Shown: positions 1 through 32,000 of the stretch, one piece after another
Layout of the letters: each line of letters starts with the position of its first letter
How positions within the stretch are numbered: the first letter of the stretch is position 1
Source of the DNA: Candidatus Harpocratesius repetitus
GTDB taxonomy: Archaea; Asgardarchaeota; Lokiarchaeia; Sigyniarchaeales; Promethearchaeaceae
Direction: 5' to 3'
Length of the DNA stretch: 32,000 bases
NCBI GenBank assembly: GCA_021498095.1
Contig: JAIZWK010000001.1
Coordinates: 4,020,001-4,052,000, forward strand
Made by a program: the position numbers and the translations under genes
The notes under the pieces: generated by a model
Database searches by the model: none
Told to the model about the DNA's origin: nothing
Seen by the model: the letters and a program-made list of their open reading frames with translations, nothing else

Positions 1-1387
1 CCATTGGACTGGATTTTCGCACTCCTTCTTGTCCTAATGTAGCAGATGTTGTTTCAGATTCAATAGTTGCTCCAATAAACACACCATGCTCCCAATTCAG
101 ACTTTCAGCAATCGGGACTGTTGTATCCGAATCTCTTCCACCGTAAAGGATCCCTGATACCGGTGCACCTTCAGGATCATGTAATTTTTCATCAATATTT
201 TCTAATTCATCAATTCTTACAGTAAACCTTGCATTTGGATGGGATATTGGAATTTCTTTTCCATTAGAATCTTTCATTCCCTTTTTCCATTTCCCTGCAT
301 GATTCCAACCTTCAGTAGGATATTCATCCACACCCATTCCAGTCCAATAAACTTTACCTTCATCAGTGGTTAGAACATTTGAGAAAATAACTTCTTTCGG
401 AGTTGTAATTGCTTTATAGATAACCGGATCATCTTTAGGATTAACATCTTTAATAATTCCAAAAATACCTTGTTCAATGTTGACAGCCCGCATGTCTCCA
501 TCTTTTCCTTCTCGAATGTAAACAATATCATCCCCTACGATTGTAGCACCAGGAATCATTGCAGTACTTGTTTTACCACAAGCAGATGGATAAGCGCCGG
601 TGAAATAGGTTTTCCTACTTCTATCTAATGGATAAAAAGCAGAAAGAAACATATGTTCTGCTAACCAATCAGAATGATTTGCTCGATAAATTGCCAAACG
701 CAGAGCAAGTTTTTTGCAAGCTAAACTGTTTCCTGCATATTGGTTATTTACGGAAAATACGCGATATTCTAAAGGATCAATATATATTCTTCGTTTGTCA
801 ACGTTTTTTGTACAATTACGTTCATCCAATTCCCCAGCTGAATGCCAAAAATAAAAGAAATCATTTTTGTCTATTAAGTGCTGTCGAAATTGTTCATATC
901 CTGGACGATAGAGCAAATCTTCAGAATGTCCAACATAAAAGCTGTCTGTGATTTGGAGAGTCGGAATAGCAAACCGCGAATGAGTGGGTCCAAGACAGAA
1001 AAATCGTACAACCATGACCTTATTTCGCATAGCACCATCCATTATTGACAATATTTCTTTAAGCCCTTGTTCCCGTTCAATCACATTTAACCCTCGACTT
1101 AATGTCTCCCCTTTAGGTAAGAGTGTAGCAGTATGCGCTTTATCACGGGCTTGATCATGGTAACCATCATAATGTATGGTGTGTCCATCAATTTTTAATC
1201 GTTTTTCTTCTTGGTAGTCAATAGCTAATTGACGAAAACGTTGAATCTCTTCAAGACTATCAGTGAAGACCATCACTTTTGCAGGTTTCATTAATTCAAT
1301 TGCATCTTTAACAACTTTTTCAACCTTTGGATTATTAAGTGCTGCAAGTTTAGCTTGATCCTCAGGACTTATTTCATATTCATGCAT
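1..1387 (-). CDS. pckG: Phosphoenolpyruvate carboxykinase (GTP), N-terminal ~462 aa, runs off the window start
   Basis: Manual translation of the minus strand is open from ATG 1387 (in-frame GTG at 1405) to the window edge: MHEYEISPEDQAKLAAL...YAGNSLACKKLALRLA...WLAEHM...YPSACGKTSTAM...VGDDI...HPNARF...YGGRDS. These are GTP-PEPCK motifs, including PSACGKT and GDD. Not in the ORF track. Confidence 0.95.
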   Translation of the reverse strand, partial: MHEYEISPEDQAKLAALNNPKVEKVVKDAIELMKPAKVMVFTDSLEEIQRFRQLAIDYQEEKRLKIDGHTIHYDGYHDQARDKAHTATLLPKGETLSRGLNVIEREQGLKEILSIMDGAMRNKVMVVRFFCLGPTHSRFAIPTLQITDSFYVGHSEDLLYRPGYEQFRQHLIDKNDFFYFWHSAGELDERNCTKNVDKRRIYIDPLEYRVFSVNNQYAGNSLACKKLALRLAIYRANHSDWLAEHMFLSAFYPLDRSRKTYFTGAYPSACGKTSTAMIPGATIVGDDIVYIREGKDGDMRAVNIEQGIFGIIKDVNPKDDPVIYKAITTPKEVIFSNVLTTDEGKVYWTGMGVDEYPTEGWNHAGKWKKGMKDSNGKEIPISHPNARFTVRIDELENIDEKLHDPEGAPVSGILYGGRDSDTTVPIAESLNWEHGVFIGATIESETTSATLGQEGVRKSSPM

Positions 1388-1796
1388 TATTTTTTCCTCA
1401 TTCACGGTAATCAGGTTATTTTTTTTTAAATCTTAACTTCACTTGATAAATAAGTATTAGGAAAAAAGAGCGCGAAAGTTAAAAATGTTTTTCAAAATCA
1501 TATTTTTTAATGCATTTTTTCCAACTAAAGAGCATGTTTTGAATGAGATCTAACCACAACCATGGGTTATAAGTGGGAGAAATCTTTTAATGGAAAATCA
1601 AATTCCTTTTTTTTAAAAAAAAAGATCTCTTTAGGTAAGAAATCTTTAACATAGCTGTTCTAAAAATTTATAAAGTTCCGGCTTTTTTACTATTATATTG
1701 CAGAAGCATCAATTTTTTGTAATACATATTCGTATAAAGGAATCTTCTTTCTATTTATAAAAAAAAGTAAAAAGAATTGTTTAGGAGTAAATGTGA

Positions 1797-2864
1797 GTGT
1801 TAGAAAATATCTTTTTAATATCATTTGAACTTAAAGATGGTAATCTCCATCCAAATCTTTCATCAACTTCTGCATCCATACAAAAAAAAAAGACATACAT
1901 TGCATATCCTGATGATGTTATATTAAATTCTTCGCATAATTTCATGCAGCTAATAAAATTGAATCAAGAAAGAGTTCTTCTTCAACATTACGAAAAAAAA
2001 TATTTTAATGATGATTTTCTTTATTCAAACATTAAAGCAATTAATATTCAAGACTTGAACATTCTTCTTGTACCTTTACCATATAGGCACGTATTAGGCA
2101 TTGTTTTTGATAAAGAAACAAACCCCTACGATTACAGAAACGAAATTGTTCGACTTTTGCTTGATTATGCACTCGAAAAGTATTTTTCTAAACCAAATAG
2201 TAATTATAAAGAAACTCTTTTACTGACATTATTTGTAGATCTTAGAAATTATGCTAATGAATCTCATCTTTTTAACAATAATCTGAATAAAATTAATTAT
2301 TTTCGAAATAAACCATACATTAAGCTTTTTGTATTTGGAATTGATTATGCAGGAAAAAGTTCTTTAATGCGTTTACTCTCTACAGGAAAATTTGATGAAA
2401 ACTTCTTTATTCCTACTAAAAAATTTCGTATTACTAATGTTTCATTAGAAAATGGTATAAATCTTACATGTTGGGATATGCCAGGACAAATTATTTATAG
2501 AGAAGATTGGTTAAGAGGAGCACAAGCAAGCAATCTCCTTGTTTTTGTGATTGATGTCGCAGACAGAAATCGATATGCAGAAGCTAAAGCCGCTTTTTGG
2601 AAAATGATCAATCTTTTTGATTTACAATATCTTCCATTAATTTTTTTAATCAATAAGATAGATTTACTAGAGAAACCAATAAATAAAGAACAAATAGAAC
2701 AATATTTTGAACTTTCAAAATGTACTGGCAGAGAAATTACAACAATTTGTACAAGTTTACCTACTCAAGAGGGAATCGATAAACTGAAGGACGAAATTTC
2801 CCGTATTGCTTCTCATCTATTGATGGTAAATGGAATTATTGGACCCTCTTCAATGGTTAGGTGA
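1797..2864 (+). CDS. Arf/Sar-like small GTPase with an N-terminal ~170-aa longin/uDENN-like domain
   Basis: G1 GIDYAGKSS, G2 PT, G3 WDMPGQ, VFVID strand, G4 NKID, G5 CTS. The N-terminal beta-alpha pattern (IFLISFELKDG...LLVPLPYRHVLGIVFD...EIVRLLLDY) is longin-like by eye only. Confidence 0.85.
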   Translation: MLENIFLISFELKDGNLHPNLSSTSASIQKKKTYIAYPDDVILNSSHNFMQLIKLNQERVLLQHYEKKYFNDDFLYSNIKAINIQDLNILLVPLPYRHVLGIVFDKETNPYDYRNEIVRLLLDYALEKYFSKPNSNYKETLLLTLFVDLRNYANESHLFNNNLNKINYFRNKPYIKLFVFGIDYAGKSSLMRLLSTGKFDENFFIPTKKFRITNVSLENGINLTCWDMPGQIIYREDWLRGAQASNLLVFVIDVADRNRYAEAKAAFWKMINLFDLQYLPLIFLINKIDLLEKPINKEQIEQYFELSKCTGREITTICTSLPTQEGIDKLKDEISRIASHLLMVNGIIGPSSMVR

Positions 2865-2948
2865 ATACACTTCCTTTTGTTCAGACAATAGCACTTTATT
2901 TTTAAAATAAGCAATTTTTAATAATTAATAATATTGATAAAAATAGAT

Positions 2949-2975
2949 AAGATATGAATAATTATTCATAATCTT
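2949..2975. promoter_or_regulatory. Palindromic operator candidate upstream of the ferredoxin gene
   Basis: Perfect 18-bp palindrome TATGAATAATTATTCATA (2953-2970), extended by AAGAT/ATCTT with one bulge. It ends 25 bp before ATG 3000. Confidence 0.5.
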
Positions 2976-2999
2976 AGATTTTGAGAAGTGAAATTTATC

Positions 3000-3164
3000 A
3001 TGTGGAAAATAGCAAAAGAATACTGTATGGGGTGCGCGGTTTGTACCATGCAATGTTCAGGCATCCAAATGGTGGATGGATATGCAGAAATAGTAGATCA
3101 ATCAGCTACTTGTTTGGAGCGGGCAGCTCAAGTCTGCCCTAGACAAATAATTCAAAAAGTTTAA
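3000..3164 (+). CDS. Small single-cluster Fe-S ferredoxin (54 aa)
   Basis: Manual translation MWKIAKEYCMGCAVCTMQCSGIQMVDGYAEIVDQSATCLERAAQVCPRQIIQKV* contains CxxCxxC and a distal CP. Below the ORF-track size cutoff. Confidence 0.85.
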   Translation: MWKIAKEYCMGCAVCTMQCSGIQMVDGYAEIVDQSATCLERAAQVCPRQIIQKV

Positions 3165-3221
3165 GAAAAAGTAATTAAAAAATCATAAAGTAACATTCAT
3201 ATTAGATTATAGCCATTTTTT

Positions 3222-4244
3222 TTATTCCTTTTTTGATTCAGATTTATTAGAGCCATTGAATCCAGAATTTTTTTTATTTATCTCATCTTTTTCAAGTTGA
3301 CTCTTATTGGTTCTACCATTTTCAGATTTACTCTTATTTGATTCATCTTTCTCATTATCAATTTTTTCAGTTTCTTTCTCTTTAGATTCAACTTTTTTTG
3401 CTGGAGGAGGAGAATGTTTTGAAACAATAACCTTTGCGGGTTGAATTACTTGATCTTTTATCTTATAACCTTTTTGAATTACATTGATCACTGTATCTTC
3501 GGGTAAATCATCATTAATCACTTTCATCATTACTTCATGATAATTAAAATCAAATGGAATGCCTGTTTTATCAATAGGTTCTACATGATAAGATTTGAAG
3601 ATCCGTTTAAGCATATCATATAACTTTTGAAAACCATGCATAAAATTATCCATTTGATTGCTTGGTGAAATATTTCCATTCGATTTTTGTTTTTGAGCAG
3701 TTTCAAAAGCTTTTTCAAAAGCATCGATTAAGGGAGTAAAAGCAGTAATAGTTTTAACTTTTGTTTTAAGTTGTACCACATCTTGTTGCTTAATATAGTG
3801 TTTACGTGTATTTTCAAGTTCAGCTTGCAGATAACGGTATTTTGATAATTGATTCTGGATTTGTTGATCCTTTTTTTTTAATTGCTTCTTCAATTTTTCG
3901 ATTTCTTCTTTTAATTTGTCAATTTCTGATTTAGGTTTACTTTTTTGCTTTGAATAATTACTATTACCTGCATTTGGTTTTGCCTTTTTTTCGATATTTG
4001 ATTCTGATTCGGATTGTAGTTTTGATTCAGATGTTGATTCGACTTGAGAATCAATTTCTAATTTAGATTTTGATTCAGTTTTTGAATTTGGTACTTGCTT
4101 GGAAATTACTCCAGGTTTAGAATCAGAATTAGAAATATTTTTTGTTTCTAATGTTTTATTTGAATCTTGCTTATCGGAAGGTATATGTCCTTCTTTTTTT
4201 ATTTTTTCTTGTGAATTTGTATTTGGATGCGATTCACTTGTCAT
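3222..4244 (-). CDS. grpE: GrpE nucleotide-exchange factor with long low-complexity N- and C-terminal extensions
   Basis: Coiled coil followed by YLQAELENTRK, FDFNYHEVM, VIQKGYKIKDQVIQPAKVIVSK (GrpE signature region). Confidence 0.9.
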   Translation of the reverse strand: MTSESHPNTNSQEKIKKEGHIPSDKQDSNKTLETKNISNSDSKPGVISKQVPNSKTESKSKLEIDSQVESTSESKLQSESESNIEKKAKPNAGNSNYSKQKSKPKSEIDKLKEEIEKLKKQLKKKDQQIQNQLSKYRYLQAELENTRKHYIKQQDVVQLKTKVKTITAFTPLIDAFEKAFETAQKQKSNGNISPSNQMDNFMHGFQKLYDMLKRIFKSYHVEPIDKTGIPFDFNYHEVMMKVINDDLPEDTVINVIQKGYKIKDQVIQPAKVIVSKHSPPPAKKVESKEKETEKIDNEKDESNKSKSENGRTNKSQLEKDEINKKNSGFNGSNKSESKKE

Positions 4245-4388
4245 TTTAGTGTCTCCTTCGAATTCTGCATATTCTTTGTTCTTTCTATCAATTTTCTATT
4301 TGAATCATGTATAAGGTATTTTTAGAGATTTTTATATTCCTTGTATTATATCAATGTTCCGTGCTATTTAAATTTCAAATTGATTTAC

Positions 4389-5009
4389 TTAGCGCTTTCT
4401 TACTCGGATACGGCGTTTTCTTTGTAATCTAAGTGATTTTCTAAATGTAATTTCCAAAATATTGTCATCAGCATGAAATTGTGCGCGACCAGATTTAGGA
4501 CTGATACTTGTATTTAATTTTATTTTTCGATGATAATCCCCTGAACTTACTTCTAATTCATAAGGTGTCGCCTTAAGATCAATTTGATCACCACTTTCAT
4601 GTTCTGGAATTTCTAAAATCACTTTAAGATGTAAATCATCTTCATAAAAATCGAGAAATTGCTTAATTTGTCTTCGTTTGATTTCTTTTTGTTTTTCAAC
4701 AAAATGAGCTAAAGCATTATGAAATTCTTTTAATGTATTTTCATCATGATCTGAATCAAGTAATATAGGTTTACTTTTTATAGAATCCCATTTAAAACGA
4801 AAAGATTTACCGTTGAATGGATTTGTAAATTGGAAAATATAATCTTCACCATTTTCATCTCTTACAGGTTCAAAATAATAATCCCGAAAACGATCAACAA
4901 CGTCCTCATCTGATAGAAGACGGTTTAGCTTTTTTGTAATGCGATGGGAAAGTTCTTTTTTTATTGATTTGATTTCTTCGGCGTTTTCACTCATTTTTTT
5001 CCAATCCAT
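4389..5009 (-). CDS. Small heat-shock protein (Hsp20/alpha-crystallin domain) with long N-terminus and basic C-terminal tail
   Basis: C-terminal half DFYEDDLHLKVILEIP...IDLKATPYELEVSSGDYHRKIKL...AQF...ILEITFRK aligns by eye with archaeal sHSPs. Confidence 0.7.
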   Translation of the reverse strand: MDWKKMSENAEEIKSIKKELSHRITKKLNRLLSDEDVVDRFRDYYFEPVRDENGEDYIFQFTNPFNGKSFRFKWDSIKSKPILLDSDHDENTLKEFHNALAHFVEKQKEIKRRQIKQFLDFYEDDLHLKVILEIPEHESGDQIDLKATPYELEVSSGDYHRKIKLNTSISPKSGRAQFHADDNILEITFRKSLRLQRKRRIRVRKR

Positions 5010-5027
5010 TCATTCTATTTCATCGAA

Positions 5028-5056
5028 TTCTTAGCGAATGTGCATATTTCTAAGAA
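5028..5056. promoter_or_regulatory. Inverted-repeat operator candidate overlapping the predicted transcription start of the 4389-5009 sHSP gene
   Basis: TTCTTAG-cgAATgTGCAtATTt-CTAAGAA is a near-perfect dyad lying between a minus-strand TTTAAATA (5069-5062) and ATG 5009. Confidence 0.5.
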
Positions 5057-5128
5057 CAAAAATATTTAAAAAAGGTTTCGATGAATTTTTATGTTTTTTC
5101 AAATTTTTTTTTGATTTTTTTACATTCT

Positions 5129-5506
5129 TTATGATTTTACTGGAATAATTATCTCTAATATCCCATTGCGAAATGATGCATGTGCATTATCAACTTCACA
5201 TGGTTTAGGAAGATTGACTGTTTTTCTTTGATTTCCTTTAGTTATCTCCAATTCGGTGGAAGAAATTGCAAAAAGATCCACTTCATCTTTTCGAATACAA
5301 GGAATTTCAGCTACAACAGTAATATGATCATTATCATCGAATATTTCGACAAACCATTCATTTTCTTCTTGTAAAGAGTTATTTTCATGTAAATCTATGT
5401 GATTATCATAATTTATTTCACTTAGCTCGCTTGGTTCTGGAAATGATGCAATGAAATGCATAAATACATGCCATAGATCAAAAGGTTCATCGTGTGAGTT
5501 AGCCAT
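5129..5506 (-). CDS. Small heat-shock protein Hsp20
   Basis: VEIFDDNDHITVVAEIPCIRKDEVDL...VNLP...AHASFRNGILEIIIP is a typical archaeal Hsp20 ACD. Confidence 0.9.
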   Translation of the reverse strand: MANSHDEPFDLWHVFMHFIASFPEPSELSEINYDNHIDLHENNSLQEENEWFVEIFDDNDHITVVAEIPCIRKDEVDLFAISSTELEITKGNQRKTVNLPKPCEVDNAHASFRNGILEIIIPVKS

Positions 5507-5594
5507 TTAATCACGTCCTAAAATTTGATTTTAAATAATGACTTACTAATAATAATTAGGTTTTCTTAATATATAAATGTTAACTAAATGTTGT

Positions 5595-5636
5595 CATAAA
5601 TTTTATGGTTAAATTTGGAAATTTTATGATAAAATT
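5595..5636. promoter_or_regulatory. Two AT-rich palindromes in the divergent hsp20/Lrp intergenic region
   Basis: CATAAA-T-TTTATG (5595-5607) and AATTTTAT-G-ATAAAATT (5620-5636). Lrp-family sites are typically AT-rich dyads, but the low GC content inflates chance matches. Confidence 0.35.
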
Positions 5637-5671
5637 CGGAATATTTTTAGCAGTAAAGTCCACTTATTTTC

Positions 5672-6370
5672 TTGATGCCCACAAAAAAAAAAATCGATGA
5701 TCTTGATATTCAAATTTTGAAATATCTTCAAAATGATGCCCGTAGGAGTCTGAAAAAACTAGCTGACAAATTAAAGAAAAAAACAAGTACTATTTATCAT
5801 CGATTACAACGATTAAAATCTAATGATGTAATTCTTGGATACTCTATTGTAATTAATCCAGAATATCTCAATATTCATAGAATTGGAATTCATAAGGTGA
5901 AAATGAAACCACTTAATATCAGCTCACTTGATGGGATGTTTCTTTCTAGTTTTGCAAATTTTATAAAGACAGAATTCCCTGAAGTCTTATTTATTGCTTT
6001 GTCAGAAGATTCTCAGGCAATTTATTTGATATCATTTCATTCTTCTGAAGCAGCACTTAATGAATTTCTGTCAAAACTTAAAGAAAACCCCTATATTTCA
6101 GATGTTGATTCTGAATACATTAGCAACATTGTTAAAGGGCAAAAGCTTTTTAACTTTAATGAAGAATGGATTAAAAAGGCAACCAGACGATATAAAAAGG
6201 ATAAAAAGAAGAAAATTGAAGAAGAAGAATCTGAATTAATGGAAATTAACTTAGATGAAGAAGATGAAGAAGAATTTGGTATAGAGGCAGAAGAAGAAGC
6301 AATTAGTGACTTAATGGATGAAGATGAAAGCGAAAAAGATGAAGATTCGGATATTGAAATAAAATTTTAA
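5672..6370 (+). CDS. Lrp/AsnC-family transcriptional regulator with a ~55-aa acidic C-terminal tail
   Basis: N-terminal IDDLDIQILKYLQNDARRSLKKLADKL...TIYHRLQRLKSNDVILGY wHTH, a RAM-like domain, then an E/D-rich tail. ATG at 5675 is the likely start. Confidence 0.9.
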   Translation: MMPTKKKIDDLDIQILKYLQNDARRSLKKLADKLKKKTSTIYHRLQRLKSNDVILGYSIVINPEYLNIHRIGIHKVKMKPLNISSLDGMFLSSFANFIKTEFPEVLFIALSEDSQAIYLISFHSSEAALNEFLSKLKENPYISDVDSEYISNIVKGQKLFNFNEEWIKKATRRYKKDKKKKIEEEESELMEINLDEEDEEEFGIEAEEEAISDLMDEDESEKDEDSDIEIKF

Positions 6371-6564
6371 TTACAAGAAAAAGTAAATTTTAAAGAAAAA
6401 AAAGATAAGAATATATTATTGAATTAAATTTATGGAGGTGGCATTTCCTCTTCTATTTCGGATGGTAGTGGAATATCGAACAGTTTATCTTCATTTTACT
6501 CCGATTTTTGTTCGGATTTTTCTTTTCTTGTTTTATTATCTATGGTATTTTTCTATTTTTCCAA

Positions 6565-6945
6565 CTAACATGCTTTTCTTAATTTAATTTTGCTGGATTT
6601 ATCATTTCTAACAATGCTATAAAAAATATGTATTTGCGAAAATGTTTGATAAATGGGTTCTAACGGCGAGTTCATACTAATCGGTTTATTGAATTTTATT
6701 TTTTCTGCCTTTTTCTTTAGATAATTATATATATCTTTTAATTCCATATTTCTAATTTTTGGAGCGTTATATATGATACCTGATTTTACAGCATCCAAAA
6801 CGGATTTTCGCTCTTCTTTAGATATTTCCCGCCAATTTAACCATTCTTGTGATCCAAAAGGGCGATAATTGCCGAATGATGTTTCCAAAACCTCCAGTAG
6901 TCCGTTGAAAAGATTATTTGGTAGGTATTCGATAAAAACATTTAT
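6565..6945 (-). pseudogene. Hypothetical protein fragment (107 aa from TTG 6888), probably degenerate
   Basis: The frame is open upstream to a TGA at 6948-6946 with no ATG before TTG 6888. Weak resemblance to the C-terminus of the neighbouring LRR protein. Confidence 0.3.
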
Positions 6946-7172
6946 TCAAAATATAGTAAAAAAAATGCACTAAAGTCCAATTGTAAATTTTTCAAAAAAA
7001 ATGCATCTTTTATTCAGCCTCTATATCGAGTAAATCCATTGATTATTATTTTTTGGCAATCTTCAGGAAATTAAACACCAAAACAACCCGATCTATTCAT
7101 AAATTCAAATAAAATAGGATTCTATGTTTTTATAGTGTGATAAAAAAACAAAATTTTGTCGTATTGTTCTCA

Positions 7173-8390
7173 TTAAAGATATAAAGGAAATCCATTTTTT
7201 AACAAAACCCTTGGTCGGTAGAACTTGATTTCTTTTTTATAATATTCCTGCATTTCAGCGGTTGGCATTTTCGGAATCATCGATTCTACATAATTCAGAA
7301 ATTGCACCCTTCCACGGTTACATGAACGTTCATATATTATGGGCGGACCGTCTTCATATTTTTTATAAAGTTCTTGATTTTCATAATATCGGGGATGAAA
7401 TGTATTTTTGTAATTTTCTTGAAAATCTCCGTATCCGCTGATTTCTGTGCAATCCCAAAATGCTACGGGGAGGAAAGAGAGATTAGGAATGTTTGGACAA
7501 TCTAAAATGTGAATGGAAAGAAATACATGATAAGATAATTCAATGGGTAATTCGGTTAACTCGGGCAAAGAATCAAGATCTAATTTTTCAAGCGGTATAC
7601 AATAGGCCCAGTTTCGAGGAATTTGGAACGGAGGATATTTACCTTTATTTTTACCAGAAGTTCGAACATGACAATCAAGAAGCGTAATTTCTTTAAGATA
7701 AAAACACTGCGAAAAATCTATTTCCCAATCCTGCAAACTAAGTGTCCAAAATTCAATTTCTTTTAAATATCGATACTGAGACGCTTCCGTAGGAATACTG
7801 CGCAAATTGGGACATCTGGTCAAATCAATTTTAGCGATTTTCGGAGGCCAAGCCACAATTCGGTGAACATGGCATTCAATCAACTTAATTTTCCTGCAGT
7901 GAACAAATTTGGAAAAATCCACCGATTTTTGAATGAAATGGCATTCATAAAAACTGATACTACAAATTTTATCGATATTTGGGATCTTATTAATATCGAT
8001 ATTTTTTTCTTTATAATATCCTATTATGCTAATTCTATCCACATCTTGGCTCTGCGAAAAATCTATCTCCCAATTATCCAATTCGACTTCATAAACCTCG
8101 AATTTCTTCAATAACCGATACTGCGAAGGCTCGTTAGGAATAACATGCAAATTAGGACATCTCCGCAATTTAATTACTTCAATATTAGGGGGCCAAGCCG
8201 CGATCTCCTCAAGATCGCATTGTTCAATCCATATTTTTTTACATTTAACAAATTCGGAAAAATCCGCGGATTTTTGCAGAAAATGACATTTATTAAATTC
8301 TAATTCAAAATATTTATCCGCATATAGAAAATTTTGTAGGTCGATATTCTTTCTATTGTGAAAACTTGATATTTTGAAATTTTGATTCAT
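7173..8390 (-). CDS. Leucine-rich-repeat protein with an internal 115-aa duplication
   Basis: LRR-like units IKLRRCPNLHVIP, IDLTRCPNLRSIP, LEKLDLDSLPELTELP, IHILDCPNIPNL. Confidence 0.8.
   Translation of the reverse strand: MNQNFKISSFHNRKNIDLQNFLYADKYFELEFNKCHFLQKSADFSEFVKCKKIWIEQCDLEEIAAWPPNIEVIKLRRCPNLHVIPNEPSQYRLLKKFEVYEVELDNWEIDFSQSQDVDRISIIGYYKEKNIDINKIPNIDKICSISFYECHFIQKSVDFSKFVHCRKIKLIECHVHRIVAWPPKIAKIDLTRCPNLRSIPTEASQYRYLKEIEFWTLSLQDWEIDFSQCFYLKEITLLDCHVRTSGKNKGKYPPFQIPRNWAYCIPLEKLDLDSLPELTELPIELSYHVFLSIHILDCPNIPNLSFLPVAFWDCTEISGYGDFQENYKNTFHPRYYENQELYKKYEDGPPIIYERSCNRGRVQFLNYVESMIPKMPTAEMQEYYKKEIKFYRPRVLLKNGFPLYL
7662..8351 (-). repeat. Tandem intragenic duplication (period 115 aa / 345 nt) in the LRR gene
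   Basis: aa35-113 vs aa150-228 are identical at 46 of 79 residues by manual count (CHFLQKSADFS...WEIDFSQ vs CHFIQKSVDFS...WEIDFSQ). Confidence 0.9.
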
Positions 8391-8422
8391 GATTTACTAA
8401 TCTCCTAATATTAAAAAAAATC

Positions 8423-8443
8423 TAACTTTTTTCAAAAAAGTTA
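8423..8443. promoter_or_regulatory. Perfect 21-bp dyad upstream of the LRR gene (operator or terminator hairpin)
   Basis: TAACTTTTTT-C-AAAAAAGTTA lies between the orphan ORF stop (8484) and LRR ATG 8390. Confidence 0.45.
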
Positions 8444-8483
8444 AAAAATAAATTCGAGAAAAACTGATGGAACAAGACATACT

Positions 8484-9953
8484 TTAAAGGCGGCTAACAA
8501 AAGCGGTCACCTCGGCAATGTAGTTATCAAAATGGCTTAGAAAATCGTTATAGGCCGGATCTTCTTCGGCTTCCTGTCCGTAGTAGTAGCGTAACTCCTC
8601 TATATAAGTAAGGTAATAGCGGTATACCTGCTGGAGCATTTTCAACTTATTAGGGTCCTGGAACATGAGATGGGGTTGTTCAATTTGATCGTACCAATCT
8701 TTTATTTCACTATTGAATGCAATATGGCCTTCATCATCCAGATAGGGAACCCAATGTTTTACTTCTATTTTTTCACCATTTATATAAGAGTAAGAAACGG
8801 CTTGATCAGATTTTTCTCCCAAGACTCCAAATGATTTTACTATATTTTCAATGGTGGTTTGGGTATATCCGTAAAATCTGGCCCCGAAATCATTCTGCAA
8901 TCTTACTTCCCGAAGCCATTCAGCCATCTCGGTGATGAGTTCTTTAATGGTCATTCCCCGCATTTCGGGTAGATTACGCAGCGCAAAAAAGGCTTCCGCA
9001 TGGGGTTTCATGATGCAAACCAGTTGTTTATGAGCTTCTTCATTACCTGCAATCTCATCAATTTGTTTTTGAAATGCTTTAATAGCTTCAGTTCCCTCTG
9101 TAAAAATATTGATGATGGACAAGTCGTTTTGATGACTGGTCCACACCCTTAATGCTTTACGTTTCCAATATTTAAAATCATTTGGTTTTGCTCCATGTAA
9201 TCCGACACCAAAAATGCCGGGATCACGCCAAGTAATTGAATCACCATCCCGCTTTACCAACCACAGCATGTTTTCCATAACTATCCAATCGATTTTATAT
9301 CGAATAATATACGCTTTACCTTTCTCGCTTTCGGATTCTAACCATTCGTTTTTAATCGGATCCCACAAATCCATCATGAATTGCGGCTTGATAACAGCGT
9401 AAGGCGACATCTGACCTTTTACAAAGGTTCCCAGTTGAGCCATATCGAATGAACCATCATCACGCCTTAAACTCAGCATAACTTTAGTTATTTCAACTTC
9501 ACCTGATGAGTCGAGACCTTCCAAGACCTGCTTTCCGCACTGGATAAATTTGGCTGCAAAATTATTTTTAGTAGCACCGATGATGATTTTCGGATCGGGC
9601 AAACTCGTTGGGGGCACATAGTAATGTTCATCTCCCACTTTCGTGGAAAGGTATTGCTCTTTTATTAGTTGTTGCTTTTCGCTTGAAGATAATTTATTTT
9701 CTAATAGATAATCAATGTCTTCATGAAAATCATCGATATTCTCATAAATCGAAGCCAATGACAACCACATCAGGTGAATCAATTCCCATTCAAATATATA
9801 GGACTGTCTATCTGTTTCTTTAAAATTTCCCAGATTTGTAATATAATCTATTCTACTTCCTCCTTTTTCCAATCTCGCAAAGAATAAACTGTGAACAGGA
9901 ATATTCATTTTATTAAGAAATATGCTCAAAAATGTAAACACATTTTGTTGCAT
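8484..9953 (-). CDS. Large orphan hypothetical protein (489 aa as called), probably the C-terminal part of a longer frame-disrupted ORF
   Basis: Long ORF with visibly higher GC than the flanking core genes and no recognisable motif. Its frame stays open upstream to 10043, overlapping the upstream ORF. Confidence 0.75.
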   Translation of the reverse strand: MQQNVFTFLSIFLNKMNIPVHSLFFARLEKGGSRIDYITNLGNFKETDRQSYIFEWELIHLMWLSLASIYENIDDFHEDIDYLLENKLSSSEKQQLIKEQYLSTKVGDEHYYVPPTSLPDPKIIIGATKNNFAAKFIQCGKQVLEGLDSSGEVEITKVMLSLRRDDGSFDMAQLGTFVKGQMSPYAVIKPQFMMDLWDPIKNEWLESESEKGKAYIIRYKIDWIVMENMLWLVKRDGDSITWRDPGIFGVGLHGAKPNDFKYWKRKALRVWTSHQNDLSIINIFTEGTEAIKAFQKQIDEIAGNEEAHKQLVCIMKPHAEAFFALRNLPEMRGMTIKELITEMAEWLREVRLQNDFGARFYGYTQTTIENIVKSFGVLGEKSDQAVSYSYINGEKIEVKHWVPYLDDEGHIAFNSEIKDWYDQIEQPHLMFQDPNKLKMLQQVYRYYLTYIEELRYYYGQEAEEDPAYNDFLSHFDNYIAEVTAFVSRL

Positions 9954-9994
9954 AACTGAAATTGGATGGTTTTTGTCAATAGTAGTGAGTGCTT

Positions 9995-10303
9995 CTATTT
10001 TAATAGATTTTCGGCGAGGTTTTTTACTTTGGAAATAACTAAATCATTATAAACCATTTTTTTTGCAATTCCTGTTTTGCCCGATAAATTATCCATCCAG
10101 CGTACATATTTATGGGTTTTATCCTTATCAAAAAGATCTTCCAAAATATAATTCAAGTCGATAACATCATTATATTCTTCATCAGTGAGCATCATGCTCA
10201 ATTCTTGATAGCCACTGATTGAGTGCATTCGTTCAACTAACCAAGAAAGTCTATTATAAGAACAGTAATAATCAAAACTAATTTTCGGCTCTTCTTTGGG
10301 CAA
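9995..10303 (-). CDS. Hypothetical protein (102 aa), probable middle segment of the frame-disrupted orphan
   Basis: TTG start. It ends GTA AAA AAC CTC...TAG, where a -1 shift enters the frame of 8484-9953. Confidence 0.55.
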   Translation of the reverse strand: MPKEEPKISFDYYCSYNRLSWLVERMHSISGYQELSMMLTDEEYNDVIDLNYILEDLFDKDKTHKYVRWMDNLSGKTGIAKKMVYNDLVISKVKNLAENLLK

Positions 10304-10330
10304 TTTTTCTTTTTCAGATTTTTAGATTTT

Positions 10331-10423
10331 TCAAGTATTCATTATATCTTTTTTTACATCAGGTCGGGAAAAATATTCGAAAGGATTAAACCGCTCTTCT
10401 TTTTTGGGTTGTGCATCTGCCAT
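10331..10423 (-). pseudogene. 30-aa ORF MADAQPKKEERFNPFEYFSRPDVKKDIMNT, probable N-terminal segment of the frame-disrupted orphan
   Basis: ATG preceded by an operator-like dyad and a TTAAATAG box. QPKKEERFNPFEYFS resembles LPKEEPKISFDYYCS 40 codons downstream. Confidence 0.4.
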
Positions 10424-10427
10424 GATA

Positions 10428-10441
10428 ATCAAATATTTGAT
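10428..10441. promoter_or_regulatory. Perfect 14-bp palindrome immediately upstream of ATG 10423
   Basis: ATCAAATATTTGAT. Confidence 0.4.
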
Positions 10442-10485
10442 AAGCTGTTACCTATTTAAGAATTGCACGATTTTGATTTGATAGA

Positions 10486-10926
10486 TTATTGATCTCCACC
10501 CACCTTATAGGCAATCACCACCCGTGCCACCTTCCTCTGCTCAATTTGCTTCAGCAGCCGCCACAATCCTCGACGTATCGGATTCAAGCCTGAACCGTAT
10601 TCTTTAATAATTTTTGCAGGTGATTCATCAGTAAAATGCTCTTTGTGATATTTTTTCAATCGTTCGACCTGTCTGTCAAGATTTCCATCTTTCTTTTGTT
10701 TGGCGGATGAGACTCTGGCATAAATATAGGTCGATTTTACAGTTTCTTCTGCTGGTTGGCACGGTAGATTAACCGATTCGGGCAGAAAATCCGCCAACTG
10801 TTCCCATGAATACCGTCGGTGATTTCCAAATGTCCTTTTAGGAACGAGGTATCCTTTTCTATCCCATCTGCGCAGAGTTGCGGGAGTAACTCCTAGAAGG
10901 CGTGAAGTTTCGGAGATGGTCAGCAT
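10486..10926 (-). pseudogene. tnpA: IS607-family TnpA (MerR-type HTH plus serine recombinase), C-terminally truncated
   Basis: MLTISETSRLLGVTPATLRRWDRKG...RTFGNHRRY HTH; YARVSS catalytic motif; EYGSGLN..RRGL. Breaks off after VVIAYK where the family normally continues DRL.R. TTTATATA box (10956-10949) lies 23 nt upstream. Confidence 0.9.
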
Positions 10927-11029
10927 AGAATTAAATTTGAGAAAGATCTATATAAATTCAATGATGGGTGATCAAGTTTGATCAAAAATTTTTTTGCTGT
11001 TGATTAGTTTTTATCGGATTGTCCCCCCC
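10486..11029 (-). mobile_element. IS607-family element remnant (left end plus truncated tnpA, no tnpB)
   Basis: tnpA is preceded by a ~95-bp AT-rich segment with TTGATCA direct repeats at 10-bp spacing. That segment starts right after a G7 run (minus strand; C7 at 11023-11029). The end position is inferred. Confidence 0.6.
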
Positions 11030-11179
11030 AGGTTCCCTTAATTCCTGAAGGTCACGAAAATACTAATTCCCGCGTGTGAATTCTAGGGAATTACATCTTG
11101 GACATTGATTAGGAGGGTAGTCTGCATCTGAAATTTCTCTCGTTTCAATCCGAATTTTGGATTTTAACGCTTTTCCCAT
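11023..11179 (-). pseudogene. N-terminal zinc-ribbon remnant of a transposase (zf-ISL3-like), with internal stop, interrupted by the IS607 remnant
   Basis: Manual translation MGKALKSKIRIETREISDADYPPNQCPRCNSLEFTRGN*YFRDLQELREPGG shows CxxC followed by R-DLQEL, resembling zf-ISL3-type transposase N-termini. TTTATAT box (11209-11203) lies 24 nt upstream. Confidence 0.5.
11142..11168 (-). repeat. Solitary CRISPR-repeat-like sequence (single copy, no array)
   Basis: Minus strand GTTAAAATCCAAAATTCGGATTGAAAC has an ATTGAAAC 3' handle and an internal AATCC/GGATT stem. It overlaps the transposase remnant reading frame. Confidence 0.3.
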
Positions 11180-11433
11180 ATTCTAGTTAAGAAACTCAAG
11201 TGATATAAAGTTACCTAAAAAGGTCAAAATCCTTGCAGCTACTTGGAGAATGATCACATGAAGTGATCTTTAATGCTTAAAAGTAAAGAAATTGCCTTGT
11301 GAATTCAAGAAAAAAATGGAAGAAACATAGAATTATGTCGGAACGCCATTCTAATCATGTAAACGATCTATTATTATTTTATCATTGCCAAAAAAAGATA
11401 AGAATAAGAAAATTTCAATAATTCAGATTTATA

Positions 11434-12945
11434 TTATTTAGATTCTTCGAGACGTCGCTTTATTAAAGCCTTTTGGACATTGCGCCAACGTTCACCATGG
11501 AGTGGAAAGATAATTAATAGTGAAATAACTAAAAGGATTCCTGCAATATTGGCAATACTCATTAATACTCTTAATCCTAATTGTAGATTGCCAATATTTT
11601 CTCCTTCTTGAACACCTAACACGTAATCACTCCATCCATAGCCAGATAACACAACCATAATAACTAAAACCACCAATATTGTGGAATATCGGTTTATTAG
11701 CGAATTTACGCCATAGAAACTGCCTTGGCGTCGTTTACCGGTTTTGACTTCATCTTCATCAATCACACGTCCAATTAGAATATCAACATAGTACATTGCC
11801 CCAGATAGACCAATACCCACAAATGCCATTGCCAAAATAGCCCAATCTTGACTATTGTTATTGAAAAACCAAAATGGAATTAGAGATAAAATCCAAATAG
11901 AATCACTAATGATAAAACCGATCCTCATATCAAATTTCTTTCCCATCCATTCCATCAAAGGAAAAGTGGCGGCAGCAACTAGTAAAGCAACAAGAAGCAT
12001 GAGTGTAAGGGTAAAATCTCCTTTTTCAATTCCTAAAACCCAGATTCCATAAAGTGAAATTACAGCAGTTAAAAGTTTAAATACAAACCAATTAAGCATA
12101 TTGGCAGTGATGAAAATAAGAAATGCTTTATTTTTCATAGTTTCCTTCAATGATTGCCACATTCCAGGCATTTCTTCTGGTTTTGTCATTTCAGCAGGAT
12201 CTTCTTTCATACCTAAGTGGAAAAAGAGATAACCCATAACAAGAGTGATAATTGCAATTAATAATGCAACTTGACGATATTCTATCGGAATTCGTTCAGC
12301 GATATCTGGTGGAGTGTTTGTATCTGCTGCCATAGGATTAATTAAGAATGATGGTAAAGCAAAACCAATTAAAATACCAACAATTGTCATTGTGTTTTTA
12401 ATTCTATTAGCGCGTCCTCGCTCTCGCTCAGATTTGAACATTTCTGGGAAAAGTGCAGTTTGATTAGCTGAAAACATAGTATAGAAAAGATCATAAAGAC
12501 AGATAATAAGAACCATATAAGCAGTGTTCCATCCATCAGATTCAATAGGAATTGGCCAAAACCGAGGAGGAAAGAATATTAAGAAATTCATCAAAGCGAA
12601 AGGTATAAGACTTAAAAGCACCCAAAACCGTCGTCTGCCGAATTTTGACTGGGTTCTATCCGATAAAGCCCCAATAATTGGGTCATTAATACTATCCCAT
12701 ACTGCAAATAAAATATAGCTAGGTGCTAACCAAAAAAGATCAATCCCCACCACTGCATAATAGAAGGTAAACGCAGCAAATTGAAAGAATTGATGGGACA
12801 TCTGGTCTGTCAGAGCACCAAAACCGAAAGTCATGGTAGTTGTTGTCGAATGAGTATATTCATTGAAATCGTTTTCGTAGGTGCTGAGATATTGCTCATT
12901 CGATGTGTTTTCTTTAGTGGTCATAATTAAATTTCTCCATATCAT
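11434..12945 (-). CDS. MFS transporter, GPH/MelB (glycoside-pentoside-hexuronide) family
   Basis: About 12 TM segments; WDSINDPIIGALSDRTQSKFGRRRFW; DEDEVKTGKRRQGSFYG. Likely start at 12924 (MTTK). Confidence 0.92.
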   Translation of the reverse strand: MIWRNLIMTTKENTSNEQYLSTYENDFNEYTHSTTTTMTFGFGALTDQMSHQFFQFAAFTFYYAVVGIDLFWLAPSYILFAVWDSINDPIIGALSDRTQSKFGRRRFWVLLSLIPFALMNFLIFFPPRFWPIPIESDGWNTAYMVLIICLYDLFYTMFSANQTALFPEMFKSERERGRANRIKNTMTIVGILIGFALPSFLINPMAADTNTPPDIAERIPIEYRQVALLIAIITLVMGYLFFHLGMKEDPAEMTKPEEMPGMWQSLKETMKNKAFLIFITANMLNWFVFKLLTAVISLYGIWVLGIEKGDFTLTLMLLVALLVAAATFPLMEWMGKKFDMRIGFIISDSIWILSLIPFWFFNNNSQDWAILAMAFVGIGLSGAMYYVDILIGRVIDEDEVKTGKRRQGSFYGVNSLINRYSTILVVLVIMVVLSGYGWSDYVLGVQEGENIGNLQLGLRVLMSIANIAGILLVISLLIIFPLHGERWRNVQKALIKRRLEESK

Positions 12946-13084
12946 AAAAGAATTTGGGAAAGAAGAGACATTTTCAACAAAAATAGATCTAATTAATTAA
13001 ATATCTCTCTTAGTAAATTTAAACTTGATCACCTCATTTTCACTAAAAAAAAAGGATGAAGCTGAAAAAAGAAAAGATTATAAT

Positions 13085-13951
13085 TTACATATCTTTTAAT
13101 AGAAATTCTAAAAATTCTTCAAATTCACTTACACTTATTGGAATTTTTCTATTTTGCCAACTTTTTTTAATTCGATTTGGGAATTGTTTTTTTACTTTTT
13201 GATAAAGAGTTGCGACTATTGGTACTCTCAAATTTGCTTTAGAAAGAATTTCAGGGGTTTGAAAAAGCCCACGTAATTTTCCATCAAAGAGAATTTCCCC
13301 TGCATGTAATACGATTACCCGTTTGAAAAATGCTGGAATTTGATCAACTTCATGACTAATCAAAAGTATGGTTTTTCCTTGAGAATGCAAATCAAACAAA
13401 ATTTTAGTTAAGTCTTGCCGTGTTTTAGGATCTAAATTTGCAAATGGTTCATCAAACAAATAAATATCTGGGTCCATTGCATAAACTGCTGCGATAGCAA
13501 CTTTTTTCTTTTCTCCCTGTGATAAATGAAAAACCTTTTTTTCCATAATAGATTGAATTCCAATTGCTTCAGCTGCTTTGAAAATCTGTTTTTCTAGTTT
13601 GATACCTCGAAATCCCAAATTCCAAGGACCAAATGCCAATTCTTCCTTTACTGTAGGTAAAAATAACTGATCATTTGAATTTTGGAATATTAACCCTATC
13701 TTTTTTCTAATTCTTTTTTCATTTTTATGATTTATTTCCAAACCTTCTGCTGTAATTGTTCCAGAGTGACCTGAAACTAAATGAAGTAGATTTAAAAACA
13801 ACGTGGATTTACCTGAGCCATTTTCACCCAATAAAACAACTGCTTCACCTTTTTCAACACTAAAGGAAATTGATTTAAGAATAGGGAGATGAGGATGATA
13901 AGAAAAACTAACATCACTAAATGAGATTATTTCGGGCATAAATATCACCAA
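13085..13951 (-). CDS. cbiO: ECF transporter ATPase (CbiO/NikO)
   Basis: GENGSGKST, FQNSNDQLF, LSQGEKKKVAIA, LFDEPFANLD, ISH. Operonic with cbiMNQ. Confidence 0.9.
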   Translation of the reverse strand: MVIFMPEIISFSDVSFSYHPHLPILKSISFSVEKGEAVVLLGENGSGKSTLFLNLLHLVSGHSGTITAEGLEINHKNEKRIRKKIGLIFQNSNDQLFLPTVKEELAFGPWNLGFRGIKLEKQIFKAAEAIGIQSIMEKKVFHLSQGEKKKVAIAAVYAMDPDIYLFDEPFANLDPKTRQDLTKILFDLHSQGKTILLISHEVDQIPAFFKRVIVLHAGEILFDGKLRGLFQTPEILSKANLRVPIVATLYQKVKKQFPNRIKKSWQNRKIPISVSEFEEFLEFLLKDM

Positions 13952-14820
13952 AAACTGCAGAATTTCGCAAAATTGTGCAGCAAATCACTGAATTGTACAA
14001 GAATTGCGATTGTAAAACCACTTCCAGTTAATAATAGATAAACCAGTGTACTTTTTGGGTTTATTGAAAATTCTAATAAGGGAAATTCACCATGATATCC
14101 TCGAGCAATCATAGCGCGGTGAATAGATGCACCTTGATGTATAGACTGAAGTAAAAGGTGGCCGAATAAATTTGAAAGATGAATAAAACGCGCCTTAAAT
14201 GGAAGTTTCTGTAAATGGCGCGTTGCATCAGCTCGTAATAAGGTGACCAAATTATCAAAAAAGAAAAAGAAATATCGATACGTTAGAATTAAAAGTGAAC
14301 TAACAATAGATGGAATCCGCATTTGGCGTAGGGCATGAATGATTTGTATGAAAGGAGTTGAACAAATAAGAAAGGAAATGATAATTATTGTAGTTAATAT
14401 CCGTAAAAAGTAATTTACTGCTAATTGTAATCCTTCAATAGTAGTGGTTATAGTTAATGAACCAATAGAAAATCGCCACCATTCTGTTCCTGAAGTAAAA
14501 AATATAAGAGGAATAGCAATTAAAAATGGATAAATAATCCCTAAAACAAGCACAAATTTAAAAAATTGGCGGTTATTATTACGAAATCCTATATTAGAAA
14601 GAATAATTATAATAGAAAGCCCTAACCAAATACATGCTTTAGTGATTACATTATTAGTTAGAATAATAAAACCAATAGTAACAATTAATTTAATTACAGG
14701 AGATACAGCAAAAAAAAAAGAATTACGGGTATGATCAAGTTCATACGCCAAGTAATTCTGGAATTTTTGATTTATTTGATTAACTAGGGACATTTTTTTT
14801 TCAGCATTGAATATATGCAT
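13945..14820 (-). CDS. cbiQ: ECF transporter T component (CbiQ/NikQ)
   Basis: ALRQMRIP...LTYRYFF, LRADATR and AMIARGY motifs. Confidence 0.88.
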   Translation of the reverse strand: MHIFNAEKKMSLVNQINQKFQNYLAYELDHTRNSFFFAVSPVIKLIVTIGFIILTNNVITKACIWLGLSIIIILSNIGFRNNNRQFFKFVLVLGIIYPFLIAIPLIFFTSGTEWWRFSIGSLTITTTIEGLQLAVNYFLRILTTIIIISFLICSTPFIQIIHALRQMRIPSIVSSLLILTYRYFFFFFDNLVTLLRADATRHLQKLPFKARFIHLSNLFGHLLLQSIHQGASIHRAMIARGYHGEFPLLEFSINPKSTLVYLLLTGSGFTIAILVQFSDLLHNFAKFCSFW

Positions 14821-14845
14821 ACAGCGATTATAAGGTATTTCGAAC

Positions 14846-15214
14846 TTAATTTGTCATAACTTCATTCGAGGTAGATTCTGTTTGATTTTCACCAGTTATA
14901 TGCTTAATTTTAACCAACTTGAAGATACCAAACATAACCGCTCCAACAATAATTGCTCCTATTAGCCCAATTAACCAAGTGTGTATATAAGTATTTTCAC
15001 TAATTTTAAAGCTATAATCAGGAAAAGGAGCACTTTCATATTCTATGTTTGAATCTGGTTCATATTCTTCATTATTAGTCAGATCAAACATTACCCGCTC
15101 TAATCCATCAGGACCTGCTAAATATAATGGCATCCACAAAAAGGCGCCTAAAATGACCATTGACCCTCCAAAAAGCATTAAAGCAATTTTGTATTCTCGT
15201 TTCATTTTGTTCAA
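14846..15214 (-). CDS. PDGLE-domain accessory subunit (CbiN/NikN-like)
   Basis: Two TM segments flanking GPDGLE and APFPDY. Likely ATG at 15205. Confidence 0.85.
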   Translation of the reverse strand: MNKMKREYKIALMLFGGSMVILGAFLWMPLYLAGPDGLERVMFDLTNNEEYEPDSNIEYESAPFPDYSFKISENTYIHTWLIGLIGAIIVGAVMFGIFKLVKIKHITGENQTESTSNEVMTN

Positions 15215-15952
15215 TCAGCTCCAAATAGGGATTTTTTGAATGTTTGGGATATATTCAGGAGCATATTTTTTGAAAAACGCCACAACAAATGTTGTTATTA
15301 ATGCTTCACCTAAACCAATTAAAGCATGATATCCCAACATAAATGGAACTGTAAGTGAAATTGGATAAGGAAATGAAGAAGAAATACCAATTTCAAGCCC
15401 ACAGATCAAAGATGCAGTTAACAAAGAAAAGTACGCTCCAATAAACGCACCTATTAATAATCCTCTATCTTGATAAAGACCTTTTTTTACCACTTTTGAT
15501 TGCAAAGAAGACTCAGAATTTTCAGAACTCTCAGGATGATCTTGAGGAATAGGTTTAACCATACGTTTTCGAATCACCCAATATAGGAGATATCCTGGCA
15601 ATGTAGCAATTGCCATATTAAAGATATTTGCACCTAAGGCAAGAATTCCGCCATCTGCAAAAATAAAAGCTTGAATGGTCAATATTACTGTCATCATCCA
15701 AAATGCAGCAGAAGGTGATATTAATATTGCTAACAAAATGAAACCTAAGAAATGCCCGCTGGTTCCAGCTGCAATTGGGAAGTTCAACATTTGAAATGCG
15801 AATACTACCGCAGTTAAGACTGAGGCAATAGGTGTTAGTTCTCCTTGTAAAGATTTTCGAACTTTTATTAAGGAATACGCACCATATGCAAAAACAACAA
15901 TCCATAAAGGGATAAGGATTGTCAGATCCAATAATCCATCTGCAATATGCAT
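15215..15952 (-). CDS. cbiM: ECF Co/Ni substrate-binding component CbiM/NikM
   Basis: MHIADG N-terminus (true start 15952, not 15976, because the metal-binding N-terminal Met-His is expected), GTSGHFLG, DGGILALGAN. Confidence 0.92.
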   Translation of the reverse strand: MHIADGLLDLTILIPLWIVVFAYGAYSLIKVRKSLQGELTPIASVLTAVVFAFQMLNFPIAAGTSGHFLGFILLAILISPSAAFWMMTVILTIQAFIFADGGILALGANIFNMAIATLPGYLLYWVIRKRMVKPIPQDHPESSENSESSLQSKVVKKGLYQDRGLLIGAFIGAYFSLLTASLICGLEIGISSSFPYPISLTVPFMLGYHALIGLGEALITTFVVAFFKKYAPEYIPNIQKIPIWS

Positions 15953-16142
15953 AAGTAATAAGACAATGAGTATCACAATTTTTAAAATTTTTCATACTCT
16001 TGTTAATTAAAAAAAATTTGTATGGGAAAGTTTTAATAATGGTAATTTAAGCTTTTTTTTATTTGATTAAATAATTACTTATATAAAAGTGCTTAACAGA
16101 ATTATAAATGATTTTTATTACTGTATTTGATAATTTGAATTT

Positions 16143-17042
16143 TTGAGGAAGAAAGGAACTATGGAAAAAGCAAGCTCAATTGGAGTAAAAATTAAACCAA
16201 TTTCACGCAGTCATCAATTAATTGATGATTATACAACAGAAGCTAAAAGTAAAAACCTTATCTGGGCAACTACAGAGTGCGACATCACAGTTATACGAGA
16301 CATAATGCGAGCTTATACAAAAAAAACAGGTGAAAAAATTAGTTTCACTGCATTCTTAATCGCTGTAATCGCACATGTAGCAGAACAGCATAAATTTCCG
16401 ATTAACACACTAAGGAAAGGTCGTAAAAAATTCTATATTTTCGATGATGTTGATGTAATGACTAATATCGAACGAGTTGTGGATGGGGTTAAAAAACCAA
16501 CAAATTATACAGTCCGGAAGGCTCAAAACAAAACATTAAAAGAAATTCATGATGAAATTCGCACAGCACAACATCAAAAGTCTGCAGGTTTATCAAGTTC
16601 AGGCAAAAAGACGGCAAAATTACTAAAAATATTAATTAAAATGCCCCGATTTATTCGAAGAATGGTAATTCACAAAATTTTCACCGATCCAATGTTAAAA
16701 AAGCAACTTCTTGGAACAATTGGAGTAACATCTGTAGGAATGTTCGGAATTGGCATGGGAAAGATGATTCATATTACACCACATACTCTAAGTATGGGTG
16801 TTGGGGGAATTGAAAAAATGACTTATGTTTTGGATGATAAAGTAGTAATTCGTGAATTTTTAGGAATTACTTTAGCTATGGACCATGCAATTATTGATGG
16901 AGGACCCGCAACGAGATTTTTACACGATCTTCGCTATACTATAGAATACCGCTGCATTGACCAAGATTGGTGCTTTAAATCACTGGGTTTCACTGATGAA
17001 GAACTGCAAGAATTTGCTAAAAATGTTGGTCACAGACGATAA
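16143..17042 (+). CDS. 2-oxoacid dehydrogenase E2-type acyltransferase catalytic domain, without lipoyl or E1/E3-binding domains
   Basis: ISFTAFLIAVIAH, GTIGVTSVGMFG, LAMDHAIIDGGPATRF (HxxxDG). Likely ATG at 16161. Confidence 0.85.
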   Translation: MRKKGTMEKASSIGVKIKPISRSHQLIDDYTTEAKSKNLIWATTECDITVIRDIMRAYTKKTGEKISFTAFLIAVIAHVAEQHKFPINTLRKGRKKFYIFDDVDVMTNIERVVDGVKKPTNYTVRKAQNKTLKEIHDEIRTAQHQKSAGLSSSGKKTAKLLKILIKMPRFIRRMVIHKIFTDPMLKKQLLGTIGVTSVGMFGIGMGKMIHITPHTLSMGVGGIEKMTYVLDDKVVIREFLGITLAMDHAIIDGGPATRFLHDLRYTIEYRCIDQDWCFKSLGFTDEELQEFAKNVGHRR

Positions 17043-17198
17043 TGACAATAGAATCATAAAAATAATCGATTGATCATACGATTAAAATATAACATTTTTT
17101 TTACTAAATTCTTTTGAAAAATACTTGATAATTTTGATGCGAACATTCAAATACAGCAATTTCTAGTAAAAATCACCGCATTTTATGTAAAATAATTA

Positions 17199-17741
17199 TT
17201 GGTGAAAAAAATCTTGAAGAAAATTGTGGTAATAATTGGAAGTATAATTGTTTTAATCAGCATATTTCTACCTTTCGCTGATATGACACTTGGTTGGTGG
17301 GAGCACACCCAAATATTAAAAACATTTTTGGGAGATACAATTACGAAGACATACCTCTCTCCTTTTGGAACTCTCTCAAATGATGCAAATACAGATACAA
17401 CTCAAATTGAGGGTAGTATTTTAATAATTGCTTCAGCGGGAACGATTCTTGGAGCATTAATAGCAATTATTGGAGGCTTTATGGATAAAAATTTAATTGC
17501 ATTCTTGGGAGCATTAGTAATTATCTTAGGATTGGCATATTTTGTTTATAGTCTTGGCAATATTCCTGAAATTAGAGATCTCTTATATGATGAATCTGCT
17601 TCTGCAATTTTTGGTAAAAATTTAGATATATTCATCATTGTTGGAACTGCAGATCTTAAATGGCGATTAGGAAATGGATTTTTCATTGCTGCTACAGGTG
17701 CTTTAGTAACATTTGTTGGAACAATAATTAAAGAAAAATAA
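17199..17741 (+). CDS. Four-TM membrane protein of unknown function
   Basis: Four hydrophobic segments, a loop after TM1, and a C-terminal WRLGNGFFIAATG helix. Confidence 0.75.
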   Translation: MVKKILKKIVVIIGSIIVLISIFLPFADMTLGWWEHTQILKTFLGDTITKTYLSPFGTLSNDANTDTTQIEGSILIIASAGTILGALIAIIGGFMDKNLIAFLGALVIILGLAYFVYSLGNIPEIRDLLYDESASAIFGKNLDIFIIVGTADLKWRLGNGFFIAATGALVTFVGTIIKEK

Positions 17742-17743
17742 AT

Positions 17744-18784
17744 TTATTTTTTTATAATCTCTTTTTCAAACGGCTTTAATTCCGGCGGTATTTTCACACT
17801 TGCATCCACTTGACTATAAAACAGTGCAACTAATCCCATTAAACGCTCACGATTCTCTTCACCGGTTTTTAAAAAGAGAAAACGCGCATTTGGGAGTTGA
17901 GATGCAATTTTTGGATAATCACTTTGATCATGAATTGCATCATGAGTTCCATTAACCACAATTACCTCTTGAGAAATTCTATGTAAATTTCCATATAGCT
18001 CAAAATTTCTGACTTGATAACCTGCCCTTTTCCATTTCCATAGTTGAGCCCCATTGATAAAATCAATAGCTCTTTGCTTCTGTACAGGCTCATGCATATT
18101 TCTTAGTTTATACCAACGAATTATTGGGCGAAGAAGATAAAATAGCCATGTAGGTAATATAGGAGCAATCCATTTTAATACAAATTTAGAAAACCATAAT
18201 GTATGCATTGGATCTACAGTAATAATTGTGGGAGCTTGAATTGATCTGTCAATTAGACCCTGCATTATTACTGTAGCACCCCAACAAGGACCCATTAAAA
18301 CAAAATCTGTGTCGGATAAACCTAAATATTTTAACGCAATTTGGATATCTTGTGATTTTTGATTCATGGTGAATTGGCTTTTCCAACGATTCATACGGCT
18401 ACTTTTTTTTTCTCGAGTTTCGATATAATAAAATTCCACTTTTTCATATAAAACTTCAAATAAGTCGCGAAATCCAGATGGAATTACTCCCCATCCAGGA
18501 ATAAAAACTAAAGGTCGAATAGATGTTGGATTTTCAGGACGATAATGCAAAACCCTTATTTTTCCATGAGGAACTGGAATGTAGATATGTTTTGAAATTG
18601 ATGGATCCCAAAAATCAGGAACATTCACACGGTGTGTAGATAATAAAAGATTTTCAAGACTATTTGCTAATTCGGATGAAATTAAAGTCATTTCTTCAAG
18701 TTTTATAGGTTCTATTAATGTTTGAACGGAGATTTTTTGTGAATTCATGAGTAATACCTTAGTTTGCAGATGAAAAAAACGCAT
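17744..18784 (-). CDS. Alpha/beta-hydrolase-fold protein with Cys at the nucleophile elbow
   Basis: LVFIPGWG oxyanion motif, VLMGPCWG elbow, VVNGTHD. Confidence 0.75.
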   Translation of the reverse strand: MRFFHLQTKVLLMNSQKISVQTLIEPIKLEEMTLISSELANSLENLLLSTHRVNVPDFWDPSISKHIYIPVPHGKIRVLHYRPENPTSIRPLVFIPGWGVIPSGFRDLFEVLYEKVEFYYIETREKKSSRMNRWKSQFTMNQKSQDIQIALKYLGLSDTDFVLMGPCWGATVIMQGLIDRSIQAPTIITVDPMHTLWFSKFVLKWIAPILPTWLFYLLRPIIRWYKLRNMHEPVQKQRAIDFINGAQLWKWKRAGYQVRNFELYGNLHRISQEVIVVNGTHDAIHDQSDYPKIASQLPNARFLFLKTGEENRERLMGLVALFYSQVDASVKIPPELKPFEKEIIKK

Positions 18785-18817
18785 TTGAAAAATTAGAAAA
18801 AATAATTTGAAGATAGC

Positions 18818-20260
18818 TCATTCTGAATTTCGAAGTTCAATTTTTCGCTTCAACTTCAATTGTTCTTGAACATTTCGAAGTTTTTCGCCATGTAAACCAT
18901 ATAGAGACAAAAATACAATTACTAACAACAATCCTACCATTGAAATTGGAGTCATTAATAACTTCAAACCAAAAATCATATTTTGCTGTTGTTCCAAGGT
19001 CGGTTTTACTAAGAAATCCTCCCAACCATAGCCTGTAAGAACAACTGCAATAACTACAAAAACCAAAATAGTTGAATATCTATTAATTAATCCATTTATA
19101 CCGTAAAATGTCCCTGTTCGTCGTTGACCTGATTGTAATTCATCTTCATCAACAATATTGCCAATGATCGGTTCAACGAAATACATTGCACCAGAAAGCC
19201 CTACTCCTAGGAAAATCATGCAAAATATTGCCCAATATGGTTGATTTTCCAAGAACCAAAAAGGAATTAATGCAAAAATCCAAAAAATCGAAGATATAAT
19301 AAAACCATTTCGCCATCCAAATCTTAATCCAATTGATTTCATTAAGGGAAATGCGGCTGTTGCTGATAAAAAGGCAACTAATAAAATAGCAGAGACTAAA
19401 ATTCCTCCTTCTGCTATTCCTAAAACAAAAATTGCATATAATGGCACAATTGTAGTCAATAGTTTAAATACAAACCATTTAACAAGATTGGCAATGGTAA
19501 ACATCATAAAATCACGATTAGATAATATATCTCGAATCATTTGGAAAAAACTAGGTGAATCTTCAGATTCTGAAGGTTGATGATGAATATTTTCTTGCAT
19601 CCCCCAACGGAAAAATGTTAATCCTGCTATGATCGTTAGTATTCCAACAACAATCCCTGTTAAGATATAACTATCTGTAATAGAAATTAATTCTTCAGTT
19701 TCTCCAGTTTGCGGAGTCATTGGTTTAATAAAAATGGTGGGTAAAACGAAACCGATAATAACACCAACAATGGTCAATACAGATTTCCATAAATTTGCAT
19801 ATCCGCGTTCTTCTTCGGTTTCAAACATATCTGAGAATAAAGCTAATTGATTACATGAGAAAATGGTATATATTGCATCATATATCATAATGATAAATAG
19901 CATATAAGCAAATTTTACCCAATAACTCCAATGAACACCTACTGTAAATAATACAACATTAGAAATTCCAAATGGAATTGTGCTTAATAAAATCCAAAAA
20001 CCCCTTCGGCCAAATCGGCTTTGTGTCCTATCTGAAATAGGACCAAGCAATGGGTCGTTAATTGAATCCCAAATTGCAAACACAATAAATCCAATCATCA
20101 AATGATTAATATTTATTTGAACAACAGCATAATAAAATGTAAAAACGAGAAATGTAAACATTTGATGAGACATTTGGTCTGCAAGAGGACCTAACCCAAA
20201 AGCTATTGTTTTAGATTTTGAAATTCGAGTATAACCATTTGTAAGACGTGCAGTTTCCAT
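18818..20260 (-). CDS. MFS transporter, GPH/MelB family (paralog of 11434-12945)
   Basis: WDSINDPLLGPISDRTQSRFGRRGFW; DEDELQSGQRRTGTFYG. Shares DQMSHQ and FTFYYAVV with the upstream paralog. Confidence 0.92.
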   Translation of the reverse strand: METARLTNGYTRISKSKTIAFGLGPLADQMSHQMFTFLVFTFYYAVVQININHLMIGFIVFAIWDSINDPLLGPISDRTQSRFGRRGFWILLSTIPFGISNVVLFTVGVHWSYWVKFAYMLFIIMIYDAIYTIFSCNQLALFSDMFETEEERGYANLWKSVLTIVGVIIGFVLPTIFIKPMTPQTGETEELISITDSYILTGIVVGILTIIAGLTFFRWGMQENIHHQPSESEDSPSFFQMIRDILSNRDFMMFTIANLVKWFVFKLLTTIVPLYAIFVLGIAEGGILVSAILLVAFLSATAAFPLMKSIGLRFGWRNGFIISSIFWIFALIPFWFLENQPYWAIFCMIFLGVGLSGAMYFVEPIIGNIVDEDELQSGQRRTGTFYGINGLINRYSTILVFVVIAVVLTGYGWEDFLVKPTLEQQQNMIFGLKLLMTPISMVGLLLVIVFLSLYGLHGEKLRNVQEQLKLKRKIELRNSE

Positions 20261-20661
20261 AATTTTTTCACAATTTTTATAAAAATTACTAATTGTTATA
20301 TTAAACGATCTTCTATATAAAATGATTATTAAAATATTAGAAAATTGATCGAGATCTCACAAACATTTTATTTAAAAATTAATATTTCAAATTCCCAATT
20401 TAGATAATATTTGAATTTTTTGTAAAAATTTCTGAATTCAGTGAAATTATTATTTACTCGCACGGAGTTAATCAGAGAGTTAAAAGATCTCAAGATTCAT
20501 GATTGCATCTAAAAAAAATCTTTAATATTCCCATTTTTCTTTCTATATAAATTTTGATATAAATAAAAGCATAAGTTATACTATTTTAAATAACTTCTAA
20601 TTATTTTTTACTTATATAAGAAAGGGATTAATTATAATTAAATAAGATACATATCTTTGCT

Positions 20662-21015
20662 ATGAGTGAAAAAACAGAAAATTCTACTTCTCAAACATTA
20701 AATAATATTAATAACCATATGAAAGATCTTAGCAAACAAGATCCTAAGTGGATGCAATCTTTTGGGAATTTTATGAATCAAAGCAAAAAGGACGGAGCAT
20801 TAAGCGCTAAATTCAAAGAACTTATTGGAGTAGCACTATCTGTAAAAGCACAATGCGAGCGATGTATTGTGTGGCATGTTAAAAATGCAATTGATTTAGG
20901 AGCAACACGACAAGAAATCTTAGAAGCATGTGAAGTCGCTGTAGTAATGTCTGGTGGTCCTGGGTTGATGTACTTAGAAGATGTTCAGCGTGCTCTTAAA
21001 GATTTAGGTTTATAG
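20662..21015 (+). CDS. Carboxymuconolactone decarboxylase / AhpD-like protein
   Basis: GALSAKFKELIGVALSVKAQCERCIVWH...GATRQEILE...VVMSGGP (CxxC). Confidence 0.9.
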   Translation: MSEKTENSTSQTLNNINNHMKDLSKQDPKWMQSFGNFMNQSKKDGALSAKFKELIGVALSVKAQCERCIVWHVKNAIDLGATRQEILEACEVAVVMSGGPGLMYLEDVQRALKDLGL

Positions 21016-21061
21016 TCAGAATTGTATTGTAGATCCCCTTTTTTAGCTTTTTTTTCCATAC

Positions 21062-21130
21062 TATTTAATTAGAAATATATGAAAAATTCTTTTGGAAATA
21101 TCTGAATAATTCTTTTGGAAATTTCTGAAA
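21062..21130 (+). repeat. Three tandem 23-bp direct repeats upstream of the longin-HisKA-REC gene
   Basis: 21085-21107 AATTCTTTTGGAAATATCTGAAT and 21108-21130 AATTCTTTTGGAAATTTCTGAAA match at 21/23. A degenerate copy at 21062-21084 matches the first at 16/23. A TTTAAATTATA TATA-like box follows. Confidence 0.75.
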
Positions 21131-21203
21131 AGCTTTAAATTATATACGCACAGAAATTATATTTCCCAGTGAGATTGAATAATACATTTTTGAGGCAGAT
21201 CAT

Positions 21204-22493
21204 GTGATTTTGTTTAATTCGAAAATTTATCAGAATTTATGCGGATTTTTATGGATTCGTCCTTCAGGAGTACCTTATTTTAAATGGTTTTCGCCCGAAA
21301 ATACCCAAGAAACATGGAAAATAAATGATTTATTTTTCTCTGGATTCTTTAGCGCCATTTCTTCTTCAAGTGAAGTATTTTTTGGTGGTGATCCACTCCG
21401 ATATCTGGAATTTTCCCAATATAAAATTTATACTGAAAAAACTAAAAATAATGATCTGTTCGTTGTTATTGCAAAAAAAGAAACTCCTGAACAAATAGCC
21501 AAAACACTTCTAGAAAAAATGTTAGAACATTATTTTGATAGTAATTTAACTTCAATTCACGAAATTGAAGAAGATTACGGAAGTGTTCAAGAAAAATTCA
21601 TGCAAATTTTATCTGAGATTGAAAAAAATTGGAATAAAATAAAAAATAATAATATAGATAAAAAAAGGCAAGTAATTATTCCATTTTCAAGTGAAAATCA
21701 AATAAAATCTGAAAAAACTTCAAATTTAACAATTGGAAAAAATGGAATTCACCGTCAAGCAAAGAAAATAGCAGAATTGGAGCAAAAGTTAGGTGCTGTT
21801 AGCATTTTGGGGCGGACTATAGGTCACACATTAAATAATATATTGGCAACTATTTTGGGTAATGTAAATTTGTCTAAATTAGAAGTCTCTGAAAAAAGTG
21901 AAATCTATAAGAACTTGGATGAAACCGAATATGCATGTATCCGTGCTAGAAATCTCATTTTTCAATTATTGAATATATCAAAAAATATCAGTTCAGCGAC
22001 GTCTTCCAAAGAAATTGAATTGATTGCAAGAAAAAAAATGGAAGAAATTGATAATAATAAGAGCTATAACCTTCCAGATAATATTCAAGATAAAGCAAAA
22101 TCATTAGTTTTGGGCAAAGGATCAATTTTGCTGATGGATGATGATAAAGCGATCTTAGAAACTGGAAGAAAAATGATCAATAGATTGGGATACAAAGTCA
22201 ATACTTCAAAAAATTTAAAAAATGCCTTAGAAACTTATATTCAACATCAGAAGCAAGGAACTCCATTTGATGTTGTTATTTTAGACTTTTCTGCAATAGG
22301 AGGCGTGGGAGAATTTGGCTCATTAATTTGGAAATATGTAGATCCTAAAGTTAAAGCAATTGTTTCCAGTGGATATAGTGGGGATCCAATTTTTAATAAT
22401 TATCGAAAATTTGGATATAGTGGTGTTCTTAAAAAACCTTACAATTTAGGAGAGTTAAGCTTAATATTATCGCAAATAATAAATCATACATGA
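21204..22493 (+). CDS. Longin-like domain + HisKA dimerisation domain + receiver domain protein, lacking HATPase_c
   Basis: N-terminal LFFSGFFSAISSSSEVFFG...YLEFSQYKIY...LFVVIA (longin-like); H-box IGHTLNNILATILGN; receiver ILLMDDD...VVILD...IVSSGYS...LKKPY. No N/G1/F/G2 boxes. Confidence 0.85.
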   Translation: MILFNSKIYQNLCGFLWIRPSGVPYFKWFSPENTQETWKINDLFFSGFFSAISSSSEVFFGGDPLRYLEFSQYKIYTEKTKNNDLFVVIAKKETPEQIAKTLLEKMLEHYFDSNLTSIHEIEEDYGSVQEKFMQILSEIEKNWNKIKNNNIDKKRQVIIPFSSENQIKSEKTSNLTIGKNGIHRQAKKIAELEQKLGAVSILGRTIGHTLNNILATILGNVNLSKLEVSEKSEIYKNLDETEYACIRARNLIFQLLNISKNISSATSSKEIELIARKKMEEIDNNKSYNLPDNIQDKAKSLVLGKGSILLMDDDKAILETGRKMINRLGYKVNTSKNLKNALETYIQHQKQGTPFDVVILDFSAIGGVGEFGSLIWKYVDPKVKAIVSSGYSGDPIFNNYRKFGYSGVLKKPYNLGELSLILSQIINHT

Positions 22494-22532
22494 TCACCAA
22501 GAAAAATATATAGTTAAAAATCAATTAATATT

Positions 22533-23363
22533 ATGGAATATCGAGATGAAACAACTGGAATTTTTTATCAAGTAGTTGGAGATGGAATCCCCGTTCTTTT
22601 TTTACATGGACTTGGAGTAGATCATCGAACTTTACAATTTATTTTTGAATCATTTTTCCAGAATCATCCAAAATTTTTATTCAAACGAATTTATTTAGAT
22701 CTACCAGGAATGGGAAAAACACCCACAAATCCAAATATTCGCACATCTGACGACATATTAAACCTTTTACTTAAATTTATTAAAAATACGATTGGAAAAT
22801 CCCAATTTATTCTTGTAGGACAGAGTTATGGCGGATATCTCGCTCAAGGGATAATGTATAACATCTCTATGTCTTTGATCGCTGCAATTCTAATTTGCCC
22901 AGTGGTAATTCCTGAAGTTGAGAAAAGAGACGTCCCAGATCGACAAATTATAAAGAAAAACTCTGTTTTTTTGGCAAGTCTTTCTAAAGAAGAGCGACAA
23001 GATTATTTAAAAAATACTGTAATTATTTCACCAGAAAATTGGAAAATTTTTTCAAAATATATTAGGTCGGCTTTTTCAACTGTAGATAAATCATTCATTT
23101 CAGAATTATTCCATCAACATTACCCATTTCTCAAAAACCTGCAAGATTTGAAGCAACAATATCAATTTCCGACCCTATTTCTACTTGGAAAGCAAGATTC
23201 CACAGTAGGATATAGAGATCATTGGAAAATCTTATCTCAATTCTCCCATGCTTCTTTTTTTATAATAGATATTGCAGGTCATAATTTATTAATTGAACAA
23301 GCATCTCTTATTTTTAACATTCTTGAATGGTATTTTAATCAGATCGAAAATATTACTAATTGA
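22533..23363 (+). CDS. Alpha/beta hydrolase
   Basis: FLHGLG, YLDLPGMG, GQSYGG, GKQD, AGHNL catalytic-triad motifs. Confidence 0.92.
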   Translation: MEYRDETTGIFYQVVGDGIPVLFLHGLGVDHRTLQFIFESFFQNHPKFLFKRIYLDLPGMGKTPTNPNIRTSDDILNLLLKFIKNTIGKSQFILVGQSYGGYLAQGIMYNISMSLIAAILICPVVIPEVEKRDVPDRQIIKKNSVFLASLSKEERQDYLKNTVIISPENWKIFSKYIRSAFSTVDKSFISELFHQHYPFLKNLQDLKQQYQFPTLFLLGKQDSTVGYRDHWKILSQFSHASFFIIDIAGHNLLIEQASLIFNILEWYFNQIENITN

Positions 23364-23436
23364 AAATAGAACAACCATATCTTACATAAAACATTAGCTA
23401 ATTAATTTATTATTAATCAGAGAGAAATGACAAATC

Positions 23437-24291
23437 ATGTTATTTGAACAATTTCAAATTTTTCCTGGAATTGGAAAAAAAATATCGCAGAAATTGAGAG
23501 AAGCAAATATTAAAAATTGGGATGATGTTCTGAATTCGGCTTGTCCTTCAAAAATTCCAATATCAAAATGGAATAAGATGCAAGATTTTATTACAAATTT
23601 TCAAAAAGCACTCAATTGTAATAATTATCAAAAATTAGCAACATTACTTCCTGAAAAATACCATTGGTACTTGATTCCCCATGTCCTTTCCAAAGTTGCA
23701 TATTTAGACATTGAAACAACAGGTTTATCATGGCACAATAGCCACATAACAACAATTGCAGTGTATGATGGAATCAAAGTTCATGATTTTGTAAGGTACG
23801 ATAATTTGGATGAATTTCCTGAATTTATATCTAAATTTCCTGTATTGGTTACATATTATGGGAAATGCTTTGATCTTCCATTTATTCGATATGAAATGAA
23901 TATTAATTTCCCTCAAATTCATTATGATCTCTGTTTCTTATTACGTAAAATAGGATTGACCGGAGGATTAAAGAGAATTGAACATCAAGTTGGGATTTCT
24001 CGAATTGAATCTGAAGGAGTAGATGGTTATGATGCAGTTGTTCTTTGGCGGAAATATCGAAAAAATAATGATAAACGATATTTAGAGACATTACTAGCAT
24101 ACAATAATGAAGATGTGCTCAATTTGGAATATTTACTTTATTACGGTTATAATAGACTTTGTTTTAACATTTTAGCTACTCAATCTCAAAATTCTAGTGC
24201 ATCATTATTACAATTCCCAAATAAAAAGATAAAGAATCCTTTTAGAGCCCACACAGAGATAATACAAGAAATTCACCAAAGAAGTGTATAA
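23437..24291 (+). CDS. YprB-like RNase H-fold (DEDD) exonuclease with N-terminal helix-hairpin-helix
   Basis: FPGIGKK HhH; YLDIETTGL; YYGKCFDLPFI; HYDL; GGLKRIE; YNNEDV. Confidence 0.85.
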   Translation: MLFEQFQIFPGIGKKISQKLREANIKNWDDVLNSACPSKIPISKWNKMQDFITNFQKALNCNNYQKLATLLPEKYHWYLIPHVLSKVAYLDIETTGLSWHNSHITTIAVYDGIKVHDFVRYDNLDEFPEFISKFPVLVTYYGKCFDLPFIRYEMNINFPQIHYDLCFLLRKIGLTGGLKRIEHQVGISRIESEGVDGYDAVVLWRKYRKNNDKRYLETLLAYNNEDVLNLEYLLYYGYNRLCFNILATQSQNSSASLLQFPNKKIKNPFRAHTEIIQEIHQRSV

Positions 24292-24337
24292 AAAAAGAAA
24301 GAAAAAGGAAAAAATAGATCTATCTTAAAGAAAAGAT

Positions 24338-24817
24338 TTAAATTCGAACTGAACCATAAATTCTTTGTTTGATCCATGGAAGATTACCAATTTCCTGCAT
24401 AGGGATCTTTCCTTGAATATTTACAATATGAAATCGATTGGATGGATCAATTTCAAGAGATTCTTCGCATAAATCATAAAATTCATTAATTTGACAAATC
24501 TTGGGTGCTCTCGATCTATTTTCACTTAATTGTATCAATTTCACAGGTTCTGAGCGGAATAACCAAAAAGCATCTTCTTTCTTTATTCTATACTGCTGGA
24601 TCGAAGAAATTTTACTCGCATAGAGATTCACATGAGATTTTATTACAGCTATATCTTCATTAGATAATGGTTTTTTCACTCCAAATTCATAATAGAAAGT
24701 ATTATTATCGGCATGTGCATGAATCAAAATAATTTCGGGAAAGAGCTTTTTTACAATTTCCATTACAATTAATGCCCCAATTTTCTGATTTTTAATATTA
24801 TTCATATTTTCGTTCAT
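24338..24817 (-). CDS. Stand-alone, degenerate ThrRS N2 (editing / tRNA_SAD-like) domain protein
   Basis: VKKLFPE...FYYEF...LSNEDI...A..LF..EPVKL...FYDLC...QRIYG is colinear with the bacterial-type ThrRS N2 domain. The HxxxH and CxGPH residues are absent. Confidence 0.7.
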   Translation of the reverse strand: MNENMNNIKNQKIGALIVMEIVKKLFPEIILIHAHADNNTFYYEFGVKKPLSNEDIAVIKSHVNLYASKISSIQQYRIKKEDAFWLFRSEPVKLIQLSENRSRAPKICQINEFYDLCEESLEIDPSNRFHIVNIQGKIPMQEIGNLPWIKQRIYGSVRI

Positions 24818-25792
24818 TTTTTCTCACTAATTGATTGATTTTTATTATATTTTCTCTATTTTTTCAAAAAAAAAAGACTTAAAGTGTTTTATTCAAATTC
24901 TGATTTTTTTAAATAATTTTTAAGATTCTGTTAAAAACAGTGGCAATTGAAGTTAAAATGGTCAAATCTGTATCTATTTTAATTCGATCCTTAATTCTTT
25001 CTAAACCCTTAATAAAATACTCGGTTTTTTACAAGAAAGAAATCATAGTTATAAAAATCAATTAGTGAGGGAAGTGCTTCCAAATGGAAATGGATAAAAC
25101 TTAATATTAAAGCAATTTCTTCCTGCTTTTTTCATTTTTCTTTCACATTTTATAGAAATTGATTTCATTATCAGATATTCATAATAAAGTAAAATCCAAT
25201 ATATATAAAATATCTACACAAACATAAAAATCTTTATATTTCTCTAAGAAAATTATTATTCTAAAGATAATTAGGGAAGACAGGCAGAAACAGTTATGTA
25301 ACTGGAAATTATAGATCTTTCCAATTAGAAAAATATAATTCCTTTTTTATTGAATCCTGCCAGAGTCATATCATATTAATCTTGGTAAAATCTACCGGAT
25401 CTATTTTGAAGTAATTAAAAATTCGCTCACTGCTATGCAAGAAAGGATATGTAAAATCAAAACACTGCAAAACGCCATATCTCCTATATTTAGAAAACAA
25501 AATACAAGGAGATTTGTTCATAAAGCAATGTAATCAATTATTTGAAACCTCACTTACTACGGGCAATATTTAGTTATTTTTACCCGACGCAGTGAGCCAA
25601 CGAGTGAAGTTAGTTTTACACCAAATAAAACGATTCCATTGCATTTTAATTCACAAAAATTTTTCTATAATCATTTACCAGAGTAAATTCTTATTAAATT
25701 GTTGTTAATATAAAATAAAAAATTTTTTCTCTTGATCTTTTTTGTATCTCAGAATTTTTAACAATCATATAACTATGCTTATTAAGAAGAAA

Positions 25793-26044
25793 ATGAAAAT
25801 TGATCTTCATGGATATGAATTATCAGATGCAATCGTAGAAATTAGTTATGCAATTCGAGAACTTGACTTAAAAAAAGACCATGTTATTGAGATCGTTCAT
25901 GGTTTTCATTCAGGCCAAGTTTTGAAAAATTACATACGTTCTAAAAAATTTCTTCAAGATATGAAAAAAGATGGTTATTCTTTAAAAGCATTAAGTGGAA
26001 ATAATCCTGGTTCTTCCTTTTTTCTTGTAACTCTGAAACGATAA
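25793..26044 (+). CDS. Stand-alone Smr-domain protein
   Basis: MKIDLHG...IEIVHGFHSGQVLK...NPGSS matches the Smr pattern DLHG...ITG.G...LK...G. Start moved from 25742 to ATG 25793. Confidence 0.8.
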   Translation: MKIDLHGYELSDAIVEISYAIRELDLKKDHVIEIVHGFHSGQVLKNYIRSKKFLQDMKKDGYSLKALSGNNPGSSFFLVTLKR

Positions 26045-26209
26045 ATTATTTATCTCCTTAATAATAATTGAGATTCTAATTAAAGTTCTGTGATGAAAAG
26101 TTATTCAACGATAATAAAATAAATATGCAATGTTTCGTTATTCCAGTTAGATAAAGAATAAAAATCATCAAAAAAAATGCTTTTTTACTCTTTTTAGTAG
26201 GTTAAATTT

Positions 26210-27613
26210 ATGTTATTTACAGATATGAATATCGATTCTCGAATAATTAAAGCGTTGGAAGAGAATAATATAGCTTCCCCCACTGAAATTCAAGAACAAT
26301 GCATTCCTTACGGTCTATCTAAGCAAAAGTCACATGTCATTGGCCAAGCGAAAACTGGTTCCGGAAAAACATTAGCTTTTGCAATACCAATAATTGAAAA
26401 AATAAATCCTAAAAATCACCACATTCAGGCAGTTGTTATTGTTCCGACTCGTGAATTATGTAAACAGAACGCTTCTGTATTCCGATCGATTACTATATAT
26501 AAAAAAGTAAAAATTGTCGAAGTTTATGGTGGCGCTTCGATTCGTGTTCAAATAGAGCAAATCCATAAAGGAGGGCAAATATTAATTGCAACTCCAGGAA
26601 GATTAATTGATTTAATAAAACGCGGAGAGATAAATTTCAGACAGGTAAAATTTGTAGCTTTAGATGAAGCAGACCGCATGTTGGACATGGGTTTTCTTCC
26701 AGATATTGAATTCATCCTTTTCAAAACTATGAAAAATATATCACCCCGTTTATTCCTATTTTCTGCAACTTTATTGGCTGAAATCAAAAATATCATCGGG
26801 AAATTCACAAAAAACGATATTGTACATGAAATTGATGTTAGTAAAGATTCCCTAACTGTAGAAAATTGTGATCAATATGCATATAATATTGAAAATAATA
26901 AATTTTGGAATTTTATTAGAATATTAAATGAAGAACGCCCTGATTTTTCAATAATCTTCACGAAAACCAAGCGAAATGCTGAAAAAATATCACAGAGACT
27001 AAGTCAAGAGCGGAATTTGAATTTTGGATTAAAAGTAGGATTTGTTCATGGTGATTTATCTCAAGCAAAGCGAGAAAAAACAGTGTCTATGTTCCGAAAA
27101 AGAGAATTAAATTGTTTAGTTGCCACCAACGTTTTAGCGCGTGGTTTAGATTTTCCTAAAGTATCTCATGTTTTTAATTATGACATTCCTCGTGATCCTG
27201 AAGATTACGTTCATAGAATTGGTCGAACTGCTAGAATAACTGGAGTTGAGAGAAATGTTACAACTGGTAAAGCAATTTCACTTGTATCTTCAGATAATCG
27301 AATGTATTTAAAGAATATTGAAAAATTTTTGAAAAGAAAGATTGAAAAACGACAAATACCAAATGTACCTAAAAAAGTTTTAAAAGAAAAAAAAAGAAAT
27401 AATTTTCACTCCCAAATCGAACCAAGAATGATTAAGAAATCTTTAAATCAAAAAAGGAAGAAATATTCTTCACAAAATACTTCAAAATCATCAACAACAT
27501 ACAGAAAAGGTTTATCTTTGCAAAAGAATTCAAAAAAAAATCATTCTGTTAGAAAAAGAGGAAAATCGAAAAATTACTCTTCAAAAAATCATAAAATCAT
27601 TTCAACTCATTAA
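26210..27613 (+). CDS. DEAD-box RNA helicase (DeaD/CshA-like) with basic C-terminal tail
   Basis: Q motif TEIQ, AKTGSGKT, PTREL, TPGR, DEAD, SAT, ARGLD, YVHRIGRTAR. Confidence 0.95.
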   Translation: MLFTDMNIDSRIIKALEENNIASPTEIQEQCIPYGLSKQKSHVIGQAKTGSGKTLAFAIPIIEKINPKNHHIQAVVIVPTRELCKQNASVFRSITIYKKVKIVEVYGGASIRVQIEQIHKGGQILIATPGRLIDLIKRGEINFRQVKFVALDEADRMLDMGFLPDIEFILFKTMKNISPRLFLFSATLLAEIKNIIGKFTKNDIVHEIDVSKDSLTVENCDQYAYNIENNKFWNFIRILNEERPDFSIIFTKTKRNAEKISQRLSQERNLNFGLKVGFVHGDLSQAKREKTVSMFRKRELNCLVATNVLARGLDFPKVSHVFNYDIPRDPEDYVHRIGRTARITGVERNVTTGKAISLVSSDNRMYLKNIEKFLKRKIEKRQIPNVPKKVLKEKKRNNFHSQIEPRMIKKSLNQKRKKYSSQNTSKSSTTYRKGLSLQKNSKKNHSVRKRGKSKNYSSKNHKIISTH

Positions 27614-27796
27614 AATTAATTTTTTTTCAAATTATGATCGATAATATTCATTTTAACCCATACTTATGATCAAAATAGAATTTATTTGCATAAAAATTAA
27701 ATATAATCTGCTTTTTGTTGATTTGAATAATCATTCTATTAAATTCTAATAGAAATTTATTCTATTATTATATTTTTGAAAAATTAAAAAAAGGAT

Positions 27797-28309
27797 ATGA
27801 AAATCATGCCAAGCTTTGCAGAAACATATGAGGCCATAAAATCTGATATATCAAAAGGTGAAAAGAACTTTAATGTTGAATGCACCATGCTCCCTAAAGG
27901 TGCACAAGTTGAAATTAAAATGGATACAAAACCATTTGTCTTTTTAATAGATGCACCAGTAGGATTGGACGGAACCAACGAAGGACCAAGTCCTCTACTA
28001 GCAATTTTAGGTAGTGTTGGTGCTTGTATTATAGCTGTAACTAAATTTTGGTCTAAAATTATGGATATTCCTATTGAAGAGATGAAAGTATTCAGTCGTG
28101 GTCATATTAATTTAGCGGGTATTTTTGGTATTGATGATAATATACCACCTGGTTACGATAAGTTAGAACCTGTAATTCGAATTAAATCACCTGCACCAAA
28201 AGAAAAAGTAGAAGAAATGATGGAAAAAGTATTTTCTCACTGCCCGATTATTTACAACATGGCAGGAAACTCTCCTCTTAAACCAAAACTGAAAATAACT
28301 CAAACATAA
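27797..28309 (+). CDS. OsmC/Ohr-family protein
   Basis: DAPVGLDGTNEGPSP...GACI...HCPI, with two conserved Cys. Confidence 0.88.
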   Translation: MKIMPSFAETYEAIKSDISKGEKNFNVECTMLPKGAQVEIKMDTKPFVFLIDAPVGLDGTNEGPSPLLAILGSVGACIIAVTKFWSKIMDIPIEEMKVFSRGHINLAGIFGIDDNIPPGYDKLEPVIRIKSPAPKEKVEEMMEKVFSHCPIIYNMAGNSPLKPKLKITQT

Positions 28310-28474
28310 AAATTTGAGAAATAATTCTTTAGAAAATTTATTTTTTCCTTTTTTCCGAGTTTGATTAAAGGAAATCCCTATATCTTTTATTGAAAACAAA
28401 TTTAGGCATGATTATTTTTATTTCATATAGAAACTTAAAAATTTTAAGAGTGAGCAAGATTCTGGTGGAATCAA

Positions 28475-30541
28475 ATGGAAAATTTTGAAGAACGATACAA
28501 CGAACTTCAGCACTTATCCAAAGTGAATTATTTAAAAGCTGAAGAAGAGATCCAAAAGTATCTTCGAAATGAACTCACTCAAATTCAAAAATTAAAGCTT
28601 GAGATAGAATTAGCTAATTGTTTCTGGTTAAATTCGAAATTAGATGAAGCAGAAAAACTTTTTTCTGAAATTCTTGAAACTAGTCAAAATCTAAATTTAA
28701 AAAAAGAAAATGCTGAAGCATTAGTAGGTTTAGGTACACTTGATAAAGATAGTGGAAATTTTGATTCTGCAGTTCAACGATTAGAACAAGCAATTGCAAT
28801 ATTTAGATCATTAAATGATAAATCCAAAGAGGCATTCGCTTTGAATAGATTAGCAATAATTCGATATTCTCAAGGATTACTAGATGAAGCAAAAAGATTA
28901 TTTAAACGAGTACTTAAATTAGCAGAAAAATCCGATGAAACAATTGCGTTAAATGCTCTAAACAATATTGCAATCATTGAAGAAGATAGAGGCAATATTG
29001 AAGAATCGGTAGAAATCTATAAATATTGCACAGAACGGGCAACTGAAATCGAATTTCTTAGGGGTATTTTGATTTTTGGAAATAATTATGCAGGGTCTTT
29101 AAGATTAATTGGTGAATATTCACAAGCAAAGAAAATTTATGAAAGAACCTTAAAGTTTGCAGAAAAAATGGGAGATATTCGAAATATTGCATTAACTTGT
29201 GAAAAATATGCTACTTTGTGTATTGATACAGGAGATTTTTCAAAAGCAGAGTATCTTTTTGAACAATCAAAAGTGTTTTATGAAGAAATTGATGATAAAT
29301 TTTCTCATATTAATATGCTTGAAAACTATGCAAAATTATGGTTAAGAACAGGAAAAATAAAAAAAGCAAAAGAATTGCTAAACCAAGCACAGAATTTAAT
29401 GTTCTTTTCTGGAATAAATCTTCCAGAGACAAATATTCTCACAATGTTAGCTGAAATTTATCATAGGGAAAAAAATAACAGTGAAGCATATAAAATATTA
29501 AAGAAAGCAAATGAAATTGCTTGGAAATTAAAGTCAGATATTGCTCGTGCTAAAGTTTTACTTGAACGTGCAAGAATAAATGTATCACAGTATGATTTAT
29601 GGGAAGCAGAATTTCTCATCAAAGAAGCATATAAACTTACAAAAAAATCAAAACATATCGAATTACGATTTCAAACGCTTATTTTTTTAGCAGAAGTGGG
29701 GTTACTTCGATATAAAGAAGATAATAATGATGATGCAAGTTATTCAGATGCAATTAAATATATTAATCAAGCGAGAAATTTGGCCTTAGAGAAAGGGTTA
29801 ATGCCGTTTTATATTAATGCAAGTATTGTTCATGCTATGCTTTATACTGTTAAATTTCAATTTGATAAAGCAGAATCTCTTCTTTCTGAATCAATGCAAT
29901 TAGCAGAATCACGAGGATTGGCAATACAAGCACAACGTGCTAGAGAAAGATTAAATTTTATTTTAAATAATGTTCAGAATCTTCAAAAAGAAGAATTATC
30001 AGATAAAATTCTATTTAGCATTACTCTCGAAGAAATCCAGCAAATAATCTCTCAATATACAGAACCTTCTATAATGGAAGAAGATCGAAACAAAATTTTC
30101 ATTGTCTCCTACAAAATAGATGATAATCTTGGACCTTTGATTCATGCTGTAGATAATATCGATATTACAGACCAGCGTTACACTCAACAGATAAAATTGG
30201 TTGGAAGTCTATATCCAGTAAGTTTAGGTCATGGAAGAGAGTATCATACTGGATTATTTGGCCCATATCCATTTGGAACTTCAAATTTAAAAGCATTGGT
30301 GTATAGTTTGACATTATTCGATCATACTCAGAAAAAAACCCGAAACAAAGGTATTACATTTTTCTTAATTTGCATTATTTATCCTGATGAAATCAGCCCT
30401 ATTTTTTATGATCAACAGAAATTAGAATCACTGATCGAAATGCAATTAAAAACTATACGTGAAGTTGATGAAATAACACCTATATTTCTATCTAACTTAA
30501 GACAATTAATTATTCAAGAATTGATGCGCGATTTTGGTTAA
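28475..30541 (+). CDS. TPR-repeat protein with a C-terminal uDENN/longin-like domain
   Basis: Multiple TPR-like units (AEALVGLG, ALNRLAII, ALNNIAII, GNNYAG) over aa ~20-500. C-terminal IFIVSYKIDDNLGP...GLFGPYPF...LICIIYP. Confidence 0.8.
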   Translation: MENFEERYNELQHLSKVNYLKAEEEIQKYLRNELTQIQKLKLEIELANCFWLNSKLDEAEKLFSEILETSQNLNLKKENAEALVGLGTLDKDSGNFDSAVQRLEQAIAIFRSLNDKSKEAFALNRLAIIRYSQGLLDEAKRLFKRVLKLAEKSDETIALNALNNIAIIEEDRGNIEESVEIYKYCTERATEIEFLRGILIFGNNYAGSLRLIGEYSQAKKIYERTLKFAEKMGDIRNIALTCEKYATLCIDTGDFSKAEYLFEQSKVFYEEIDDKFSHINMLENYAKLWLRTGKIKKAKELLNQAQNLMFFSGINLPETNILTMLAEIYHREKNNSEAYKILKKANEIAWKLKSDIARAKVLLERARINVSQYDLWEAEFLIKEAYKLTKKSKHIELRFQTLIFLAEVGLLRYKEDNNDDASYSDAIKYINQARNLALEKGLMPFYINASIVHAMLYTVKFQFDKAESLLSESMQLAESRGLAIQAQRARERLNFILNNVQNLQKEELSDKILFSITLEEIQQIISQYTEPSIMEEDRNKIFIVSYKIDDNLGPLIHAVDNIDITDQRYTQQIKLVGSLYPVSLGHGREYHTGLFGPYPFGTSNLKALVYSLTLFDHTQKKTRNKGITFFLICIIYPDEISPIFYDQQKLESLIEMQLKTIREVDEITPIFLSNLRQLIIQELMRDFG

Positions 30542-30619
30542 TACAAATATCTGTATACGGAGAAGATCCCTCTTATTCTTTTATAAGCAAATTGATGATA
30601 TAATAATTATAGGTGCATA

Positions 30620-32000
30620 ATGAAGCGAAAATTGATTTTAAATGTTCTTCTTTTTATAACATTCATTCTTTCTTTTCTGATAATGGAAAATACAATCAAT
30701 CTTGCATCAGCGAGTAGCCACTCTGATTTTGGAAAAGAACAAGCAGATAAAGCGAGATCTATCAATACAGATATTACAGAAGATCTTTTAAAAATTGAAA
30801 GCGAACAAAATTCAAATGGAAAAAATGATAATTTTGAGTTTAAAATTTCTCTTAATCAAAATGAAGGAATGGAAATCAAATTAGAATATCGAGCTAATGC
30901 ACTACTCCCTAAAATATCTAGTGAATTCAAAATTCAATTCGATTCCTTAATAGAATTCAACGATACAAATAAAGATGGAAAGTATGATATTTATAATGAT
31001 CAAATAATTCAACAAATTTCACTTCAAGGTATTCATGTAATTAATCAATCAATAATAGAACAAGGAAATATCTCTCTTTATACCTTTCAATTAGAAGATA
31101 CTTCAAAAATCTTTCAACCTACTGTAATAATATCCAGCGATGCATTGATTTCCCAAAATATGGTAATATTACCAAACCAACTAAAAATCGATTTGAATTT
31201 TGTCAATTTTCCTTTTATTTCAGAAAACGGTTTGCTGGCTCTACAAATTTCGATAGAAAATACATATAATATCGTAGAACAGGAAATCACTGAAGATGAA
31301 AGTCAAAATGTTTCAACTAATGAAGAAGGAATCAAATCAGTTCAAGCGGATTATCCATCATATTTTACATGGACAAATGATATATCCGTAGATGGAAAGC
31401 AAAATGAAATGAAATCGTCCATTTTTTATCCAGATGAAGATGAATTCACAGAATATCAATTATTCTTTGCCTATCCGAAAGGAAATTCCATAAATCATGA
31501 TCCAAAGATTGGAGTAGAAAATACTTTTTTCCCAAGTTCAGGAACTGATTTGGATAGAAATTCAATCCCAATATGGATATGGATAGTTTTGATTACAGGA
31601 TTGGTCAGTACTGTTCTCTTTATTTTATATATGAGTGTTCCCGAATTTCGACAATATTTACTAAATCGCTATCTTCCCATGCATACAGCCCCACATCGAT
31701 TAACAATGGAAGAAGTTCTGGAAAATGAAATCAGAATGAACTTAATCACCTTGATTCTTGAACGCCCTGGTATTCATTACAGTGAATTACTCCGTGAAAT
31801 TGATACTTCACCTTCAAATTTAGCTTGGCATTTAGATATCTTAGAAACATATAAAATTATTCAAAAACAGCGTTTGGGAAAATTTTTAATATTCTATCCT
31901 TATTTAGACAAAAATCCATTCGCTAATTTAGATCCTACAATTGCAAAATCCAAAACTACTCTTGAAATCCTTAAAATCATTGGAGAAAATCCGGGGATTT
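30620..32000 (+). CDS. Signal peptide + extracellular domain + single TM + cytoplasmic double-wHTH regulator (partial, runs off the window end)
   Basis: Manual translation is open from ATG 30620 to 32000: MKRKLILNVLLFITFILSFLI signal, DTNKDGKYD loop, YPKGNSINHDPKIGV, TM IPIWIWIVLITGLVSTVLFILYM, then LENEIRMNLITLILERPGIHYSELLREIDTSPSNLAWHLDILE and the start of a second unit (EILKIIGENPGI). Not in the ORF track. Confidence 0.85.
   Translation, partial: MKRKLILNVLLFITFILSFLIMENTINLASASSHSDFGKEQADKARSINTDITEDLLKIESEQNSNGKNDNFEFKISLNQNEGMEIKLEYRANALLPKISSEFKIQFDSLIEFNDTNKDGKYDIYNDQIIQQISLQGIHVINQSIIEQGNISLYTFQLEDTSKIFQPTVIISSDALISQNMVILPNQLKIDLNFVNFPFISENGLLALQISIENTYNIVEQEITEDESQNVSTNEEGIKSVQADYPSYFTWTNDISVDGKQNEMKSSIFYPDEDEFTEYQLFFAYPKGNSINHDPKIGVENTFFPSSGTDLDRNSIPIWIWIVLITGLVSTVLFILYMSVPEFRQYLLNRYLPMHTAPHRLTMEEVLENEIRMNLITLILERPGIHYSELLREIDTSPSNLAWHLDILETYKIIQKQRLGKFLIFYPYLDKNPFANLDPTIAKSKTTLEILKIIGENPGI

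Follow-up and report, generated by a model that had tools for sequence, protein, structure and literature searches.

The locus and the gene family

The window, that is the whole stretch of DNA that was analysed, comprises 32,000 nucleotides of the genome of Candidatus Harpocratesius repetitus, which consists of a single 4.36-Mb contig with a G+C content of about 30% and has a marker-gene completeness of 93.6%. An ORF at positions 21204-22493 of the + strand (GTG start, stop codon included) encodes a product of 429 aa. A GAGG sequence is found 10 nt 5' of the GTG start, and an AT-rich TATA-like element, TTTAAATTATATA, is located about 60 nt 5' of the ORF. Together with the tandem units that precede it, this element possibly represents a putative regulator site and promoter of the gene. 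TTGGAAA..TTTCGAAA-like strings, which match more loosely, are present 5' of the orthologues at two further loci (L005 and L008). The features are as follows:

21069..21137, + strand: three tandem 23-nt units (TTrGAAATwTmTGAA...) with the palindrome GAAATTTC, immediately 5' of the TATA-like TTTAAATTATATA
21204..22493, + strand: the whole ORF, 429 aa, GTG start, covered by a 14-sequence alignment
21234..21641, + strand: longin-fold domain, residues 11-146, as delimited by an AF2 model, fold searches and the alignment
21642..21740, + strand: variable linker of low confidence, residues 147-179, with pLDDT <50 over 148-179 and variable alignment columns
21741..21995, + strand: DHp/HisKA helical hairpin, residues 180-264, with the His208 codon at 21825-21827 and the H-box GHTLNN
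21996..22112, + strand: variable linker (~40 aa), residues 265-303, at the place that HATPase_c occupies in hybrid kinases
22113..22484, + strand: receiver domain, residues 304-427, with D312, D313, D361 (codon 22284), S389 and K411, the VSSGY motif, and V408 at the aromatic switch position

Both linkers consist of variable alignment columns and were modelled with low confidence. The gene is preceded by a CMD-family gene (20662-21015), which ends 188 nt before the ORF, and is followed after 39 nt by a gene for an alpha/beta hydrolase (22533-23363), both on the same strand. This trio was found in the window and at four orthologous loci with 48-55% identity, and further downstream the trio loci carry Smr and a TPR protein with a length of about 690 aa. 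Distant family members are located in other contexts, one of them next to a convergent PAS-HisKA-HATPase-REC hybrid kinase gene and one next to a convergent MFS transporter gene, while two adjoin hydrolases that are unrelated to the hydrolase of the window. An adjacent hybrid kinase was thus seen in one of nine contexts examined, in convergent orientation, and a kinase was never a conserved neighbour. The neighbourhood was considered as a guide to the partners of the protein and was rejected, because the trio is not kept in the distant members and so reflects synteny instead of a functional link.

The same order of longin domain, DHp hairpin and receiver without HATPase_c is found in more than 17 sequences, which come from at least four genera. 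The 13 aligned orthologues are 38-87% identical to the protein of the window, have lengths of 410-445 aa and can be aligned from end to end. The nearest named relative is annotated as 'response regulator [Candidatus Harpocratesius sp.]', and the others stem from assemblies of Promethearchaeota (Lokiarchaeia). A profile of the N-terminal domain was run against 1.84 billion representative proteins without restriction on length and retrieved only 22 clusters. They included three more distant clusters (P0123-P0125, 378-443 aa) that again have the longin-HisKA-REC order and no HATPase_c, and the other clusters examined contain stand-alone longin-like proteins or proteins with different C-terminal regions; an ATPase domain was absent from all examined clusters. 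In a survey of 400 genomes of the phylum, with membership defined by E <1e-20, the family occurred once per genome in 10 of the 14 genomes of one GTDB family within the Lokiarchaeia, representing four of its seven genera. It was not detected in any of 135 genomes from the order's largest other GTDB family, nor was it found in most of the surveyed Lokiarchaeia that carry hybrid kinases.

The reading frames of the family members are all intact, and the spacing between the His and the receiver is always short. Judging from the orthologues, the ATPase domain was not deleted privately in this genome. That the gene is a decaying hybrid-kinase gene from which the ATPase domain was privately deleted is hardly conceivable: the missing domain would fit, and nothing more, and this explanation is refuted by an orthologue set of more than 17 sequences with intact frames, one copy per genome and invariant catalytic-site residues.

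The N-terminal longin-type domain

At the sequence level the first-pass annotation of an Asgard-type, longin-like N-terminus found little to build on. The Pfam Longin model (PF13774) matched residues 83-113, which are 31 residues, with an E value of 0.11 and thus below the cut-off. Fuz_longin_1 was matched by distant relatives from the N-domain profile search only (E 8e-5 to 0.01), also below the cut-off. At the level of the fold the assignment was confirmed. An AF2 model of residues 1-146, built from the 14-sequence alignment, had a pLDDT of 83.5, a pTM of 0.81 and the topology bb-a-bbb-a-a. It was compared exhaustively with known structures, and Foldseek was run in addition. The top structural match was Sec22, with a Z score of 12.6 and an rmsd of 2.7 Å over 123 aligned residues, followed by further longin-type matches to a CPLANE subunit (Z 12.2), VAMP7 (Z 12.1), Bet5 (Z 11.8) and AP-3 sigma (Z 11.6). 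Foldseek was in agreement, with TRAPPC4 at TM 0.69/0.74. The longin matches begin at target residue 1-2 and span the whole model, while the matches to roadblock proteins (MglB, LAMTOR2 and Asgard roadblocks) had Z scores of 9-11 and covered only residues 7-118. Because of the whole-length structural matches to longin domains, the modelled N-terminus is a longin at the level of the fold, and the assignment stays weak at the level of the sequence. A features search of the domain in the ESM Atlas retrieved unnamed archaeal clusters and one 'Roadblock/LAMTOR2' cluster at 0.88; in the latter, Fuz_longin_1 is present in 22% of the members, and it serves as a lead only.

Conservation along the protein is highest in the N-terminal domain, where the mean column identity is 59% and many aromatic residues are invariant, and this points to a conserved interaction. 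The first-pass annotation had linked the protein to small-GTPase networks. This link could not be upheld, since no GTPase, roadblock or longin gene was a conserved neighbour in the contexts examined, and the window's gene for an Arf-like GTPase (1797-2864) is 18 kb away from the ORF. The tie to GTPases therefore goes back solely to the roles of longin domains elsewhere. It is quite improbable, in our estimate, that the protein is an adaptor in which phosphate at His208 and Asp361 switches the binding of the longin domain to an Asgard small GTPase or a trafficking-type partner. If this were true, an organism closely related to the eukaryotic ancestor would have two-component sensing coupled directly to eukaryote-like membrane or GTPase machinery.

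A DHp hairpin and a receiver without an ATPase domain

The coiled linker that had been proposed to follow the N-terminal domain was retained in part: most of it is the variable low-confidence stretch 148-179, but directly after it comes a long first DHp helix. The HisKA model of Pfam matched residues 205-260 with an E value of 0.036, below the cut-off, while relatives reached values above or near the cut-off. Neither HATPase_c (PF02518) nor Hpt (PF01627) was matched by the 429-aa protein in the Pfam search. The H-box GHxxNN includes the invariant H208, which is the histidine that had been claimed at codon 21825, and the hairpin is that of a histidine kinase of the HisKA class; the HATPase_c domain that follows the DHp domain in this class is missing. 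The receiver is preserved. Response_reg (PF00072) matched residues 308-419 with an E value of 3e-9 and 37.5 bits (cut-off 30.2 bits), and the acidic pocket, phospho-Asp, Ser and Lys that the first-pass annotation had listed were all recovered as invariant residues (D312, D313, D361, S389 and K411). The invariant residues in the 14 orthologues include H208, N211, N212, D312, D313, D361, S388, S389, G390, K411 and P412.

The two parts were compared with hybrid kinases in three ways. First, the NCBIfam models of CckA, of a VirA-like kinase and of PRK13557 each matched twice, at about 193-269 and 280-426, and these twin stretches correspond to the DHp domain and the receiver of the modelled kinases, with the ATPase domain skipped. 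Second, a bacterial hybrid kinase of 549 aa was used for a pairwise comparison. Residues 194-260 of the query were 51% identical to residues 178-244 of the kinase (DHp), and residues 304-427 were 47% identical to residues 424-548 (receiver), in the same order. Between the two blocks the query has 44 residues and the kinase has 180, so that about 136 residues are missing, which is the length of an entire HATPase_c domain. Third, the His and the DD motif of the receiver are 85-104 aa apart in the family, whereas 104 kinase homologues have a median spacing of 238 aa. The claims that HATPase_c is absent from between flanks that align with hybrid kinases, and that the protein is unable to autophosphorylate by itself, were thus borne out. 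A non-longin N-terminus, or HATPase_c in all orthologues, had been named in advance as speaking against the first-pass annotation; neither was found, as the longin fold was recovered and every orthologue lacks the kinase domain.

The residues next to the histidine differ from those of kinases in a specific way. The position His+1 is T, A, N or S among the counted family members (Thr209 in the protein of the window) and E in two, whereas 102 of 109 kinase homologues with the HxxNN motif have D there. In the genome itself the other 17 DHp domains of the HxxNN type all read AH[D/E]xNN, and GHTLNN is found in the protein of the window only. The acidic His+1 residue of an autokinase is thus lacking, while the residue at His+4 is the invariant N212. 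With four HisKA kinases, Willett and Kirby found that the acid at His+1 is required for kinase activity and not for phosphatase activity, and that the Thr or Asn at His+4 is required for phosphatase activity and not for kinase activity (PMC3510030). Taken together with these assignments, the loss of the His+1 acid and the invariant N212 suggest that the kinase-specific residue was dropped along with the ATPase domain, and that the phospho-His site and the phosphatase-specific residue were retained. The residue pattern fits the phosphotransfer or phosphatase role that had been put forward earlier. The Glu at His+1 in two orthologues is a point against the exchange of phosphate that is discussed below.

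Two copies of the protein were predicted to pair via residues 181-262, with a heptad-like pattern that involves both DHp helices. The homodimer score was 0.54, compared with 0.00 for the best of three controls, with a pLDDT of at least 65 and at least 34% of the contacts agreeing between runs. Of 30 proteins that had been solved as one-chain pairs, 20 attained this mark, as did 1 of 23 proteins solved as single chains. The DHp dimers of kinases are well represented among solved structures, and therefore the positive prediction may reflect likeness to these dimers and is no independent proof. The predicted interface includes residues 206-207 and 209-210 and leaves out His208, which is the pattern expected if the side chain of the phospho-acceptor points outward. 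The prediction also bears on an inhibitor function, in which the ATPase-less DHp domain would form heterodimers with paralogous hybrid kinases and poison their autophosphorylation in trans. The DHp regions of the paralogues in the same genome are similar enough for this to be considered (28-45% identity), but a confident homodimer was predicted, the residues that precede and include the His on helix 1 are RTIGH in the protein of the window and GGIAH in all paralogues, and the intact receiver would be left unexplained. An inhibitor is thus very improbable.

The receiver itself carries features of a specific class. The end of beta-4 reads I-V-S-S-G-Y/F, and the position in beta-5 that corresponds to Y106 of CheY, the aromatic switch, is not aromatic and is occupied by the nearly invariant V408. 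Bruderlin et al. described that an FxSGY ('FATGUY') motif marks CckA-type intermediate receivers and the hub receivers MrrA and CpdR, and that the CckA-type class has no allosteric Y/T coupling and a variable switch position (PMC9981736). A Val three residues before K411 fits, since intermediate receivers lack this coupling, and its motifs place the receiver in the CckA "intermediate" type.

These residues were weighed against the view that the protein is an ordinary response regulator. It would then be served by one cognate kinase, the DHp-like region would be a dimerising coiled coil in which His208 is never phosphorylated, and the longin domain would be the output that is switched by phosphorylation. 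Databases label the family as 'response regulator', the receiver has a fully canonical phosphorylation site, conservation is strongest in the longin domain, and Galperin et al. proposed a role in protein interaction for archaeal REC-PAS-HisKA proteins (PMC5847659). However, H208, N211 and N212 do not vary even at about 38% overall identity and would be needless for a mere coiled coil, and with V408 the switch residue is that of a receiver type for which no allosteric change is seen (PMC9981736). An ordinary response regulator is therefore regarded as rather unlikely. A conserved His could also serve the structure or phosphatase activity alone and never be phosphorylated.

Possible function and comparison with known systems

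The two-component proteins of the genome were compiled. About 17 kinases with a DHp domain are encoded, ten of which are hybrid kinases with a C-terminal receiver, and only four other receiver proteins without a kinase domain are present (130, 224, 228 and 278 aa). The Hpt family had no match in this genome, which is 93.6% complete and forms one contig. Order-wide, the Hpt matches were mostly of the size of CheA, and stand-alone HPt proteins were rare. The distributions of the latter and of the family were not complementary, as one genome (G133) has both and two genera (g2 and g7) have neither, and thus the family is not a general substitute for HPt. A separate ATPase-only protein as a partner was rejected, because both small ORFs with HATPase_c carry a HisKA of their own. 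Likewise rejected was the idea that the protein of the window contains the sole ATPase-less DHp domain of the genome, as a protein with three PAS domains and a HisKA domain (573 aa, 4179286-4181007) has no recognisable ATPase domain either; it has kept the Asp at His+1.

ChpT of Caulobacter and Spo0B of Bacillus are dimeric four-helix bundles of the DHp type, which have a phosphorylatable His, lack kinase activity and pass phosphate between receivers. By analogy with these two proteins, and because the genome contains no match to Hpt, a DHp domain without an ATPase domain would be the obvious candidate for accepting phosphate from the receivers of the ten hybrid kinases in place of HPt. This proposal is weakened by the distribution of HPt in the order and by the 573-aa protein as a second DHp protein without a recognisable ATPase domain.

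The loss of the ATP-binding domain and the retention of the phospho-His hairpin and the receiver suggest that the protein probably passes on or removes phosphate and does not generate it. Our preferred reading, to which we assign a probability of roughly 0.55, is that His208 and Asp361 exchange phosphate with other two-component proteins, so that the protein would be a dimeric phosphotransfer/phosphatase node without a kinase. Its ancestor would have been a CckA-type hybrid histidine kinase that lost the ATPase domain and in which a longin-fold domain came to stand in place of the PAS sensors. The protein would form a dimer through the DHp four-helix bundle and would be unable to use ATP. Phosphoryl groups would be exchanged with other two-component proteins via His208 and Asp361. 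The fold, the order of the domains, the lack of the ATPase domain, the residue conservation, the predicted dimer and the phyletic range are shown, whereas the phosphorylation of His208, the direction of flow and the partners are inferred. The whole could be likened to a histidine phosphotransferase of the ChpT/Spo0B type fused to an intermediate receiver of the Spo0F/CckA-Rec type, with the phosphatase function of the DHp domain retained. Since no HPt domain was found in the genome, the likely donors would be the C-terminal receivers or the DHp domains of its ten hybrid kinases. The longin domain would be a partner-binding module that sets or reads out the state of phosphorylation.

A variant would make the protein a pure phosphate sink, in which the receiver drains the hybrid kinases and the own DHp domain hydrolyses the phosphate via N212, so that signalling would be dampened or ended and not relayed. 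The retention of the His+4 phosphatase residue and the loss of the His+1 kinase residue would be in line with this, and no downstream output regulator was linked to the gene in the contexts examined. Yet the conserved longin domain would have no role unless it gates the sink, and the proposal overlaps with phosphate exchange and differs from it only in the net direction. A pure sink is considered unlikely.

In Asgard archaea bacterial-type two-component signalling exists beside large eukaryote-like families of longin, roadblock and small-GTPase proteins. The family described here is compact, single-copy and well conserved, and it places a longin domain on a putative phosphotransfer core that has clearly given up kinase chemistry. 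It offers a soluble, tractable protein for asking whether DHp-only proteins replace HPt in archaea that are rich in hybrid kinases and devoid of HPt, and the same protein is suited to the question of which partners are bound by Asgard longin domains. The value is moderate, as each of the elements has already been reported and the family is limited to one archaeal family. Newly established are the definition and the range of the family, the evidence for the fold, the contrast between His+1 and His+4, the class of the receiver and the context at the level of the genome.

The first-pass annotation took this architecture to be undescribed, and this claim was overstated. No paper turned up in a full-text literature search that combined the longin domain with histidine kinases, receivers and Asgard archaea; related proteins were described in two studies. 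Galperin et al. (2018) reported archaeal 'HisKA, no HATPase' proteins, for which roles in phospho-acceptance, phosphotransfer or as phosphatases were suggested, and four RHH-HisKA-REC proteins in Lokiarchaeum GC14_75 (PMC5847659). With the former the family shares an archaeal DHp domain, the conserved His and the absence of the ATPase domain, and with the latter, as far as their description goes, the HisKA-REC order and the archaeal class (PMC5847659). The difference lies in the N-terminus, which has a longin fold in the family and is RHH, PAS or GAF in the proteins of Galperin et al. Liu et al. described an NPRL2-like longin domain fused to two-component domains in Asgard archaea (bioRxiv 10.1101/2020.10.19.343400). 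The joining of a longin domain to bacterial-type two-component domains in this group is common to both; compared with the NPRL2-like domain as presented there, the best fold matches of the family are the longins of SNARE, TRAPP, AP-sigma and Fuzzy proteins and not specifically NPRL2. Judged against the accessible part of that report, the specific family may be uncatalogued, while the kind of protein is already known.

With the longin domains of Sec22, VAMP7, Bet5/TRAPPC4, AP sigma and the Lokiarchaeote structure PDB 8yqg the family shares the bb-a-bbb-a-a topology over the whole domain (Z 8.8-12.6), but the sequence identity to eukaryotic and Asgard longin domains is 7-19% and a SNARE, GTPase or adaptor context is missing. 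The CckA-type hybrid kinases (NCBIfam NF046020/NF046026 and the PRK13557 family) have in common with it the HxxNN H-box, the colinear DHp domain and receiver and the xSGY motif. In contrast to them, the family has neither HATPase_c nor PAS sensors nor an acid at His+1 and has an added N-terminal longin domain, and its score is far below the cut-offs of the CckA-type NCBIfam models (46 bits compared with 1000). No sequence match of the protein to ChpT or Spo0B was seen. These two proteins keep a degenerate ATPase-like domain and have neither a fused receiver nor a longin domain, and the family differs from them in all three respects.

Gene neighbourhood and upstream repeats

The gene for the longin-HisKA-receiver protein lies between a CMD-family gene and an alpha/beta hydrolase gene, and this one-strand trio was found to be kept in five genomes. 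The features of this region are the following:

window 20662-23363, one strand: CMD-family gene, longin-HisKA-receiver gene, alpha/beta hydrolase gene; also present at the orthologous loci L005, L006, L007 and L008
window 21069-21137, upstream of the longin-HisKA-receiver gene: three tandem 23-nt units (TTAGAAATATATGAA.. / TTGGAAATATCTGAA.. / TTGGAAATTTCTGAA..)

Further downstream of the trio, Smr and a TPR protein of ~690 aa follow in the window as well as at the four other loci. In the window the longin-HisKA-receiver gene and the hydrolase gene are separated by 39 nt, and this gap suggests that the two are co-transcribed. The tandem units, which contain the palindrome GAAATTTC, immediately precede a TATA-like element that stands before the longin-HisKA-receiver gene. 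Upstream of the orthologues at L005 and L008, looser strings resembling TTGGAAA..TTTCGAAA were found.

Other DHp and hybrid-kinase genes of the genome

Two further genes of the same genome (G000, single contig C1) were inspected:

L040 287-2008 (G000:C1:4179286-4181007): second DHp protein without recognisable HATPase_c
L041 450-2183 (G000:C1:1634449-1636182): interrupted hybrid kinase gene

The DHp protein encoded at L040 is composed of three PAS domains, followed by HisKA and ~110 C-terminal residues without assignment; its H-box reads AHDLNN, with the Asp retained. The hybrid kinase gene at L041 is split by a TAG stop within the ATPase domain into a 344-aa ORF with HisKA and a second ORF of 228 aa, which comprises the C-terminal part of HATPase_c and the receiver. 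This interruption may represent a pseudogene, a sequencing error or read-through.

Relatives of the N-terminal longin-like domain

Among the protein clusters matched by the profile of the N-terminal domain, distant relatives of this domain (P0126-P0132) are present in proteins of ~260-270 aa and of 391 aa, the C-terminal regions of which gave no Pfam match. In P0122, a protein of 286 aa, the longin domain is near-identical and is joined to a helical tail of another kind; an H-box is absent. Other proteins noted in the genome are:

window 1797-2864: Arf-family GTPase domain protein (GTPase domain residues 172-335, E 1.5e-25)
L002 727-1938 (G000:C1 near 1069129-1070340): 403-aa protein, weak match to the N-terminal domain profile (E 1e-3)
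L003 815-1845 (G000:C1 near 2780183-2781213), minus strand: two neighbouring ORFs of 170 aa and 157 aa with a stand-alone longin-type look

The ~170-aa extension ahead of the Arf-family GTPase domain, which had been called longin/uDENN-like from its sequence in the first-pass annotation, gave no Pfam match. Beyond its weakly matching region, the 403-aa protein continues with a long low-complexity stretch rich in Asn, Gln and Pro and then a short C-terminal region. Both ORFs at L003 look like stand-alone longin-type domains; the 157-aa ORF ends with an (MEK)n repeat, and the 170-aa ORF has the motifs PSGVPYF...SGFFSAL in common with the N-terminal domain of the longin-HisKA-receiver protein.
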